In this document: one piece after another, positions 1 to 64,000 of the stretch
Layout: the number at the start of each line of letters is the position of its first letter
Position numbering within the stretch: the stretch's first letter is position 1
Assembly: GCA_036676495.1 (NCBI GenBank)
Contig: JAKFCT010000029.1
Location: 1 to 64,000, forward strand
Length of the DNA stretch: 64,000 nt
Direction: 5' to 3'
From: Candidatus Sericytochromatia bacterium
Lineage (GTDB): Bacteria; Cyanobacteriota; Sericytochromatia; S15B-MN24; UBA4093
The notes under the pieces: generated by a model
What the model saw: only the letters and a program-made list of their open reading frames with translations
What the model was told of the DNA's origin: nothing
The model's database searches: none
Program-made: the position numbers and the translations under genes

Positions 1-252
1 ATGGAAGAGCTCTCCGAGGAGGACAAGATCACGGTCGCCCGTGCCCGCCGCCTCCAGCGCTTCCTCTCGCAGCCCTTCTTCGTCGGCGAAGTCTTCACCG
101 GCGTCCCCGGCCAGTACGTCAAGCTCGAGGACACCATCCGCGGCTTCAAGGAAATCTGCGAAGGCAAGCACGACAACCTTCCCGAGCAGGCCTTCCTCAT
201 GGTCGGAACCATCGAGCAGGCCGTCGAGAAGGCCAAGAAGATGGGAGCCTAA
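1..252 (+). CDS. atpD: F1F0 ATP synthase beta subunit, C-terminal part (runs in from before the window)
   Basis: [32 protein letters not shown]...LPEQAF is the conserved AtpD C-terminus; followed by epsilon. Confidence 0.98.
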
Positions 253-255
253 CCC

Positions 256-666
256 ATGGCCTTCACCCTCGAGATCGTCTCTCCCGATCGGATCGTCCTC
301 AGCGAAACCGTGGACTTCGTCTCGGCGCGAGGCGTCCAGGGCGAGTTCGGCGTCTTGACCGGTCACGAACCCTTCTTCACCAAGCTCGTCCCCGAGCTGC
401 TGACGTTCACCCAGAACGGCAAGCATGAAGTGGTCGCGGTCATGGGAGGGTTCCTGGACGTTCAGCCGAGCAAGGTCACCATCCTGACCGAGGCGGCTGA
501 GCGCGCCGCCGAAATCGACAAGCTCCGCGCCGAGAAGGCCAAGGAGCGCGCCGAGATCCAGGCCGCCAACGTCAAGGACACCCAGGTCGAGGCCGCCCTC
601 TCCCGGGCCCTGGTCCGTCTGCGGGCCGTCGAGGTCCTCGAGTCGACGCGCGGCTTCCGCCACTAG
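256..666 (+). CDS. atpC: ATP synthase epsilon subunit
   Basis: LEIVSPDR, GEFGVLTGH, MGGFLDV, ILTEAAE motifs; directly after atpD. Confidence 0.97.
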   Translation: MAFTLEIVSPDRIVLSETVDFVSARGVQGEFGVLTGHEPFFTKLVPELLTFTQNGKHEVVAVMGGFLDVQPSKVTILTEAAERAAEIDKLRAEKAKERAEIQAANVKDTQVEAALSRALVRLRAVEVLESTRGFRH

Positions 667-684
667 CGCTCGCTCCAAACCCCA

Positions 685-727
685 GCCTGGCCCCCGGAAC
701 CTCCGCGTTCCGGGGGCCAGGCCTTTC
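685..727 (+). terminator. Intrinsic terminator of the atp operon
   Basis: Perfect 16-bp stem GCCTGGCCCCCGGAAC/GTTCCGGGGGCCAGGC, 6-nt loop, short T-rich tail. Confidence 0.8.
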
Positions 728-736
728 TCCGCTTTG

Positions 737-806
737 TTAAATCCCCAACAAGCCTTCGCTGGGAATCCGTTGACTCGCGCATCAAGCCCCCCGGATCCGG
801 GGATAA
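737..806 (+). promoter_or_regulatory. Putative alternative-sigma promoter of the LysM-GH19 gene
   Basis: cgCGCAtc(776-783)-N15-GGGGATAA(799-806); weak TTAA-N7-ACAA box at 737-751; same spacing as motifs before other orphan genes. Confidence 0.3.
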
Positions 807-862
807 GAGCCCTAGCGGGGAACGTTCCCCTTCCACTCAGCACGACCCTCGAGGAGCGCCGC

Positions 863-1639
863 ATGAACGTCAAGATCAAGTTTGGAGATACCCTCAGCGA
901 ACTCGCCCAGAAGTTCAAGACTTCCGTCCAGGACCTCGCCAAGGCCAACGGCATCAAGGATCCCAACCGCATCTACGCTGGCAACGACCTGAAGCTCCCC
1001 GGCGACTCTTCCAAGGCCAACGGCTCCCAGCGCTACCAGGCCTACCAGGGAGCTTCCCAGCCGGGTGGCAAAGCCGCGACCGCGGGCTCCCCGCCGCCCC
1101 TGCCCGCCGACTTCCCCGTCAAGCTCGATCCGGGCGAGATCGCCCGCGCCCTCGACGTCCCCGAAGAGAACGTCAAGCAGTACCTGCCCCACATCATCCA
1201 GGCCATGGCCGACAAGGGCATCACCGACCCCAACGCGGTGGTCGGCATCCTCGCGACCATCAAGACCGAGGTCCCCAACTTCGCTCCCATCGAGGAGTAC
1301 GCCTCGGGCGCCGCCTACGAGGGCCGCAGCGACCTGGGCAACACCCAGGCCGGGGACGGCGTGCGCTTCAAGGGCCGCGGCTTCATCCAGCTCACCGGCC
1401 GCGCCAACTACGAGGAGTACGGCCGGAAACTCGGAGTCGACCTGGTGGGCAACCCCGACTTGGCCCTGGATCCCAAGATCTCCGCCAAGATCCTGGTCGA
1501 GTACTTCGCCGAGCGCGGAGTGGACGACAAGGCGGCGTCCGGAAACTGGGAAGGCGTCCGGCGGGCCGTCAACGGCGGCATGAACGGCTGGAACACCTTC
1601 ATCGCCGCCGTCGGAGATCTGCGCAACACGGTGGCCTAG
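863..1639 (+). CDS. LysM domain + GH19 (lysozyme/chitinase-like) hydrolase, no signal peptide
   Basis: GDTLSELA..NGIKDPNRIYAG LysM; EYASG..YEGRSDLGN, FKGRGFIQLTGRANY, VRRAVNGG GH19 motifs; ATG 863 preceded by GAGGAG. Confidence 0.88.
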   Translation: MNVKIKFGDTLSELAQKFKTSVQDLAKANGIKDPNRIYAGNDLKLPGDSSKANGSQRYQAYQGASQPGGKAATAGSPPPLPADFPVKLDPGEIARALDVPEENVKQYLPHIIQAMADKGITDPNAVVGILATIKTEVPNFAPIEEYASGAAYEGRSDLGNTQAGDGVRFKGRGFIQLTGRANYEEYGRKLGVDLVGNPDLALDPKISAKILVEYFAERGVDDKAASGNWEGVRRAVNGGMNGWNTFIAAVGDLRNTVA

Positions 1640-1657
1640 CTCCCACCGAAACTAAGA

Positions 1658-2902
1658 TTAGAAGCGAATCTGAACTCCCGCGTTGACGCGGGTCTGGGGC
1701 TGGTCGAAGACCGGCCCCTGCTGGTGTTCGAGGCCGACGAAGAAGGACGCGTTCTCCTTCTCCCCCACGATCCGCCCCGAGGCATAAGTATTCCAGTCCT
1801 GGCCGGGAGCCTTCATGGCACCGGCCTCCACCTCTCCGCGAATCTGGTAGCCGAAGGCCCGCTCGCCGATCGCATCGGTCTTCCAGCGGCCGTAAAGGCG
1901 CCCGCCCTCCCCACCGGGTCCCGAGAGGACCTCCCCCCCGACTCCCAGGGTCGAATGCGCGAAGCGCTTGTCGAGGTGGCCCCCGAGGGTTTGCACGTCG
2001 TTCTCGCGGAGGTAGCGCACGCCGGCCTCCGTGGTCGCATCCGTGTAGCGGGCCGCGAGAGCGGCTCGGGTGGCATCTCCCGTCTTCTCGTAAGATCCCG
2101 ATGCCTGCAGCAGCCCGTCAGGTCCGATCTGCGCGGCGACCTGGCCCGAGAGGGCCTGGCGATCGCCCTGATGCAGGCCCGCGATCGCCGCCTGAACGTT
2201 CCGGCTCGTCAGCGAGAGCGTGCCAACGGTGCCCTCGCCTTCGGCATGCCGGACGCTGCCTCGGATCGTCGCCTCGTTCACCCGAGCCGTGAGCGCTCCT
2301 TCGGCGGAGAACTGGCCGTTGCGCTCCCGAAGCGTGGCCTCGGCCTGGAGATCGGGATGCTGGACGCGCGCGGAAGCGACGGTTTCGGTGAGCGAGGCGC
2401 TGGAGGTATGGGCGGCGATCGCCTGGACGCGCGCCTGACCCAGCGAGGCGTCCACCCGGCCGGCCACGGCCCTCTGATCCGCGATCGTGGTGAGGCCGAC
2501 TCCGGCCGTCAGGGTGCCTGCCTCGTTCGAGAGCGTGCGCAGCGGCACCCAGGCGGCGTCCAAAGGACTGACGGAAGCACCGGGTAGCGAGGGCGTGGGG
2601 CCTGCCACGGGGGGCAGACCCGGCTGGGGCACGGGCATCGGGGCCGGCAGTTCGGCCGAGGCAGCCGGCGGCCGTCGGAAAAGGTTTCCGATCCAGGCGG
2701 CGAGCCCCCTCAGGAAGGACGCCACGACGTCGAAGAGGGCGTGAAGGCCCGACGCGCCGGCTCGCGAGGGCGCGGTGGGGGAGATGCTGGGAGGCATCGA
2801 GGGGAGCATGGGCGCCGCAGCGCCCCCCGCTCGGATCGCCGGCCGGGGGGCAGAAGGCATGGGGCGGGGAGCCGAGAAGGCTTGCGGCTGCAGCGACGTC
2901 AT
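1658..2902 (-). CDS. Orphan: Pro/Ala-rich N-terminus, then amphipathic beta-strand (beta-barrel-like) region ending in Phe
   Basis: GGAGGA RBS; Gly-rich alternating strands; C-terminus RVNAGVQIRF; no Sec signal. Confidence 0.7.
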   Translation of the reverse strand: MTSLQPQAFSAPRPMPSAPRPAIRAGGAAAPMLPSMPPSISPTAPSRAGASGLHALFDVVASFLRGLAAWIGNLFRRPPAASAELPAPMPVPQPGLPPVAGPTPSLPGASVSPLDAAWVPLRTLSNEAGTLTAGVGLTTIADQRAVAGRVDASLGQARVQAIAAHTSSASLTETVASARVQHPDLQAEATLRERNGQFSAEGALTARVNEATIRGSVRHAEGEGTVGTLSLTSRNVQAAIAGLHQGDRQALSGQVAAQIGPDGLLQASGSYEKTGDATRAALAARYTDATTEAGVRYLRENDVQTLGGHLDKRFAHSTLGVGGEVLSGPGGEGGRLYGRWKTDAIGERAFGYQIRGEVEAGAMKAPGQDWNTYASGRIVGEKENASFFVGLEHQQGPVFDQPQTRVNAGVQIRF

Positions 2903-2923
2903 CTCGGATCCTCCCGCGACAGG

Positions 2924-3622
2924 CTAGACCGGGTTGCGGGAGAGGATGTCGGCGGCCGTGCGCACGCTCATCAGGCCCGACTCGATCTCGCTCATGGTCT
3001 TGAGGAAGTTGGCATCGTTCACCTTGAAGAGGCCCGCCAGGCCCTTCGCAGCCATCACCACTCCCAGCGTATCGGTGCTGAAGCGGAGCATGTCCTGGCC
3101 CAGCGTGGAGACACCGACGGTCTGGGTCCGGAAGTTGGGCTGAACGCCCTGCGAGACGGCCGTGAGGGCCATCTTGGCCTCCATCAGGAAGGAGAGGATC
3201 TCGCTGGGGTTGGGCTTCTTGACTTGCAGCAACTCGAGGGTAGGCTTGAGCATCGCGACGTGCTGGGTCAGCATGTCGAGGTGCGGCAGGGCCTGCAAGG
3301 CGGCGGCGCGGGTCTCGGGGGTGATCGTGACGGGAGGCTGCGCCGGGGGGGCAACGGGACTCACGGAGGCGGCCGCCGGGAAGCTCTGGGCGCCTTGGGG
3401 CTGCGGGGCCTGCGCCGGAGCGAAGAGGGTCTGGAAGAAGTTCCGGAGGGCTTGGCCCAGCTTGGTGAAGAAGCCGGCCAACATCGCGCCGAAGTCGCTT
3501 CCCGCGGACTGGGCCTGCGGCATGGCCGGAGGCTGAGCAGGGGCCTGGGGGGAGGCGACGGGAGCGGCCACGGATCGAACGACGGGCTGCTGGGTGATGC
3601 GGGGTCCGAGCGTGCTGATCAT
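2924..3622 (-). CDS. Orphan helical protein with Pro/Gln/Ala-rich N-terminus
   Basis: AGGAGG RBS, host-like GC-rich codon use, 21 nt upstream of 1658-2902. Confidence 0.75.
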   Translation of the reverse strand: MISTLGPRITQQPVVRSVAAPVASPQAPAQPPAMPQAQSAGSDFGAMLAGFFTKLGQALRNFFQTLFAPAQAPQPQGAQSFPAAASVSPVAPPAQPPVTITPETRAAALQALPHLDMLTQHVAMLKPTLELLQVKKPNPSEILSFLMEAKMALTAVSQGVQPNFRTQTVGVSTLGQDMLRFSTDTLGVVMAAKGLAGLFKVNDANFLKTMSEIESGLMSVRTAADILSRNPV

Positions 3623-3703
3623 GGCGTGCCTCCTGAGCGATAACCGGTGAAGGGGATGAGCGGTGCCGGAAAGCCACCGGGGTGGGCCTGCTCACCAAAG
3701 GAC

Positions 3704-3756
3704 TTATCGTCAGTCTGCATGGGGAGTCGGTAATCGGAGGGTGAACCCTCGATTAA
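3704..3756 (-). promoter_or_regulatory. Sigma28-like -10 element GACGATAA plus TTAA-N7-TTCA box
   Basis: TTATCGTC at 3704-3711; TGAA-ccctcga-TTAA at 3742-3756; -35 does not match the other copies. Confidence 0.35.
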
Positions 3757-3773
3757 GCTTCAGGGAGAACGGA

Positions 3774-3801
3774 GTCGAGCGGACCCGCAGGCCCGCTCGA
3801 C
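3774..3801 (-). terminator. Hairpin downstream of the metallopeptidase gene
   Basis: GTCGAGCGG...CCGCTCGAC 9-bp stem; weak U tail. Confidence 0.4.
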
Positions 3802-3818
3802 GAAGCGGTGGCTAAGTC

Positions 3819-4664
3819 CTAGGCGTAGAGATCCCAGGCTTCGGTTTCGTTGGTGCCCCAGAGGCGGTTGTTGCGCCCGGTCAGCTGGTACTCGGCGTAG
3901 TTCCCGGCGAGGAAGGCGGCGAACTCCAGCGGCTGCTCGGCGTAGCGCTCGAAGTTCGATTCGTCCGTGTACGAGACGTAGCCGTGCGACTGCGGGGTGT
4001 TGCCGCGCCAGGCATTGGTGAGCTCGCCCAGCGCTCCGCCGGGAGGCAGGGGGAAGCTGACCATCCGGTGCTGGAAGGCATGGGTCATCTCGTGGACCGT
4101 CAGGTAGACGAGGTCTCCGGGGGCCGCGTCCTTCAGGAGGCCGGTGGTGATGGAGTAGAGGTAGTTCTCGTCGAAGGAGTAGCCGCCGCCCACCCAGGGC
4201 TCATCGAGGACCTGGGTATCGATGGGGGGCAGGTTGTAGATACCCGAGACGATCTGCTTGACCCGCTCGACCAGGCGAAGCTTCTGATCGTCCGAGTACA
4301 CTCCGTACGCGACGGCCATGGAGACCTCGGGATCGTTGCGCAGGGCCAGCGAGATGCTCTCGAAGTAGGGGCCCATCACCTGCTTGGTGAGGAGCTTCAT
4401 GCGCTCCGGGGTGCCCGGGATATCTTCGAGGCCGAGGACCTTGGGTGCCGTCGGGGCGTAGGAGGCGGGTATCGAAGCGGCGGGATAGGACGCGCTGGGG
4501 ACGAAGGCGTCCTGGCCGAAGACGCTCGAAGCCGCCGGCATGCTCGGCTGCATGGCAGCGGGCGGCATGACCGCGGGCTGCATCGCTACGGGCTGGGCAT
4601 AAGCGGCCGAAGGGGTGGGGTTCGGCGTGTAAAAATCGCTGAAGGGCTTCGTCGAAGCGTACAT
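3819..4664 (-). CDS. Putative zincin-type metallopeptidase with low-complexity N-terminus
   Basis: HEMTH (HExxH) plus downstream QPLEFAAF glutamate; ATG 4664 with GAGGAGG RBS; no signal peptide. Confidence 0.7.
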   Translation of the reverse strand: MYASTKPFSDFYTPNPTPSAAYAQPVAMQPAVMPPAAMQPSMPAASSVFGQDAFVPSASYPAASIPASYAPTAPKVLGLEDIPGTPERMKLLTKQVMGPYFESISLALRNDPEVSMAVAYGVYSDDQKLRLVERVKQIVSGIYNLPPIDTQVLDEPWVGGGYSFDENYLYSITTGLLKDAAPGDLVYLTVHEMTHAFQHRMVSFPLPPGGALGELTNAWRGNTPQSHGYVSYTDESNFERYAEQPLEFAAFLAGNYAEYQLTGRNNRLWGTNETEAWDLYA

Positions 4665-4717
4665 GGGTGAGGCCTCCTCGCCTTCTGACAAGCGCCCGCG
4701 GCTCTTGCCTTGGGATC

Positions 4718-4775
4718 TTGTCGGGGGAGCGAGGAGGCCTCTTGCGTCTTGGGGCGGATCTTAACGGAGGCTTAA
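4718..4775 (-). promoter_or_regulatory. Putative promoter GACGCAAG-N15-CCCGACAA with perfect TTAA-N7-TTAA box upstream
   Basis: -10 at 4718-4725, -35 at 4741-4748, TTAAcggaggcTTAA at 4761-4775. Confidence 0.45.
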
Positions 4776-6014
4776 CTACCGAGCGGCCAGAGCCTTGGTC
4801 TTGGGGGCGTCGGCGATCTCGAGGATCACCTCGGCGCCTTCCCGGGTCTGGTTCCAGAAGTCGGCGACGCGGGAGTACGGGGGATCGAAGCCGTCCCGGC
4901 GGCTGCCGACCTCGTAGGTGAAGCCGAAGGTGCCGTTGGCGTGGTAGGCGTAGTCGTTGTGCTCACCGGCATGGGGGTAGAGCTGCGAGCTCTGGTGCGC
5001 GTCGTACTTGCCGGCCTCGGCGAGCTTGTCGGCGATCGCCTGCATCCGCTTCTGATCGGGAGCCGGCTGATCGGTGTAAGCCCAGGGGTAGAGGACGATT
5101 TCGGAGTAGGAGTGGTAGGAGAGGGAGACGGGGAACTTGAACTGCTCGTGCAGCTTCTTGATGGCCTGGGTCTCGGGCTCCGAGAAGGGGGCTCCGCCGA
5201 CGAAGATCGGGCTCTTGGGATCGCGGCTGGTGCCGACGCCTGCCCACTGGTAGCCGTAGTTGCGGTTCAGGTCCACGCCGAAGAAGGGCGCGCCGCCGTA
5301 GGTCGAGTTCGCATTCTTGCGCCAATCCAGCCCCTGGGCCGCCCGAGCGTGGCCATCCGGGTTGAGCATGGGGACGATCCAGATGTCGCGGGTCTCCAGC
5401 CACTTGGTGATCTGGGCGTCGCGGCCGTTGCCCTTGACGAGGTGCTGGATGAGCATCAGGGGAAGCTCGACGGTGGCGAGCTCGCGGGCGTGGGTGCAGC
5501 CGGTGAAGAGCACCGGGGTCGCGCCGGGCTTGCCCATGCGGACGGCCCAGATGTCGCGATCGGCCTTGCCCTGGGTCTTCTCCCAGGTGTCGCCGATGTC
5601 GACCAGCTTGGCGATGCCGGGGTTGGCGGCGGTGATGGCCTTCAGCTCGGCGAGCAACTCGTCGTAAGTGTGATAAGCGGGATCGAAGGTGTTGTCGAGG
5701 TAGTTCGAGCCGCCGACCTGGATGGGCACGAGGGTGAAGCCCTTGGCCTTGAGGTCGCGCGCCTGCTTGGCGGTGACGCCGGCATCGACGGCTCCCATGC
5801 GCACGGAAAGGATCTCGGCGCCGGTGGCCTCGATGGCCGAGACGTGCTTCTGGTCCTGGATCTTGATCTCGACGGTGGCGGGGAGGCCGTTGGACTGCGC
5901 GAGAACCTTGTCGAGGCTCTGGTTGGTCTGGGGAGAGAGGAAGGACTGCTGACTGCAGCCCACGAGCAGGGAGACGGCGAGAGCCAGACCGAGGGGGCGC
6001 AGCGTACGTTTCAT
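4776..6014 (-). CDS. M14 zinc carboxypeptidase (carboxypeptidase T-like), lipoprotein
   Basis: Lipobox LLVGC; HARE, NPDG, WRKN, GVDLNRN, SEPET, HSYS motifs. Confidence 0.93.
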   Translation of the reverse strand: MKRTLRPLGLALAVSLLVGCSQQSFLSPQTNQSLDKVLAQSNGLPATVEIKIQDQKHVSAIEATGAEILSVRMGAVDAGVTAKQARDLKAKGFTLVPIQVGGSNYLDNTFDPAYHTYDELLAELKAITAANPGIAKLVDIGDTWEKTQGKADRDIWAVRMGKPGATPVLFTGCTHARELATVELPLMLIQHLVKGNGRDAQITKWLETRDIWIVPMLNPDGHARAAQGLDWRKNANSTYGGAPFFGVDLNRNYGYQWAGVGTSRDPKSPIFVGGAPFSEPETQAIKKLHEQFKFPVSLSYHSYSEIVLYPWAYTDQPAPDQKRMQAIADKLAEAGKYDAHQSSQLYPHAGEHNDYAYHANGTFGFTYEVGSRRDGFDPPYSRVADFWNQTREGAEVILEIADAPKTKALAAR

Positions 6015-6041
6015 CGAACCTCCATCACAGGGATCCCAGCT

Positions 6042-6098
6042 TTAAGTTCGGGTTAACCGACAGGGAGTTATCGTCGTTCCCGAAGCAAAACTTGCGTC
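6042..6098 (-). promoter_or_regulatory. Putative promoter GACGCAAG-N15-GACGATAA with perfect TTAA-N7-TTAA box downstream
   Basis: -35 at 6091-6098, -10 at 6068-6075, TTAAgttcgggTTAA at 6042-6056. Confidence 0.45.
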
Positions 6099-6215
6099 CC
6101 GCATCGGCAAAAGAAAGTCCAGATCCCAGGACCCTCTGGCTCCTCGATTCGGGCTGTCGTATACTGATAGCAGGCAATTACCACTGCGGGAGCCGCAGGC
6201 GCGAGGAGGCCCGTC

Positions 6216-7208
6216 GTGTTATCCAACTTTTCTGCGAAGGCCATCGAAGCGATCGAACGTGCCCGAGAAGAGGCCAAGCGCCTGGAGTTCAATCAGGTCG
6301 ATTCCGACCATTTGCTCTTGGGCCTCCTGGCCGAGGGCAACGGGGTGGCCGCCCGGGCGCTCAAGACCATGGGCTACGATCTTCGCAAGGCCCGCTTCGC
6401 CACCGAGCAGATCTCCGGGCGCGGGTACATGGGGACCGACCTCGACCAGCTCACCTTTTCGGCGGCGTGCACCCGGATCTTCGACGCGGCGCTGGCGATC
6501 GCCGGCAAGACCGAGCCCGTGCTGGTCGACACCCAGGACCTGCTCTTCGCGATCCTGAGGCAGCGGGAGAGCCGAGGCGCCAAGGTCCTGCGCCAGATGC
6601 AGGTCGACCTCGACGCGTTCGAGGGCCGCCTCATGGAGATCCGCAACCAGGACCTCGCGAGCCCCACCCCGGCGCCGCCGGATCCCCTCCATGCGATGCT
6701 GCCCCAGCGCTTCAATCCCCGCCTGCTCTCCGGGCTGGGCGAGCAGGTCTGGGACGCCGCCCATCAAATGGCACGCTCCTTCGGCCATACCATCGTGGGC
6801 ACCGAGCACCTCCTGATCGCCCTGCTGGCGGTCGAGGAAGGGCTCGCCTCTCAGGTCCTGCGCCAAAACGGCCTCACGCGCGTCGAGGTCGAGGCCGTCG
6901 TGCACCGGGTGATCGGCAGGGGCTCGGGGACCATCCCCGAGAAGCTCATGCTCTCTCGGCTCGGCGCGGCCACCCTGGAGGCTGCATGGAGCGAGGCGCG
7001 CCGGCGCCACCATGAGCAGGTGGGCACCGGCCACATGCTCTATGGCCTCCTTCAGCTGGATGCCGGCGGAGCGCTCGCCATCCTCGACATGCTGCGCATC
7101 AACCTCGCCGGCGTCCAGTACGACCTCGAACAGGCCTTCGAGGAAGAGCCGGAGGCGGTCGAGCCCGCCGGCCCGCGTCCCGAAGCACCGGTCACGCTGA
7201 ACGAATGA
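6216..7208 (+). CDS. Protein made only of two ClpC-type N-terminal (Clp_N) domains, no AAA+ module
   Basis: FSAKAIEAIERAREEA..DHLLLGLL and GHTIVGTEHLL..VGTGHML repeats; no Walker A; GAGGAGG RBS before GTG. Confidence 0.85.
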   Translation: MLSNFSAKAIEAIERAREEAKRLEFNQVDSDHLLLGLLAEGNGVAARALKTMGYDLRKARFATEQISGRGYMGTDLDQLTFSAACTRIFDAALAIAGKTEPVLVDTQDLLFAILRQRESRGAKVLRQMQVDLDAFEGRLMEIRNQDLASPTPAPPDPLHAMLPQRFNPRLLSGLGEQVWDAAHQMARSFGHTIVGTEHLLIALLAVEEGLASQVLRQNGLTRVEVEAVVHRVIGRGSGTIPEKLMLSRLGAATLEAAWSEARRRHHEQVGTGHMLYGLLQLDAGGALAILDMLRINLAGVQYDLEQAFEEEPEAVEPAGPRPEAPVTLNE

Positions 7209-8872
7209 ACCCGCCCATCGATGCGCGTACCTCCCAGGTCCTGGGAGCGTTCAGCGACTTCCCGCTCTGCGCCCCCGATCCCGTGGCCGAGTTCGCCGCG
7301 CGCGCCCGGCATGTCCTGAAGGCCCCGATTGCCGCGGTCTGGCGCGGAGACTTCAGCCCGGGCCAGCTCAGCCTGGACCGCGCCTGGGACCTCTCGGCGG
7401 CCGAGGCCATCACCCTCTGGGCCGAAATCGAGGGTTCCCTGACCTTCGACTCCCCGGGCATCCTCGATCTCGACGAATCCCCCTGGACCTTCCGCTCCCC
7501 GGCCGCCAAGCGCATCTCGAGCTTGATCTACCTCCCCATCATGTCCAGCCAGCGCTTCCTGGGCGCGTTCATCTTCGCCCGAACGGCCGGGAGCTCGGAG
7601 TCCTTCTCCCGCGAGGAGCTCCAGGGACTCCGGCTTCCATTGCAGGCGGTGGCGTTCGCCTTGGACAACGAGCGGCTCGCGGCGAAAGCCGACGTGATGA
7701 CCCAGCGCCTGGAACTGCTGACCAATGCCGTTCCCCTGCCGGTTTGCTTCGTGGACGCCCATCAGAACGTCCTCCAGCCCAACACGGCCTTCAAGGACTT
7801 GCTCGGCCTCCCCTCGGATTACAAGGGAGGCCCCCCGCTCGCGCTCTGGGAGCGGTCCAAGAACCTCTTTGCCAACGCCCCACAGGTCGAAGGGAAACTG
7901 CGTGAGGCCATGGCCCAAGCAGAAGGCGGCATGGCGCTGGAGGTCGAATTCGCGGGAGAAGAGGATCTTCACTACCGCTTGCTTGGCATTCCCTTCCTGG
8001 ATCGGCAAGGGCGCTTCACGGGAGGAGCCTTGATCGGCTTCGACATCACCCCGGAACGCCGCCTGATGCGCCTGCAGCAAGAAAGCATCGACGACCTGGA
8101 CGCCAAGGTCCAGGAGCGCACCCGGGAGTTGCTCCTGGCCAACCAGGAGCTGCGGCGAATGGATCAGCTCAAGACCGACTTCATGTCGAACATGAGCCAC
8201 GAATTGCGCACGCCCCTCAACCAGATCATGGGCTACGGCTCGATGCTCCAGGACGGGGTCGCGGGCCCCGTCTCGCCCGAGCAGATCGGCTTCATCGACA
8301 ACATCATGGAAGGCTCGACCAAGGTCCTGAAACTCGTGAACGCCATCCTGGACCTCACCCGGATCGATGCCGGCAAGTTCACCTTGCATCCGACCTGGAA
8401 CGACTACCCCGAGTTCCTATCGAACGTGGTCGCCGCCGCTCGGCCGCAACTCCGCTCCAAAAGACTGGACGTGAAGCTCGAGCTGGCGCCGGACGTGACG
8501 ACGCTCTGGTTCTCCCCCGAGGAAATCGAGCAGGTGCTCACCAACTTGCTCGGCAATGCCATCAAGTTCACGCCCGCCGGGGGGACCCTCACCCTGCGCG
8601 CCTACCGCGATGGCGACGGGGTCGTCACCGAAGTCCAGGACACGGGCATCGGCATCCCGCTCGCGGACCAGGAACGGATCTTCGATCGCTTCGTGCAGGT
8701 GGATAGCAGCCTGACGCGAGGCTACGAGGGCTCGGGATTAGGGCTCGCCATCGTCAAGCAGCTCGTCGAGCTACATGGAGGCGTCGTCTCGGTCGAATCG
8801 GAACTGGGGCGGGGCTCATGCTTCAAGTTTTGGCTGGGCCAGCCTACCGAGATCCTCGAACGGAGCCGGTGA
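7205..8872 (+). CDS. Cytoplasmic sensor histidine kinase (GAF-like, PAS, HisKA, HATPase)
   Basis: SHELRTPL H-box, NLLGNAIKF, DTGIGI, GSGLGLAI; ATGA overlap with the Clp_N gene. Confidence 0.93.
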   Translation: MNPPIDARTSQVLGAFSDFPLCAPDPVAEFAARARHVLKAPIAAVWRGDFSPGQLSLDRAWDLSAAEAITLWAEIEGSLTFDSPGILDLDESPWTFRSPAAKRISSLIYLPIMSSQRFLGAFIFARTAGSSESFSREELQGLRLPLQAVAFALDNERLAAKADVMTQRLELLTNAVPLPVCFVDAHQNVLQPNTAFKDLLGLPSDYKGGPPLALWERSKNLFANAPQVEGKLREAMAQAEGGMALEVEFAGEEDLHYRLLGIPFLDRQGRFTGGALIGFDITPERRLMRLQQESIDDLDAKVQERTRELLLANQELRRMDQLKTDFMSNMSHELRTPLNQIMGYGSMLQDGVAGPVSPEQIGFIDNIMEGSTKVLKLVNAILDLTRIDAGKFTLHPTWNDYPEFLSNVVAAARPQLRSKRLDVKLELAPDVTTLWFSPEEIEQVLTNLLGNAIKFTPAGGTLTLRAYRDGDGVVTEVQDTGIGIPLADQERIFDRFVQVDSSLTRGYEGSGLGLAIVKQLVELHGGVVSVESELGRGSCFKFWLGQPTEILERSR

Positions 8873-8885
8873 GTCCTTCCCCTCG

Positions 8886-8921
8886 AAAAGGAAGACTCCC
8901 GGGCCGAAAGCCAGGGAGTCT
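8886..8921 (-). terminator. Terminator between convergent kinase and lipoprotein genes
   Basis: AGACTCCC..GGGAGTCT stem followed by TCCTTTT on the minus strand. Confidence 0.6.
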
Positions 8922-8927
8922 GGAAGA

Positions 8928-10076
8928 TTATCGGACGCCGGGCCGCGTGGTGGGCGTTCCTTCCAGCGAGACGTCGATCGCCGTGGCTTCCACCTGACGA
9001 ATGAGCGCGCGGTTCACGACGCCCTGAGCGGTGACCGTGCCCAGGGAAGCCCCGTTTTCGCCCAGCAGCTCGAGGTCGATGGACGCGAAGCCCTCCGGCA
9101 TGTCGGGAACCCTCAGGACCGCCGCGCCCGACTGGAAGCGGACGGCCTCCCGAGGCATGGTTCCCGCACGCGGAGCCTGCAGCATCGAGGCGCTGATCTG
9201 ATAGCGCAGGCCGTGGATCACGGCGGGCAAGGCCTCGGGCACGCGGCCCGTCGCCGGCTCTTTCAACGGCACCTTGACCTCGATCGCGCCCTGCTCTTCG
9301 GCGTAAGGCGCCGTGGCCCAGATCTGGTCGACCATGGCCCGCAGGTCGATCGTGGCGGCGGCCTGAGGCGCCATCGCATCTCCGGTGCTGGGGGCCATGA
9401 CGCCCAGGGCGTTGGTCCAGCCCAGGACGACCGCCGGCCAAAGCACGCGATCGCGGGGGTGGCCGCCTGAAGCGACTCGGAGCGCTTCCAGGGAGGCCGA
9501 GAGAGCTCTCGAGAGCTCCGATGCGGTGGAGGAGGGACTGCCGACTCCCACGGAGTCCAGCGTGTTCGCGCTGGCCTGGATCGCGATCCCGCGCGCGACG
9601 GGAAGGCGCTCGGCGAGCTTCTTCCACTGGTCCGGCTTCGCGTTCCACGCCTCGTTTCCGGGCAAGGTCATGCCGCCGAGCGCCGAGCCGAGGGCCCAGG
9701 CGACCGTGGTGCTGCCGCGGGTGAGATCGAGCGTGCGATCCTCTTGGCGCTTGTCGCTTCGAGGAGTCAGGAGCAAGGCGGCCGATCCGGGGGCATGGAG
9801 GGCGATCGTCAGGTCCTCGCTCAGCGGCAAGGAGACGCGAACGCTGAAACGCTTTTGATCGTCGAGCTTGCCCTGCGCGACCACGGCTCCCGTCGCCAGG
9901 TTGACGGCCGTGACCGTCTGCTGAGGCTGGGCCCACTTGGCTTCGCCGGAAACCGTGACGAGGCGCTGCCCGGTGGCCATGGCGAAGCCCACGGTCGTGG
10001 CGTCGAGGACGACACAACCGGTGGGGAGGAGCGCCAGGGCTCCGAGGAGGCTCCAGGTGGCGAGACGGCGTGCCAT
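8928..10076 (-). CDS. Uncharacterised lipoprotein, beta-sandwich-like domains
   Basis: Signal peptide with LPTGC lipobox; last gene of a 3-gene unit with 6-16 nt gaps. Confidence 0.7.
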   Translation of the reverse strand: MARRLATWSLLGALALLPTGCVVLDATTVGFAMATGQRLVTVSGEAKWAQPQQTVTAVNLATGAVVAQGKLDDQKRFSVRVSLPLSEDLTIALHAPGSAALLLTPRSDKRQEDRTLDLTRGSTTVAWALGSALGGMTLPGNEAWNAKPDQWKKLAERLPVARGIAIQASANTLDSVGVGSPSSTASELSRALSASLEALRVASGGHPRDRVLWPAVVLGWTNALGVMAPSTGDAMAPQAAATIDLRAMVDQIWATAPYAEEQGAIEVKVPLKEPATGRVPEALPAVIHGLRYQISASMLQAPRAGTMPREAVRFQSGAAVLRVPDMPEGFASIDLELLGENGASLGTVTAQGVVNRALIRQVEATAIDVSLEGTPTTRPGVR

Positions 10077-10082
10077 GTCCGG

Positions 10083-10784
10083 TTACTGGACGGAGGCCGC
10101 CGGCGGCTTCTCGATAATCGTGACGTTGCCGCCGATTTCGACCAGCCCGATGTTCAAGGTCACCTCCAGAGTCTCCGGAAGCGTGAAGTTGGCCGTGCCC
10201 ACCACGGTCGGGGTGGTGACATCGAAGCCCACGATGTGAGCCTTGCTCGTGCCCCCGCTGAGCGCCGCCGCGAAGGCCGCGACCTTGCCGGTGGAGCTCG
10301 GGCGAACGTTGGTGAAGGTGACGCGCTGCGGCGGAACCTGGTTCTTGATGGAGGTTCCCGTCGCGTAGTACAGGTAGCGCTTGAAGTCGGTATGCTTGCT
10401 CACGACGAAACCGGGCATGCCGAGGGTGGGATCTGCCAGCATCTGGTGGATGGCCTGGTGGTAGCCGGGCTCGACGGTCGACTCACCGGCGTAGCCGAAG
10501 TAACCCGTCGCGGAATCCACGTCCAGCAGACCGACGACCAGGTTATCGAGCTGAGCCCGGGTGTACTGGGTCTGGTAGGAAGGAAGGTTGAGCGCCACCG
10601 TCACGTTGGAGTTTCCGGGCTCGGTGGGGGCGCCGACCGTGATCGCCGTGGGATCGGTCACCTGGGCCGTCTCGATCGGGGGCTTCGGGGTACCGACCAT
10701 GGCGATGCCGAGCGCCGCGCAACCCGTCTGCCCGACTGCCAAGCTCAAGCATAAGCCACCGATGATGTATCTAGTGCTGACCAT
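10083..10784 (-). CDS. Uncharacterised lipoprotein, paralog of 10801-11886
   Basis: GQTGC lipobox; shares YQTQ..LVxGLxD..YFGY..KRYLY..TFxxVR..AFxAA with its neighbour. Confidence 0.75.
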   Translation of the reverse strand: MVSTRYIIGGLCLSLAVGQTGCAALGIAMVGTPKPPIETAQVTDPTAITVGAPTEPGNSNVTVALNLPSYQTQYTRAQLDNLVVGLLDVDSATGYFGYAGESTVEPGYHQAIHQMLADPTLGMPGFVVSKHTDFKRYLYYATGTSIKNQVPPQRVTFTNVRPSSTGKVAAFAAALSGGTSKAHIVGFDVTTPTVVGTANFTLPETLEVTLNIGLVEIGGNVTIIEKPPAASVQ

Positions 10785-10800
10785 CTTGAATTCCTCTCTC

Positions 10801-11886
10801 CTATTGATCTAGTGGCAGTTCAAGGCGCTGCGGGGTATTGCTGCCGACCTGTAGCGTGATGCCGTCTTCCTGATCGGGCAGACCGACCAGGGCGTCGGCG
10901 GCATCCAGAGCGGCCGCAAAAACGGAATACTGACCTCCCGGCCGAAGATTCGAGAAGAGCACGCTTCGTTCGCCTGCCACCGCTCCCGGGCCCGCCGGGA
11001 TCACGGCGTAGATGAAGCGGTTGTACTCTCCGGATTTCCCCACGGTATCAGGGAACGTGAACGGGTAATCGAAGTAGCCCTTGGTGAAGACTGCGCCGCT
11101 CCATGTCCCGGCAACTTCGGGGTGAAAAGCCGGGGCATTGGCGCTGGTTCCCTTGTCGCCGAAGCGGGGGACGCGGTTGGGATCCATGTCGGCGAGGGCG
11201 ACGACGACCTTGGCCGCCGAGGACAGGGGGACCATCTGGGTTCCGGTGAAGTTCACGAAGACCGGAAGGCTCGCGAGCCCGCGATCCAGGGTCATCGTGA
11301 GCGTCAGAGGGGCCGAGGGGACCCCGTTGACGATCGAGAAAGGAGTCGCCGAGCGGGCGAAGCCCAGGAGGTCCGCCGACGTGAGGGTGGCCGAGTCCTT
11401 GCCGAAAGCCGCCACGAAGGCGACGTAACGGGGAGTCGCGCTCTCCCGCACGCCCGCGAAGGTCATGGAAAGCTTCGACGCGTCGGGGGCGATCGCGTAG
11501 AGATAGCGCTTGGTCTGGGCCCATTGGCCCTCGTTCAAACCTTCGCCGGAGAACAGACTGGTTCCCGGGTTACCGTTGCCGGCGATGGCCAGGTGGAACG
11601 GGGTACCGGATTCCGGAAGGGAGGCGTTCGTGGTGCCGTTATGGACGTAGCCGAAGTAGGTATCGTTCTGCGCGATATCCACCAGCCCGAAGACCAGGGT
11701 CTTGATGTCTCCGAGCAGGTTCTGGGTCTGGTAATCCTTTGCCGGCATGCGCACGCTGAGCGTCACGGCGCCGGAGGCCTCCAGCGGGGCGGCGACCGGA
11801 GACACGGCCGGCGGCATGCAGCCCGCGAGCAGAAGCAACGCGAGCAGCGGGGTGAATAGGGCGTTCAAGATGACGGGAATACGCAT
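10801..11886 (-). CDS. Uncharacterised lipoprotein with internally duplicated domain
   Basis: LLAGC lipobox; repeats KRYLYAIAP..MTFAGVR..YVAFVAA and NRFIYAVIP..VLFSNLR..YSVFAAA. Confidence 0.75.
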   Translation of the reverse strand: MRIPVILNALFTPLLALLLLAGCMPPAVSPVAAPLEASGAVTLSVRMPAKDYQTQNLLGDIKTLVFGLVDIAQNDTYFGYVHNGTTNASLPESGTPFHLAIAGNGNPGTSLFSGEGLNEGQWAQTKRYLYAIAPDASKLSMTFAGVRESATPRYVAFVAAFGKDSATLTSADLLGFARSATPFSIVNGVPSAPLTLTMTLDRGLASLPVFVNFTGTQMVPLSSAAKVVVALADMDPNRVPRFGDKGTSANAPAFHPEVAGTWSGAVFTKGYFDYPFTFPDTVGKSGEYNRFIYAVIPAGPGAVAGERSVLFSNLRPGGQYSVFAAALDAADALVGLPDQEDGITLQVGSNTPQRLELPLDQ

Positions 11887-12010
11887 GGTTCCTTAACGAT
11901 AATCGAGTTTGCCATCAGCCGCCAGGGGCTCGAGCGATTCACCGAGGAGTTGTACCCCGAGCGGGCGCGGTTCTATCTGCCCTTCAACCAACACGTCCAA
12001 GATTTTGCGC

Positions 12011-13429
12011 TCACGCCCGCATCCAGGCGGCGAGCTCCTCCACCTGGGTCACGTAGCGGGCGTTTTCCACCCCGTCGACATGGTACGGTCCCTCGAGAGG
12101 CACGTAAGCATCCGCTTGTCGGATGAGATCCCGGCGTTCCGTCTCGCTCAAGTTGCCCAGGATCAGCATGATCTTGGGAAGCGACGTCCCCCGCTCGAAC
12201 AAGCGCAGGTAATCCCCCAGTAATTGATTCACTTCCGGCCCGGTGAGCGGGGCGGCCGAGAGGGTCAGCACCCAGGGTGACTCGGCGTCGCAGGCTGCGA
12301 GGAACGCCGCGACCAAGCTGTCCCAGGCGCTCGCCGGGTCGTGCCAATCCGGGAAGGCGACGACCTGGCGCAAGCTAGCAAAGCCTTCCAAGCGGTGCCT
12401 CGGGCCCCAACCGGGTTCGCCGCCCATGAAGAGGCGCAGATTCGCATAAGGGTTAAGCGCCTCGGGAAGATCGCACTTTTCGAGCGACAGAGGGTCTCGG
12501 GCCGCCTGGCGCCGGGCCGCCCGTTGTTGCCGGAGCCGATCCCGCTCCTGGAGGAGGCGCGGCAAGAGCTGATCCGCGGCCTGACGCATCTGCGCGACCG
12601 AGATCTCCTGCGTGCAGGGGGTCCGTCCGTCGAAGACGCGCGTCGAGCGACATTCGGGAAGGACGTTGCCCGTCCAGCCGCAATGGCGGCACTCCGGAGC
12701 GGTCTCGACCACCACCGACTCCGCATCGTAGGCATAGGCCCCGTAGGGGGTGCTCGCACCCCAGGGAGCCAGGATGGGGGTGCCGACGCCTCCGGCGAGG
12801 TGGGTCAGGCCCCCATGGTTCCCGATGAAGAGATCGGCCGCCGAGAGGAGGGCCATGGTCTGTCGCAGATCCGTCTGGCCCACCAGGTCGTAGCCGATCC
12901 CGACATGGCCCGCCGTGAAGCCGTTTCCGAGTTCGAGGTAGGTCCCGCCGTAAGCCTCTTGAAGGCCTTCGAGAAGCTCGGCGAAGCGCTCCTCACCCCA
13001 GCGGCGATCCGGCTCCTTGCTGTCCACCGAATAGGCGATGATCAAGTCGTCAGGGCGATCGGGCGTGAGGCCGAGCGCGTCGACCTCCTCGGGCAGGACA
13101 TAGAGGCGAGGCGGCCCGGCAACCGGGGCAAAGCCATGCGTCTCGAGGAAGTGCGCGAAGATCGTGCGGCCTTGCGCCAGGGAGTCCTTCAGGAGATGGG
13201 CGTTGGTTTGGAAGCGGACGATCTCGTCGAAGGCGTCATCTGGGCTGGTCTCGTCGAAGGCATCGACGAGGGGGTTGCCCCAGGCGAGATTTCGGGATCC
13301 CCGGGAGACGAGCGTGCTTTCGGGCTGAGCGGCCTTCAGGGCGTCGTAGAAGTTGAGTTCGCAGACGATGTCCCCGATGCCCTTCTCCCCGCGATGGTCG
13401 ACGAGGATGCGGCGGGGGTCACTGGTCAT
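12011..13429 (-). CDS. GT9 (heptosyltransferase-like) glycosyltransferase with extra C-terminal module
   Basis: GIGD, RRWGEERF, DLVGQTDL, LFIGNHGGLTHLAGGVGTP; overlaps fliT stop. Confidence 0.85.
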   Translation of the reverse strand: MTSDPRRILVDHRGEKGIGDIVCELNFYDALKAAQPESTLVSRGSRNLAWGNPLVDAFDETSPDDAFDEIVRFQTNAHLLKDSLAQGRTIFAHFLETHGFAPVAGPPRLYVLPEEVDALGLTPDRPDDLIIAYSVDSKEPDRRWGEERFAELLEGLQEAYGGTYLELGNGFTAGHVGIGYDLVGQTDLRQTMALLSAADLFIGNHGGLTHLAGGVGTPILAPWGASTPYGAYAYDAESVVVETAPECRHCGWTGNVLPECRSTRVFDGRTPCTQEISVAQMRQAADQLLPRLLQERDRLRQQRAARRQAARDPLSLEKCDLPEALNPYANLRLFMGGEPGWGPRHRLEGFASLRQVVAFPDWHDPASAWDSLVAAFLAACDAESPWVLTLSAAPLTGPEVNQLLGDYLRLFERGTSLPKIMLILGNLSETERRDLIRQADAYVPLEGPYHVDGVENARYVTQVEELAAWMRA

Positions 13430-13781
13430 GATCGATGAAGTGGGACTCCGAGACGCCTCGCAGGTTGTCCAGGTACCCGACGACAGCGCTATTGCTCTGC
13501 TGGAGGGACTGGATCTCGTCCTTGAGGGAGTCGTACTTGCGGGTCATGACGGTCTGGTTGACCTGATCCTTGACCCGGAGTTGCGTGAGCAAGGCGCGGG
13601 CTTCCTGGCGATCGCCCGGGAGGTCTCCGTCGTGGATCAAGGCTTCGGCGCGGGAGATGAGGCGATCGCGCTTCATGAGCAGCGCCCCGAGGCGCTCCCA
13701 GTCTTCCTGGGCGATCGCCTCGGCTTGCTGTTCGGTGAGGGCGATCGCCTCACGGTAGACCTGAACCAGTTCCGAGGGCAT
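13419..13781 (-). CDS. fliT: FliT-like flagellar chaperone
   Basis: AIAQEDWERLGALLMKRDRLI helix motif; position after fliS. Confidence 0.7.
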   Translation of the reverse strand: MPSELVQVYREAIALTEQQAEAIAQEDWERLGALLMKRDRLISRAEALIHDGDLPGDRQEARALLTQLRVKDQVNQTVMTRKYDSLKDEIQSLQQSNSAVVGYLDNLRGVSESHFIDHDQ

Positions 13782-13783
13782 GG

Positions 13784-14197
13784 CTAGGCGCTGGCACCGA
13801 GTTTGCGCTCGGCCGCCACGTTCTTGGCAGCGACGACCCAGGCCTCGTGGAGTTCCCGCACGAACCCCAGGACCTCGTCGACGATGGCGGCGTTCTTCTG
13901 GGTGTTGGCCTGGGTGAGACGACCGTTGAGGTACTCGTAGAGGTCGAAGAGGTTCTGGGCGACCTCGCCGCCGTCCTTCATGTTGAGGGTGGCCATGAAC
14001 TCCGTGATGATATCCTGAGCCTTCACGATGCTCTGGTGCGCCAGCTCGTAATTGCGCTCGAGGATTCCCTTGCGGCCCGCGTTCAGGAATCGGATCGCCC
14101 CTTCGTAGAGCATCAGCAAGAGGCGCTCGGGCGAGGCAGTATCGATCTGAGCCTGCTGATACTGAGCGTAGGGATTGCCAGCGAGAAGTGGATTCAT
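13784..14197 (-). CDS. fliS: Flagellin export chaperone FliS
   Basis: TASPERLLLMLYEGAI, KAQDIITE, NLFDLYEY, LHEAW. Confidence 0.97.
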   Translation of the reverse strand: MNPLLAGNPYAQYQQAQIDTASPERLLLMLYEGAIRFLNAGRKGILERNYELAHQSIVKAQDIITEFMATLNMKDGGEVAQNLFDLYEYLNGRLTQANTQKNAAIVDEVLGFVRELHEAWVVAAKNVAAERKLGASA

Positions 14198-14217
14198 GGT
14201 CGCTAAACTCCTTTAGC

Positions 14218-15963
14218 TTACGAGGACTGCAGGGAGGAAAGCTGAGACATCAAGGCGGACTGCTGGGACTTCATGAGTCCCACGGCCTTCTCCATGGCGG
14301 TGAACTGACCGACGAGAATCTTGCGACGCTGCTCGAGACGGACTTCGTAAGCCTCGATCTGATCGTCGATGTACTTGGTCTGGCGAGAGGCCGAGTCCTT
14401 GCGCGTCGCGAAGACCCCTTCCGCTCCCCCGACCTCGTTCAGATAGGCCCGGAGTCGACCCGCAACTCCCGTGGGGTTCTCCGCGGACACGTCCTTGTTG
14501 AAGAGTTCCGCCACGCGATCGGGATTGTTCGCCAGCGCTTCCTTGAACTTGGTCTCGTTCAGCGAGAGATGCTTCCGGTCATCCGTGGTGGTGCCGATAC
14601 CAATGGACGAAAGGGTAGCCTGAGCGCCGGACAGCCCTGAGACCGGCTCGTAGACCAATCGGTAGAGCTTGCTCAGGATACCGCTCAGGGCGCTGTCTCC
14701 CTGGAGAGGCTGTCCCTTGGCGCGGGCCGCCTCGATGGCGTCGACCGTGGCGTTGAACTCGTTGATGAAGCCCTTGATGTTGTTGATCGTGGCGTCCGTA
14801 TCCGAACTGACGGTGATCGTCGTCCAATCGGAGGTCTTGACCTCCTTGGCGGTGAAGATCAGGCCGGGAACCACGTTCTTGAACTCGTTGGTCGCGCTCT
14901 CGATGTTGCCGCTGATCCCGTCGACGGTGATGCTGGCGTTCTTGCCCGTCGTCTGCGGGGCTCCCAGCAGCTTGGTCGCGGAAAGGAAGTTCCCGGTCAC
15001 GTCCTCGAGGCCGATGGCCGCGTTGCCGGTGGTCTTGTTGGTGAGGACGATCTTGTCCTCGATGGAGTTGTAGCTTGCGACCACGCCGGCGCCGGACGAG
15101 TTGATCCGGTTGAGGACGTCGTTCATGGCATCGGAACTGACGTTGTAAGTGATCTCGACGCCGTTGATCTTGAAGAGACCATTGCCGCTGCCATCGCCGG
15201 TGATGGGGGTGGCGAAATTGGCTCCGTTCGCACCGCCATCGTTGAGGGGCTGGGTGACCTGGGTCACGTTCATACGGGCCCCAGTGCGGAAATTATTCTC
15301 AGAGGTCGGAGATTTCAAACCCGCGATGGTCAGGAAATTGGACGTATCCGAACCGCTGCCGATGGCCACTCCCGCGCCCACGTCGAGGCGGATCTGCCCC
15401 TGAGCGGTCAGGCTTGCCCCACCAGCCCCCAGCCCCGTGGCGCCCGACACCGAGACATTGGCGGAGCCCGTCCCATTGAGCGCATCGACAATCTCATCGA
15501 GCGTCGCGTCCGTGCTGTTGATGGTCAGAGTAGCCCCCCCGAGGGTGAAAGTTCCCGTGGTGATGGCGGTGGTGCTGGAGGGCTTGAGTTCCGAAAGCTT
15601 GAGCGAGCCAACCGCGGAGGTCGCAAGGCCCATGGTGCTCCCGACCGAGGTGGCGGTTGCCAGCTGGTTCACCTTGATCCGGTAGGAGCCCTCGGCGGCA
15701 CCTGCTCCTGCGACGGCCGTCAGGACGGAGTCCGCAGAGGTCGTCACCTTTTTGACCTTGAGGTTCCGCTCCATCGTGAGATCGCTAAGTTTGCTCTTGA
15801 GGGCCGAGAGGCGCGTATTGAGCGCCTGAAAGGCTGAGTCCTTCTTGGTGATCTGAGCCTTACGGCTCTCCAGCGTCATGAGCGGCTTGCGCTCGAACAT
15901 CATCAGCTGTTCGACGATGGTGGTGGTATCGAGTCCCGAGGACAACCCTCCGATTTGAAACAT
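14218..15963 (-). CDS. fliD: Flagellar filament cap FliD
   Basis: GLSSGLDTTTIVEQLM N-terminus; QFTAMEKAV..QSALM C-terminus. Confidence 0.96.
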   Translation of the reverse strand: MFQIGGLSSGLDTTTIVEQLMMFERKPLMTLESRKAQITKKDSAFQALNTRLSALKSKLSDLTMERNLKVKKVTTSADSVLTAVAGAGAAEGSYRIKVNQLATATSVGSTMGLATSAVGSLKLSELKPSSTTAITTGTFTLGGATLTINSTDATLDEIVDALNGTGSANVSVSGATGLGAGGASLTAQGQIRLDVGAGVAIGSGSDTSNFLTIAGLKSPTSENNFRTGARMNVTQVTQPLNDGGANGANFATPITGDGSGNGLFKINGVEITYNVSSDAMNDVLNRINSSGAGVVASYNSIEDKIVLTNKTTGNAAIGLEDVTGNFLSATKLLGAPQTTGKNASITVDGISGNIESATNEFKNVVPGLIFTAKEVKTSDWTTITVSSDTDATINNIKGFINEFNATVDAIEAARAKGQPLQGDSALSGILSKLYRLVYEPVSGLSGAQATLSSIGIGTTTDDRKHLSLNETKFKEALANNPDRVAELFNKDVSAENPTGVAGRLRAYLNEVGGAEGVFATRKDSASRQTKYIDDQIEAYEVRLEQRRKILVGQFTAMEKAVGLMKSQQSALMSQLSSLQSS

Positions 15964-15989
15964 CTCCGCCCTCCTTGGCTTGGTAGCGT

Positions 15990-16370
15990 CTACCGGATCT
16001 TGTCCACGAACAGCCCGGAGAGCTGCTTCTGGAACATGGAGACCATGTCGAGAATCTGCTCCGAGGGGAACTCGCGGATGACCTCGTTGGTTTCCGAGTT
16101 GAGGACCTGGACCATGACGGACTGGGTGCCGTCGTGGATCTTGAACTTCAGGTTGCGATCGAAGGCCTGGACGATCTGCTCGAGTTGCTTGACGGCCTGA
16201 GGCAGGAGGCGCGAGCCAGCGGCCTTCGCCTCGTCCGCGGCCTGCTGCTGTGCGGGAGTCGCCGGCTGGCGCTGCTGCTGATCGACAGCCTTCTCGGTCT
16301 TTTGGACGTCGGTGTCGTGTAGTTGCTGAGAGGCCATTCCCGTCGTGGCGATGACGCCTTCGATTCGCAT
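15990..16370 (-). CDS. flaG: Flagellar protein FlaG
   Basis: LKFKIHDGT..VLNSETNEVIREFPSEQIL..GLFVDK; lies between fliC and fliD. Confidence 0.93.
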   Translation of the reverse strand: MRIEGVIATTGMASQQLHDTDVQKTEKAVDQQQRQPATPAQQQAADEAKAAGSRLLPQAVKQLEQIVQAFDRNLKFKIHDGTQSVMVQVLNSETNEVIREFPSEQILDMVSMFQKQLSGLFVDKIR

Positions 16371-16415
16371 GGCGCTCCTCCTTCCGTCTACGTGGAGACT
16401 ATATACGCATGTGTA

Positions 16416-16442
16416 ACATCGGCCCGATCGGCCGAAACTTTA
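16416..16442 (-). promoter_or_regulatory. Sigma28 (FliA/SigD) promoter of flaG-fliD-fliS-fliT
   Basis: TAAAGTTT-N11-GCCGATGT, near-consensus. Confidence 0.9.
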
Positions 16443-16451
16443 GCCACCCTG

Positions 16452-16489
16452 AAAAAACGAGGGGGGAAGGCAAGCCCTCCCCCCTCGTC
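16452..16489 (-). terminator. Intrinsic terminator of fliC
   Basis: ACGAGGGGGGAGGG-cttg-CCTTCCCCCCTCGT followed by a T run. Confidence 0.85.
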
Positions 16490-16517
16490 AACCTGGATGA
16501 GATCCAGGCTACCCGGT

Positions 16518-17357
16518 TTACCGCAGGAGTCCGAGGACGTTCTGGGTCGACTGGTTGGCCTGGGCGAGCATCGAGGTGCTGGACTGGGTCAGGATCTGGT
16601 TGCGGGTCATGCTCATGACTTCCGCCGCCATGTCCAGGTCGCGGATACGGCTCTCGGCAGCCGAGAGGTTTTCCGCGGAGACGCTCAGGTTCTTGATGGT
16701 GTGGTCGAGACGGTTGATGTACGCACCCAGGTTCGAGCGGCTGTCCGAGACCTTGGCGATCGCGGCATCCAACGAAGCGATGGTGGTGCTGGCCGCCGCG
16801 GCCGAGGCCACACTGGTGCTGTTGAGGCCGGTGCCAAGGTCGATGGCTCCGGTCGAGGCAGCAGTGATCTTCACGTTGATGTACTGGCCGGCGTTCGCGC
16901 CCACCTGGAGAGTGAGGCCAGAGCCCGACACAGTACCACCGTTGAGCAGCTTCTGGGTGTTGAACTCGGTCGTGGTCGCAATCCGGTCGATCTCGGAGCT
17001 GAGCTGAGCCAGCTCGGTTCCGATGGCGGCCCGGTCCGAAGCGGTCAACGTGTCGTTGGCACCCTGAACCGAGAGTTCACGCATCCGCTGGAGGATGGCT
17101 TCCGTCTCGATCAGCGCGCCTTCGGCGGTCTGCAGCATGGAGATGCTGTCCTGGGCGTTGCGGCCGGCCTGGTTGAGGCCGCGCACCTGCGACTGCATCT
17201 TCTCGGCGATGGTCAAACCAGCCGCGTCGTCCGACGCACCATTGATCCGAAGACCCGACGAGAGCCGCTGGAGCGACTTCGAGAGGGCAACGTCGTTCAT
17301 GGTGAGCTGACGGTGAGCGTTGAGAGCACCAACGTTAGTGTTAATCCGAAGTCCCAT
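16518..17357 (-). CDS. fliC: Flagellin, minimal 279-aa type (D0/D1 only)
   Basis: [51 protein letters not shown]. Confidence 0.99.
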   Translation of the reverse strand: MGLRINTNVGALNAHRQLTMNDVALSKSLQRLSSGLRINGASDDAAGLTIAEKMQSQVRGLNQAGRNAQDSISMLQTAEGALIETEAILQRMRELSVQGANDTLTASDRAAIGTELAQLSSEIDRIATTTEFNTQKLLNGGTVSGSGLTLQVGANAGQYINVKITAASTGAIDLGTGLNSTSVASAAAASTTIASLDAAIAKVSDSRSNLGAYINRLDHTIKNLSVSAENLSAAESRIRDLDMAAEVMSMTRNQILTQSSTSMLAQANQSTQNVLGLLR

Positions 17358-17382
17358 GGTAGTTCCTCCTTAGTAAATAAAA

Positions 17383-17400
17383 GAAAACATCCGTGTTTTC
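17383..17400 (-). promoter_or_regulatory. CsrA-type binding hairpin in the fliC leader
   Basis: GAAAACA-CGGA-TGTTTTC, perfect 7-bp stem with GGA in the loop, just upstream of the AAGGAGG RBS. Confidence 0.7.
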
Positions 17401-17482
17401 CGTAAACCTCAGTGAGCCCGCTGTCGACCTCATTGGGCTTTGTCCCGATTTACCAGGACATCCCTGAAAGGGAACACTGATC

Positions 17483-17509
17483 TATTCGACTGCTTGAGCG
17501 CTTACTTTA
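17483..17509 (-). promoter_or_regulatory. Sigma28 promoter of fliC
   Basis: TAAAGTAA-N11-GTCGAATA (TAAA-N15 spacing). Confidence 0.8.
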
Positions 17510-17522
17510 GCCTAAACGAAAA

Positions 17523-19886
17523 TTATTTTCGCGTCTCCGAAACCCTTAGCCGACCCAGTCGATGCCGGATGGCTGCTTGCTTAGGATCCAGGCTCAGTGC
17601 CATCTGGTACATAATCTGAGCGTCCTCGAGGTGATTCATCCCTTCGGCGGCCTCGCCGAGCAAGACGTAAATCTCGGAAGTCTCGGGAGACCTCTCCCGT
17701 GCGTTGAGCAAAAAGCCCATCGCCTCATCATACAGCCCATGCTGAGTGAGTACACGCCCCAGCGCCAGATCGAGTCCTGGAATCACAACCGATCCAAGGG
17801 CCCGCAGTGCCCGTTCCACGTCGGAATAGCGATCGGCCAAAATGAGGTGATTGACACACAACGCCCAGAACTCGCCCTCACGCAGGCTGGCCTCACCGTC
17901 AGGTAGCGGTTCGCCCGCGAGAATGCGGGTAAATCTCAGGAGGCTTGAAGCCCCCTCACGCGTTTGCTGATCTAGCTCGGGGCGCTTCTCGAGATCTTGC
18001 CAGGTGCGCATCGCCTCGTCCTGCCTTCCGAGGCAAAGCTTGATCAGCCCCAGATAGGTCCATCCCGCCGCATGGCCAGCATTGAGTTCCGTCTGCTCAA
18101 TCAAGACACGCTCCGCCTCCGAGAATCGCTTCGCATGTAGCAAGGACGTCCCGTAGGCAAACCCGTGCTCGCGAGGATTAACCTCGTAGGCCTTGTGCCG
18201 TGCAGCAAGAGCTTCCTCATGCCGCCCTAACTGTTGGCAGATTTGCCCCACGTTTCCCCAGGCCTTGGAGTTCCGATCGTTTAGCTCCACGGCCTTGATG
18301 AAATACTGCAGGGCCGCCTGAACCTCGCCGAGTTGAAGATGGACGATGCCCAGATTGGTGAATAGCTCGTCATTCGGATACGTCCACTCCTGCAGGGCCT
18401 GGAGGTAATAGCGCTTGGCGACGGCAGGCTGCCCTAAATGAGCGTACGCCGTTCCCAATGCTTGTGAAGACTTGTACGTAGGAACCGCGGGATCATTTCC
18501 CGCAGCGTAGATGCGCCCATCGTAAGAACGACATTCCTGAAAGTCCTTGATGGCGTCCTGGAAACGACCGGCCTCTAGTAGAAGCAATCCCCTGGTGAAG
18601 AGAATGTCGGCGGAGTCCGGATAGCGGCTCAAGCCCTCTTCGGCAACCTCCAGGCCCTTCTCAAGTTCGCCCGTCAGGCGGTAGAGATCGGCGAGACTGA
18701 AGTACGCCGTCAACCAGTAAGGCGTGGTGGGGGATTCCTGAAGCTCCTCGAGCAAACGAAGGCTGGTTTTGTATGCTTGCTCTGATTCGGCATAGCGGTC
18801 CAGGAGTTTGTAAGTCTGTCCGAGGTTGAAGTGTACGTAGGGGTGTCGGGGCTCCTCTTCCACTTGGCGCAGGAGAATCGCGAGATTTCGCTGGTACTTG
18901 TCACGTTCCACCACGTGCTGGTTGAGGTAGCCACGGTGAATGATGCGGGTAAGGATATTGCGAATAGGAAGCCCCGTTCGCTGTGCCGCCAGCATGGCCT
19001 GTTCGTGGATGATCCCCTCATAGCGGATGTCGGGGCGATTTTGAAAGAGCCTGAAGATCAGCGCCGTCTGACTCTCCTTGCCTTCTTCGCCCAAGAGGTT
19101 CTCGATGACCAGTGCGTAGCCCACATTTTCCATACTGCGCAGGGCTTTTCTCAATTCTTCATGTCCCTCGGCGGGGATCATTTCATCGGCATCCAGCACC
19201 AGGATCCAATCGCCGGTAGCGTGCGCGAGCGATTCATTGCGGGCCGTCGCGAAGTCTCCTTGCCAGGGAAGATGGAATACCTTGGCTCCATAGCTCTCGG
19301 CAATTTCGATGGTCCGATCAGTCGACCCCGTGTCCACCACGATGATCTCGTCGACGAGCTTATGGACGCTGGCGAGGCAGTCACCAATGAACTGCTCCTC
19401 GTTCTTGGCGATCATGCAGAGGCTGAGGGTCGGGTCCTTCTTTTCCAAGAGCGCCATGACCGAGTCAAACTCCGGAGGAAGCTGTGCATCTCCCGCGCGC
19501 AGGCGCTTCTTGGCCTCGATGAGGTTGCTTTTTGCAGTCGCATGTTGGGGCTCGAGTTCCAGCGCCCTTCGGTAGAAGGCTTCCGCGGCTCCCCAGAACT
19601 CGAGCTGGAAGAGGACGCTTCCCATGGCGTTGTAGGCGTCCGCGTCGTAGGGGACTAGCTCAATGCTTCGCTTGATGGCGATGAGGGCTTTATCGAGTTT
19701 ACCTTGCTGTAGAAAGACGGCACCTAGCTTGAGGTAAAGTCCCCCATTGCGATCATCCTGCTCCAAAGCAGAAAAAAGGTGAGTGGCTGCGCGGTCCAGA
19801 TCGCCGGCCGCAAAGGCCTTGACGCCAAGAGCTTCTGACGATATTTGGGGTTGGTGATTGGTGATCTTCGCGATCTTTAGCGCCAT
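17523..19886 (-). CDS. TPR-GT2-TPR glycosyltransferase, probable flagellin O-glycosyltransferase
   Basis: LSLCMIAKNEE, VDTGSTD, DFATARN, LDADE, IHEQ; many TPRs; directly upstream of fliC. Confidence 0.9.
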   Translation of the reverse strand: MALKIAKITNHQPQISSEALGVKAFAAGDLDRAATHLFSALEQDDRNGGLYLKLGAVFLQQGKLDKALIAIKRSIELVPYDADAYNAMGSVLFQLEFWGAAEAFYRRALELEPQHATAKSNLIEAKKRLRAGDAQLPPEFDSVMALLEKKDPTLSLCMIAKNEEQFIGDCLASVHKLVDEIIVVDTGSTDRTIEIAESYGAKVFHLPWQGDFATARNESLAHATGDWILVLDADEMIPAEGHEELRKALRSMENVGYALVIENLLGEEGKESQTALIFRLFQNRPDIRYEGIIHEQAMLAAQRTGLPIRNILTRIIHRGYLNQHVVERDKYQRNLAILLRQVEEEPRHPYVHFNLGQTYKLLDRYAESEQAYKTSLRLLEELQESPTTPYWLTAYFSLADLYRLTGELEKGLEVAEEGLSRYPDSADILFTRGLLLLEAGRFQDAIKDFQECRSYDGRIYAAGNDPAVPTYKSSQALGTAYAHLGQPAVAKRYYLQALQEWTYPNDELFTNLGIVHLQLGEVQAALQYFIKAVELNDRNSKAWGNVGQICQQLGRHEEALAARHKAYEVNPREHGFAYGTSLLHAKRFSEAERVLIEQTELNAGHAAGWTYLGLIKLCLGRQDEAMRTWQDLEKRPELDQQTREGASSLLRFTRILAGEPLPDGEASLREGEFWALCVNHLILADRYSDVERALRALGSVVIPGLDLALGRVLTQHGLYDEAMGFLLNARERSPETSEIYVLLGEAAEGMNHLEDAQIMYQMALSLDPKQAAIRHRLGRLRVSETRK

Positions 19887-19940
19887 GGAAGTTCCTTTCT
19901 GACGGCCTTGAGGTTCGGGCGCTAGGAGGCGCCTACCTGA

Positions 19941-22900
19941 TTACTTCGGCACGGTGTGCGTCGAGTTGAGGCAAGAAGCCCCTTTTTTCGACCTGACGGC
20001 CTGCACCATGTCATGCCACGCCGAGGCGTCCAAGCTCGCAAGCACGGGAATCTCCATGCGCCTCGCGCGCGCCGCCTGTTCACGATCATCTGCGGGCACG
20101 ATGCTGTCCGCGGCGGCATAGAGGCACGCGAGCCCCTCAAGGTCCAGCGCATCCGAGACCAGGAGGATATCCGGAGTCTGCTCGGGATCTCCCCCATCCG
20201 AGGCCAATACCGCCATCAAGGACGCGCCTACTTCCTCGATATCGAGGCTTTGCGTGGGATCTAGCCAAAGGACAAGCGAGACATCGTCCGAGCCTGAAAA
20301 AGCACGGGAGTACGCAATCACGATTTCCTTCCAGTGCTCACCAGACCAGTTCGGGTGATGGAAAAAGGTGACATCCCGGCGTTCCTCCAGTTGAAGCGGC
20401 GCACGCCCCGGACGGAAGGGATCATCCCCTGCGAAGCGAATCGGAGCCCGATCCGCCAGTTCTGAAATTCGCTCGCTCGCCTTCTGGGCGACATGGGCCC
20501 ACTGGAACTTGGAGACAATGCGTTCACGCCCTCTGGCCCCGACGGCCCGCGCCTCATCGGGATTTCCGATAACTTCGAGCATGAGGCGTGCCAAGTCGGC
20601 TCGATCGGGTTCCGCCATCCAGTAACCGATCGAGGGGTCGGGAAGCGAATGCTGTACCAGGGGCACCTCCGTCGCAGCTATCAGATACGCCGATTCCGCA
20701 TCGCAGAAGTCCAGACATGCACCGTATCCCGTCACGATAACCGGAAGGCCAGAAGCCATCGCCTCGGCGATGGGCAAACCAAACCCTTCCCCCCGATAAG
20801 GATGGACCAAGGCATCGCAGGCACGGTATAGGGCGGCGATTTCGAAATCGCTCAAATCCTGGTCGATGAACTCGATCGCCGGAGCCATCGGGTTGGAGGC
20901 AAGTTGCTTGATCTGAGCATCGAGCGACGCCCCCCGGTAGTGACTGTTAGCCCCGTTCGTCTTGATGACCAAACAGACATCATCCGAAGCGGTAAAGGTC
21001 GCAAGATAGGTTTCAAGGAGAATGTCGATGCCTTTTCGGCCAATGGCCCCGCCGAGGAAGAGGAACTTGAAGCGCTTCTCGCTCTTCAAGGGGAAGGTGG
21101 CACCCTCGGGCTGGTAGAGGGCCGTATCGACCCCGAGCGGGACGACGTGAACCTTCTCAGCAGGGATGCCGCTCTTGAGGTAACAATCGCGCAACCAGGA
21201 GGTATACACCCAAATTTCATCCACCTGATCCCGCATGGGGGCGATCCAATCGGCAGGAAGTCCACCAAACTCCCAGGGCTGAATCATGACCCAGGCGCCC
21301 TCCGCGGGTGGATCAAAGCGAGGAGGCCATTGGTGGCGCACATGAACGGCAGCAGGACTGGGCAACGCTCTTCCGATCCGTTGGGCAACAGGTCGGAGCG
21401 ACAGGTGCGGATCAGGGCTAAACTGGTGAGGTTCATAGGGAATGATTTCGAGATCGACCGTACCTGAGGCGATCAGCTCTCGGCAGAGTTCCCGGTTGAC
21501 ATGTGCAAGACTGTGATAGACGAATTGAGATCCCTCCCAGCGTACCGGCACCGCCTTGCTTGGTGGCATGAAACGCCCCTCGGAGTCAAAACATCCCTCC
21601 CAGCGGCGGAAAAAGCGCTGGAGGTTAGGAGTTACATGGGCAAATCGTCCCTCCGAGACTCCTTCATGATGGTAGAGGACGCTCTCGGGGGTGTAGCGAA
21701 CCCGAAAGCCAGCCCGCCGAACCTGGAGGCAGAGATCGATATCTTCCCCGCCATTGAGGAACCCCTCGTCGAATCCGCCCACGAGCGCGAAGAGGTCTCG
21801 CCGTATAAGCATGCACGCTCCGGTGACCATATCGAGATCGCGAACTTGAATCACTTCCGGTGCCTGGGCATCCGCATGACGGAACGGATGGTCTGGTAAG
21901 CCATCGATCCAGCCGATTCCCGCATGCTGGACCTTCCCGGTATCCGGGTAGAGCAACTTGCACCCGACAATTCCGACATTCGGGTCGGAGTCGGCCTCTG
22001 CAATCAAAGCTTCGAGCCATCCAGGCTGGGGGAGGGTGTCGTTGTTAAGGACAATAATGTACTTACCACGTGCGAGCGCCGCACCTTGATTGCAAGCCCG
22101 AGCGAATCCCATGTTCTCTGAATTGCGAATGACCTGAACGTCCCCTTCGAGGCTAGCGAGCAATTCTGCTGTGCCATCTGAAGAGGCGTTATCAACCAAT
22201 ATGACCTCGTAGAGGTCGTCAGGGGTGTTGTTAATCAGAGCCTCAAGGCATTGCTCGGTATACTCGACCTTGTTGTAGAGCGGGATGACGATAGACGCTT
22301 TCCGTTCGAAAGGGGGCGCTGCCTCGACGGAGTCGGCTCCTTTCACCAAGGACAGAATCAGTTGTACGACCCTTTCGGTCGCATGGCCGTCATTCCGGAA
22401 GTTGAGGCGATTCAGCGATTCATCCCGGCTGGCGAGCAATCGACTGCGGTACTCCGCGTCGAAGAGGCAGTTTCGCAAGGCACGCTCGATGCTATCGACG
22501 GTCCCTTTGCAGGTCGCGATAGCCGGAATGCTATCGTACCCTGAGACATCAGGGGTTCCTGGGTTTTGCGTCGTAATCGACAGCGAGGGGCGTCCCACGA
22601 TCAGCGCGACGGTCGCGAACGTCGAATCTAGCGAAACGATGAGGTCAGAAACTGCGAGAAAGGCCTCTTGAGCTACTTGCGGGACGAGGACGGACATCCT
22701 CTCTTCATGCGCAATGGCTTGGTACCACCCCTCGCCGTAATTATCGAGATACTTGGACGAAGGGTGAGGACGCACGACGACCTGAACCTGGTGAGCCATA
22801 CGACGTGCCGCCCGAAGGAAGGATCGGAATCGTTCCTCCACGAGACCGCCATACGGTATCGTCGATTGCTCATGTCCCCAACTTCCCGCGAATCCGATCA

Positions 22901-23591
22901 CCTTTCGCTGAGAGTCCAAGCCAAGTTTGGCACGGAGGGGCTCTGGGGCCGGTAAAGGCTGCCCGTAGAGATCATCCCACTCAGATCGGCCGACCAGTAC
23001 GAACTTCTCTGGTTCGTTCCGGGGGTCAGGGTTGCTCAAGTAAAAATCCCTCCCATGTTCACCGACCGCCGCCACGAGGGAGGCCCGGACCACGTCATCA
23101 AAACTGGGGATGGCGAGTCGCGTGACTTCGATGCCATGGGGCAGATGCAGGGAGGGGATGCCACGTTGCGCTGCAAGTGCGATTAGAAGGCGCATCGACG
23201 GCGTCACGTCCTCGTGGATCACGATCGCCTTGATAGGGGCCTCCTGTTCCAGCCGGGAAAACGCCTCGGAAAGAACAAGCAAGTGTGGTGCGTCGCGGGT
23301 AACGATGTCGTCCAGGGTGACGGCCATTTCCATAGCCAGCGATTGGCCAGAAAAAGCGAACGCATTTTGCTCCCGCAATGCCCGCACCCCCTGTTCCCAG
23401 GCAGTACGAGTGCGCTGCCACTGGGACTGCGCTCGCGGTAGGGACTCCTGCATGTAGGGGGCGAATTCCCGATCGTCGAGAAGCACGACCCGGACCCCAC
23501 CATGCGCCCGAAGGGACTCAACGATTCGCCTATGGGCGGGATGGGCCGTCATCAAGACGATTGGCAACTGTGAAGTCATAATTTTCCTCAT
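19941..23591 (-). CDS. Multidomain glycosyltransferase: N-terminal GT-B-like domain, GT2, GT4, C-terminal extra module (start may be 23579)
   Basis: GT2: SIVIPLYN, VDNASSD, LNND, EDIDLC; GT4: RKGIDIL, YRGEGFGLPIAEAMASG; N-terminal HG and RPHP motifs. Confidence 0.88.
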   Translation of the reverse strand: MRKIMTSQLPIVLMTAHPAHRRIVESLRAHGGVRVVLLDDREFAPYMQESLPRAQSQWQRTRTAWEQGVRALREQNAFAFSGQSLAMEMAVTLDDIVTRDAPHLLVLSEAFSRLEQEAPIKAIVIHEDVTPSMRLLIALAAQRGIPSLHLPHGIEVTRLAIPSFDDVVRASLVAAVGEHGRDFYLSNPDPRNEPEKFVLVGRSEWDDLYGQPLPAPEPLRAKLGLDSQRKVIGFAGSWGHEQSTIPYGGLVEERFRSFLRAARRMAHQVQVVVRPHPSSKYLDNYGEGWYQAIAHEERMSVLVPQVAQEAFLAVSDLIVSLDSTFATVALIVGRPSLSITTQNPGTPDVSGYDSIPAIATCKGTVDSIERALRNCLFDAEYRSRLLASRDESLNRLNFRNDGHATERVVQLILSLVKGADSVEAAPPFERKASIVIPLYNKVEYTEQCLEALINNTPDDLYEVILVDNASSDGTAELLASLEGDVQVIRNSENMGFARACNQGAALARGKYIIVLNNDTLPQPGWLEALIAEADSDPNVGIVGCKLLYPDTGKVQHAGIGWIDGLPDHPFRHADAQAPEVIQVRDLDMVTGACMLIRRDLFALVGGFDEGFLNGGEDIDLCLQVRRAGFRVRYTPESVLYHHEGVSEGRFAHVTPNLQRFFRRWEGCFDSEGRFMPPSKAVPVRWEGSQFVYHSLAHVNRELCRELIASGTVDLEIIPYEPHQFSPDPHLSLRPVAQRIGRALPSPAAVHVRHQWPPRFDPPAEGAWVMIQPWEFGGLPADWIAPMRDQVDEIWVYTSWLRDCYLKSGIPAEKVHVVPLGVDTALYQPEGATFPLKSEKRFKFLFLGGAIGRKGIDILLETYLATFTASDDVCLVIKTNGANSHYRGASLDAQIKQLASNPMAPAIEFIDQDLSDFEIAALYRACDALVHPYRGEGFGLPIAEAMASGLPVIVTGYGACLDFCDAESAYLIAATEVPLVQHSLPDPSIGYWMAEPDRADLARLMLEVIGNPDEARAVGARGRERIVSKFQWAHVAQKASERISELADRAPIRFAGDDPFRPGRAPLQLEERRDVTFFHHPNWSGEHWKEIVIAYSRAFSGSDDVSLVLWLDPTQSLDIEEVGASLMAVLASDGGDPEQTPDILLVSDALDLEGLACLYAAADSIVPADDREQAARARRMEIPVLASLDASAWHDMVQAVRSKKGASCLNSTHTVPK

Positions 23592-23743
23592 TTAGGAGTT
23601 GGAGTCTGTACAGACCATCCGAAACGCGCAGTTACCGCTGGCACTGTTCGTAACTAGGGGGCACTAGCGCGCATTCATAGCCTAGTTCCATCGCGAGCGG
23701 GTAGTTCATCCCTTCGATGCCAAGGCCGCACTTTCCAAAGACC

Positions 23744-24778
23744 CTATCTGAGAGGTCTAAGCGCCGGTATAAATCCCTGATACACACTGTATTCCAATAA
23801 CGGCGCCAATTCGATCCCCCGGCCATCCATCAACGCTTCAGGCAAAAGAGACGGCCACTGCTGAGCCCAACGCCAAGCCAGGTGGTCGAGGATCCGCGCG
23901 CGGTCCTCTTCGGTCAACAAGCTCAGCACATCGATCGGGACGGGTAACAGCGAGCCGATTCGTTGCTCGATCGCCAACAAGAGACGGAGAGCACCAACTG
24001 GCGCCACACGTTCCCTTAGGAGAAGTGAGAACTCCGAAAAAGCAGGCCCCATGACGTGCTGCAGAGCATCCTTCGAAACGCAGGGTAAGGAGCCAAGACG
24101 AGGTCTCAATCGCCATGATTCGGCCAACTCCGGAGGAGTTCGCTCCACGACGAGCAGAACGTGACGCGTGAATCCGATCGGGGCGAACGGCAGGACATAC
24201 TGTTCCACAAATGCCCAGAACTCTTCAGCTCCGGGCTCCTGGAATGACCGCTCGATCTCCCCAATCGCGTCGCCAAGGCTGCTGCCAAGCAGGGAGGCGA
24301 GCCATGGGTTGTCGTCAAAGACTCCGTAGGGGAAAACATGCGTAAGGGTCGCGCCGGCCGCCTGTAGCGTCGCTTCCACGCGTGCCAGCCTTGCGTCGAG
24401 CGCGGAGCCATCCTCAGAAGTGGTTAGGCGAAAAATCACCCGGCCTGTAGGGTTGACAAGCCCAAGCACCCCCCTTATTTCGAGCGAGTCAAGTGACTCC
24501 GCTGGCGACGGCAGGTAAATCGCCGTGTCAACTCCTCCTTCAGGACGATCCCCCTCGGTGAGTAGGCCGGAATGACTCCCTCCACCATCTCTTCCCCACG
24601 CCCCGGCAGGGTAGGTTTCGACTCGGATCACGTCGCCCCCCCGATCAGCTAGCGCATCGGCCAGGCCTGGCGAGTCCGGCGCGCAGACCCAGATGCGATT
24701 AGAAACGAATCTATTCACCAAACCGAATTCCACTCGGCGGCGGATCGAGTCCACGATCTGCGTCATCTCAGCCTTCAC
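23744..24778 (-). CDS. Hypothetical protein, possibly degenerate methyltransferase fold
   Basis: Long ORF with GGGGGG RBS, co-oriented within the pse operon; no clear motif. Confidence 0.6.
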   Translation of the reverse strand: MKAEMTQIVDSIRRRVEFGLVNRFVSNRIWVCAPDSPGLADALADRGGDVIRVETYPAGAWGRDGGGSHSGLLTEGDRPEGGVDTAIYLPSPAESLDSLEIRGVLGLVNPTGRVIFRLTTSEDGSALDARLARVEATLQAAGATLTHVFPYGVFDDNPWLASLLGSSLGDAIGEIERSFQEPGAEEFWAFVEQYVLPFAPIGFTRHVLLVVERTPPELAESWRLRPRLGSLPCVSKDALQHVMGPAFSEFSLLLRERVAPVGALRLLLAIEQRIGSLLPVPIDVLSLLTEEDRARILDHLAWRWAQQWPSLLPEALMDGRGIELAPLLEYSVYQGFIPALRPLR

Positions 24779-24789
24779 GAATCCCCCCC

Positions 24790-25539
24790 TTAGCAGACTT
24801 TCTGCTCAATATGCGCATTGATGGCTTGGACTTCCGGATGGGAGCGAACAAAATCAAGCAGTTCGAGATAGGAGCACAACCGATCCGATAGGCCGAGCGC
24901 CTCGTAGATCGCTCGAACAAGCTGTATATCTTCCGGCGTATCTACCGTCCAGCGAAGCCCCGAGTGATCGTGCTCATCAGTAACCGATTGCAAGATGAAG
25001 AGGTCCGGGCGCTCCGTATGTATAAAATACGTGACATGTTCTCGAGCGGGATTCGACTCAGCCAATCGAGAGGTCCGGGCCAAGGCATCCATATAGAGAG
25101 CCTCCGTATCCAAGCCCCGGGGAAAGGTTCGATCCAAGGTGTTCGAGGAGTAATCGCAGGCAGAGCCACGGGAAACTAGGCCATGGATGACCCGGTCGAT
25201 GATAGCGGGGTCAATCAGCGGGCAATCAGCGGTGATGCGGACCACGATCTCCGCTTCCGCCTCTCGTGACGCGCCAAAGTACCGAGATAAGACATCATGC
25301 TCGCTGCCTCGGTACCAGCGAACTCCTTCACGGTTTGCAAGGTCAACGATGGGCTGGTCCTCAGGGTTGGAGGTGGTTGCGACGACGATGTCGTCAAGTT
25401 CCTGGGCGTACTTCATGCGGCGAAGCTGTTGCTCAAGCATGGGTTTCCCGGAAAGCTCCATGAGCACCTTTCCGGGTAACCGGGAGGAGTTCATTCGCGC
25501 CTGGACAATTGCGACCTTCTTGCCGGCTGCAAACGACAT
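24790..25539 (-). CDS. spsF: SpsF-type cytidylyltransferase (CMP-pseudaminic acid synthetase role)
   Basis: IVQARMNSSRLPGKVL, RGSEHDVLSRY, RITADCPL, REHVT, RWTVDTPED. Confidence 0.9.
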   Translation of the reverse strand: MSFAAGKKVAIVQARMNSSRLPGKVLMELSGKPMLEQQLRRMKYAQELDDIVVATTSNPEDQPIVDLANREGVRWYRGSEHDVLSRYFGASREAEAEIVVRITADCPLIDPAIIDRVIHGLVSRGSACDYSSNTLDRTFPRGLDTEALYMDALARTSRLAESNPAREHVTYFIHTERPDLFILQSVTDEHDHSGLRWTVDTPEDIQLVRAIYEALGLSDRLCSYLELLDFVRSHPEVQAINAHIEQKVC

Positions 25540-25541
25540 AG

Positions 25542-26615
25542 TCAGGTTCCTTTCCTAGCCACGAGCCACATATGCGAGGAAAGCTGATGCTCAACGAGGA
25601 ATTGCTGAAACGCAGCTCCCAATTGGTCCCACGCGTCGATCAGAACATGCTGAAGGAAGGGTTGGGACGTTAGGTCAACCGTCCCATCCAGCGCCTTCTT
25701 GCGCACGAGTTCGGCATCTAGCATTCCGGGAGTCGTTACTTCCAAGACTTCGAAGCCACAGGCCGCAACCATCATGGATAGCGATTCAGGGTGGAAATAA
25801 TTCAAGTGCTCGGGATCTACTGTATCCGACAGTTCTCGTAGCTGAATGACATCGAACCCTCTGGAACTCGGACATGTGAGGACCAAGAGACCGCCAGGTG
25901 CTAGAAGCGAATGGCACTTCTCCACAAACTCCCGCGGTGAAAAGAGGTGCTCAAGGACCTCAAAGCTAGCAATGACATCCACTGTATCTCGACCGAGCTC
26001 CACCTCTTCGATCGGGGAGGCAATGACCTCGAGGCCCCGCTGACGACATGTCGCCGCCAAGTCCGGAGTGGGCTCGACCGCCAGCACGCGATCAAAAAAC
26101 TGCGTTCTCGCCATCTCCTCGCAAAACAACCCGAACCCGGCCCCAACTTCTAGGATCAGGCGCTGGGAGACCTGAAATCTCTCGCAAACTTCCACGATCC
26201 TTTCCACGCGCGGACGAAAGATCTTTTCGCGCCTAGCAGCCTCCGAGGCAGGGAAAAGAACTTGGTTCCAATAAACGTAGTTCTCAGAGGTCTGATAGTA
26301 ATTGGCAAGGATCTCAGGGGTCGGCCGCGGGGACAAGTAGAGGGTGTCGCAGGCGCGACACCGCTGATAGTCGAACGCGTGCTTCGTGAACTCGACAATG
26401 GGGCACTCCGAGCCGCATGCGGGGCACGGTACTATAACAAAGTCAGCCTTTCGCGTGGCCAGGCGTGCTATGTCAGCCGAAAAGAGTTCAGCCTGTTTCT
26501 TCACGAGCGCATCAGGCCGAATCTCGGACTCGCTGAGCGTTTGAACAAGGTTTTGAGGCATAAGCAGAACCTGGCTTTCATGGACGAAATACGGTAGCGG
26601 GAACGGCGGAATCAC
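25542..26615 (-). CDS. Class I SAM methyltransferase with N-terminal Cys Zn-ribbon (start may be 26561)
   Basis: CPACG..CRAC; LEVGAGFG; FEVLEH; EHLNYF. Confidence 0.85.
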   Translation of the reverse strand: MIPPFPLPYFVHESQVLLMPQNLVQTLSESEIRPDALVKKQAELFSADIARLATRKADFVIVPCPACGSECPIVEFTKHAFDYQRCRACDTLYLSPRPTPEILANYYQTSENYVYWNQVLFPASEAARREKIFRPRVERIVEVCERFQVSQRLILEVGAGFGLFCEEMARTQFFDRVLAVEPTPDLAATCRQRGLEVIASPIEEVELGRDTVDVIASFEVLEHLFSPREFVEKCHSLLAPGGLLVLTCPSSRGFDVIQLRELSDTVDPEHLNYFHPESLSMMVAACGFEVLEVTTPGMLDAELVRKKALDGTVDLTSQPFLQHVLIDAWDQLGAAFQQFLVEHQLSSHMWLVARKGT

Positions 26616-27238
26616 TAGCCCTTTTCAAATACCCAAAACGTGAGGTCATCCCATCCGCCTGCTTCTTTCGGCAAGAAGCCTTGCAGCATGAGGTGCAGTT
26701 CGGGAAAAAGCTCCTGGTAAAGGGCGCCGAAATCCCGCTTAAACAAGCTGCCAGGCTCGTTGCGATAGGGAACCTCGACGGGCTTGGAGGCGTAATACTC
26801 GCCACAAAGCACGTACCGCTTGGAGCAACGAACGATTTCCGCCATGACGAGCGGAAGCGTTTCAGGCGGCTGATGAATCAAGACGCCGGTAGTGAAGACC
26901 ATATCGAAGTGACTATCTCGGAACGGCAAGGTTCTTGCCGGCGACCAAAGTGCGTTTACGCCGGGCAGGCGGCTCCGGACCTCCTTGAGGGCATTCTCAT
27001 TGATATCCACCCCGAAAACATCTCGCTCAGGCAAGTGGCTTGCAAGCAGTTCAAGATTAGGACCAACATTACAGCCGACCTCTAAGACGTTTGAAAGAGG
27101 GAACTCCGAAAGGATCCGCCCCCAGAACGGTTCTCTTCCCTCACCCGAGTTTCGATTCCGCTCGATGTAGGCGTCCCCGAACGATCCGCCCCAAAGGGTC
27201 TCCAGGCGCTTGGATTCTGATTTTCGACTAATCTCCAT
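26615..27238 (-). CDS. Pseudaminic-acid-biosynthesis-associated methyltransferase
   Basis: WGGSFGDAYIERN, LEVGCNVGPNL, GVLIH, LFKRDF, DDLTFW. Confidence 0.85.
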   Translation of the reverse strand: MEISRKSESKRLETLWGGSFGDAYIERNRNSGEGREPFWGRILSEFPLSNVLEVGCNVGPNLELLASHLPERDVFGVDINENALKEVRSRLPGVNALWSPARTLPFRDSHFDMVFTTGVLIHQPPETLPLVMAEIVRCSKRYVLCGEYYASKPVEVPYRNEPGSLFKRDFGALYQELFPELHLMLQGFLPKEAGGWDDLTFWVFEKG

Positions 27239-27289
27239 GACAGCTTCCTCTTCAAATAGACAGGACGGCTCTGGCAAGGCGGCTTCACA

Positions 27290-28453
27290 TCAAGCCAGGA
27301 CAGGGTCCCAGATGTTCGGCTTGATCCATTGACCGTCCTCTTTCCTCCAGACCCTGGGGTCACGGAACGTATCCGCAATGGCGTCGAACTCTTCCTCACT
27401 CATTCCTACGTACGCCAGCCAGCGATTGAGGTCCCGATAAGGTTTGACGGGATCGTACTTCCGTACCATTTCGATCCCCTCATCCCGCGTCATGCGGCCC
27501 GCTCGAATGTCCTTGCACGCGTGATCGCTGCCCCGGCCGTAGCCGAATTTGACGAACTTTAAATAATCATGGATTCCATTCTCGTGCATATCATCCAAGT
27601 TGGAAACCGTGCGGTAAGTACGTTCGAACGGAGTCTGAGCAGGACGCCAGCCATAGAGGTCGATCATCGACTCCGCGTTGACTTGCCCATCCCAGTCTAC
27701 GTAGTTACTCAGGTAGATGCCCCGCACCCCGACCTCGTCGATCTCGTCATCGGAAGGATACTGGGCCCAGAGGAGATCCTTGGGAAGTAAGCCTTCCTTC
27801 AATTCAGGGCGGCCCAGACGCTCAAGCCCTTCGTCCGTGAAATCACTCCAGTCGTAGCCTCTCAAGGCATGCTCCAAGCGATGCTTGGCCGTGAATTCGA
27901 CGAAATCCTTATACGAATACATCCCACCGAGATCCATGAAGCCATGCTCTCCCCAGAGAATCAGGGGAACCTTGTAGCGAACCGCGACCTGAATCGGAAC
28001 CGTGAAGATGCCGCAGTGCGCATGCCAATTCATATCGCCTTGCAACTTGAAGCCAATACGATTCATCTTGATCAGCACGTCCACGCCAGAGCTCACGATC
28101 ATGTGATCGCAATCGAAGACCTCTTTCATCCGGTAAAGGTTGTACTCACCTTCCGGGAGATAATTATTCCCGTGGTAAGTCACAAGTAATGGCTTAAGGC
28201 CCAGTTCTTTAACCGCGATGTGAGTCTGGAAGTAGCTGTCCTTGCCACCACTCACTGGAATGATTAGATCGTAATTACTCTCGGAACGAAACTCCCTCAC
28301 CAATTCCTTGAGCATCTGCCAACGCTCCTCCCAGTTGATCCGAGGCTTGAGCTCGGACATCCGGCAGCCTGAGCAAACGCCATTCTCATCGAACGTGAGG
28401 GGGGTGGCGGCGATACTAGGGTAAACACAACGACTACAGTACTGAACGGCCAT
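27290..28453 (-). CDS. pseA: N-acetyl-sugar amidotransferase (PseA/WbuX family)
   Basis: YCSRC..C..C, VSGGKDS PP-loop, HDYLKFVKFGYGR. Confidence 0.88.
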   Translation of the reverse strand: MAVQYCSRCVYPSIAATPLTFDENGVCSGCRMSELKPRINWEERWQMLKELVREFRSESNYDLIIPVSGGKDSYFQTHIAVKELGLKPLLVTYHGNNYLPEGEYNLYRMKEVFDCDHMIVSSGVDVLIKMNRIGFKLQGDMNWHAHCGIFTVPIQVAVRYKVPLILWGEHGFMDLGGMYSYKDFVEFTAKHRLEHALRGYDWSDFTDEGLERLGRPELKEGLLPKDLLWAQYPSDDEIDEVGVRGIYLSNYVDWDGQVNAESMIDLYGWRPAQTPFERTYRTVSNLDDMHENGIHDYLKFVKFGYGRGSDHACKDIRAGRMTRDEGIEMVRKYDPVKPYRDLNRWLAYVGMSEEEFDAIADTFRDPRVWRKEDGQWIKPNIWDPVLA

Positions 28454-28462
28454 GATTCCTCC

Positions 28463-29251
28463 TTATAGGCGCACGTTGATGCCGGCTTTGGCCATGGCGC
28501 GCTTGCCGCTTCGGTCGGCTAATTCCTTGAAATGCCAGAGATTCGCAGCCGCCACCGCGGAAGCCCCAGCGCGGACCCCCTCAGCATAGTGCTCGAAACG
28601 CCCCACCCCACTACACGCGATGACAGGAATGCGGGTCGCCCCCGCCACGGCTTTAATGAGATCCAGATCGTAACCGCTTCCGCCCCCGTCACGATCAATG
28701 CTCTGAAGCAAGATCTCTCCGGCACCCAGACTCTCCACCTGACGCGCCCAAGCGACCGGATCCAGACCGGTCGCATGCCGCCCCCCTTCCGTGAAGACCT
28801 CCCAGCCTCCGTCTTCAAAACTCCGAACATCGATGCTGACAACGATGGCCTGGCTGCCAAAGAGCTGAGCTCCAGCGGTAATAAGCCCAGGCGTAGCCAC
28901 CGCCGCGGTATTGATCGCAATCTTGTCCGCCCCACGACTGATACATTGCCGCATGTCTTCGATATCACGGATTCGCCCCCCCCAAGTCAGAGGCATGAAG
29001 CAAGTCTCACTGACAGCCTCCAGAATTTGCAGGGGGTCGCCCAACCCCTTGACGCGATGATCGTTCCGACGAAGATCGTATTCGCCGTGATCACTGATAT
29101 CAAGGTAGATCAACTCATCAACGGACCATTCATTGAAGCGCCTGACTTCATGAATCGGATTGCCGATCACCTGATGAACCTCGAACCGCTCGCTACGAAT
29201 CAGCAAGCCATTTTGCAGGAGCAAGACTGGAATCAGGCGCGTCTTCAGCAT
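28463..29251 (-). CDS. HisF-like cyclase subunit of the amidotransferase module (WbuZ-like)
   Basis: RLIPVLL, DELIYLDI, MPLTWGG, GAGEILLQSIDRDG; inside a sugar operon, not a his operon. Confidence 0.88.
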   Translation of the reverse strand: MLKTRLIPVLLLQNGLLIRSERFEVHQVIGNPIHEVRRFNEWSVDELIYLDISDHGEYDLRRNDHRVKGLGDPLQILEAVSETCFMPLTWGGRIRDIEDMRQCISRGADKIAINTAAVATPGLITAGAQLFGSQAIVVSIDVRSFEDGGWEVFTEGGRHATGLDPVAWARQVESLGAGEILLQSIDRDGGGSGYDLDLIKAVAGATRIPVIACSGVGRFEHYAEGVRAGASAVAAANLWHFKELADRSGKRAMAKAGINVRL

Positions 29252-29871
29252 CCGGTCACACCTGCGAGCCAGTTTTTCAAGACGCTCAAGCCTGCTTTAT
29301 GGCTCTTCTCAGGATGGAACTGCACCGCTTGGATGTTCTCCACGGCCAAGGATGCGACGAACTCCTGACCGTGAGCACACGTCCCAGTCACGACGGAGCG
29401 ATCTTCCGGCACGAAAACATAGCTATGGACAAAGTAGAAGGCCTCCCGGTCCCGAAGCCCCGTGAAGAGATCGGTCGGAGCAATCACTTGAACCTCGTTC
29501 CAACCAGTATGGGGAATTCGAATCTCTTCCTCGAGGGGGGAACGCAGTCGCTCCACGCGGCCCTTGACCCATCCTAAACCCGCGTGCCGGCCATGCTCGG
29601 TGCCTTCATCAGCAAGGAGCTGCATCCCCAAACAAATTCCGAGAAAAGGTCGCTTTTTCTGGATAATGAGTTCCTCGAGCGGCCCGACGAGCCCGGCGCG
29701 GTGGAGATTGGCAATCCCGTCAGCAAAGGCGCCAACTCCAGGGAGAACGAACGCCCGGACGCCCTCGAAATCCTCCGGTCGGCACACCAAGCGCGTCTTG
29801 GCTCCGAGAGCCGTGAAGGCATTTCGAACCGATCGGAGGTTCCCCATGCCGTAGTCGATAACGCCGATCAT
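29245..29871 (-). CDS. HisH-like glutamine amidotransferase subunit (WbuY-like)
   Basis: IDYGMGNL, LPGVG, GICLGMQ, YFVHSY, QFHPEKS; ATG overlaps pseI stop. Confidence 0.9.
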   Translation of the reverse strand: MIGVIDYGMGNLRSVRNAFTALGAKTRLVCRPEDFEGVRAFVLPGVGAFADGIANLHRAGLVGPLEELIIQKKRPFLGICLGMQLLADEGTEHGRHAGLGWVKGRVERLRSPLEEEIRIPHTGWNEVQVIAPTDLFTGLRDREAFYFVHSYVFVPEDRSVVTGTCAHGQEFVASLAVENIQAVQFHPEKSHKAGLSVLKNWLAGVTGC

Positions 29872-30944
29872 TCCTCCTCCCATCCGGCGCCAGCGATCAG
29901 GTCCCAAGAAAGCGGTGTGCCACGCTCTACGTCTCGAACTGCAACGCGACCGATGACTTGCTCTAAGTAACGGGTGTGAAGTCCATGAGCGGGTCGAATA
30001 GAGCGAACATTCTCCGCCGTGAAGGGCTCTCCCGCCTTGACGTCTTGAACAAGGAACAGCGATCGCCGGAAGACCCGGCTCTTGCTCTCACGCTCACTGT
30101 AGCCATAGTGAATTCGCCCGAGTGCCGCTTCGGTTAATCGAACCGCCTGGGTCATCGCCTTGAACTCGTCAGGCTCCAACGAAAACGCACTGTCCGGTCC
30201 CGGGATTGAGCGCGAGAGAGTCAGGTGCTTCTCGATGATACAAGCCCCAAGAGTGACCGCAGCGACAGGGACGGCGACCTCGATCGAGTGGTCCGACAGA
30301 CCCACCGGCACTCCGAAGGTATCCCCGAGATTAGGGATGGTCCGAAGATTCATCTCAGCAGGAAGAGCCGGGTAAGCGCTCGTGCACTTGAGTAGCGCGA
30401 TTTGCGTAGCCCCTGCCTGACGCAGGGTCCGCATGGCCTCATCAATCTCCGACAAGGTAGCCATTCCAGTCGACATAATGACCGGTTTCCCTGTCTGAGC
30501 AATTCGCCGCAGCAAGGGCAGATCGACACACTCGAACGATGCCACCTTATAAGCGGGCACCTGAAGGGTTTCCAAAAAATCCACCGCCGAGGCGTCGAAT
30601 GGAGTGGAAAAAAAGTCCAACCCTAAATCACGGGCCACGGCCTGAAGCTCCGCATGCCACTCCCAAGGCGTGTAAGCCTCGGAGTATAGGTCATACAGGG
30701 TGCGCCCCTCCCAGATCGTCCCTCGAATTCGAAACGGCTCCCGCGTGCAGTCGATGGTGAGGGTATCCGGCGTATAGGTCTGTAGCTTGATCGCGTCCGC
30801 GCCCGAGTCCTTGGCGACCTTCATGATGGCAACGGCCTGCTCGAAGTCCTGCCCGTGGTTGGCCGAAAGCTCCGCGATAATGTAGGCGGGATGGCCCGGT
30901 CCAATTCGCCGGCCCCCAATCTGGAAGTTATCTGGGAAAATCAC
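29868..30944 (-). CDS. pseI: Pseudaminic acid synthase
   Basis: IAELSANH, KLQTYT, YKVASFE, KCTSAYP, GLSDH, EKH, IRPAHGL; GTG after GAGGAG. Confidence 0.95.
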   Translation of the reverse strand: MIFPDNFQIGGRRIGPGHPAYIIAELSANHGQDFEQAVAIMKVAKDSGADAIKLQTYTPDTLTIDCTREPFRIRGTIWEGRTLYDLYSEAYTPWEWHAELQAVARDLGLDFFSTPFDASAVDFLETLQVPAYKVASFECVDLPLLRRIAQTGKPVIMSTGMATLSEIDEAMRTLRQAGATQIALLKCTSAYPALPAEMNLRTIPNLGDTFGVPVGLSDHSIEVAVPVAAVTLGACIIEKHLTLSRSIPGPDSAFSLEPDEFKAMTQAVRLTEAALGRIHYGYSERESKSRVFRRSLFLVQDVKAGEPFTAENVRSIRPAHGLHTRYLEQVIGRVAVRDVERGTPLSWDLIAGAGWEEE

Positions 30945-30955
30945 ATCACGGCTCC

Positions 30956-32488
30956 TCAACATTCACAGCGGCGTCTGAACCGCATGCAGCTCTGCCCGTA
31001 TCGATCAACGGTGCCGTCTTCGACAAAGCCCGCCTTCAGGAAAGCCGAGCGCGAAGGGATGTTAGAAGGTAGAACAAAGCCCACGACCTGATTGACCCCG
31101 AGTTCGGCGCGTGCACGCTCCCAAGCCCGTACTATTACCAGGGAAGCGAACCCCCTCCCCCGGAAGACAGGAGAAACGGCAAAGTGGACCTCCGCCGTAT
31201 CCGAATCGCATTTCTCCAGCCTAATTTGCGCCACCAAGGCTCCCCCTACCTCCAGCACCCAGAATCGAGCATTCGGAAGCTCGAGCTGACCTTGATACCA
31301 GCGAAGATGGGCATCAAGCGGGATCGGCACCGGGTTGAACGAGTTCCCGCGAACCAGCGGATCGTTTGCCAAACGCCAAATGGCAACGGCATCATCTGGT
31401 ATGGCGTTTCGCAACCGGTAGATGGGATCGCTGGTATCTCGACCGCTTACCCCCACCACAACATCGAGTACCTCCGCCGCTCCCGATCCCCTTATGAGGT
31501 TTCGGCAAACTTGACTCATGATTGAGCGCTGAGTGGAATCCGTGCAAAGCATGTGGATGACGTCCCCGAGGCGGGCGGGAGTCACCTGCCCATGCCAACC
31601 CAGATTGAACGTGGCTCCGGCCTCATGCAAATGGGTCGCCACGCCTCGCTGGTTTTCCGAAACGATGACGGTCACGCTCGGAAGCCCCATAAAAGCCAAC
31701 TCCCAGCAGGTACTTCCCGCCGCTGCCACGGCAAGATCCGCCCAGGCCATGAGCTCCGCCATGTTTGATGGATTCTTGAGGAACCTCACGCGATGCCGGA
31801 ACCCTTCGCTCAGAACTCTATTCAGGAAATCCCAATGGGGATTGTCAATTCCCACCACCACAGCGATTTCCACCCCCTCCAGATCCACCAAATTGAGGGC
31901 CTGCAAGACCTTGAGCGTCACATTATCAGGATCGCTGCCGCCGAGGGTCACCAAGATCCGGCGAACAACCCTTGGAGTCGTTCTATTGACTGATTGCAAC
32001 GTGAATTCCGGGCGCAGCAACGCATATCGAGACCCTAGCAAGAGTAAGGTCTCGGGTGGACACGAATAAGCAAGTTGCTCGGCTCCCAGGTTCTGGTTCA
32101 GCAGAATGTCGGCGGAATACGACGGCAAATGGTTGTAGTCATCGAAGAGCAGCACCTTATGGCCTGCTAAGCGCACCCGCTGCGGAAAATTAGCATCGAA
32201 ATGGTAACCGTCTAGCACCAGCCACGAGGAAGGGGAGGACTCCAGTTCCCTAAGTGTGATGTCCAGGTCAAGCGAATCGGGATGCGGGGCCGCCACCGAT
32301 ACGAAGCGCGCCCCCATGGATATGATGCGCGATTGAAGTGAGTCACTGAGGGAATGACTCAAGAACACAACCTCTCCGCCACGTTGCCGCCAGGCCTGGG
32401 CTAAAGCAAGGCAGCGCATGACATGCCCGCTCCCGAGTTGGACCGAAGCATCCGCTCGGAATATGAGGCTGGGCAAGACGCTATGCAA
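30956..32488 (-). CDS. pseG: PseG UDP-sugar hydrolase fused to a C-terminal GNAT acetyltransferase (PseH-like)
   Basis: FRADAS..GSGHVMRCLALA, LDGYHF, YALLRPEF, LGGSD, AAGST; C-terminal ANDPLVR..RGRG GNAT. Confidence 0.9.
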   Translation of the reverse strand: MHSVLPSLIFRADASVQLGSGHVMRCLALAQAWRQRGGEVVFLSHSLSDSLQSRIISMGARFVSVAAPHPDSLDLDITLRELESSPSSWLVLDGYHFDANFPQRVRLAGHKVLLFDDYNHLPSYSADILLNQNLGAEQLAYSCPPETLLLLGSRYALLRPEFTLQSVNRTTPRVVRRILVTLGGSDPDNVTLKVLQALNLVDLEGVEIAVVVGIDNPHWDFLNRVLSEGFRHRVRFLKNPSNMAELMAWADLAVAAAGSTCWELAFMGLPSVTVIVSENQRGVATHLHEAGATFNLGWHGQVTPARLGDVIHMLCTDSTQRSIMSQVCRNLIRGSGAAEVLDVVVGVSGRDTSDPIYRLRNAIPDDAVAIWRLANDPLVRGNSFNPVPIPLDAHLRWYQGQLELPNARFWVLEVGGALVAQIRLEKCDSDTAEVHFAVSPVFRGRGFASLVIVRAWERARAELGVNQVVGFVLPSNIPSRSAFLKAGFVEDGTVDRYGQSCMRFRRRCEC

Positions 32489-33671
32489 GGTAGACCCTCA
32501 GAACTTTTTTGATAGCCCTGACGACGTCTTCGGCATCTTCGTCACCCATGAGGGGGAAGATGGGCAGCGAAAGGACCTCCTCATAGGCTTGTTCAGCATT
32601 CGGGCATTGACCGCGCCGGGTTCCGAATTGGTCTCGATAAAATGGGTGCATGTGCACGGGAACGTAATGAACATTCACGCCGACGCCCTCGGCGCGAAGC
32701 GCCGCAAAAATGGTGGCGCGATCCGCCTTCAGGCGTTCGAGGTCAAGCCTAATGACATAAAGGTGATAGGCATGAGCAACCTCAGGAAGCGACCGTAATG
32801 GCTGAAGCCCCTCGATTGCGCCAAACGCTCGATCATAGAGCATAGCAATGGCTTGTCTCCGCTGCAGCCACTCTGGCAGTTTCTTCAACTGAGATACTCC
32901 CAGCGCGCATTGCAAATCGGTCAGGCGATAGTTGAAGCCCAACTCAACCATTTCGTAATACCAAGAACCAGCTTGCTCCCGGGCACGATGATCGCTCGTG
33001 ATGCCGTGGTTTCGAAAGGTCCGCAATCGTCGTGCCAAAGCGGGGTCGTCCGTCGTCACCATGCCGCCCTCGCCTGTCGTCAAGGGCTTCACCGGATGAA
33101 AGCTGAAGGCGCTCACGTCTGCCAGTGTACCGACGGGACGACCTTGGAAAGCACCGCCAAGCGAGTGGCAAGCGTCGGCAGCCAAGCGCAGGCCGTGCCT
33201 TTCGGCAAGCACACGAAGTGCCTGATAATCACAAGGCTGCCCCGCGTAATCGACGGCAAGTATCGCCTTCGTTCGTGGTGAAATCAGGGCCTCGACGCTT
33301 TCCGGGTCGATAAGCAAAGTCTCGGGCAACACATCAGCGAAAATGGGAGTCCCGCCCTGGTACACCACGGCGTTCGCGGTGGCGGCGAATGTCATCGCGG
33401 GCACGATCACCTCGTCGCCTGGACCGATTTCCAGGGATGCCATGGCGGCATGCAGAGCCGCAGTACCATTACTGACTGCGACTGCCTCACTGGCCTGAGT
33501 AATACCGGCAAAGGCGGCTTCGAACTCTGGAACTTTGGGCCCGGTAGTTAGCCAATCAGAGCGCAAAGCCGAAACGACGGCATCGATATCCGAATCGTCA
33601 ATGCTCTGCCGACCATAAGGGAGCAGCCGATCTCGAATCGGCGGGCCGCCATGCAGCGCCAGCTTATCCAT
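32481..33671 (-). CDS. pseC: PLP-dependent UDP-sugar aminotransferase PseC
   Basis: LPYGRQSI, WLTTGP, SNGTAALH, FSFHPVK, TGEGG, GFNYR. Confidence 0.93.
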   Translation of the reverse strand: MDKLALHGGPPIRDRLLPYGRQSIDDSDIDAVVSALRSDWLTTGPKVPEFEAAFAGITQASEAVAVSNGTAALHAAMASLEIGPGDEVIVPAMTFAATANAVVYQGGTPIFADVLPETLLIDPESVEALISPRTKAILAVDYAGQPCDYQALRVLAERHGLRLAADACHSLGGAFQGRPVGTLADVSAFSFHPVKPLTTGEGGMVTTDDPALARRLRTFRNHGITSDHRAREQAGSWYYEMVELGFNYRLTDLQCALGVSQLKKLPEWLQRRQAIAMLYDRAFGAIEGLQPLRSLPEVAHAYHLYVIRLDLERLKADRATIFAALRAEGVGVNVHYVPVHMHPFYRDQFGTRRGQCPNAEQAYEEVLSLPIFPLMGDEDAEDVVRAIKKVLRVYLA

Positions 33672-34668
33672 GGCGGCTTCCCTCGAGGGGAGCAACCATA
33701 GCGCGCAACTCCTCGACAGTCAGCCAGTGCGTATTCATTTCGCTACTGTAGTAGAAGTCCTCCGAGCAGAGCTTCCCCCCAAACACCTGGGCGGCATCCT
33801 GAAATTCCCCGTCCAGGCCAGTAGGAAGAATAGCGAAGTAATCGTCGTACTCAATGGTCCGGCGAGCATCATCATGAGGCACCATGACCTCATGAAGCTT
33901 TTCTCCGGGGCGTATGCCCACGATCTTAGTTTCACAGCCAGGAGCTATCGCCGAGGCCAGATCCATGATGTTCATACTGGGAATCTTTGGAACGAAGACC
34001 TCTCCGCCCCGCATCCGCTGCAAGCTCTTCAGGACGAATTCAACGCCTTGATCCAAGGTAATCCAGAACCGCGTCATCCGAGAATCAGTAATCGGAATCA
34101 GCCCGGTTTCCCGCAGCTTCATGAAGAGGGGAACCACACTGCCCCGGCTACCGACGACATTACCGTAGCGCACGACGCTGAAGCGAGTCGAGCGTTGACC
34201 CGAATAGCTGTTACCTGCGGTAAACAGCTTATCCGAGCAAAGCTTGGTGGCCCCATACAGGTTGACCGGATTTGCTGCCTTATCGGTACTCAATGCGACG
34301 ACATGGCCCACCCCCCGATCGATGGCAGCATCGATGATATTTGCCGCTCCGAGCACGTTCGTCTTGATGGCTTCAAACGGGTTGTACTCGCAAGCTGGCA
34401 CTTGCTTGAGGGCTGCAGCATGCACAACCACGTCCACCCCATCGAAGGCGCGGTAGAGACGGTCGCGATCCCGAACATCACCAATGAAGTAACGAATGCA
34501 AGGAAAGCGTTCCTCCGGGAAGCGCTGGCGCATTTCGAACTGCTTCAGTTCGTCCCGGCTAAAGATGATTAAGCGCTTGGGTCGATAGTACCGAAGTACC
34601 GTCTCCGTGAACTTCTGCCCAAAGGAGCCTGTTCCGCCCGTTACCACTACCACTTTGTCATTAAGCAT
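33664..34668 (-). CDS. pseB: UDP-GlcNAc 4,6-dehydratase (inverting) PseB
   Basis: TGGTGSFG, SRDELKQ, HAAALKQVP, LSTDKA, YGATK, RYGNV, MTRFWI, IRPGEKLHE. Confidence 0.96.
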   Translation of the reverse strand: MLNDKVVVVTGGTGSFGQKFTETVLRYYRPKRLIIFSRDELKQFEMRQRFPEERFPCIRYFIGDVRDRDRLYRAFDGVDVVVHAAALKQVPACEYNPFEAIKTNVLGAANIIDAAIDRGVGHVVALSTDKAANPVNLYGATKLCSDKLFTAGNSYSGQRSTRFSVVRYGNVVGSRGSVVPLFMKLRETGLIPITDSRMTRFWITLDQGVEFVLKSLQRMRGGEVFVPKIPSMNIMDLASAIAPGCETKIVGIRPGEKLHEVMVPHDDARRTIEYDDYFAILPTGLDGEFQDAAQVFGGKLCSEDFYYSSEMNTHWLTVEELRAMVAPLEGSRHG

Positions 34669-34755
34669 GTCGGAGTTCCCATCTTTTCTGCTTAGTATCG
34701 CGCCTTCAAGCTCTATGTACGCGGCCCAGTTATTTTTTAAAAGCCTCACTTATTT

Positions 34756-34782
34756 GCTTCGACTGCGCGCAACCTAACTTGA
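34756..34782 (-). promoter_or_regulatory. Candidate sigma28 promoter of the pse operon
   Basis: TCAAGTTA-N11-GTCGAAGC; same spacing and GTCGAA core as the fliC promoter. Confidence 0.55.
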
Positions 34783-34791
34783 TGGCCTTTA

Positions 34792-35820
34792 TCAACTTAG
34801 CTGCCCGCTCAAATCGAGAAAGCAAGGCTTACCGGACTTGACCGGATAGCGCTTCAAGCCATCCTCAGAGAGGACGTAGGAGGCTAGGCCGTCCCAGCGC
34901 ATTGGAGTCTTGTCGATCGGGCAAGCCATTACGCGGTTGAGCAGAGTCAGATAATCCTCGCTTGGACCCTCTAGTAGGACTTCACCTGGCTTGGAAGCAA
35001 CCATGCAGTAGGCACCCGGATGCTGCTGAAGCACCGGAACAGACGGATATGGCACGCTCAGCGACTCGGACGATTGACGTTCGTAGAGCTCGAAGAATTG
35101 TTCCATCTGGTTTACAAACTTTAAGACAACCTGTCTTACGTCGGCATGGGGGATGTATGCTTGGCACTCGTTCAACATGTCCAGAGTCACGCGGAAGATA
35201 CCGTCGGTCGGGTACAACTGTTCGACGTGAAGGCCATTCTTCTCGGCAAAGGACAGCAACGCATAGCGGGTGTAACGGAAGTAATCGTGAGGGATCTGAT
35301 GCTCTCCCTGATGAAAGGGAACATAGAGAAATAGCTTGCCACCCGGCTTTAGCACGCGCGCCACTTCGGAGAAGAAGGCGCCCGGATCGGGGTAATGCTC
35401 AAGGCTGGTAAAATTCAGGCAGACATCAACGCTTTCAGTACGAATGGGAAGAGCTAGCGCGTCTCCGATTAAATCGAGTCCCGAGAAGTCCCAATTAGCA
35501 TCCCCAATCGCCGAGTCGATCGCTAAGTAGTGCGTATGCTCAAAGAACGGCTTATAACGCAGTTGCCCAGCTGAAATATCAAGCACGAGGGACTCGGAGT
35601 CGCAAGCGCTCCCAGCATCAAACAAAAAATTGAAAATTCGTTCGGATTGGACGTGATGGGGGTACATCGCCCATCCCATTTGCGTCTTGAAAGCGTGTTG
35701 AAGGAGGTCTCGGTCTAGGGCACTTTTCATGATGATGTCATCTCCGTCACGAAAGCATTGAAAGCCGCCCTCACGATAACACACCCCCGTTTCACCCTTC
35801 AAACCGAACAGCAGACCCAC
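34792..35820 (-). CDS. Class I SAM methyltransferase with C-terminal Trm112-like segment (start uncertain)
   Basis: VLDISAG, GDALALP, SLEHY, LKPGG, PHDYFRYT; ACPIDK..YPVKSGKP tail. Confidence 0.8.
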   Translation of the reverse strand: MGLLFGLKGETGVCYREGGFQCFRDGDDIIMKSALDRDLLQHAFKTQMGWAMYPHHVQSERIFNFLFDAGSACDSESLVLDISAGQLRYKPFFEHTHYLAIDSAIGDANWDFSGLDLIGDALALPIRTESVDVCLNFTSLEHYPDPGAFFSEVARVLKPGGKLFLYVPFHQGEHQIPHDYFRYTRYALLSFAEKNGLHVEQLYPTDGIFRVTLDMLNECQAYIPHADVRQVVLKFVNQMEQFFELYERQSSESLSVPYPSVPVLQQHPGAYCMVASKPGEVLLEGPSEDYLTLLNRVMACPIDKTPMRWDGLASYVLSEDGLKRYPVKSGKPCFLDLSGQLS

Positions 35821-35938
35821 CCTCCTTTGCGACCGTGGTCATGACGCTTAGCGAAGTACACAACTCTGCGAAGAACGCAACTCGCTGAAGTGTATGCTTA
35901 GCTCGTTTGCGGGATCCTAGGGATCCTTAGGAGATCGC

Positions 35939-35967
35939 TTGCCAACCCATGCCTCCTGTGATAGTTT
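35939..35967 (+). promoter_or_regulatory. Sigma70-type promoter of 6S RNA
   Basis: TTGCCA-N17-TAGTTT with TG extended -10. Confidence 0.7.
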
Positions 35968-35973
35968 TAGTGC

Positions 35974-36152
35974 ACCCTGTTGGGGTCCGTGAGGCGGTCC
36001 AATTCTTGGGCTACAATTATCTTGAAAAGGGCGCCCCAGCGCTCCGAGGATGGAAGTAGACCGCCCGCGTAGGCGGAAACGGAAACTCCTCGGGAGGGCA
36101 CCCACCTGCCAAAAGCAGGTTCAAGAATTCCCGCCCACGACCTCGATGGGGC
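35974..36152 (+). ncRNA. ssrS: 6S RNA
   Basis: ~180-nt rod: 5' CCCTGTTGGGGTC/CGTG/GGCGG/AATTCTTGGG pairs with the 3' arm; A-rich central bubble; GAGGGCACCCACCTGC..GCAGGTTCAA signature as in Firmicutes 6S-1; ends in a T run. Confidence 0.85.
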
Positions 36153-36177
36153 TCTTTTTTTCTCCCGAGACCATGCC

Positions 36178-36645
36178 ATGACCAAGCCGCAAACGCTGAA
36201 CCTGCCCGATGCCGATGCCACCCAGCGCCTGGGAAGGCTGCTCGGGCAGCTCGTCCAGGCCGGTGACGTCCTCTTGCTCCAGGGGGACCTCGGGGCCGGC
36301 AAGACCACCCTCACCCAGGGCCTGGCCCAGGGGATGGACATCGCCGATCGCATCACCAGCCCCACCTTCGCCCTCCTGCATGAGTACGAAGGCCGCCTTC
36401 CGCTCTTCCACTTCGACCTCTACCGGCTCGACGCTCCCGACCTCAGCCAGCTCGGCTTCGAGGAGATCTGGGAGGACGGGCATGGAGTCGTCGTGATCGA
36501 GTGGCCGGAACGGCTCGGGGATCAGGGTCCCGCCGAGCACCTGGACATCCGGATCGTCATCCAAGGCGACGGGCGGGTCGCCACGCTGACGGCCACGGGC
36601 GATCGCCCCCGCCGCCTCCTCCAGGAGCTCGAACAGGCCTGGTAA
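36178..36645 (+). CDS. tsaE: t6A biosynthesis ATPase TsaE
   Basis: GDLGAGKT, SPTF, HFDLYRL, IEW. Confidence 0.96.
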   Translation: MTKPQTLNLPDADATQRLGRLLGQLVQAGDVLLLQGDLGAGKTTLTQGLAQGMDIADRITSPTFALLHEYEGRLPLFHFDLYRLDAPDLSQLGFEEIWEDGHGVVVIEWPERLGDQGPAEHLDIRIVIQGDGRVATLTATGDRPRRLLQELEQAW

Positions 36646-36648
36646 CAG

Positions 36649-37172
36649 CTACCGCGGCCCCGCCAGCAGCTCCTGCACCCGCTGCGCGCCCACGCGCCCA
36701 TGCTGCAGCATCGACATCGCCGACTGCGCCATCACCTGCGCCTTCGTCATGGCCATCACCTCCTGGGCCATGTCCACGTCCAGGATCCGCGAGCGCGACT
36801 GCTCATTCATGATGCCCATCCACATGACGTTGCTGAGGCGGTGGCCCAGCCCGTTGATCGTGGCCCCGATGCCCGCCCGGATCTCCATCACCTCTGCCAG
36901 CGCCGCGTCCGCCTTGAGCACCGCCTCCTTGGCGTGCTCCGCGCTCAGAACGAAGACGTCATTCAGGCTCAGCTCGTCGGCCCCTACGGGCGGGAGGCCT
37001 GATTGAAGCCCAGGACCTGGCTGCGCAGCTTCGCGGCGATGGAGAGGCCCGCGGCGTCGTCCGAGGCCTGGTTGACGCGCAGGCCGGAGGAGAGGCGACG
37101 CAGGGATCGATCGAGCGACGTGGCCTGGAGCGCGAGAGGCCGCATGGACAACTGCAGGCGGGCGGTGAACAA
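36649..37172 (-). pseudogene. Second flagellin-family gene with large internal deletion and frame break
   Basis: TTG 37172 after AGGAG gives [24 protein letters not shown] (stop 36984); a different frame carries DAALAEV..RAGIGA..SRILDVDMAQE..AMSML to 36649. Confidence 0.8.
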
Positions 37173-37299
37173 GACGACGACTCCTGCCGGCACGCCGGGG
37201 CATGCCGATAGTCCGGCCGTCGTCGGGCTTGCCGACGGGCCGATGGACAACGATGAGGGCTTTGCGAGGCGCAAGGCGAGCTTGCGGTGAGTGGTAACC

Positions 37300-37329
37300 T
37301 TATCGTCGGCAGGTCTAACCGGATCTTGA
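37300..37329 (-). promoter_or_regulatory. Sigma28-like promoter of the flagellin-like gene
   Basis: TCAAG...GCCGACGATAA; TCAA-N7-TTAG overlaps the -35 region. Confidence 0.45.
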
Positions 37330-37449
37330 GGCTCCCTCATGAAACGTCTTCCCGCGCGACGCTCCATGGCCGACGCTGCCTTGCTTTGACGGGCGCGCCC
37401 ATGGTAGGTTGAAGCGATCGCCCCCGTCCTCTCCTCAAGGAGCTCGCCC

Positions 37450-38172
37450 TTGCCTGGTAACTGGGTCCTCGGCCTCAACACCGCCTCCGAAACCCTCGGC
37501 ATCGCCCTCGTCCAGGGAGCGACCCTCCGCGCCGAGTTGGTCCTGGTTCCCGAGTCCTACCGCAGCGGCCACGGCGAGCGGCTGCAGCCCGCCATCGCCC
37601 AAATCTGCGAGCTCTCCGGCATCACGCCCTCCCAGCTCGCCGGGGTCGCCGTCGCTTCGGGCCCCGGAGGCTTCACCGGAGTGCGCACCGGCATGTCCGC
37701 CGCCAAGGCGATCGCCCTCGCCCTGGGCCTCCCGGTCGCCCCCGTCCCCACCCTCCTGGCCCTGGCCGCCCAGTCCCCTCTCGACGGGCTTGTCGCTCCC
37801 ATGCTCGACGCCCGCAAGGACAAGGTCTTCGCCGCCCTCTACCGCCGCGACTCCCATGGGCTGCATGAACTCATCCCGGGCAGCCTCATGAGCCTCTCGG
37901 ACTGGCTGGATCAGCTGGAGGAGTACAAGGGTGAGGCGCTCACCTTCCTGGGTGAGGGCGCCCAGCGGCAACGCGCGGCGATTGCCGCGCGCTTCCCCGT
38001 CCCCGCGCTGCCCGACTCCTCCCACCTCCTCCGCGCCGAATCGGTCGCCCTCCTGGGAGCCGCCATGCTGGAGCGCGGGGAAGGGGTCGACCCGCAGAAT
38101 GCCCTTCCGACCTACATGCGCGAGCCCACCGCCGTCGCCGGCTGGGAGGGCCTCTGCCCCCCGGGAACGTGA
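37450..38172 (+). CDS. tsaB: t6A biosynthesis protein TsaB
   Basis: [33 protein letters not shown]. Confidence 0.93.
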
Positions 38173-38279
38173 TCCCCGCGAAGCCCCGCGTCACCAAACC
38201 GGCAAAGCGTCTTGGCGGTTGGCTCGGTTGCTCTCGGCAGACCTCATGTGCTAGAAACACAACAGGAGGGACTTGAACC

Positions 38280-38807
38280 ATGGCCGAGATCAGCTTCATG
38301 CGACACGACGATCTGATTGACGTCGTCCCTATCGAGCGGCTCTGCTTCGGGGACCGCTGGTCGGTTCAAGCCTTCGCCAACGAGCTCGAGAACCCCGCGA
38401 GCACTTACTTCGTCGCCCGAGAGAGCGGCAAGATCGTGGGCTATGCCGGTTTCTGGCTGATCCTCGACGAGGCGCACATCACCACCATCGCCACCCATCC
38501 GCAATGGCAGCGCCGCAGCATCGGCGAGCAGATGCTGCTCACCATGATCGACGCCGCCGCCGAAAAGGGCGCCAAGTGGCTCACCCTGGAGGTGCGCGTC
38601 TCCAACGCCTCGGCGCAGAAGCTCTACGCCAAGTACGGCTTCACGGCCCTCGGCCGCCGGCGGGGCTACTACCAGGACGACGGCGAGGATGCGCTGGTCA
38701 TGTGGACGGAAAACATCTGGGACCAAGCCTACCGCGAGCGCCTCGAGCGCAATCGCGCGGAGCTCGAGCGAAAGCTCGCCGCGAACCCCTTGGAGCAGGA
38801 ATCCTGA
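38280..38807 (+). CDS. rimI: Ribosomal protein S18 N-acetyltransferase RimI
   Basis: DEAHITTIA, TLEVRVSN, RRGYY..EDALVM; follows tsaB. Confidence 0.93.
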   Translation: MAEISFMRHDDLIDVVPIERLCFGDRWSVQAFANELENPASTYFVARESGKIVGYAGFWLILDEAHITTIATHPQWQRRSIGEQMLLTMIDAAAEKGAKWLTLEVRVSNASAQKLYAKYGFTALGRRRGYYQDDGEDALVMWTENIWDQAYRERLERNRAELERKLAANPLEQES

Positions 38808-38825
38808 TCCCCGGTCGCCCCACGC

Positions 38826-40148
38826 TCAGTGGGCGATCGCCCCTTCCGACAACCTGAAGGTCTTGCCCGCGAGCCGGCTCGTCACGTGCAGCGTGCTGCG
38901 ATGGAGGGTCAGCTGGACCCCCGGGTAGACCTCGCCCTTCACCACGATTTGAGGCGTCGCACTGGGCTCCTGCTGTTGGAGTTCGAGCTGCTTGATCGCG
39001 AGGCCAATCGCAATCTGTTGCTGGATCAGCTTTCCGAGTGCGGGGTTCGGGTTCGCGCGCGCCTCTTGCAGTCGCGCCTCCACCGCGGCCAGGACCGTTC
39101 GCAACTGGTCGATCTCCGCCTGGAGCTCCTCGGGTTGCTTGCCGCCCTTGAGGAGCTGGATTTCCGCGTGAGTGGGGGTTTCGCTCGGATGGCCGATTTG
39201 CCCCGCCTCGATCTGCACTCCCGCGCTGGCGTGTCCACCGATGAGGCGCTGGCCAACGCTGATCTTGCCACCAGCCTCCAGCGTGCTCTGCACGGCATCC
39301 TTGTCGATCCGGAGATCTCCAAGCGCCTTCAAGGTCGATGAGGTGTCCACGTAGCGCGTGTGAATGCGGTCGGCCTCCAGCACGGCTTTGTTGCGGACCC
39401 CGCCCTTGACCTCGATGCTGCCGACGGCCCTGAGGGTCCCGCCTTCCACGAAGCCATGCACCTCGATGTTGGCGGTCGAGACCACCGAGAAGCCCGACAG
39501 GACATTGCCCTTGATGATCACGGATCCCTGGAAGGCGATGCTGCCGGTGGAGAAGTCGACGTCCTCCACCGTGTAGGCCGGTACCACGGTGAGCTTGCCC
39601 CCCTCGAAGATCGGAAGGCCGTTTATCCCGGCGAGCGCTTCGAGCTTGTCCTGGCTCAGGGTGACGTTCTTGCCGACATTGAAGGGAAGATCGGCACCCG
39701 GTTTGGAAGGAATGGCCTGGCCGGTGACGGTGGAGCCCGGGATCCCCTCCGTGGCCGGAATCTTGCGGGCGAGGACCTGTCCCTGCAGGGCCTGGGTCAC
39801 ATGGTTCTCGCGGAAATCGATCCGGGCTTCGTCTGAGGGGGAGTCAGCGTGGACGCTCTCTTGCTCTTGGAAGAGGTACTCAATCCGCGCGTTCTCTCCG
39901 GGTTGCGGAGGAGTTCCCCTGGCGACCAGCACCGGCTTTTCGGTCGGAGTCTCGGCGACTTGTCGCAGCAAGGCCGCGTCGATCCCATGACGGACGCCGC
40001 CCTGCTGGAGCCGAGCTTCGAGCTCGACCAGCGGAATGGGGCGAGGCGGCATGACGTGGATCCATGCTTCCATGCCGTCACGCTCGACGGAAACCGAGAT
40101 TTCCGGCTTGGAGGCTGACTCTACGGATTCATGTGCATCGGAGGACAT
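38826..40148 (-). CDS. fapA: DUF342/FapA flagellar assembly protein
   Basis: GVRHGID, VARGTPP.PG, IDFRE, DVDFSTGSIAFQG, VYPGV; ATG 40148 after AGGAGG. Confidence 0.85.
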   Translation of the reverse strand: MSSDAHESVESASKPEISVSVERDGMEAWIHVMPPRPIPLVELEARLQQGGVRHGIDAALLRQVAETPTEKPVLVARGTPPQPGENARIEYLFQEQESVHADSPSDEARIDFRENHVTQALQGQVLARKIPATEGIPGSTVTGQAIPSKPGADLPFNVGKNVTLSQDKLEALAGINGLPIFEGGKLTVVPAYTVEDVDFSTGSIAFQGSVIIKGNVLSGFSVVSTANIEVHGFVEGGTLRAVGSIEVKGGVRNKAVLEADRIHTRYVDTSSTLKALGDLRIDKDAVQSTLEAGGKISVGQRLIGGHASAGVQIEAGQIGHPSETPTHAEIQLLKGGKQPEELQAEIDQLRTVLAAVEARLQEARANPNPALGKLIQQQIAIGLAIKQLELQQQEPSATPQIVVKGEVYPGVQLTLHRSTLHVTSRLAGKTFRLSEGAIAH

Positions 40149-40309
40149 AGGCGACCTCCTTTCAGGCCATCGGAGAGGGGGATGCCCCAGGTTAGCAGAC
40201 GTCCTCATTGTGCCCAGTTGGAAGCGTTCCTACAAGCGTAGTTCTTGCCCAATGCGCGCAAGCCGAGCAGCGCGAGCGGGGGGCGCGGGCGCATGACGTC
40301 ATCGTTCCC

Positions 40310-40349
40310 AAAAAAAACGTTCCGCTGCGCGGGCCGCAGCGGAACGTTT
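40310..40349 (-). terminator. Intrinsic terminator of 40362-41186
   Basis: AAACGTTCCGCTGCG/CGCAGCGGAACGTTT stem running into a T8 tract. Confidence 0.9.
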
Positions 40350-40361
40350 CTAAGGGGTGGA

Positions 40362-41186
40362 CTAAGAACCCGCCTTGGCTTCCGCCGCCTTCCGGTCCTT
40401 CTGAAGCTTGCCCAGCCAGAGATCCGCTCCCAGCGAGAGCAGGCCTGCTCCGAGGGCGATGCCCCCCGCAATCGCCGCGCCAATCCCCGTGGGCGCGAGG
40501 GCGAGCGTCGCCACGCCCGCCACGCCCGCGATTCCCGAGAGCGCTGCCTTGGTGTTGGCGAGCACCTTCTCGGTCGTGCTGGCCTTGGGATCCTGGTTGA
40601 CCTTCGTCGCGGAGTAGATGTCGTACCCCGCCACGGCCACGCCCGCGAAGGGAGCGATCCGCCCGAGGAAGCGGGTGGCAGGAGCGAGCACCTTGTTATG
40701 CTGGAACGCGGTCGCAATCGCTTTGCCGGCCTTGCTCTCGGCGATCGCCGTGAAGAACTTCCCGAGGCGGGTGCCGCCCTGAACGGCCTTGCCGATTCCC
40801 GGCAGCCGGGCCAGCTCGTCCGAGCTGGTGGCGATCCGCGCCCCTTCCTTGATCCCATCCATGAGCCCGATGCCGTCGGCAATCTTCTTCGCGGTGGAGC
40901 CCTCGTCCTCCGCCTTCTTCTCTTCCGTGGCGGGCTGGCCCTGGGCGGCCCTCACGGCTTGAAGGATCGTCTGCTGGCGCTCGGCCTCGGTCTGAGGCCG
41001 AGCGGCGATCAAGGCCTTGTCCGTCGGCGTCTTGGGCTTGGGCGCTGCCGGCGGGGAGACGGCAGGCTTGCTGCCCGCTGCGCTACCTGCAGCCGTGCTG
41101 CTAGCAGCCGCGCTGCCGGGGGCCGCCGCAGGACGACCTGCCGAAGCCTTGCGAGACGTGTTCAGATTCTCATTGACCGATGCCAT
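40362..41186 (-). CDS. Orphan with disordered Ala/Ser/Pro N-terminus and long Gly/Ala hydrophobic C-terminal hairpin
   Basis: GGGGAG RBS, own terminator; AALSGIAGVAGVATLALAPTGIGAAIAGGIALGAGLLSLGADLW; no signal peptide. Confidence 0.8.
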   Translation of the reverse strand: MASVNENLNTSRKASAGRPAAAPGSAAASSTAAGSAAGSKPAVSPPAAPKPKTPTDKALIAARPQTEAERQQTILQAVRAAQGQPATEEKKAEDEGSTAKKIADGIGLMDGIKEGARIATSSDELARLPGIGKAVQGGTRLGKFFTAIAESKAGKAIATAFQHNKVLAPATRFLGRIAPFAGVAVAGYDIYSATKVNQDPKASTTEKVLANTKAALSGIAGVAGVATLALAPTGIGAAIAGGIALGAGLLSLGADLWLGKLQKDRKAAEAKAGS

Positions 41187-41232
41187 GCGGGACTCCCCAA
41201 GTATTCAGCGGCGGGCGCCAGGACTGGATCTC

Positions 41233-41291
41233 TTATGCCCCCCATCCGCCCCCTCCTGGCGCCAGGCAACGATCATTTGAACGGCGTTTAA
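41233..41291 (-). promoter_or_regulatory. Putative promoter GGCGCCAG-N15-GGGCATAA with TTAA-N7-TCAA box upstream
   Basis: Same layout as 4718-4775; box at 41277-41291. Confidence 0.35.
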
Positions 41292-41359
41292 CCGAATCCA
41301 AATAAATACCGCGAAGCCCCCTCGCAAGGAGGGGGCCCAGGGGGTGATCAAGGGGGTGA

Positions 41360-41629
41360 TTACGGGTTTTGAGCCTTGGTCTTGGGACGCCGACCGATCT
41401 GCGAGTAGAAGCCGATGCCCCGCGTCGCCTTGATCGCTTCCCCGCCCTTCTTGCCGATCTCCGCATAGTGATCGGAGCCGTAGCGCTCCTTGGTCTTGCT
41501 GCCGCCCTTCCGCCCGATCTGGGCGAAGAACTCAGGGCCTCTCTCGGCAGCGAGCGCCAATCCGCCCCGACGACCGAACTCCTTCATCCGAGGATCTCCC
41601 TTCGCGGGACCCCGCTTCTTGCCTGCCAT
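41360..41629 (-). CDS. KGG-repeat general stress protein
   Basis: Repeated (E/Q)IG(R/K)KGG motifs; AAGGAGG RBS. Confidence 0.88.
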   Translation of the reverse strand: MAGKKRGPAKGDPRMKEFGRRGGLALAAERGPEFFAQIGRKGGSKTKERYGSDHYAEIGKKGGEAIKATRGIGFYSQIGRRPKTKAQNP

Positions 41630-41824
41630 CGCTTCCCTCCTTCATTACCTGCCGACGTCCCCCTGCAAAACCCCGAGGACTCGTCCCTTCAGGGCCCTGC
41701 ACGCCGGCAACCCTACCCACACCTGATTACTACATTAACTAAAGTATTTAGCCTGAGTGTGTCAGTTTAATTGCAATCCCATAAATGGCCGGGCGCTCGC
41801 CTGTGCTAGAATGGGGGCCGATCC

Positions 41825-41942
41825 CTTGCCTGTCGTTGCTTCAGGACAGCTTCGCTGTCTTGCGCAACAGCCGCGGGCGCTTGCCTGTCGTTGCTTCAGG
41901 ACAGCTTCGCTGTCTTGCGCAACAGCCGCGGGCGCTTGCCTG
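41825..41942. repeat. Tandem 55-bp hairpin-forming repeat (2 exact copies plus 8 nt)
   Basis: CTTGCCTGTCGTTGCTTCAGGACAGCTTCGCTGTCTTGCGCAACAGCCGCGGGCG at 41825 and 41880; inner stem GACAGC-TTC-GCTGTC. Confidence 0.9.
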
Positions 41943-41963
41943 CCGTCGCTGCCGGATGCCGCT

Positions 41964-44210
41964 ATGCCCCAGACGCTTTCGCCTGCTTCCAAGTTCCATG
42001 ACCGAGAAATCCTCGCCGGGTTCCCGGGGGAGGGGTTGAAACACGCCCTCTGGGAGCGATTCAACCGATTGCTGGAGGCCGGAGTGCCCAGCGAGGCCAT
42101 CCTCGTCCTGCTCGAGAGCCCGACGCGCTCCCGCTGGACCTCGCTCCTCAAGGGCGAGACGGAGAGCCATATCCAGCCCTCGGCCCGCAAAGAGACGTCG
42201 GATTCCGGTTTCAGCCGCGCCACCGGCCCTCAGCTCGTCTACACTCCCGCCGCGTGGATTCGCCACGAGCTCACCACGTACTGGCCCCTCGTCGAGGAGC
42301 GCCTGAGAGACTGGGGCTTCGTGTCCCCCGGCGCGGGCTATGCCGAGCCCCGAGCGGTCAGCGTGGACCTCGCCCAGTACCTGATGGTCTTCTTCACCCG
42401 CGATCACCGCGCCCAAGGCTGCTTCGAGCAGTCGCGCTCCCCGCTCTTCCTCCAGAACGTCCAGCTCCTCGACACCCTCTCGCGCGGCATCGAGAACGGC
42501 TTCTCTCTGCTGGACCCCATCACCGGCGAGGTTTCCGCCGCAGGCCTGGCCAAGCGACTTGCCGATCGCCTGCGAAGCGGCCACGCAGGCTCCGCCCTCG
42601 ATCTCGAGCTCCTCGACGGAGTCGAGGAGTGCCTCGAACGCTACGTCACCGGCATGCTCCGCCACCGCCTCCTCGACTTCGCGCTCCAGCTCGAACTCTT
42701 CGCGAGCATCCTCCTGAACGCCCCCCGCTACCAGCGCAGCCGCCTCGCCAAGCTCCAGCACGTCCTCGTCGAAAACCTCGACGAGACCTCTCCGCGCATG
42801 CAGGAGATCCTGCGAACACTTCAAACTGGCGGCACCCACCTCTTCGCCACCCTCCAGTCCCAGCTTCCCGCCGACCACCCCTCCCAGATCCTCGGAGGCC
42901 TCCGCGAGTACGTCGGCGCCGATCCCCTAGGCGCCTGGGCTTGGACCCAGGACTGGCACGCGCAGCCCTCGGACGGCCCGGTTCCGTTGCTGGCGGAGCT
43001 GGGAAACGCCCTGCACGACGCCTTGCTGGGAAATGCCCGGGCCGTGGCGCCGGATCCCGCCACGCTCATCATGCGGGGCTTCGACGCGCACCCCGAGATG
43101 CTCGACGCGGCGATCGCCGACCTTTCCGCCCTCCTGGACAAAGGCGTCGCCCCCGAGCACATTGCCTTCGTGGCGCCCGCCATCGACCCCCTGCTCATCT
43201 GGGCCATGCGCGACCGCCTCTCCAAGCTCTCGACCCGGAGCATGCCGCAAGGCGTACCCCTTTACGTCTTTGCCGGCACCAACCGCCTGGTGGACTACCG
43301 CCCCGTCCGGGTGCTGATCACCCTCGCGCGGCTCGCCTACGACTGGGGCGATCGCCCCGACCGCTTCGCCCTGATCGAGCTGCTCGAGCTCGTGACCGGC
43401 CTGCCCTCCCTGCCGCTCGCCAAGGTGGTCGACAAGCTCTGCCCCGACGGCCGCCTCGGCCTCCCCGAACAGCTCACCCTGCTGGGCCTGGACGTCCCCG
43501 AGGAGGCCATGTTCCGCTACAAGAGCCTGCTCTCCTGGCTGGACGAAGCGCGCGAAAGCCTGCCCCCGGAGCTCGCGGACTTCTTCCGGCGGGCCTTTGC
43601 CGAGGTCTACGCCCCGGCCCGCCTTGCGCGCATCGGGGAGGCCGCCGACGAGGCTCAGCAGCGGGAAATCAGCCAGATCGGGCAACTGATCGAGCTTGCC
43701 GAGCGGTTCACGGGGGTGGTCTCGCGCCTCAAGCCGGAGACCCCCGAGGCCTGGGGCAAGGATCTGGTGAGGTTCCTCTTCGGGGGGGCGATCGCCGAGC
43801 GCCCCTTCTTCCAGCGGGAGCCGCACCGAACCTCCATCATGCTCTCGACAGCCTCTCAGCTCGCCGAGAAGGGCTTCGCCCGCCGGGACGACGATCTCAA
43901 GATCTTGTTCATCCTGGACTTCGGCTCGGATCGCTGGTGGAAGAGTGATCGCCGGGAAATGACCAATAGCCGGGTCCTCTCGGTCCGCTGGAACGGCAAG
44001 CCCTACGACAAGGACACGGACGACTTCCAGTCGAACGAGAAGCTCGCCCGGGTGCTGCGCGCCTGCTGCCTCAAGGTCACGGGCCAGCTGCGGGTCTACT
44101 CCAGCAAGACGGACGCCGAAGGCCGGGAGTACTCGGACATCGACTTCGGAGAGCGGTTGCCGGAGCTGCTGGATGAGATCACCTCGTCCGGGAAAAAGGG
44201 AGGACGCTAG
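41964..44210 (+). CDS. Degenerate UvrD/SF1-fold protein (AddB/RecC-like scaffold, no nuclease domain)
   Basis: GFPGEGLK in place of Walker A, GVPSEAILVL, LLDFALQ, VLVENLDE in place of Walker B, GADP, PEHIAFVAP. Confidence 0.7.
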   Translation: MPQTLSPASKFHDREILAGFPGEGLKHALWERFNRLLEAGVPSEAILVLLESPTRSRWTSLLKGETESHIQPSARKETSDSGFSRATGPQLVYTPAAWIRHELTTYWPLVEERLRDWGFVSPGAGYAEPRAVSVDLAQYLMVFFTRDHRAQGCFEQSRSPLFLQNVQLLDTLSRGIENGFSLLDPITGEVSAAGLAKRLADRLRSGHAGSALDLELLDGVEECLERYVTGMLRHRLLDFALQLELFASILLNAPRYQRSRLAKLQHVLVENLDETSPRMQEILRTLQTGGTHLFATLQSQLPADHPSQILGGLREYVGADPLGAWAWTQDWHAQPSDGPVPLLAELGNALHDALLGNARAVAPDPATLIMRGFDAHPEMLDAAIADLSALLDKGVAPEHIAFVAPAIDPLLIWAMRDRLSKLSTRSMPQGVPLYVFAGTNRLVDYRPVRVLITLARLAYDWGDRPDRFALIELLELVTGLPSLPLAKVVDKLCPDGRLGLPEQLTLLGLDVPEEAMFRYKSLLSWLDEARESLPPELADFFRRAFAEVYAPARLARIGEAADEAQQREISQIGQLIELAERFTGVVSRLKPETPEAWGKDLVRFLFGGAIAERPFFQREPHRTSIMLSTASQLAEKGFARRDDDLKILFILDFGSDRWWKSDRREMTNSRVLSVRWNGKPYDKDTDDFQSNEKLARVLRACCLKVTGQLRVYSSKTDAEGREYSDIDFGERLPELLDEITSSGKKGGR

Positions 44211-44212
44211 CC

Positions 44213-46471
44213 ATGGATCCGACCTCCTCAGCCGCAGGCACTCCCCGTCAAGCGGCGGGTGAGGGAGAGACCTTCCGGCCCGCCCAGGCGGAGGTGCTGC
44301 GCTACGCGGGTGGCAGGCTCGCCATCGCGGCCGTGCCCGGCGCCGGCAAGACCTTCATCCTCACCCGGCTCGCCTGCTGCCTCATCTCGGACCTGGGCGC
44401 AAAGCCCCGTGAAATCTTGATTCTGACGTTTATGCGGGCGGCAGCGACCACGTTCAAGCGCCGGATCAGCAAGGCCCTGCGCGAAAGAGGCCTTCCCTCC
44501 TACGGCCTCCAGGCCTCGACCATCCACTCCTTCTGCCTCTCGGTGGTCAAGCAAGCCTACGAGCGCTACGGAGACCGTGACTACGGGCAAGAAGGCCTGC
44601 AAGTGCTCGCTCCCCTGGAGCAAGCCATGATCCTCTCGGATGGCCTGGATCGCTACCTCAGCGATCCCGCCGCGCGCCGGGACTGGGAGAAGCGCTACCC
44701 GCAGCAGCGCGAGCAGGACGATCCCCGCAAGGCGACCACCGACGCCGCGGCCAAGATCATCTCGGCCGCCAAGAACTTCCGGCTCAAGCCCGCCGAGATC
44801 GACGCGATCGCGGGAATCCCGCCCGAGCTCTCCTACCTCTACCGCCACTACGCCATGGCCCTGCGCGAGCGGAACGCCGTCGATTACGACGATCAGATCC
44901 AGGAAGCGCTCCTCCTGCTCAAGACCAATCCCGAGCTGCGAAGCTACTACCAGAAGCGCTTCCGCTGGGTCATGGAGGACGAGGCGCAGGACTCGACCCC
45001 GGCCCAGAACGAGCTCCTGGAACTCCTGACCAGCCCCGACTGGGGCGGCTCGGGCAACCTGGTCCGGGTGGGCGACTCCAACCAGGCCATCATGGCCAGC
45101 TTCACGTTCAACGACCCGCGCTTCTTCCGGGAATTCTGCGACGCGCAGCAAGCGGAGGGCCGCCGCGTGACCATGGACGAGTCGAGCCGCAGTGCCCCCC
45201 ACATCCTCGACCTCGCCAACCATCTGATCCAGCTCGCGAAGACCCACCCCGATCCCGGCGTCCAGAAGGCCTTCGACCCCGTGCGCATCCAGCCGGCCAC
45301 CGCCGGCAAGGCCAACCCCACCGGAGGCCGCGTCACCTGGGCCATGTTCTCCAGCAAGGATGAAGAGCGGGCCAAGGTGCTCACCGAGGTCCGGGACTAC
45401 CTCAAGGCCCATCCGGAGCGGCGCGTGGCCATCCTTTGCGCCACCAACCCGATGGTCAAGGAGTACGCCGAGACCGCCCGCGACATGGGCCTGCGAGTCT
45501 ACCTGGAAGATGAAGCCAAGCCCAAATCGACCGGGCTCATCCACCTGCTCGGGCGCGTGCTCACGCTCCTATCGCTGCCTCCGACGGCCCAGGCAGCGGC
45601 ATTCTGGCAGGTTATGACGTCGCTCTCCGAGTTGCTCTCCGATCCCCTCGAGGACGAGCCGGCCGCGCATGCCTGGGTGACGCAGGAGGCCAACCTCTAC
45701 GCACTCCTCTATCCCAAGACGGGCCTGCCGCCCCATCGGCCGGCGGCCATTCCCGAAGGCGACTACGCCCGCCTCGTCATGGTGGCCGAGCGCATGCGCA
45801 AGCTGCTGGACGCCCGCCACCTGCCGCCCGTTGAACTGCTTCCGACCATCGCGCGCGAGCTGGTCCCCGATCCGACCGCGCAACTGATCGCGGGAAAGGT
45901 CGCGGCGATCGCCCGGACCCGCTCCACCCGCGCCCCTTACCTGCCGCTGACCGACGAGGAGGCATGGCTCGCCCCGACCTCTCCCCTCGAGGAGACGCGC
46001 GCCCTGCTGGACGAGATCCTCTCCCACACCAAGACCAAGGAGCTGCTGCCCCGCACCGGCGAGACCCGTCCCCCGCAGCCCGGCGAAGTCGAGATCATCA
46101 CCCTCCACCGCTCGAAGGGCGCCGAGTACCCCGCCGTCTGGATCCCCGGCTTGGGCTACTTCAACTCCAACGCCACCCTCACCCATTTCCCCTGGAGCCT
46201 CGACGAAGCCGGCATCCGGGATCTCGAAAGCTTCATGGCCGAGAAGGCCATCATCCACCGGAACGACGACCCGCCGCCCGTCTCGGAGACGCTGATCCTG
46301 GAAGCCCAGCGGCTGCTGATCGCCGAGAAGTTGCGCCTGCTCTTCGTGGGGATCACCCGCGCCGAAGAAGACCTGCGCCTTTCCTGCTACAGCTTCAAGG
46401 GCGCCGACGGAGCCGTCCCCATCGCCCCTCCCCACGTCATGGAGCTTGCCGCCAGATGCCAGACCTCTTAG
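44213..46471 (+). CDS. Active UvrD/Rep-family SF1 DNA helicase without fused nuclease
   Basis: AVPGAGKT, TIHSF, MEDEAQD, VGDSNQAI, SSRS, TLHRSKGAEY, RLLFVGITRA. Confidence 0.93.
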   Translation: MDPTSSAAGTPRQAAGEGETFRPAQAEVLRYAGGRLAIAAVPGAGKTFILTRLACCLISDLGAKPREILILTFMRAAATTFKRRISKALRERGLPSYGLQASTIHSFCLSVVKQAYERYGDRDYGQEGLQVLAPLEQAMILSDGLDRYLSDPAARRDWEKRYPQQREQDDPRKATTDAAAKIISAAKNFRLKPAEIDAIAGIPPELSYLYRHYAMALRERNAVDYDDQIQEALLLLKTNPELRSYYQKRFRWVMEDEAQDSTPAQNELLELLTSPDWGGSGNLVRVGDSNQAIMASFTFNDPRFFREFCDAQQAEGRRVTMDESSRSAPHILDLANHLIQLAKTHPDPGVQKAFDPVRIQPATAGKANPTGGRVTWAMFSSKDEERAKVLTEVRDYLKAHPERRVAILCATNPMVKEYAETARDMGLRVYLEDEAKPKSTGLIHLLGRVLTLLSLPPTAQAAAFWQVMTSLSELLSDPLEDEPAAHAWVTQEANLYALLYPKTGLPPHRPAAIPEGDYARLVMVAERMRKLLDARHLPPVELLPTIARELVPDPTAQLIAGKVAAIARTRSTRAPYLPLTDEEAWLAPTSPLEETRALLDEILSHTKTKELLPRTGETRPPQPGEVEIITLHRSKGAEYPAVWIPGLGYFNSNATLTHFPWSLDEAGIRDLESFMAEKAIIHRNDDPPPVSETLILEAQRLLIAEKLRLLFVGITRAEEDLRLSCYSFKGADGAVPIAPPHVMELAARCQTS

Positions 46472-47382
46472 CCGCAGGCGCTAAAGCCCAGGACCTTCCA
46501 CGCATCAGCGCCTACGCGCTGGGCGTATTCAAGGACTGCGCCCGCAAATACGCCCTGAGGTACCGGCAGAACCGCTACTGGCCTGCCCCAGAGGGCAAGG
46601 CACAGGATCAGCAGAGCGCCCGCGGCTCGACCCGTATCGATGACTCGGCAGGCGATCGCAGCTCGACGTTACAGCGGGGACAGCGCTTCCACGCGCTGGT
46701 GCAAGCCCACCAGGAAGGCCTTCCCCTCGGTTCGATCCTGGAGGCGATGGCGGCGGAGGATGAGGCGATCGCCCCCCTCTGGGCGGCCTTCCTCGCCCAT
46801 CCGGACGCGCGCCCCGAGGGAGAGGTCTGGTCGGAGGTCTCGCTCCACTTCTTCGTGAAGGACGTCCCGGTCATGGCGCGCTTTGACCGGATCGTCCGGC
46901 ATGCGGGACGCTGGATCATCGTGGACTGGAAGACCGGCGGCTCGTGGGAGTCCCTGGAGGAGTCCTGGCAGACCAAGCTCTATCCGTTCGCGCTGGCGCA
47001 TGCCGGCCACGTCCTCAACGACGGGGCGCCCATCCCGCCCGAAGCCGTCACCCTGCGTTACTGGGTCTGGAAGGGCGGTCAGGTCGAGACCCATACCTGG
47101 GATTACACGCCCGAGCGGTACGCGGAGGACCTCGCGACCTTCGAGCGGCAGGCCGAGATCGTGAGCGCTCCTCTGGACGACGCGCATTTCCCGGGGCACG
47201 GGGCCGGAAGCCGCGCCTGCTCGCGCTGCCAGTTCCTGACCCTCTGCCATCCGAAGCCGCTCCCCGAGCCCGAGGCTCCCGAGCTGCCCTTGCCGCGCTT
47301 CAGCGGTCCGCAGGCCCATGCCGCGTCAGTCCCCCCATCAAACGGGGGACAAGACGAGGAAGACTTGAAGGAGCGTGACTAG
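46456..47382 (+). CDS. Stand-alone PD-(D/E)XK RecB/AddB-family nuclease with four Cys (Fe-S)
   Basis: DCARKY, GQRFH, SE, RFDRI, VDWKTG, QTKLY, CSRCQFLTLC; ATG 46456 after GGAG, overlapping the helicase end. Confidence 0.88.
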   Translation: MPDLLAAGAKAQDLPRISAYALGVFKDCARKYALRYRQNRYWPAPEGKAQDQQSARGSTRIDDSAGDRSSTLQRGQRFHALVQAHQEGLPLGSILEAMAAEDEAIAPLWAAFLAHPDARPEGEVWSEVSLHFFVKDVPVMARFDRIVRHAGRWIIVDWKTGGSWESLEESWQTKLYPFALAHAGHVLNDGAPIPPEAVTLRYWVWKGGQVETHTWDYTPERYAEDLATFERQAEIVSAPLDDAHFPGHGAGSRACSRCQFLTLCHPKPLPEPEAPELPLPRFSGPQAHAASVPPSNGGQDEEDLKERD

Positions 47383-49740
47383 ATGGGCATGTGGAACGTT
47401 CGTCAGGCCAACGAGGACGAGGTCGCCCAGCTCTCTCAGAAGCTGGACTTGCCGCGGGCGATCGCCCGCGTCCTCTGGCTGCGCGGCTACCATACGCCTT
47501 CGGAGGCTCAGAAGTTCCTGGCCTCGCGCAACTCGCTCGACTACCTCAACCACCCGATCATGACTCCGGGCATGGAGAAGGCCGTCCGGCGGCTCAAGCA
47601 GGCCCTCGCTGGCGGCGAGAAGATCGTCATCTACGGGGACTACGACTGTGACGGCGTGACCAGCTCGACGGTCCTCTACCGCTACCTTGCGCGCGGCCTC
47701 AAGGGCAACGTCGAGGCCTACCTCCCCGATCGGTTCAAGGACGGCTACGGCGTCACCCCCGCCGCCGTCGAGCGGCTCGCAGCCCAGGGGACGAGGGTGA
47801 TTTTGACGTGTGACAATGGCATTTCGGCCCATGCGGCGGCGGCCACCGCCAAGGCTAATGGGATCGACTTGATCGTGACGGACCACCACCAGGTGCCCGA
47901 GGAGCTTCCGGACGTGCACTCCATCGTTCACCCGCAGGTGGACTTCCCTCACCTCAAGGATCTGGCGGGGGTGGGCGTGGCCTACCTCTTGACCATCGCG
48001 ATGGAAGGGTCGTACACCCCGCGCATGGAGCATTTCCTGGACTTCGTGACCATCGGGACGGTGGCGGACATGGTGCCGCTCAACGGTCCCAACCGCCCGC
48101 TGGTCTGGGCGGGGATCGAGCGCTTCCGCGAGCGTTACGGCCATGGAGCCAAGGGCGTCTTCCCGGGGGTCAAGGCCCTGGGGGCGATCGCCAAGTCCTC
48201 CTTCGAGACCTTCACCCCCCAGGACATCGGGTTCCGCTTCGGGCCGCGCCTCAACGCCGCCGGCCGGCTGGAGACCCCGGATATCGGGTTCAAGCTGCTC
48301 ACGACCAACGACGAGCGTGAGGCCTATCGCTACGCGAGCGAGCTGGACGCCATCAACGTCCAGCGCAAGGAGCTGAACGCCGAGCTGGAAAAGGAAATCT
48401 GCGATCGCCTGGAGCGGGAATGGGACTTCGACCGGGAGCCCTTCGTGGTCCTGGCGGACGAGAGCTTCCACCACGGCATCACCGGAATCGTGGCCGGCCG
48501 GATCAAGGAGCGCTACCGCGTGCCGGTCCTGCTCTTCTCGGGTCACGGGGATTCGCCCTGGAAGGCTTCAGGCCGCAGCCCTGAGGGCCTTCACCTCTAC
48601 GAGGCGCTTCATGCGGTCCAGGAGCATCTCCTGGGCTTCGGAGGGCATGCGCAAGCGGCGGGATGCGCGGCGATGCGGGAATCGATCCCGCTCCTGCGCG
48701 AGGCGCTCAACCGTCACGTCCATGAGTTGGGCTGGACCCGGCCTGCGGACGTGGTCTGGCTGGATGCCGAGCTTCCCTTCGCCGAGGCCACCGAGCAGCT
48801 GATCCGGCAGCTCGATGATCTGGAGCCCTTCGGCCAGAAGAACCCGGCTCCGGTCTTCGGGTTGCTGCAGGCCAGGGTGGTCGGCAAGCGCGTGTACAAG
48901 CAGCATCTCTTCGTGCAGATCGACGACGGCCGCACGGTGGTGGAGATTCCGCTCTGGGGGCAAGCCGACAAGGCCAACGACTACCACGGCTGGGTGCGGC
49001 TCGCGTACGTGCCGGAGATCAACACGTACCGGGGCGAGCGCAAGATCGCCTACCGGATCCTGAGGGTCGAGCGGACCTCGGCTCCCCCGCCGGTGGAGAT
49101 CGCGGCGCCTCAGGCTCCCGCTCCCGTGGAGGACCGGCGCAACGACGATCCGGCCCGGATCCTGGACGCCCTGGCGACGGGGCGGCCCGTCTCGATCTAC
49201 GCGAACCGCCTGCCGTCGGATGCGGCCTTGCTGGCGGCCATGGCCCGGCTGGAGGCCACGCTCTACCTGCCGCAGACTACCCTGCCGCTGGGACTGGGGC
49301 ACCTGGTTTGCCTGGACGTGCCCTACGACGAAGAGGCCTGGACCACCCTTCGGAGCCGGGCGGACGTCGTCACGATGGCCTGGAGCGAGCGCACGGAGAT
49401 GGCCTCCTTGACGACCTTGCCGGCCCTGGACGACCTGCGCGAGGGGGAGTTGAATCCGCAATGGCTGAGGCGGTTCTACCTAGCGCTTTCCGAGCATCGG
49501 GGGCAGCCGCTGGGGGAAGTGGCCTTCCAGATTGCGGGGACGGGTGGGGAGATGCGGGCGATCGCCGCCCTGCGGATCTTCCGCGAAGCGGGCATCTTGG
49601 TCGAGCGTGGCGATTACTGGAGCCTACTCACGCCGCCCGATTGGGACATCCAGCTGCCGCACCTGAAGAGCTTCCAGGCCTACAAGGAGGCGCAGGCCTT
49701 CCGGGAGCGGTTCGCTCGCGGAGCCGTCGTCCCCGTCTAA
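47383..49740 (+). CDS. recJ: ssDNA 5'-3' exonuclease RecJ with C-terminal extension
   Basis: GDYDCDG, TCDNG, TDHH, DMVPL, PRLNAAGRL, FGGHAQAAG, LEPFG..NP; ATG directly after the nuclease TAG. Confidence 0.96.
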   Translation: MGMWNVRQANEDEVAQLSQKLDLPRAIARVLWLRGYHTPSEAQKFLASRNSLDYLNHPIMTPGMEKAVRRLKQALAGGEKIVIYGDYDCDGVTSSTVLYRYLARGLKGNVEAYLPDRFKDGYGVTPAAVERLAAQGTRVILTCDNGISAHAAAATAKANGIDLIVTDHHQVPEELPDVHSIVHPQVDFPHLKDLAGVGVAYLLTIAMEGSYTPRMEHFLDFVTIGTVADMVPLNGPNRPLVWAGIERFRERYGHGAKGVFPGVKALGAIAKSSFETFTPQDIGFRFGPRLNAAGRLETPDIGFKLLTTNDEREAYRYASELDAINVQRKELNAELEKEICDRLEREWDFDREPFVVLADESFHHGITGIVAGRIKERYRVPVLLFSGHGDSPWKASGRSPEGLHLYEALHAVQEHLLGFGGHAQAAGCAAMRESIPLLREALNRHVHELGWTRPADVVWLDAELPFAEATEQLIRQLDDLEPFGQKNPAPVFGLLQARVVGKRVYKQHLFVQIDDGRTVVEIPLWGQADKANDYHGWVRLAYVPEINTYRGERKIAYRILRVERTSAPPPVEIAAPQAPAPVEDRRNDDPARILDALATGRPVSIYANRLPSDAALLAAMARLEATLYLPQTTLPLGLGHLVCLDVPYDEEAWTTLRSRADVVTMAWSERTEMASLTTLPALDDLREGELNPQWLRRFYLALSEHRGQPLGEVAFQIAGTGGEMRAIAALRIFREAGILVERGDYWSLLTPPDWDIQLPHLKSFQAYKEAQAFRERFARGAVVPV

Positions 49741-49771
49741 GGCCCGACCACACGGCAGGAGGCCATGGGGG

Positions 49772-49881
49772 CCCGTCATTCCCGCCCCTCACCCGTCATT
49801 CCCGCCCCTCACCCGTCATTCCCGCCCCTCACCCGTCATTCCCGCCCCTCACCCGTCATTCCCGCGAAAGCGGGAATCCAG
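49772..49881 (+). repeat. Four tandem 20-bp half-REP units ending in one complete CGTC-type REP
   Basis: (CCCGTCATTCCCGCCCCTCA)x4, then CCCGTCATTCCCGCGAAAGCGGGAATCCAG. Confidence 0.95.
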
Positions 49882-49929
49882 GGCTACTCAACCCTAGAAT
49901 GAGCCCTTTGGCGACGACACCATCCAGAG

Positions 49930-50220
49930 TCAGCCCAATTCGTGAAACAGGTCCCTCCACTGGGGATTCACCTTTTCGATGAGCTCCAGTTTCCAGGAGC
50001 GGTTCCATTTCTTGATCTGCTTCTCGCGCTGAATGGCAGCGAGCATCGTGTCATGCAGTTCGAAGTATACGAGCATGTGGACGCCGTACCGACGGGTGAA
50101 GCCCTGAACCAAGTCGCTCTTATGCTCCCAGACCCGCTTCACAAGGTCGCTGGTAACCCCGGTGTACAAGGTGCCGTTCCTTTTGCTGGCGAGGATGTAG
50201 ACGGAAGGTTGCTTTGCCAT
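49930..50220 (-). CDS. Small GIY-YIG nuclease (YhbQ/UPF0213-like), 96 aa
   Basis: VYILAS..TLYTGVT.DL.KR..EHK, FTRRY, LVYFE, AIQREKQIKKWNRSWK, NPQWRDL. Confidence 0.93.
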   Translation of the reverse strand: MAKQPSVYILASKRNGTLYTGVTSDLVKRVWEHKSDLVQGFTRRYGVHMLVYFELHDTMLAAIQREKQIKKWNRSWKLELIEKVNPQWRDLFHELG

Positions 50221-50325
50221 CGCCCCCCCCAAATACAGAGTTCCCGCGAAAGCATCCCCCTGATTTGGGTTTCAGCCTTCACGGGAACGAGCCCCTGACG
50301 TTGTTTACGCGTCGCTGCGCTGCAA

Positions 50326-50354
50326 CTGGATTCCCGCTTTCGCGGGAATGACGG
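50326..50354 (-). repeat. CGTC-type REP, exact inverted copy of 49853-49881
   Basis: CTGGATTCCCGCTTTCGCGGGAATGACGG; degenerate copies also at ~50240-50291. Confidence 0.95.
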
Positions 50355-50355
50355 T

Positions 50356-50985
50356 TCAGCCCTTGGCGGTATCGAGGTTGACCTCGCGAGCCAGGATGAT
50401 GGCGTCGGCGATTTCCTTGAGGGGCTTGCGCCGGTCCATGGAGAGCTTCTGGATCTTGCGGAAGGCGGCCGCCTCGGAGAGGCCGTAATTCTCCATCAGG
50501 ATGCCCTTGGCCTTTTCGACCAGCTTGCGGGTCTCGATGGTTTCCTTGAGGTCGCCGACTTCCTTTTGAAGGGCGTAGAGTTCGTTTGCGCGGGCGAGAG
50601 CGACCTCGATGGTGGGAAGGATGTCGGCTTCCTTGATGGGCTTGACCAGGTAGCCATAGACGCCGAGTTCGGTGGCCTGCTGAACCAGTTCGGGCTGGGA
50701 GTAGGCGGTGAGCATGATGACGGGGATGGTGCGCTCGGCGTTGATGTGCTTCACGGCCTCCAGGCCGTCCATGACGGGCATCTTGATGTCCATGACGATG
50801 AGATCGGGGTTGAGCTTCTGGGCGAGCTCGACGGCCTCCTGGCCGTTGGAGCCCTCTCCGACGATCTCGTGGCCCTGCTCCTTGAGCATTTCGCGCAGGT
50901 CCAGCCGGATGATCGATTCGTCGTCCACCAAGAGAATCCGTAGCTTCTTCGATTTGCTCGTCGCGGGGTTCGTAAAGCTGTTCAT
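50356..50985 (-). CDS. REC-ANTAR response regulator (PdtaR/EutV-like)
   Basis: ILLVDDE, MDIKMP, YLVKP; RKLVEKAKGILM..SEAAAF..IQKLSMDRR ANTAR domain. Confidence 0.93.
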   Translation of the reverse strand: MNSFTNPATSKSKKLRILLVDDESIIRLDLREMLKEQGHEIVGEGSNGQEAVELAQKLNPDLIVMDIKMPVMDGLEAVKHINAERTIPVIMLTAYSQPELVQQATELGVYGYLVKPIKEADILPTIEVALARANELYALQKEVGDLKETIETRKLVEKAKGILMENYGLSEAAAFRKIQKLSMDRRKPLKEIADAIILAREVNLDTAKG

Positions 50986-50991
50986 GGGGGC

Positions 50992-52443
50992 TTATCCTCT
51001 CTCGGCCACCGGGATGGTGACGGTGATGATGGTACCTTCGTTCGAGGTGTCGATCTTGATCTCTCCGCGGAGGTCTTGCCTTGCCAGGGTGTTGATGATT
51101 TCCCAGCCCAGGTTCCCGTCGGATTTGGGGTCGAAATCCTTGGGCAGGCCGATGCCGTTGTCACTGAGCATCATGGTGAGTTCGGAGTCGGAGAGGGCGA
51201 GCCCTAGTTCGACGCGCCCCTGGGTGCGGCCGGTGAAGGCGTGCTTGAGGGTGTTTTGAAGCAGCTCGTTGATGATGAGGGCCATGGAGGTGGCCTGCGC
51301 GGAGGGCAGGGTGATGGGGTAGGACGGGCAGACCACGCGGGCGTCGATGTTGGAGTCGGGGGGAAGCATGCTCTGCAGGGCGGCGGAAAGCAGGTTGTAG
51401 GCCAGCTCCTTGATGTCGACCACTCCCACGTCGTCCTGGGAGAGGTACTCGTGGACCAGGGCGATGCTGGAGATGCGGTCGATGGACTCGTTGAGGATGT
51501 TTTTCACCTCGGCGTTGCGGCTGCGGCGCTGCTGGAGGCGCAGGAGGCCGGCGATGGTCTGGAGGTTGTTCTTCACCCGGTGGTGGACCTCGCGGATGAT
51601 GGTCTCCTTGATGGCCAGCTCGCGGTCCTTCTCCTTGAGCTCGGTGAAGTCGCGCAGGACCCGGATGGTGGCGACCGTCTCGTCGGCGGGATCCAGGGGA
51701 ACGGTGCGGACGGCGAGGGCCATGCGCGGCGAGAGCAGCTCCATGTCCTCGTAGACGACGTTGGTCTTGGTGGTGCGGCGTTCCCGGTTGGCCATCATGG
51801 TTTCGTCCCAGCCGAGGCCGTCGAGGAACTCGGGCAGGCCCATGCGGCGGGCGAGGTTGACCGCGGAATGGGTCGCGTGCTTGATGATGCCGTGGGAGTC
51901 GACCAGGAGCAGGGCGTCTCCCGGCTGCAAGGGTGGCAGGGAGACGTCGGTGGTCTTGGCCTTGTTGATGAGGGTGACGACCGCGCGAGAGATGGCCGTC
52001 CGGTAGATCTGGCGCTTTTCCTCGGTGTGCTTGAGCTCCTCGTAGAGGTTGCGCTCGACGACCAGGATGGCGCAGGTGCGCTTGCCGGTGCGCATGGGGT
52101 AGATCATCTGGCTCATGGGCTGGCCGTTGACGACCTTGCCGACGGCCCCCTCGGTGATCTCTCCGGACTTGAAGGCCTGGTAGAGCGCCGAGGCGGTGCC
52201 GGGGTCGGCCATCTGGCCGACCTGCGAGCGCCGGTAGAAGGATTCCCTGACGGTCGGCTTGGCCTCCGACACCACGACCAGCTTCTTTTCGGAGTTGGGG
52301 CAGTAGATGAGCAGGTCCGCCGGCATGATGTCGGCGAGGAACGCCAGGTGGCGGCTCATGTTCTGGATCCAGCGGCGATCGCCCTCCTGAGGGACGAGGT
52401 CCGCCAGGGTGGGGAAAGCGGGGGGCGTGGTGTTGACGGCCAT
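50992..52443 (-). CDS. Cytoplasmic HisKA_2 sensor kinase (PdtaS/EutW-like)
   Basis: LADIMPADLLIY N-domain; REVHHRVKNNLQ, SIALVHE, NELLQNTLKHAF, DNGIG. Confidence 0.92.
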   Translation of the reverse strand: MAVNTTPPAFPTLADLVPQEGDRRWIQNMSRHLAFLADIMPADLLIYCPNSEKKLVVVSEAKPTVRESFYRRSQVGQMADPGTASALYQAFKSGEITEGAVGKVVNGQPMSQMIYPMRTGKRTCAILVVERNLYEELKHTEEKRQIYRTAISRAVVTLINKAKTTDVSLPPLQPGDALLLVDSHGIIKHATHSAVNLARRMGLPEFLDGLGWDETMMANRERRTTKTNVVYEDMELLSPRMALAVRTVPLDPADETVATIRVLRDFTELKEKDRELAIKETIIREVHHRVKNNLQTIAGLLRLQQRRSRNAEVKNILNESIDRISSIALVHEYLSQDDVGVVDIKELAYNLLSAALQSMLPPDSNIDARVVCPSYPITLPSAQATSMALIINELLQNTLKHAFTGRTQGRVELGLALSDSELTMMLSDNGIGLPKDFDPKSDGNLGWEIINTLARQDLRGEIKIDTSNEGTIITVTIPVAERG

Positions 52444-52446
52444 GAC

Positions 52447-53673
52447 TTATGCCTGGTGGACGGCGCGGCCGTAACGGCGCTTACCGACCTGGACGATCAC
52501 GCCGTCGCCCGAGACGTCGATGGGCTGGTTGATGTCGGTGACGGTCTCGGGCTCGGAGTCGCGGTGCAGCTTGACGCCGCCCTGCTGAACGAGCCGGCGG
52601 GCTTCCGAGGAGGTGGCGGCGAGGCCCATGGCGACGAGCAAAGGCACGGCGGGCATGGTCGCTTCGGGCACCGGGCAAACGGGGATGTCCTCGGGGAGCT
52701 GGCGCTGCTGGAACTGCCGGACGAAGGCCTCCTCGGCCATCGCGCCGGCCTCGGAGCCGTGGTAGCGGCTGACGATGGCCTTGCCGAGACGCATCTTGGC
52801 ATCGCGGGGGTGGGTCGTCCCGGCCTGAAGGCCGGCGAGCACATCCTGGATCTCGGCCAGGGGCAGGCCCGAGGCCAGGCGGTAGTAGTTGGATAGCAGG
52901 GCGTCGGGAATCGACATGACCTTGCCGTACATGTCCTCGGGGGCGTCGGTGAGGCCGATGTAGTTATTGAGGGACTTGGACATCTTCTGGACGCCATCGG
53001 TACCTTCGAGGATCGGGTACATCATCACGACCTGAGGGCTCTGGCCGTAGGCTTCCTGGATGTCGCGGCCCATGAGGAGGTTGAACTTCTGGTCGGTGCC
53101 GCCCATCTCGAGGTCGGCCTTGATGGCGACCGAGTCGTAGCCCTGCATCAGGGGGTAGAGGAACTCGTGGAGGGCGATGGGGTCGTTGCGCTCGTAGCGC
53201 TTGGCGAAGTTGTCGCGCGCCAGCATTTGAGCCACGGTCGCCTGGGCCGCCAGCTTGACGGTGTCGGCGAAGGACATGCGATCCAGCCACTCGCCGTTCC
53301 AGTGCACTTCGGTCTTGGAGAGGTCGAGGATGAGGCCGAGCTGGTCGAGGTAGGTCTGGGCGTTGGCCTTGACCTCGTCGAGGGACAAGGGGGGCCGGGT
53401 GGCTTCCTTGCCGGTGGGGTCGCCGATGCGGGCGGTGAAGTCCCCGATGATGATGACGACCTGGTGTCCGGCGTCCTGGAAGCGGCGAAGACCGTGCAGG
53501 ACCACGGCATGGCCCAGGTGCAGGTCGGGCTTGGTGGGGTCGAAGCCGAGCTTGACGCGCAGGGGGCGGTCAAGATCTTTGAGTTTGGCTTCGAGGCTGC
53601 CCTGGGGAAGGGTTTCGACCGTGCCTTGAGTGAGTTCGGCGAGGGTCGGGTTCTGCGAAAGCTGAGTGGACAA
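52447..53673 (-). CDS. tyrS: Tyrosyl-tRNA synthetase
   Basis: GFDPT..LHLGH, GDPTG, YPLMQGYD, GGTDQ, KMSKS, S4 domain; TTG 53673 after AAGGAG; TATAAT at 53777-53782. Confidence 0.97.
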   Translation of the reverse strand: MSTQLSQNPTLAELTQGTVETLPQGSLEAKLKDLDRPLRVKLGFDPTKPDLHLGHAVVLHGLRRFQDAGHQVVIIIGDFTARIGDPTGKEATRPPLSLDEVKANAQTYLDQLGLILDLSKTEVHWNGEWLDRMSFADTVKLAAQATVAQMLARDNFAKRYERNDPIALHEFLYPLMQGYDSVAIKADLEMGGTDQKFNLLMGRDIQEAYGQSPQVVMMYPILEGTDGVQKMSKSLNNYIGLTDAPEDMYGKVMSIPDALLSNYYRLASGLPLAEIQDVLAGLQAGTTHPRDAKMRLGKAIVSRYHGSEAGAMAEEAFVRQFQQRQLPEDIPVCPVPEATMPAVPLLVAMGLAATSSEARRLVQQGGVKLHRDSEPETVTDINQPIDVSGDGVIVQVGKRRYGRAVHQA

Positions 53674-53805
53674 TCGGACGCTCCTTGTTTGGACCCGAAG
53701 GCCGAGATCCAGCGTTCGGACCCGGGCGGGCATGGTCGACGCGAGGCGAGGACGATCCGCTTGGATCGCCCTCATGATTATACCGCAGCATCCGTGGCGC
53801 GAGAC

Positions 53806-54198
53806 TCAGACCCCGCCTCCCACCGCGGGGAAGTAGACGAGGAGGAGGGCGCGTTGGTCGTCGTCCTCCGTGCGAAGGCGTTGCAGGGCCTTTCGCTCGC
53901 GGCCGGAGACGGCGGGGATCGTCCGGTCGTAGAGGTCCACGAGCTCTTGCTTGGTGGTGATGAGGGCTTCGGGGAAGTCCTCGGGGGTTTCGACCTCCGG
54001 GGTCTCGGGAGGGGCGATCCCGCGGTCGACCAGCAGCTCCCAGAGGGTCTGGGCGTGCCGGTCGTCTTCCACGGCATGCCGCTCGAGGATGTCGTAGACC
54101 GCGCTCCCGCGGCCTCCCTCATCGAGCCAGCGGCGGTCCAGGATGCCCGAGATCCGTTCGAGTTCGAGGGCGTGGACCAGGTCGTCTTCAACCGGCAT
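53806..54198 (-). CDS. Small ferritin-like four-helix protein
   Basis: ELE..EDDRH and ELVDLY..EDDDQ spacing typical of ferritin-like folds. Confidence 0.55.
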   Translation of the reverse strand: MPVEDDLVHALELERISGILDRRWLDEGGRGSAVYDILERHAVEDDRHAQTLWELLVDRGIAPPETPEVETPEDFPEALITTKQELVDLYDRTIPAVSGRERKALQRLRTEDDDQRALLLVYFPAVGGGV

Positions 54199-54201
54199 GG
54201 G

Positions 54202-54606
54202 CTAGCTCTCCAGCCACATGACCTTGAGCTTGGCGGGGAGCTGGTCGGCGACGTCCCCGGCCTCGCCCTCGGAGATCTGCTCCTTGACCACGCGGAAGAC
54301 CGCGGTGGCGAGGGTCTGCGCTTGATCCCGGCTCTCGAGGTCGGCTTTTTCGGCCACCCGGTCGAGGAAGGCGTCGCGTTCCAGGCGATTGGGGCCGGTG
54401 ACCTGCTTGAGGAGGCCGACGAGGACGTTGCCCTGGCACATGGAGTCGATGCCGTTGGGGAGTTGCGCCTCGAGGTCCATGGCTTCGTCGCGGGTGAGGC
54501 GTCCGCAGAGGGTGCCCAGCACGGCGCTGGTGGCCTTCTCGGCGCGGTCGCGCTCGGCGATGCCCGTGAGGCCTTGAACCCGGTGAATGAATTCGCCCTT
54601 GTTCAT
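54202..54606 (-). CDS. DUF2267 family protein
   Basis: EFIHRV..AVLGTL..RL..EA.DL.AQLP repeated twice; ISEGE..DV..QLP. Confidence 0.85.
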   Translation of the reverse strand: MNKGEFIHRVQGLTGIAERDRAEKATSAVLGTLCGRLTRDEAMDLEAQLPNGIDSMCQGNVLVGLLKQVTGPNRLERDAFLDRVAEKADLESRDQAQTLATAVFRVVKEQISEGEAGDVADQLPAKLKVMWLES

Positions 54607-54863
54607 CTCGCTCCCCCTCTCATGATGAGGCGCCTGCTCGCTCAGGCCGGGCCCGCCTCCGGACGGATTCGACCTAGAAGCGTGGTGACCTGATCTTGCG
54701 GGAGGAGCGGAGCCGGGTCAAGGCGTGAATCCCCGCTGGTAGTCCCGGTTAACCCGTGGTAAACTACTGCTGATTGCTCCCCGTGGACTCGCGTCCCCAT
54801 GGCACATTCGGGGAGCCCCCATGGGGAAATTCCCACGCAGGACTGCGAAAGGAAATCTGCATC

Positions 54864-56009
54864 ATGGCTGAGAAAGTCGTCACTCCTGAGAAGCCCTACT
54901 TCCCGGGGCTCGAAGGCGTCATCGTCGCGATTTCGGGGTTGACCTCGATCGACGGTACCGTAGGCAAGCTCATGTATCGTGGCTACAACATCCACGAGCT
55001 GGCACAGAACTCGACCTACGAAGAAGTGGTCTACCTGCTCTTCAACGGCGAGCTTCCCACGGCCGCGCAGCTCGACGAGCTGAAGAAGACCCTGGCTGCC
55101 AACCGCGAGCTTCCTTCGCAGGTGATTGACCTCCTGCGCTTGATGCCCAAGGATGCTAACCCCATGGCGGCGCTGCGGACCGCCGTCTCGGCGCTCGCCT
55201 TCTACGATGCCGAGGCCGAGGACAACGCGCATGAGTCGGTCGTCCGCAAGGCGTACCGCGTGACCGCCAAGATGGCCACCATCGTGGCGGCCTTCGACCG
55301 GATCCGCAACGGCAAGGAGCCCGTGGCCCCCAAGACGGATCTCAGCCATGCCGCGAACTTCCTCTACATGCTGAACGGCGAGGTTCCCAACGATGTCTTC
55401 GCCCGGGCCTTCGACATCGCGCTGATCCTGCACGCCGACCACGAGATGAACGCCTCGACCTTCGCGGCGCGCGTCACGGCGTCGACGCTCTCCGACTACT
55501 ACTCGGCCATCACCTCGGCGGTGGGCACCCTGAAGGGCGCCCTTCACGGCGGCGCCAACACCAACGTCATGAAGATGCTGCTCGAGATCGGCGACGAGGC
55601 CAAGGTCGAGGATTACATCCGCACCGGCCTCGCCAACAAGCAGCGCTTCATGGGCTTCGGCCACCGGGTCTACAAGACCATGGACCCCCGCGCCATCGAG
55701 CTCAAGAAGGTCTCGCGCGACCTCGGCGAGCGCGCCGGCAACCTCAAGTGGTTCAACATGTCGGAGAAGATCCACAGCATGGTGACCGCGGAGAAGGGCC
55801 TGGATCCCAACGTCGACTTCTACTCGGCCTCGGCCTACTACATGATGGGCATCGCCCTCGACCTCTACACCCCGATCTTCGCGGTGAGCCGGATCGCGGG
55901 CTGGTCGGCCAACGTCATCGAGCAGTACGAGAAGAACCGCCTGATGCGGCCCGACTCGGACTACGTGGGGCCCTCCGAGCGCTCCTACGTTCCGATGAAC
56001 CAGCGCTAA
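54864..56009 (+). CDS. gltA: Citrate synthase (short type)
   Basis: GLEGV, YRGY, HADHEMNAST, LHGGAN, MGFGHRVY, DPR, PNVDFY. Confidence 0.95.
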   Translation: MAEKVVTPEKPYFPGLEGVIVAISGLTSIDGTVGKLMYRGYNIHELAQNSTYEEVVYLLFNGELPTAAQLDELKKTLAANRELPSQVIDLLRLMPKDANPMAALRTAVSALAFYDAEAEDNAHESVVRKAYRVTAKMATIVAAFDRIRNGKEPVAPKTDLSHAANFLYMLNGEVPNDVFARAFDIALILHADHEMNASTFAARVTASTLSDYYSAITSAVGTLKGALHGGANTNVMKMLLEIGDEAKVEDYIRTGLANKQRFMGFGHRVYKTMDPRAIELKKVSRDLGERAGNLKWFNMSEKIHSMVTAEKGLDPNVDFYSASAYYMMGIALDLYTPIFAVSRIAGWSANVIEQYEKNRLMRPDSDYVGPSERSYVPMNQR

Positions 56010-56026
56010 GCGATAGACATTCAGGA

Positions 56027-56062
56027 AGCGGGGCCGGCAATCGCCGGCCCCGCTACTATTTT
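56027..56062 (+). terminator. Terminator of gltA
   Basis: 12-bp stem AGCGGGGCCGGC/GCCGGCCCCGCT followed by ACTATTTT. Confidence 0.8.
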
Positions 56063-56258
56063 GTCCCCCTTGCAGAATCCTCTTACGGGCGTAGCCCTAC
56101 CTCCGGATTCTGCATCGCCGCAGGCGATACCGGGGGGACCTCGATGTAGCCGAGAGGGGGGTGTTTGCCGGCGCAGCGATGGCGTTCCTCGTTTTAAGGA
56201 ACCTGGGAGCAGTGACACCCCCCTCGGCTTCGCCGGTCCCCCCGTCAAGGGGGGACAA
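56061..56258. mobile_element. ~200-bp MITE/REP-doublet with long imperfect terminal inverted repeats
   Basis: Left TTGTCCCCCTTG..CGGGGGGACC..AGCCGAGAGGGGGGTGT; right ACACCCCCCTCGGCTTCGCCGGTCCCCCCGTCAAGGGGGGACAA. Confidence 0.7.
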
Positions 56259-56269
56259 GATAGGGAAGA

Positions 56270-57067
56270 TTAGATCGACAAGTCGCGGCGGTTGAAGGCC
56301 AGCCAGGCCACGATCAGGCTCAGGACCGTGACTCCGCCGAGGTAAGCCCAGGCCAAAGGGTCGGGGGGAGTGCCTTGCAGCAGGACCTTGGGGTCGAATT
56401 GCTTGAAAATCGACCAAACGCGGTAGGGTTCGGCCGTCTTCCAGAACTGGCCGAGCGCATCGATGGCATACGAGCCGACGGCGAAGCCGAGCGCCCAGCC
56501 GAGGGCCTTGCCGCCTTCGCTCGACAGGGCCGAGCAGGCGAGCGCGAAGCCTCCGATGCAGCCAAACAAGAGGATCATGCCGACCACGGCCCAGAAGTAG
56601 CCGAGGACGCCGGCGGGAAGGGGTTCATGTTGGAAGGCCAAGCCGGCGGCGGTGGCGAGCACGGTGACGAGCGCGAGCGCGAGGATGCCGGTTGCGAGGG
56701 TGAGGGCCTTGGCGGCGACGAGCTGGCTGCGGGTGATCGGGTAGGCGAGCGTGAGGCCGAGGGTGCCGCGCTCGATGTCCGAGGCGATCGCCCGGGATCC
56801 GTAGCCCACGGCCCAGGCTCCGCAGAGGGTCAGCCAGACGGGGTGGGTGTAGACGATGGCGAGCACGCCCGAGAGGCCTTGGACCTGGAGGCGATCGCCG
56901 ACCAGCGGGCGAAGGAAGGACGGGATGATCTTGATCGCCTGGCTGAGCGTGTCCTGGATCGACGGGGCGATGAGGGCCATCACGAAGGCGAAGAGGCCGA
57001 CGGCGCCCGTCAGGGAGAGCATGACCCGGCGGTTGAGGCGAAGTTCATGGCGAAAGAGGTTCAGCAT
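56270..57067 (-). CDS. ABC-2 type exporter permease
   Basis: Six hydrophobic segments; IERGTL..LAYPITR..K; FNRRDL. Confidence 0.9.
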   Translation of the reverse strand: MLNLFRHELRLNRRVMLSLTGAVGLFAFVMALIAPSIQDTLSQAIKIIPSFLRPLVGDRLQVQGLSGVLAIVYTHPVWLTLCGAWAVGYGSRAIASDIERGTLGLTLAYPITRSQLVAAKALTLATGILALALVTVLATAAGLAFQHEPLPAGVLGYFWAVVGMILLFGCIGGFALACSALSSEGGKALGWALGFAVGSYAIDALGQFWKTAEPYRVWSIFKQFDPKVLLQGTPPDPLAWAYLGGVTVLSLIVAWLAFNRRDLSI

Positions 57068-57957
57068 GCGGGTTCCGCTTCGTAGTAGCGCATGAAGATG
57101 TCTTCGAGGCTTGCGCGGGTGACCTGGAGATCGTTCACGGTATAAGCTGCCAGCCGCTTGATGAGCGGATCGATCCCACCGGTGACGGTGAAGGTCCAGC
57201 GTCCATCCCCGTGGGAAACGGCCTCGACTCCGTCGAGCGCGAAGGCCTCCATCGGGGGAGTTTCCGCCAGGGAGACCTCCACCTTGCGGGTGGCGCGGGC
57301 CTTCAGGGCCCGGACTTCCTCGGTGACGAGCAGGCGGCCGGCGCGAATCAGGGCCACGCGATCGCAGTTGCGTTCGACCTCGCTGAGGACGTGGCTGGAC
57401 ATGAAGACGGTGGCGCCCTGGTTGCGGGCTTCGGTCAGGAGTTGGAAGAAGGTGTGCTGGATGAGGGGGTCGAGCCCTTCGGTGGGCTCATCGAGGATGA
57501 GCAAGCGCGGGCGGTGCATGAGCGCCTGGACGATGGCGATCTTCTGCTTCATGCCCTTGGAGTAGGTGCGGATGGGGCGCGCGAGGCCGGAGGCGATGTC
57601 CAGGCGTTCGCAGAGCTCCCGGCGGAAGCGGGGATCGACGTGCTGGCGGAACCGGGAGAGGGTATCGAGGAGCGCCTCTCCCGTCAAGCGTTCCTCCAGG
57701 TGGACCTCACCGGGCAAGAAGCCGATGAGCTGGCGCACCTGGAGGGAATCCGCCTGGCAATCGAGACCCAGGACATGGGCCGATCCGGAGTCCGGCCTCA
57801 GGAAATCCAGGAGGACCCGGATGGTCGTGGTCTTTCCCGCCCCGTTGGGGCCCAGGAAGCCGAACATTTCGCCTTCTTGGACCTCGAGGGAGACGTCCTG
57901 GATGCCCTTCCCGGAGCCGTAGGTCTTGGTGAGGGCCCGGGTCTCGATGGCTGGCAT
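57061..57957 (-). CDS. ABC exporter ATP-binding subunit
   Basis: GPNGAGKTT, YSKGMKQK, LDEPT, SSH. Confidence 0.95.
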   Translation of the reverse strand: MPAIETRALTKTYGSGKGIQDVSLEVQEGEMFGFLGPNGAGKTTTIRVLLDFLRPDSGSAHVLGLDCQADSLQVRQLIGFLPGEVHLEERLTGEALLDTLSRFRQHVDPRFRRELCERLDIASGLARPIRTYSKGMKQKIAIVQALMHRPRLLILDEPTEGLDPLIQHTFFQLLTEARNQGATVFMSSHVLSEVERNCDRVALIRAGRLLVTEEVRALKARATRKVEVSLAETPPMEAFALDGVEAVSHGDGRWTFTVTGGIDPLIKRLAAYTVNDLQVTRASLEDIFMRYYEAEPAC

Positions 57958-57971
57958 GTTAGCCGCAGGCG

Positions 57972-58952
57972 CTAGGCGAGGAGGTGCGAAACGCCTTCGC
58001 GCTCCTCGTTGAGCTCGGCGAGGGTGGCGTCCATCTTCTCGCGGCTGAAGGCGTCAATCTCCAGGCCCTGGACGATCTGGTAGTCGCCGTTGGCGCAGGT
58101 GACGGGGAAGCCGTACATGACGCCTTCGGGGATGCCGTAGGAGCCGTCGGAGGGCACGCCCATGGTCACCCAAGCGCCGTTGGTGCCGAGGACCCAGTCA
58201 CGGACGTGGTCGATGGCGGCATTGGCGGCCGAGGCGGCCGACGAGAGGCCCCGGGCCTCGATGATGGCGGCCCCGCGCTTGGCGACCGTCGGGATGAAGG
58301 TCTCGCGGTTCCAGTTCTCGTCGTTGACGAGGCCCTTGACCGGCTGGCCGTCGACCTTGGCGAAGCGGTAGTCGGGGTACTGGGTGGTGGAGTGGTTGCC
58401 CCAGACGACCATCTGCGTGATGCCGCCGACGGCCTTGCCGGTCTTGGAGGCGAGCTGCGCGAGGGCGCGGTTGTGGTCGAGGCGCAGCATGGCGGTGAAG
58501 TTGCGGGGGTTGAGGTCGGGAGCGCTCTTCATGGCGATGTAGGCGTTGGTGTTGGCGGGGTTGCCGACCACGAGCACCTTGACGTCACGCTTGGCCACCT
58601 TGTTGAGGGCCTTGCCCTGGGTGGTGAAGATGGCGGCGTTGGCCTCCAGGAGATCCTTGCGCTCCATGCCCTTGCCACGGGGGCGGGCGCCGACCAGGAG
58701 AGCGACATCCGCGTCCTTGAAGGCCACCTCGGGATCATCCGTGCCGACCACACCGGCGAGCAAGGGGAAGGCGCAGTCCTCGAGCTCCATCATCACGCCC
58801 GAAAGCGCGGTTTGAGCCTGAGGGAGGTCGAGCAGCTGGAGGACGACCGGCTGATCCTTGCCGAGCATTTCGCCGCTGGCAATGCGGAAGAGCAGGCTGT
58901 AGCCGATCTGTCCGGCGGCACCGGTGACGGCGACAATCTTCGGGGCTTTCAT
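57972..58952 (-). CDS. mdh: Malate dehydrogenase
   Basis: [46 protein letters not shown]. Confidence 0.97.
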
Positions 58953-59171
58953 CGTGGCATCTCCTTAAACTTGATACGTTGCTGCAGTTCGCGAGAGGAA
59001 GTCGCTGCAGGGACTCGGTTAGGGCGTTCGCTGACGCGGCGGGGCCTCATGAACCCGGCCTCCGAGGGAAAGCGCGTTGGCCGGGCCGCAAGAATGTCAA
59101 CCGGGAAGCGAGCGGAATCGGTCCTGATCGTATCACGAGGGCCCTGCCGAGCGGTAGGGGAAGCGTACGGA

Positions 59172-59999
59172 TCAGCGCCGGGACAGCTCCTCGTACAGGG
59201 CCTCGCGGTAGAACGTCTGGACGCCGCGGGTCACGGGGCCGGGCAGGCCGTTCCCGACGGGGCGTCCGTTGACGGCGACCAGGGGCACGACCCCCATGAC
59301 GGCGTTGGTGAGGAAGGCCTCGCTCGCCTCCTGGAAGGCCTCGGGGAGAATCGATCCGGTTTCGCAGTTCGACTCGTTCAGCAGTTCCAGCACCAGGCCG
59401 CGCGCCACGCCGGCGAGGCCGCCATGCCTGAGGGCGGGAGTGCGAATCTGGCCGTCCTGGACCACGAAGACCGAGGACGCCGCCCCCTCGGCAAGGTGTC
59501 CGGTGGTATCCAACAGCAAAGCCTCGTCAACCCCGGCCATTTTGGCCTCTTCGCGAGCCCAGCGGTAGGGAAAGTAGCTGAGCGTCTTGTGTCCGGCGAG
59601 AGGCGAGACGGGTGAGAGGCGCAGGGTCTCGCTGATGAGGGCCGTCATCGTTTGCGGAGCTGGGGGCAAGGGGACGGCGTGGATTGCAAGCATGGCGGGA
59701 AGCGCGTGGTCGGGGTTTCCCCGGGTCAGGGTCAGGCGGATGCGCGCGTCGTGGAGGCCGTTGGCCTCCAGCAGTTGGCCAATGTCTTCCAGGATCTCGG
59801 GGGCCTTCCGGGGAAGGGTCAGGGCAAAGCGTTCGGCGCTCTTGGTCAAGCGCTTGACGTGGCGGTCGAAGAGGGGAAGCTGGCCTCCGAAGGCCGCCAT
59901 GGTCTCCATGAGGCCGAAGCCTTGCAGCAGGCCCTCGTCGAGCAGGGGGATGGTGGCCTCTTGGGCGGGCAAGAGCTTGCCGTTCAGGATGACGTACAT
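59172..59999 (-). CDS. pabC: Class IV aminotransferase, probable aminodeoxychorismate lyase
   Basis: G.GLMETM, HVKRL, RLTLTRG, HKT, EGAASSVF, L.GVAR, FLTNA; overlaps pabB. Confidence 0.8.
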   Translation of the reverse strand: MYVILNGKLLPAQEATIPLLDEGLLQGFGLMETMAAFGGQLPLFDRHVKRLTKSAERFALTLPRKAPEILEDIGQLLEANGLHDARIRLTLTRGNPDHALPAMLAIHAVPLPPAPQTMTALISETLRLSPVSPLAGHKTLSYFPYRWAREEAKMAGVDEALLLDTTGHLAEGAASSVFVVQDGQIRTPALRHGGLAGVARGLVLELLNESNCETGSILPEAFQEASEAFLTNAVMGVVPLVAVNGRPVGNGLPGPVTRGVQTFYREALYEELSRR

Positions 60000-61411
60000 G
60001 CGGCCTCCGTGGGGGGTGTCGGGGCCGGGGGAGCAATCGCCTGCATCAGGGCGGCGGCCTTGTCGAGGGTCTCCTGGTACTCCGAGGCGGCGTCGGAGTC
60101 CGCCACGATGCCGCCGCCGACCTGGACGTAGGCGCGGCCGTCCTGGACGAGGGCGGTGCGGATCACGATGGAGAGGTCCAGGCTGCCGTCGAGGCCCCAG
60201 TAGCCGATCGAGCCGGTGTAGGGGCCGCGCCGCGTGGGTTCGAGGCCTTCGAGGATCTCCATGGAGCGGAGCTTGGGGGCTCCGGTGATCGAGCCGCCCG
60301 GAAAGCTCGCCCGGATGAGGTCGACGGCGTCCAGGCCATCCTTGAGCGTGCCTTCGACGGTCGAGACGAGGTGCCAGACGGTGGGGTGCGCCTCCAGGCG
60401 AAACCGCTCCGGAACGCGCACCGAGCCGATTTCACAGACCCGGCCCAGGTCGTTGCGTTCGAGGTCGACGATCATGAGGTGCTCGGCGCGGTCCTTGCGG
60501 CTGTTTTCGAGCTCTTGAGCGAGCCGGCGATCCTCTGACGGGGTCTGGCCGCGGGGTCGGGTGCCCTTGATGGGGAGGGTTTCGACGCGGCCGTCGCGGA
60601 GCTGGAGGAAGCGTTCCGGGGAGGCGGAGACCAGGGTGACGTCGGGATAGCGCAGGAAGGCCCCGAAGGGGGCGGGGTTGGCGTCGCGCAGGCGCAGGTA
60701 GAGGGCGGCGGGATCTCCCGTGACGGGGATCTCGAAGCGCTGGGAGAGGTTGGCCTGGTAGATGTCTCCGGCCGCGATGTGGGCCTGGACGTGGGCGATC
60801 GCCGCCTCGTACTCCTCCCGGGTGAAGGTCGAGCTCCAGGAGCCCGTGGCTTCGAAGGGGGCGAGAGGGGGCGCTTCCGCTTCGAGCCAGGCCAGGGTTT
60901 CCTCCAGGCGGCGCAGCGCTTCGCGTTCGCGCGACTCCGGGGCATGCGGCAGCCCGGAGCTGATGAGCCAGCCCGCTCCGTCCCGGAAGGCGAAGACGAC
61001 GTCGTACCAGGCAAACTGGAGATCGGGCAGGTTCAGGTCGTCCCGGGCGATGGTGGGCATGGCCTCGAGCTGACGGCCCAGGTCGTAGGAGAGGTAGCCG
61101 ACGGCACCGCCCAGGAAGGGGGGAGCGTCGGGGGGAGGGCTCTCGATCCGCCAGGCGGCGTGGACGTGACGGAGGGCCTCCAGGGGGTCCTCGGTGGAGG
61201 TCCAGGCGGCGGGAGCCGAGGAGCCATGGGGGATGGCATGGTGAACGGTCTTGCCGGAGGCTCGAAGTTCGCGGCGGGCTCCGAAGCCCAGGAAGGTCCA
61301 GGATTCCGAGCCTCCATCGAGCACGAAAGCGTCGGGCTGGGCCACGATCCGTCGGATGAGGGCCGAGAGGGATAGAGATGAGGGCAAGGGGGCGATGATC
61401 GGGGCTTTCAA
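59984..61411 (-). CDS. pabB: Aminodeoxychorismate synthase component I
   Basis: GYLSYDL, GDIYQAN, SPERFL, PIKGT, AEHLMIVDLERNDL, FPGGSITGAPK; TTG 61411 after AAAGGA. Confidence 0.92.
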   Translation of the reverse strand: MKAPIIAPLPSSLSLSALIRRIVAQPDAFVLDGGSESWTFLGFGARRELRASGKTVHHAIPHGSSAPAAWTSTEDPLEALRHVHAAWRIESPPPDAPPFLGGAVGYLSYDLGRQLEAMPTIARDDLNLPDLQFAWYDVVFAFRDGAGWLISSGLPHAPESREREALRRLEETLAWLEAEAPPLAPFEATGSWSSTFTREEYEAAIAHVQAHIAAGDIYQANLSQRFEIPVTGDPAALYLRLRDANPAPFGAFLRYPDVTLVSASPERFLQLRDGRVETLPIKGTRPRGQTPSEDRRLAQELENSRKDRAEHLMIVDLERNDLGRVCEIGSVRVPERFRLEAHPTVWHLVSTVEGTLKDGLDAVDLIRASFPGGSITGAPKLRSMEILEGLEPTRRGPYTGSIGYWGLDGSLDLSIVIRTALVQDGRAYVQVGGGIVADSDAASEYQETLDKAAALMQAIAPPAPTPPTEAACTSS

Positions 61412-61430
61412 GGGAAGATCCTTTACTATC

Positions 61431-61525
61431 GCACGCTTGAGGCGCAGCCGCACGCTTGAGGCGCAGCCGCCCGCTTGAGGCGCAGCCGCCCGCTTGAGGC
61501 GCAGCCGCACGCTTGAGGCGCAGCC
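61431..61525. repeat. Five tandem 19-bp repeats in the divergent pabB/cutA promoter region
   Basis: GC(A/C)CGCTTGAGGCGCAGCC x5; variant order A,A,C,C,A. Confidence 0.95.
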
Positions 61526-61599
61526 GCTCCCACTCTAACATGTAGACTGGTAGGGTCTGAAGCCCATGAAATCGCAGCCCATCAGAAAGGGGAGGCCCC

Positions 61600-61920
61600 A
61601 TGCGCATCATCTTGACGACGACGTCCCCGGCGGATGCCCCGCAGCTGGCCCGCGCGCTCCTGGAGGAGCGGGTGATCGCGTGCTGCAACGTCTTGCCGTC
61701 GGTGTCGAGCATGTACTGGTGGAAGGGGGAGATCGCGACGGACACGGAGGCGCTGCTGGTGCTCAAGACCGCCGCGGAGCAGGTCGACGCGGCGGTCCGC
61801 CGGATCGCGGAGCTGCATCCGTACGAGGTGCCCGAGATCGTGGTGATTCCGGTCGAGTCGGCCTTCGAGCCGTACGTGAACTGGGTGCGGGAGAGCTGCC
61901 GAGCGACCCTCGAGGACTAA
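61600..61920 (+). CDS. cutA: Divalent-cation tolerance protein CutA
   Basis: ACCN, SMYWWKG, E..L.LKT, HPYEVPE, YVNW. Confidence 0.95.
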   Translation: MRIILTTTSPADAPQLARALLEERVIACCNVLPSVSSMYWWKGEIATDTEALLVLKTAAEQVDAAVRRIAELHPYEVPEIVVIPVESAFEPYVNWVRESCRATLED

Positions 61921-62155
61921 CAGGCTGCTGGAAAAGCTCACGAATTGAGCGACCTACTTGGAAGAGGCGCGGCGGGTCCCGAGATCTGGGGGCCCGCCGC
62001 GTCGTCCTCACGGTCGTCCCCAGGCCGAGCTAAAGAAGGGGCCCCCATCGACCATCCGCATCGCTGCGGCAGCCTACAACCTGGTGAGGATGAGAAAGCT
62101 GCTGGCGTCGCTCGCCCGCTCCTTCACTAAAACGCGGGGTTATTTCAGCCGCCTG
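61921..62155 (+). mobile_element. Internally deleted IS5/IS1182-like element (235 bp)
   Basis: Imperfect TIRs CAGGCTGCTGGAAAA / TATTTCAGCCGCCTG (12/15 match), flanks CTAA and CTAG, residual transposase C-terminus AAAYNLVRMRKLL. Confidence 0.75.
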
Positions 62156-62965
62156 CTAGCCGCCGGATTGCTTCCAGCGGATCAGGATGGTCTCGCGCTG
62201 GAAGAGGCGGACGGCGATGGGCAGGGTGAGGGCCAGGAGGGCGAGGACCACGGCCCAGATGCCGAGGAGCCGGCCCATGGTGAGGGTCATGCCCTGGGTG
62301 CTCTGGATGACGATCATGGCAACCAGGGGAGCGATGAGCACGGCGCCGAGCTGGTTGGCGGTGCGGACCTCGGTGACCCAGGCCGAGACGATGACCAGGA
62401 ACATGACCGTGAGCAAGGTGAGACTGGGGCCGAGCACGCCGATCGCGAAGAGCCAGGGGGGCGAGAGCAAGGTCGCCGACAGGACCTCCGGGGTGGTCAG
62501 GCGCTTTGCGGCAACGATCAGGGCGGCGTAGGGAAGCCAGGTGAAGAGGAGGGCCGGAAGCACCGAGGCCAGGGCCTTGCCCACGAGGAGCTCCCAGGTG
62601 CGGATCGGGGTGGCGAGCAGGGGCTCGAGGGTGCCGGCTTCCTTTTCTCCGACGATGGAGGTGGCGGCGAGGATGCTGGGGATGGTGACCGGCAAGATCA
62701 GGCCGATCAGGAAGAAGGGGGAGAGGGCGGCGTACTGGGCGAGGGCCATGGGTTTCGCGCCTTCGAGCTGGGGAGGCAGGGAGAGATTCGCGGGAAGGGC
62801 CAGCAGTTCGGGGGGAAGTCCCGCCGGGGGATAGGTCGCCAGGTAGAGGCTGATGAGGGCGAGCGAGGGCAGCAAGAGGGAGGGGATGACGAGGGCGATC
62901 AGGATGCCCCAGTTGCGACGCAGGTCCTGAAGCTCCTTCGAGAGGATGATGAGCGCGCTAGTCAA
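62156..62965 (-). CDS. ABC-2 type exporter permease
   Basis: KELQDL, SIVGEKEAGTLEPLLATPI, ELLVGK; hydrophobic segments. Confidence 0.9.
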   Translation of the reverse strand: MTSALIILSKELQDLRRNWGILIALVIPSLLLPSLALISLYLATYPPAGLPPELLALPANLSLPPQLEGAKPMALAQYAALSPFFLIGLILPVTIPSILAATSIVGEKEAGTLEPLLATPIRTWELLVGKALASVLPALLFTWLPYAALIVAAKRLTTPEVLSATLLSPPWLFAIGVLGPSLTLLTVMFLVIVSAWVTEVRTANQLGAVLIAPLVAMIVIQSTQGMTLTMGRLLGIWAVVLALLALTLPIAVRLFQRETILIRWKQSGG

Positions 62966-63899
62966 GTTTCAGGCTCCCGGTGAGCGAGAGGTAGGCCTGT
63001 TCGAGGGAGGCCTGTTCTTCGCGGACGAAGCGGATTTCGGCGCCGTGCTCCACGAGCTTGCGGACGAGCAGGGGGTTCTGGGCGCGCGGATCGCCGAGGG
63101 CGACGGAGAGGGTGGGGGGATCGCCTGGCGAGGCGGCTTGCCAGAGGGCGCTCGTGACGAAGGGGAGGGTCTTGGCGGCCGCGAGGAGGGCGTCGTCGCG
63201 GCGGGAAAGTTCGATGAGGGTGCGGCTGCCGAAGCGGCCGCGGCGGAGGCCCTGCGGGGTGTCGATCGCGAGGATCTTGCGCCGGAAGACGGCGACCCGG
63301 TCGCAGAGGCGTTCGGCTTCCTCGAGGCGGTGCGTACACAGAAAGACGGTCTTGCCTTGGGCTTTGAGGCCTGAGATGAAGTCGCGGACCAGGTAGGAGG
63401 CTTCGGGGTCGAGTCCGGAGGTCGGCTCATCCAGGAAGACGAGCTGGGGGTCGTGGATGAGGGCCCGGGCGATGGCGATCTTCTGGGTCATGCCCTTGGA
63501 GAATCGTCCGACGGGCTTGTCCTGGTAGGCCTCCATCTGGAGCATGCGAAGCATGGCGCGGGCGCGGGCGTCGGCGGCCTGGGCGGTGAGGCCGTAGAGC
63601 CTGGCGTAGAAGCGCAGGTTGTCGAGCGGGGAGAGCTTGCGGTAGAGGCCGGGGGATTCGGTGAGGATGCCGACGCGCTGTCGGATCTGGTGGCCTTGCT
63701 TGCGGACGTCGAAGCCTGCGACATGGGCGTCGCCGTCGCTGGGGGAGATGAGGGCGGCGAGCATGCGAATGACGGTGGTCTTCCCGGCGCCGTTGGGTCC
63801 GAGGAAGCCGAAGACTTCGCCGGCGGGGACCTGGAGGGTGAGGGAGTCGACGGCGATGAAGGACCCGAACCGTCGGGTCAGGCGCTGGGTGGCGATCAC
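62958..63899 (-). CDS. ABC exporter ATP-binding subunit
   Basis: GPNGAGKTT, FSKGMTQK, LDEPTSGLDP, CTH; GTG 63899 after AAGGAG. Confidence 0.95.
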   Translation of the reverse strand: MIATQRLTRRFGSFIAVDSLTLQVPAGEVFGFLGPNGAGKTTVIRMLAALISPSDGDAHVAGFDVRKQGHQIRQRVGILTESPGLYRKLSPLDNLRFYARLYGLTAQAADARARAMLRMLQMEAYQDKPVGRFSKGMTQKIAIARALIHDPQLVFLDEPTSGLDPEASYLVRDFISGLKAQGKTVFLCTHRLEEAERLCDRVAVFRRKILAIDTPQGLRRGRFGSRTLIELSRRDDALLAAAKTLPFVTSALWQAASPGDPPTLSVALGDPRAQNPLLVRKLVEHGAEIRFVREEQASLEQAYLSLTGSLKLD

Positions 63900-64000
63900 G
63901 GCGGGCTCCTTTTCATGGGAGGAGCGTAGGCAATCGAGCAAGCCCTGTCAACTCGCGGAGAACAACTTGGCCAAGCTCACCTAACCCTTTCTTCCCTCGA

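Follow-up and report, generated by a model that had tools for sequence, protein, structure and literature searches.

A GIY-YIG nuclease gene bracketed by NTS hairpin repeats in a Sericytochromatia genome, a probable new member of the Ssn family

The 64-kb stretch of DNA analysed here (the window) contains a small GIY-YIG nuclease gene whose product, by analogy with characterized enzymes, very probably belongs to the Ssn family, with the hairpin repeats on either side of the gene and some 50 further copies in the genome as its putative recognition sites (NTS, an Ssn-related motif). The locus is a new example of an already published system. Chenal et al. 2025 (Nat Commun 16:2388, PMC11893778) described Ssn as a family of single-domain GIY-YIG nucleases, in Neisseria and many bacteria, that bind NTS, a hairpin repeat that includes dRS3, only as single-stranded DNA and cut a few bases upstream of it. 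Binding and cleavage restricted to single strands were shown there for the SsnA proteins of N. meningitidis, N. elongata, N. wadsworthii and Wolbachia pipientis; mutation of Y6, Y17 or E64 abolished cleavage by the N. meningitidis enzyme, and cleavage fell on one side of the hairpin and on one strand only. The same paper pointed out the IS-like NTS-ssnA-NTS layout and reported that the role of SsnA in Neisseria depends on natural transformation. By analogy, we infer that the protein encoded here cuts the repeat found here.

Results

The gene, here called ssn (49930..50220, minus strand), encodes 96 aa from an ATG codon or 100 aa from an upstream TTG. GIY-YIG (PF01541, E 9.2e-17, residues 10-82) was the only Pfam family matched, with no extra DNA-binding domain. 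Residues Y8, Y19, R29, H33 and E66 are invariant across 39 diverse aligned relatives, and Y8, Y19 and E66 are each offset by +2 from Y6, Y17 and E64 of N. meningitidis SsnA, an equivalence drawn from this offset alone. The protein is 73% identical to a homologue on a contig (L161) of Dechloromonas denitrificans ATCC BAA-841, a species for whose assembly GCF_001551835.1 all four homologue criteria, including ssnA and cd10448, are marked YES in Supplementary Data 4 of PMC11893778. Membership was assigned in that paper by tblastn to N. meningitidis SsnA (E < 1e-10) and by CDD family cd10448. Neisseria was absent among the best 80 named-genome loci with homologues of our protein.

The protein had no NCBIfam match above cut-off, and PADLOC assigned it to no family. 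An I-TevI-type homing endonuclease was rejected, as TIGR01453 scored 17.1 bits against a cut-off of 56.05 and 96 aa leave no room for a second domain. WD40 proteins topped the list of a PDB sequence search, yet had no individually significant stretch and were set aside as an artefact of summed weak repeats; the sole individually significant match was the UPF0213 protein BH0048 (1zg2, E 4.7e-4). The gene is single-copy in its genome (G000), and its GC content is 55%; the genes on either side have 67% and 61%, and the genome 66%.

A sequence-only reading of this DNA had described an exact 29-bp inverted repeat with hairpin arms and outward CGTC tags, enclosing one 96-aa GIY-YIG gene and a degenerate repeat and lying between convergent recJ and ANTAR genes, and this description holds throughout. 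The sequence CCGTCATTCCCGCGAAAGCGGGAATCCAG is present as two exact inverted copies of 29 nt (49853-49881 and 50326-50354), evident both from the sequence and from a repeat finder, which extended the arms to 49848-49881 and 50326-50359 (34 nt, 94% complementary) with the 29 nt as their exact part. The only credible gene between these arms is ssn. Each arm is a hairpin, ATTCCCGC-GAAA-GCGGGAAT, whose CGTC faces outward from the gene and whose CCAG faces it. The left NTS (CGTCATTCCCGCGAAAGCGGGAATCCAG, 49854..49881, plus strand, z -4.6) follows the ssn stop codon, its tag directed away from the gene, and also matches the SRM search motif. The right NTS (50326..50353, minus strand, single-stranded z -3.9) is identical to it and inverted; it is located upstream of ssn, with its outer end 2 nt from the stop codon of the ANTAR gene. 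Both are exact matches to the published NTS consensus, CGTCATTCCCGCGMAVGCGGGAATCYRG. Folded as single strands, the left and right arms reach -10.7 and -9.0 kcal/mol, respectively, and 0 of 200 shuffles were as stable for either arm. With up to three mismatches allowed, the 20-nt core was found twice in the 64 kb, both times at ssn, against 0.01 copies expected, and 0 of 100 shuffles reached two.

The degenerate copy is a long-loop NTS-like hairpin (50240..50288, minus strand) directly upstream of the ssn start codon, with a 14-bp stem, GTTCCCGTGAAGGC...GCTTTCGCGGGAAC, and a CGTC tag at 50297-50300. Its folding energy is -12.9 kcal/mol (z -2.4; 6 of 200 shuffles as stable), and long-loop NTS variants were also found in homologous loci. 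Unlike the usual Ssn locus, in which the upstream NTS is roughly 4-18 nt from the gene judging by the homologous loci, the upstream NTS here is separated from the start codon by 105 nt, which include the degenerate copy. The coordinates, strands and domains of the neighbours place the cassette between recJ (47383-49740, plus strand; DHH, DHHA1 and RecJ_OB) and a convergent response regulator gene with an ANTAR domain match (50356-50985, minus strand). A scan for promoters over 49700-50420 found none.

Outside the stop-side NTS, four exact tandem units of 20 nt, CCCGTCATTCCCGCCCCTCA, occupy 49772..49851 on the plus strand (repeat finder: 4 copies, spacing 20) and pass straight into the complete left NTS. 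Each unit consists of the 5' half of an NTS (tag and 5' stem arm) and a 7-nt C-rich spacer, and a motif search returned four half sites lacking the 3' arm at 49774-49834. The array begins at 49772, the coordinate at which the interval given in the sequence-only reading starts, and is not described in that reading. Elsewhere too, tandem copies of the repeat's 5' half form one-sided arrays, piled up only on the enzyme's cutting side, and the number of 5' half-site units varies between two near-identical contigs. The words “tandem” and “duplication” are absent from the main text of PMC11893778.

A genome-wide count of the repeat, one of the checks put forward with the sequence-only reading, gave 51 copies with at most two mismatches in G000 (26 forward, 25 reverse), compared with none for a reversed-pattern control. 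By the published definitions there are 14 strict NTS and 85 SRM-motif matches, versus 0 and 12 in the reversed genome. The copies are spread over many spacers, and many of them form tail-to-tail doublets.

We assembled 159 homologous loci, 79 from metagenomes and 80 from named genomes, of which 66 and 74, respectively, could be evaluated for flanking repeats. SRM matches were present on both sides of the gene in 42 metagenome loci, on one side in 19 and on neither in 5; the corresponding numbers for named genomes were 35, 24 and 15. Their density within 300 bp of the gene was 3.65 per kb in the metagenome loci and 3.15 per kb in the named genomes, compared with 0.058 and 0.109 per kb further out, an enrichment of 29- to 63-fold. 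The association of the GIY-YIG gene with CGTC repeats is general and extends across phyla. The homologous proteins are 63-78% identical across many phyla. In 61 of 79 loci the nearest repeats upstream and downstream have identical stems. Protein and repeat also co-vary, as the sequence-only reading had suggested examining: identity is higher between proteins that share a stem type (70.2% versus 67.2%; reached by 0 of 2000 label shuffles), a comparison in which relatedness is not controlled. Divergent homologues in relatives have tagged hairpins of their own. The two exact copies of the variant hairpin in genome G018 are both at the gene, with two one-mismatch copies elsewhere, and the only two copies in genome G030 are both beside it.

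Homologues are patchily distributed among relatives, being found in 7 of 41 genomes, G000 included. The congeneric genome G002 has 115 NTS copies and no ssn match, although this assembly is 85% complete and the ANTAR orthologue was also not found in it; G010 has 13 NTS copies and likewise no ssn match. The repeats can therefore persist without the gene. We examined four NTS sites in G000, and at all four G002 carries the repeat in the orthologous spacer. The coding DNA of the two genomes is 79-91% identical, and the sites are therefore old. The repeats have been kept at these sites although the surrounding spacer DNA has diverged. At the same four sites genome G001 has unrelated repeats and spacers that do not align, and a comparison of filled and empty sites among G000, G002 and G001 yielded no readable insertion footprint. 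No sign of ongoing jumping of the repeats was seen, and selection or homogenisation appears to maintain them at their positions.

The flanks of the ssn unit were searched for traces of insertion. Local alignment of the outer flanks in the window scored 15 (shuffle mean 11.8, maximum 18), and no target duplication was found. An 11/12 match between the 3' end of the ANTAR gene and DNA inside the left NTS was rejected as a target duplication, as 105 of 1000 shuffles reached it. Among 47 canonical homologous units no target duplication was found either, the longest words common to both outer flanks being distributed as in mismatched controls. An empty recJ/ANTAR junction was sought in five relatives and none was readable: the ANTAR gene is present in four of them and recJ never adjoins it. 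In G001, the ANTAR gene is flanked by xseB and a Phd/YefM antitoxin gene.

An unrelated delta-proteobacterial metagenome-assembled genome, G041, carries an ssn cassette in 11 copies inside IS231-type ends. IS231 has the target preference GGG(N)5CCC. The 17-nt end CATAAGCGCTAACTTAA occurs 22 times in G041, compared with none in the control. Ten elements are complete (461-650 bp), seven with an intact 96-aa ssn ORF, one with an altered C-terminus and two broken; the eleventh is one-ended, and there is one further remnant. The elements are flanked by 11-bp direct repeats, exact in 6 of 10, with one mismatch in three and shifted in one. The ends conform to the signature of the IS231 subgroup, CAT-------AA--TAA, and the length of the direct repeats falls within the 10-12 bp given for that subgroup of the IS4 family (De Palmenaer et al. 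2008, PMC2266710).

Discussion

This locus shares with the Ssn/NTS system of PMC11893778 a protein of ~95 aa that consists of one GIY-YIG domain and has the catalytic Tyr, Tyr and Glu, a repeat that equals the NTS consensus with its dRS3 core, and inverted copies of that repeat bracketing the gene. The number of SRM matches, 85 in 4.1 Mb, is similar to the 91 in 4.2 Mb given for D. denitrificans in Supplementary Data 4 of that paper. Unlike pathogenic Neisseria, with its hundreds of copies, this different, GC-rich host has only the 14 strict NTS, and its locus carries the four-unit half-site array. The statement in the sequence-only reading that CGTC REPs have no dedicated enzyme held for Di Nocera et al. 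2013 (PMC3733652) and is now outdated, since SsnA-type proteins bind and cut exactly such a repeat as single-stranded DNA (PMC11893778).

Two systems of hairpin-recognizing transposases offer further comparison. Nunvar reportedly found, in 2010, that RAYT genes, which encode Y1/HUH transposases, are flanked by GTAG-tagged REPs. The sequence-only reading drew a parallel to this geometry, and rightly: the arrangement is the same, and G000 also has a RAYT-like gene, its single PF01797 match, elsewhere in the genome, bracketed by a different REP of its own. As in REPtrons (Di Nocera 2013, PMC3733652), a single-copy gene is bracketed by inverted hairpin repeats that are also dispersed as singlets and inverted doublets, and the enzyme recognizes the hairpin in single-stranded DNA, as Ssn would here by analogy. 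Unlike in REPtrons, the protein is a GIY-YIG hydrolase rather than a Y1/HUH enzyme (PF01797 was not matched), the tag is CGTC rather than GTAG, and no strand-transfer chemistry is known for Ssn. The “peel and paste” TnpA of IS200/IS605, raised in the Discussion of PMC11893778, similarly recognizes subterminal hairpins on one DNA strand and cuts beside them; however, TnpA cuts both ends of that strand and rejoins them via a covalent tyrosine intermediate, whereas Ssn is shown there only to cut 5' of the hairpin.

The nuclease as a spreader of its repeats is unproven. The sequence-only reading took the locus for a ~500-bp selfish element of REPtron type, in which the NTS-ssn-NTS unit and the gene-less singlets and doublets would be mobile and a GIY-YIG nickase, in the place that RAYT holds for GTAG REPs, would move or copy them, for example by nick-primed copying or by homing into empty doublets; Chenal et al. 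2025 (PMC11893778) put forward the same mobility as a hypothesis. The RAYT/REP geometry, with a real RAYT-like unit in the same genome for comparison, fits such an element, as do gene-less doublets that resemble a unit with its interior taken out, the patchy distribution of the gene, the identity of its products across phyla, its low GC content, the exact variant hairpins held at the gene in G018 and G030, and half-repeat copies that gather only on the cutting side and differ in number between near-identical contigs. We nonetheless consider it unlikely, and the claim of a selfish mobile unit is not supported: ssn is single-copy, the unit has neither target duplication nor flank homology beyond the shuffle range, the outer flanks of the 47 canonical units share words as mismatched controls do, all four repeat sites examined are shared with the congener and hence old, and no empty site was found in five relatives, in which recJ and the ANTAR gene are not neighbours. 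Enzymes of the GIY-YIG type act by hydrolysis, and neither covalent intermediates nor ligation are known for them. The published enzyme, moreover, cuts on a single strand and only to one side of the hairpin (PMC11893778).

Other routes to the observed arrangement fare less well. In one of them, movement would be supplied in trans by a DDE transposase, with the cassette as a passenger, a mobile insertion cassette with IS ends. This is what G041 shows; for the window unit it is very improbable, since no CAT-------AA--TAA end signature lies within 49401-50800 and no target duplication is present. Even in G041 the supposed helper transposase was not found, none of the 12 DDE_Tnp_1 loci inspected, out of 18 matches, having matching ends. 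A chance neighbourhood, in which a repair nuclease of housekeeping function (YhbQ/UPF0213- or Slx1-like) lies in a repeat-rich spacer by accident, would suit the UPF0213 match in the structure search and the repeats at many other spacers. We give it next to no probability: the only two NTS copies in 64 kb are both at ssn, and the enrichment beside homologues rules such a coincidence out.

For the Ssn/NTS reading, which we favour, the four enzymes with published assays suggest a likely mechanism. NTS-bearing DNA would become single-stranded during replication or repair, or on arrival as transforming or conjugating DNA, and the NTS strand would fold into its hairpin. Ssn would then bind stem, tag and tail sequence-specifically and hydrolyse the NTS strand a few nucleotides 5' of CGTC, leaving the complementary strand and duplex DNA uncut. 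Most likely the cell would thereby control recombination involving single strands that carry an NTS, as happens in Neisseria.

It is quite unlikely, in our estimation, that the one-sided arrays are scars or working parts of nuclease action on the cutting side; if they are, they may arise, for example, by repeated nick-and-resynthesis or through several 5' arms that alternately pair with one 3' arm.

As an independent rediscovery of the Ssn/NTS system, the main claim adds little to what is published. An exact Neisseria-type NTS and ssn are nevertheless now placed in a distant GC-rich genome, where a classical RAYT/REP unit is also present and the two hairpin-repeat systems can be compared side by side in nature. 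The one-sided half-site arrays, the repeats at orthologous sites and the cassette multiplied within IS231-type ends are pieces toward the question of whether such nucleases spread their repeats. Should the half-site reading be true, nicking by Ssn would itself create and multiply the repeats, which would supply the open half of the mobiliser idea in the sequence-only reading and would amount to propagation of CGTC REPs without a transposase.

A GIY-YIG nuclease gene flanked by inverted hairpin repeats

Two exact 29-nt copies of a repeat, CCGTCATTCCCGCGAAAGCGGGAATCCAG at 49853-49881 and its reverse complement at 50326-50354, enclose a single gene in the window, a GIY-YIG nuclease gene (49930-50220, reverse strand) of 96 amino acids from its ATG (Pfam GIY-YIG, E = 9.2e-17). 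Each arm forms an 8-bp hairpin with a GAAA loop, with CGTC on the gene-distal side and CCAG on the gene-facing side, and the repeat finder stretches the inverted pair to 34 nt at 94%. Folding of the arms as single-stranded DNA gave -10.7 and -9.0 kcal/mol, values equalled by 0 of 200 shuffles for either arm. The 20-nt repeat core (≤3 mismatches) occurs at these two sites only in the 64-kb window, with 0.01 expected. The repeat finder and folding both also pick out, between the arms at 50240-50288, a related hairpin that is degenerate and has a long loop. Converging on the unit are recJ (47383-49740, forward strand) and an ANTAR-domain response-regulator gene (50356-50985, reverse strand), the stop codon of the latter being 2 nt from the end of the right repeat. 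Gene coordinates and Pfam domains thus bear out the layout described in the sequence-only reading: outward-tagged hairpin arms around a small GIY-YIG gene and a degenerate copy, placed between convergent genes. Four exact tandem 20-nt units, CCCGTCATTCCCGCCCCTCA, each combining the repeat's 5' half with a 7-nt spacer, were detected by the repeat finder at 49772-49851. That reading had its element start at 49772, the first position of this array, which its description left out.

A system of this kind has been published. Chenal et al. (2025, Nat Commun 16:2388, PMC11893778) defined the NTS repeat as CGTCATTCCCGCGMAVGCGGGAATCYRG, which contains dRS3, and assigned SsnA, a GIY-YIG protein of 94 aa with a single domain, to CDD family cd10448. 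NTS-like Ssn-related motifs (SRMs) flank ssnA homologues, with at least one nearby in 71% and motifs on both sides in 42% (PMC11893778). SsnA binding is confined to the NTS strand in single-stranded form, and cleavage falls a few nucleotides upstream; cutting is abolished by Y6A, Y17A and E64A, and three more homologues cleave their own repeats (PMC11893778). In N. meningitidis, SsnA reduces transformation by NTS-bearing DNA (PMC11893778). A 2026 preprint uses SsnA-associated repeats as a benchmark class. The earlier statement that CGTC REPs have no established dedicated enzyme was accurate as of Di Nocera et al., but has been superseded by SsnA (PMC11893778).

The window protein has the size and single domain of the Ssn family in a Pfam search, and aligning 39 diverse relatives showed no variation at Y8, Y19, R29, H33 or E66. 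Both repeats flanking the gene are exact matches to the NTS consensus and to the SRM search motif. For the membership criteria of PMC11893778 itself the evidence is indirect: the protein is 73% identical to the homologue on a contig of Dechloromonas denitrificans ATCC BAA-841, and Supplementary Data 4 of that paper scores D. denitrificans (39 NTS, 91 SRMs) as positive by each of the four criteria on homologues and cd10448. On these sequence grounds, the window gene very probably encodes an Ssn nuclease accompanied by its NTS sites. The sequence-only reading was a correct observation and a sound inference, already in print in 2025. We found 5,506 cluster representatives of the family at E ≤1e-10 and 14,425 at E ≤1e-3, and a word-indexed search returned at least 7,996 relatives at E 1e-5 (7,996 of the 8,000 candidates scored); sources given among the best word-search matches (74-78% identity) include Nitrospirae, Beta- and Gammaproteobacteria, Syntrophales and Anaerolineales. 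Some family proteins (P0130, P0183 and others in our protein alignment) carry C-terminal tails such as GFPPSRE or PPSRG. These tails are the translated downstream hairpin repeat, and the gene calls therefore run into the repeat.

The repeats are part of the ssn unit

We searched for SRMs around ssn homologues in two sets of loci. In the metagenome loci (67-78% identity; 66 of 79 evaluable, with ≥150 bp on both sides), which are not all independent (L056-L058 are identical, L111 and L112 nearly so), SRMs lay within 300 bp on both sides in 42, on one side in 19 and on neither in 5, at 3.65 per kb near the gene vs 0.058 per kb further out. Named genomes (63-77% identity; 74 of 80 evaluable) came from Pseudomonadota, Planctomycetota, Chloroflexota, Desulfobacterota, Cyanobacteriota, Acidobacteriota, Patescibacteria and other phyla, and had SRMs on both sides in 35 loci, one side in 24 and none in 15, at 3.15 vs 0.109 per kb; tags pointed outward in 30 of the 74. 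The usual unit, as seen in the metagenome loci, is tighter than that of the window, with an upstream repeat that starts 32-46 nt ahead of the start codon and a downstream repeat that starts 7-22 nt past the stop codon.

In 61 of 79 loci, the nearest repeats on the upstream and downstream sides shared their stem. Proteins with the same stem type were more alike (70.2% vs 67.2%), a difference reached by 0 of 2000 label shuffles that ignored kinship. Divergent homologues in relatives follow the same plan with other hairpins (CGTCACCCTCGCG... in genome G003, CGTCGCCCCGGCG... in G018 and TGTCATTCTGTTG... in G030). The G018 hairpin has two exact copies, both at the gene, and two one-mismatch copies elsewhere, and that of G030 has only two copies, both beside the gene. 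Because stems co-vary with the protein and variant hairpins are kept at divergent homologues, the hairpins are part of the gene's unit rather than mere surroundings. Flanking repeat pairs and protein-repeat co-variation, both proposed as checks on the basis of the sequence, were thus found.

Repeats and half-site arrays across the genome

The assembly containing the window (G000; 4.14 Mb, 106 contigs, 66% GC; window at C29:1-64000) holds 51 copies of the NTS-type repeat with the loop left free and ≤2 mismatches (26 forward, 25 reverse), vs 0 for the pattern read backward, which answers the call for a genome-wide count. Strict NTS numbered 14 and SRM matches 85, vs 0 and 12 in the reversed genome. 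Many of the copies form tail-to-tail doublets, GTCA-hairpin-CCAnTGG-hairpin-TGAC, which often combine one ATTCCC...GGGAAT copy with one ACTCCC...GGGAGT copy; this geometry is that of the gene-bearing unit minus its interior. The ssn gene is present once, and the only other small GIY-YIG frame (contig C47, 36% identity) lacks such repeats in its vicinity. Another abundant repeat, the third in this genome, includes GCTGCCTTTCGCAACAGCCGCGGGCGCTAG, with its 16-nt core in 75 copies (≤1 mismatch; e.g., C10:4296 and C28:23598). Words resembling GTTGCTTCAGGACAGC often precede this repeat, which in some places is arranged in tandem at a period of 55 nt and occurs also in the congener G001 at the site orthologous to C27:7413. 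It may represent a further REP/MITE family, or else an array of CRISPR-like type.

Incomplete repeats are distributed one-sidedly. In G000, 14 of 43 occurrences of CGTCATTCCCGC lack the 3' arm, and several of these precede a complete repeat by 20-22 nt, the spacers being specific to each locus. Among 423 SRM repeats, 35 (6/85, 12/168 and 17/170) had a direct copy of their first 12 nt within 45 nt upstream, vs 11 with a copy of their last 12 nt downstream; all 11 were complete tandem repeats, none lacking the 5' arm. A looser finder, whose 817 hairpins also take in unrelated GTC hairpins, gave 45 upstream copies of the 5' half only and 3 downstream copies of the 3' half only, two of the latter being complete repeats with a mismatch and one not an NTS. 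Seventeen of the 45 came from a single Thermodesulfobacteriota genome (L190/L195), in which the composite of half, spacer and full repeat is itself the dispersed unit. Arrays of half-units (window 49772-49851; G000 C45:40325, C80:31600 and C22:19054; L108, L089, L112, L215, L190 and L195) have short, mostly pyrimidine-rich spacers and lie only upstream of complete repeats. Beside the downstream ssn repeat, the 9-nt unit CGTCATTCC is present in one extra copy in L111 (~2510-2530) and five in L112 (~2508-2553). These two contigs share 98.8% identity over 5.2 kb, and the difference resembles a length polymorphism that changes rapidly. The half-site excess is on the cutting side of Ssn. The 5' and 3' halves are still cut when given separately or with loop extensions, and the words "tandem" and "duplication" are absent from the main text of that paper (PMC11893778).

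Mobility of the unit and age of the repeats

In their Discussion, Chenal et al. equated the arrangement NTS-ssnA-NTS with that of an insertion sequence, leaving mobilization as a hypothesis, and compared Ssn/NTS with RAYT/REP/BIME (PMC11893778). The sequence-only reading had gone further, with a REPtron-like selfish element of ~500 bp in which a GIY-YIG nickase takes the place of the RAYT transposase. We consider it unlikely that the nuclease moves the repeats: GIY-YIG chemistry speaks against it, ssn is single-copy in G000, and target duplications were sought at the window unit and at 47 canonical homologous units and found at none. The IS-like layout and half-site asymmetry would fit such movement, as would the low GC of ssn (55% vs 67% and 61% in its two neighbors), the conservation of the protein across phyla and a patchy distribution (homologue at E ≤1e-5 in 7 of 41 genomes counting G000, repeat in 6 of 41), but the orthologous NTS sites are old.

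For all four G000 sites compared (C27: 7413; 16244-16341; 51257; 53837-53889), the congener G002 likewise carries an NTS in the corresponding intergenic position (contigs C67 and C45). Singlet or doublet state and spacer length vary: one site is a doublet in G002 vs a singlet in G000, and another is a doublet with a 16-nt spacer in G002 and without spacer in G000. One compared copy lies in a short spacer between two frames resembling a split gene. A third congener, G001, has no NTS anywhere in its genome and unrelated repeats at the compared sites. In the compared stretches, G000 and G002 share 79-91% identity of their coding DNA, and since sites are shared across this distance, the repeats are old. 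They are nearly perfect at orthologous sites, while the surrounding spacer DNA has diverged and no longer aligns, a pattern that points to selection or homogenization of the NTS rather than recent jumping.

No ssn match was found in G002 (115 NTS copies) or G010 (13 copies), which cuts the other way, telling against a dedicated enzyme. G002 is 85% complete, the orthologue of the neighboring ANTAR gene is likewise undetected there, and its ssn region may be unassembled. A search for empty sites, also suggested beforehand, revealed no cassette-free recJ/ANTAR junction in five relatives. In G001 (C6, locus L046, 464-1404), which lacks both ssn and NTS, the ANTAR gene has as downstream neighbors, in place of recJ, xseB and a Phd/YefM antitoxin gene whose partner frame is 143/144 aa long, so this spacer region varies within the genus.

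A multiplied ssn cassette was found in one delta-proteobacterial metagenome-assembled genome, G041. Its loci L159 and L188 share a discrete ~500-bp segment (91% identity) bounded by the 17-nt inverted repeat CATAAGCGCTAACTTAA, an end present in 22 copies vs 0 for the control. The complete elements number 10 and span 461-650 bp; their 96-aa ssn frame is intact in 7, altered at the C-terminus in 1 and broken in 2. In addition, there is an 11th copy in which one end is recognizable, and one remnant (L247, L249, L251, L253, L254, L256, L257, L258, L260, L261, L246, L259). Direct repeats of 11 bp are exact at 6 of the 10 elements, have one mismatch at 3 and are shifted at 1. These 11-mers have G/C-rich ends, recalling GGG(N)5CCC, the target preference of IS231. 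The ends fit CAT-------AA--TAA of the IS231 subgroup, and the direct repeats its 10-12 bp (Table 1, PMC2266710). Most likely, the element is a mobile insertion cassette that carries ssn as its cargo and depends on an IS4-family transposase acting in trans. Matching ends were sought at 12 DDE_Tnp_1 loci (of 18 matches) in G041 and found at none. Ends like CATAAGCGCTAACTTAA occur also at L109, L110 and L182; the window unit has no IS231-type ends.

Outside the window, G000 also carries a RAYT-like Y1_Tnp gene (C48 ~5945-6415, within ~5760-6470, locus L033; PF01797, E = 5.8e-9), bracketed by two forward copies of its own hairpin GTGGGGCGGGCCTCYGYGCCCGCC upstream and one inverted copy downstream; GTGGGGCGGGCCTCYGYGCCCGCC has 42 copies in the genome at ≤3 mismatches. 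A classical REPtron and the Ssn unit therefore coexist in this bacterium. Its Ssn would bind the folded NTS strand whenever the DNA is single-stranded, and would nick just 5' of CGTC.
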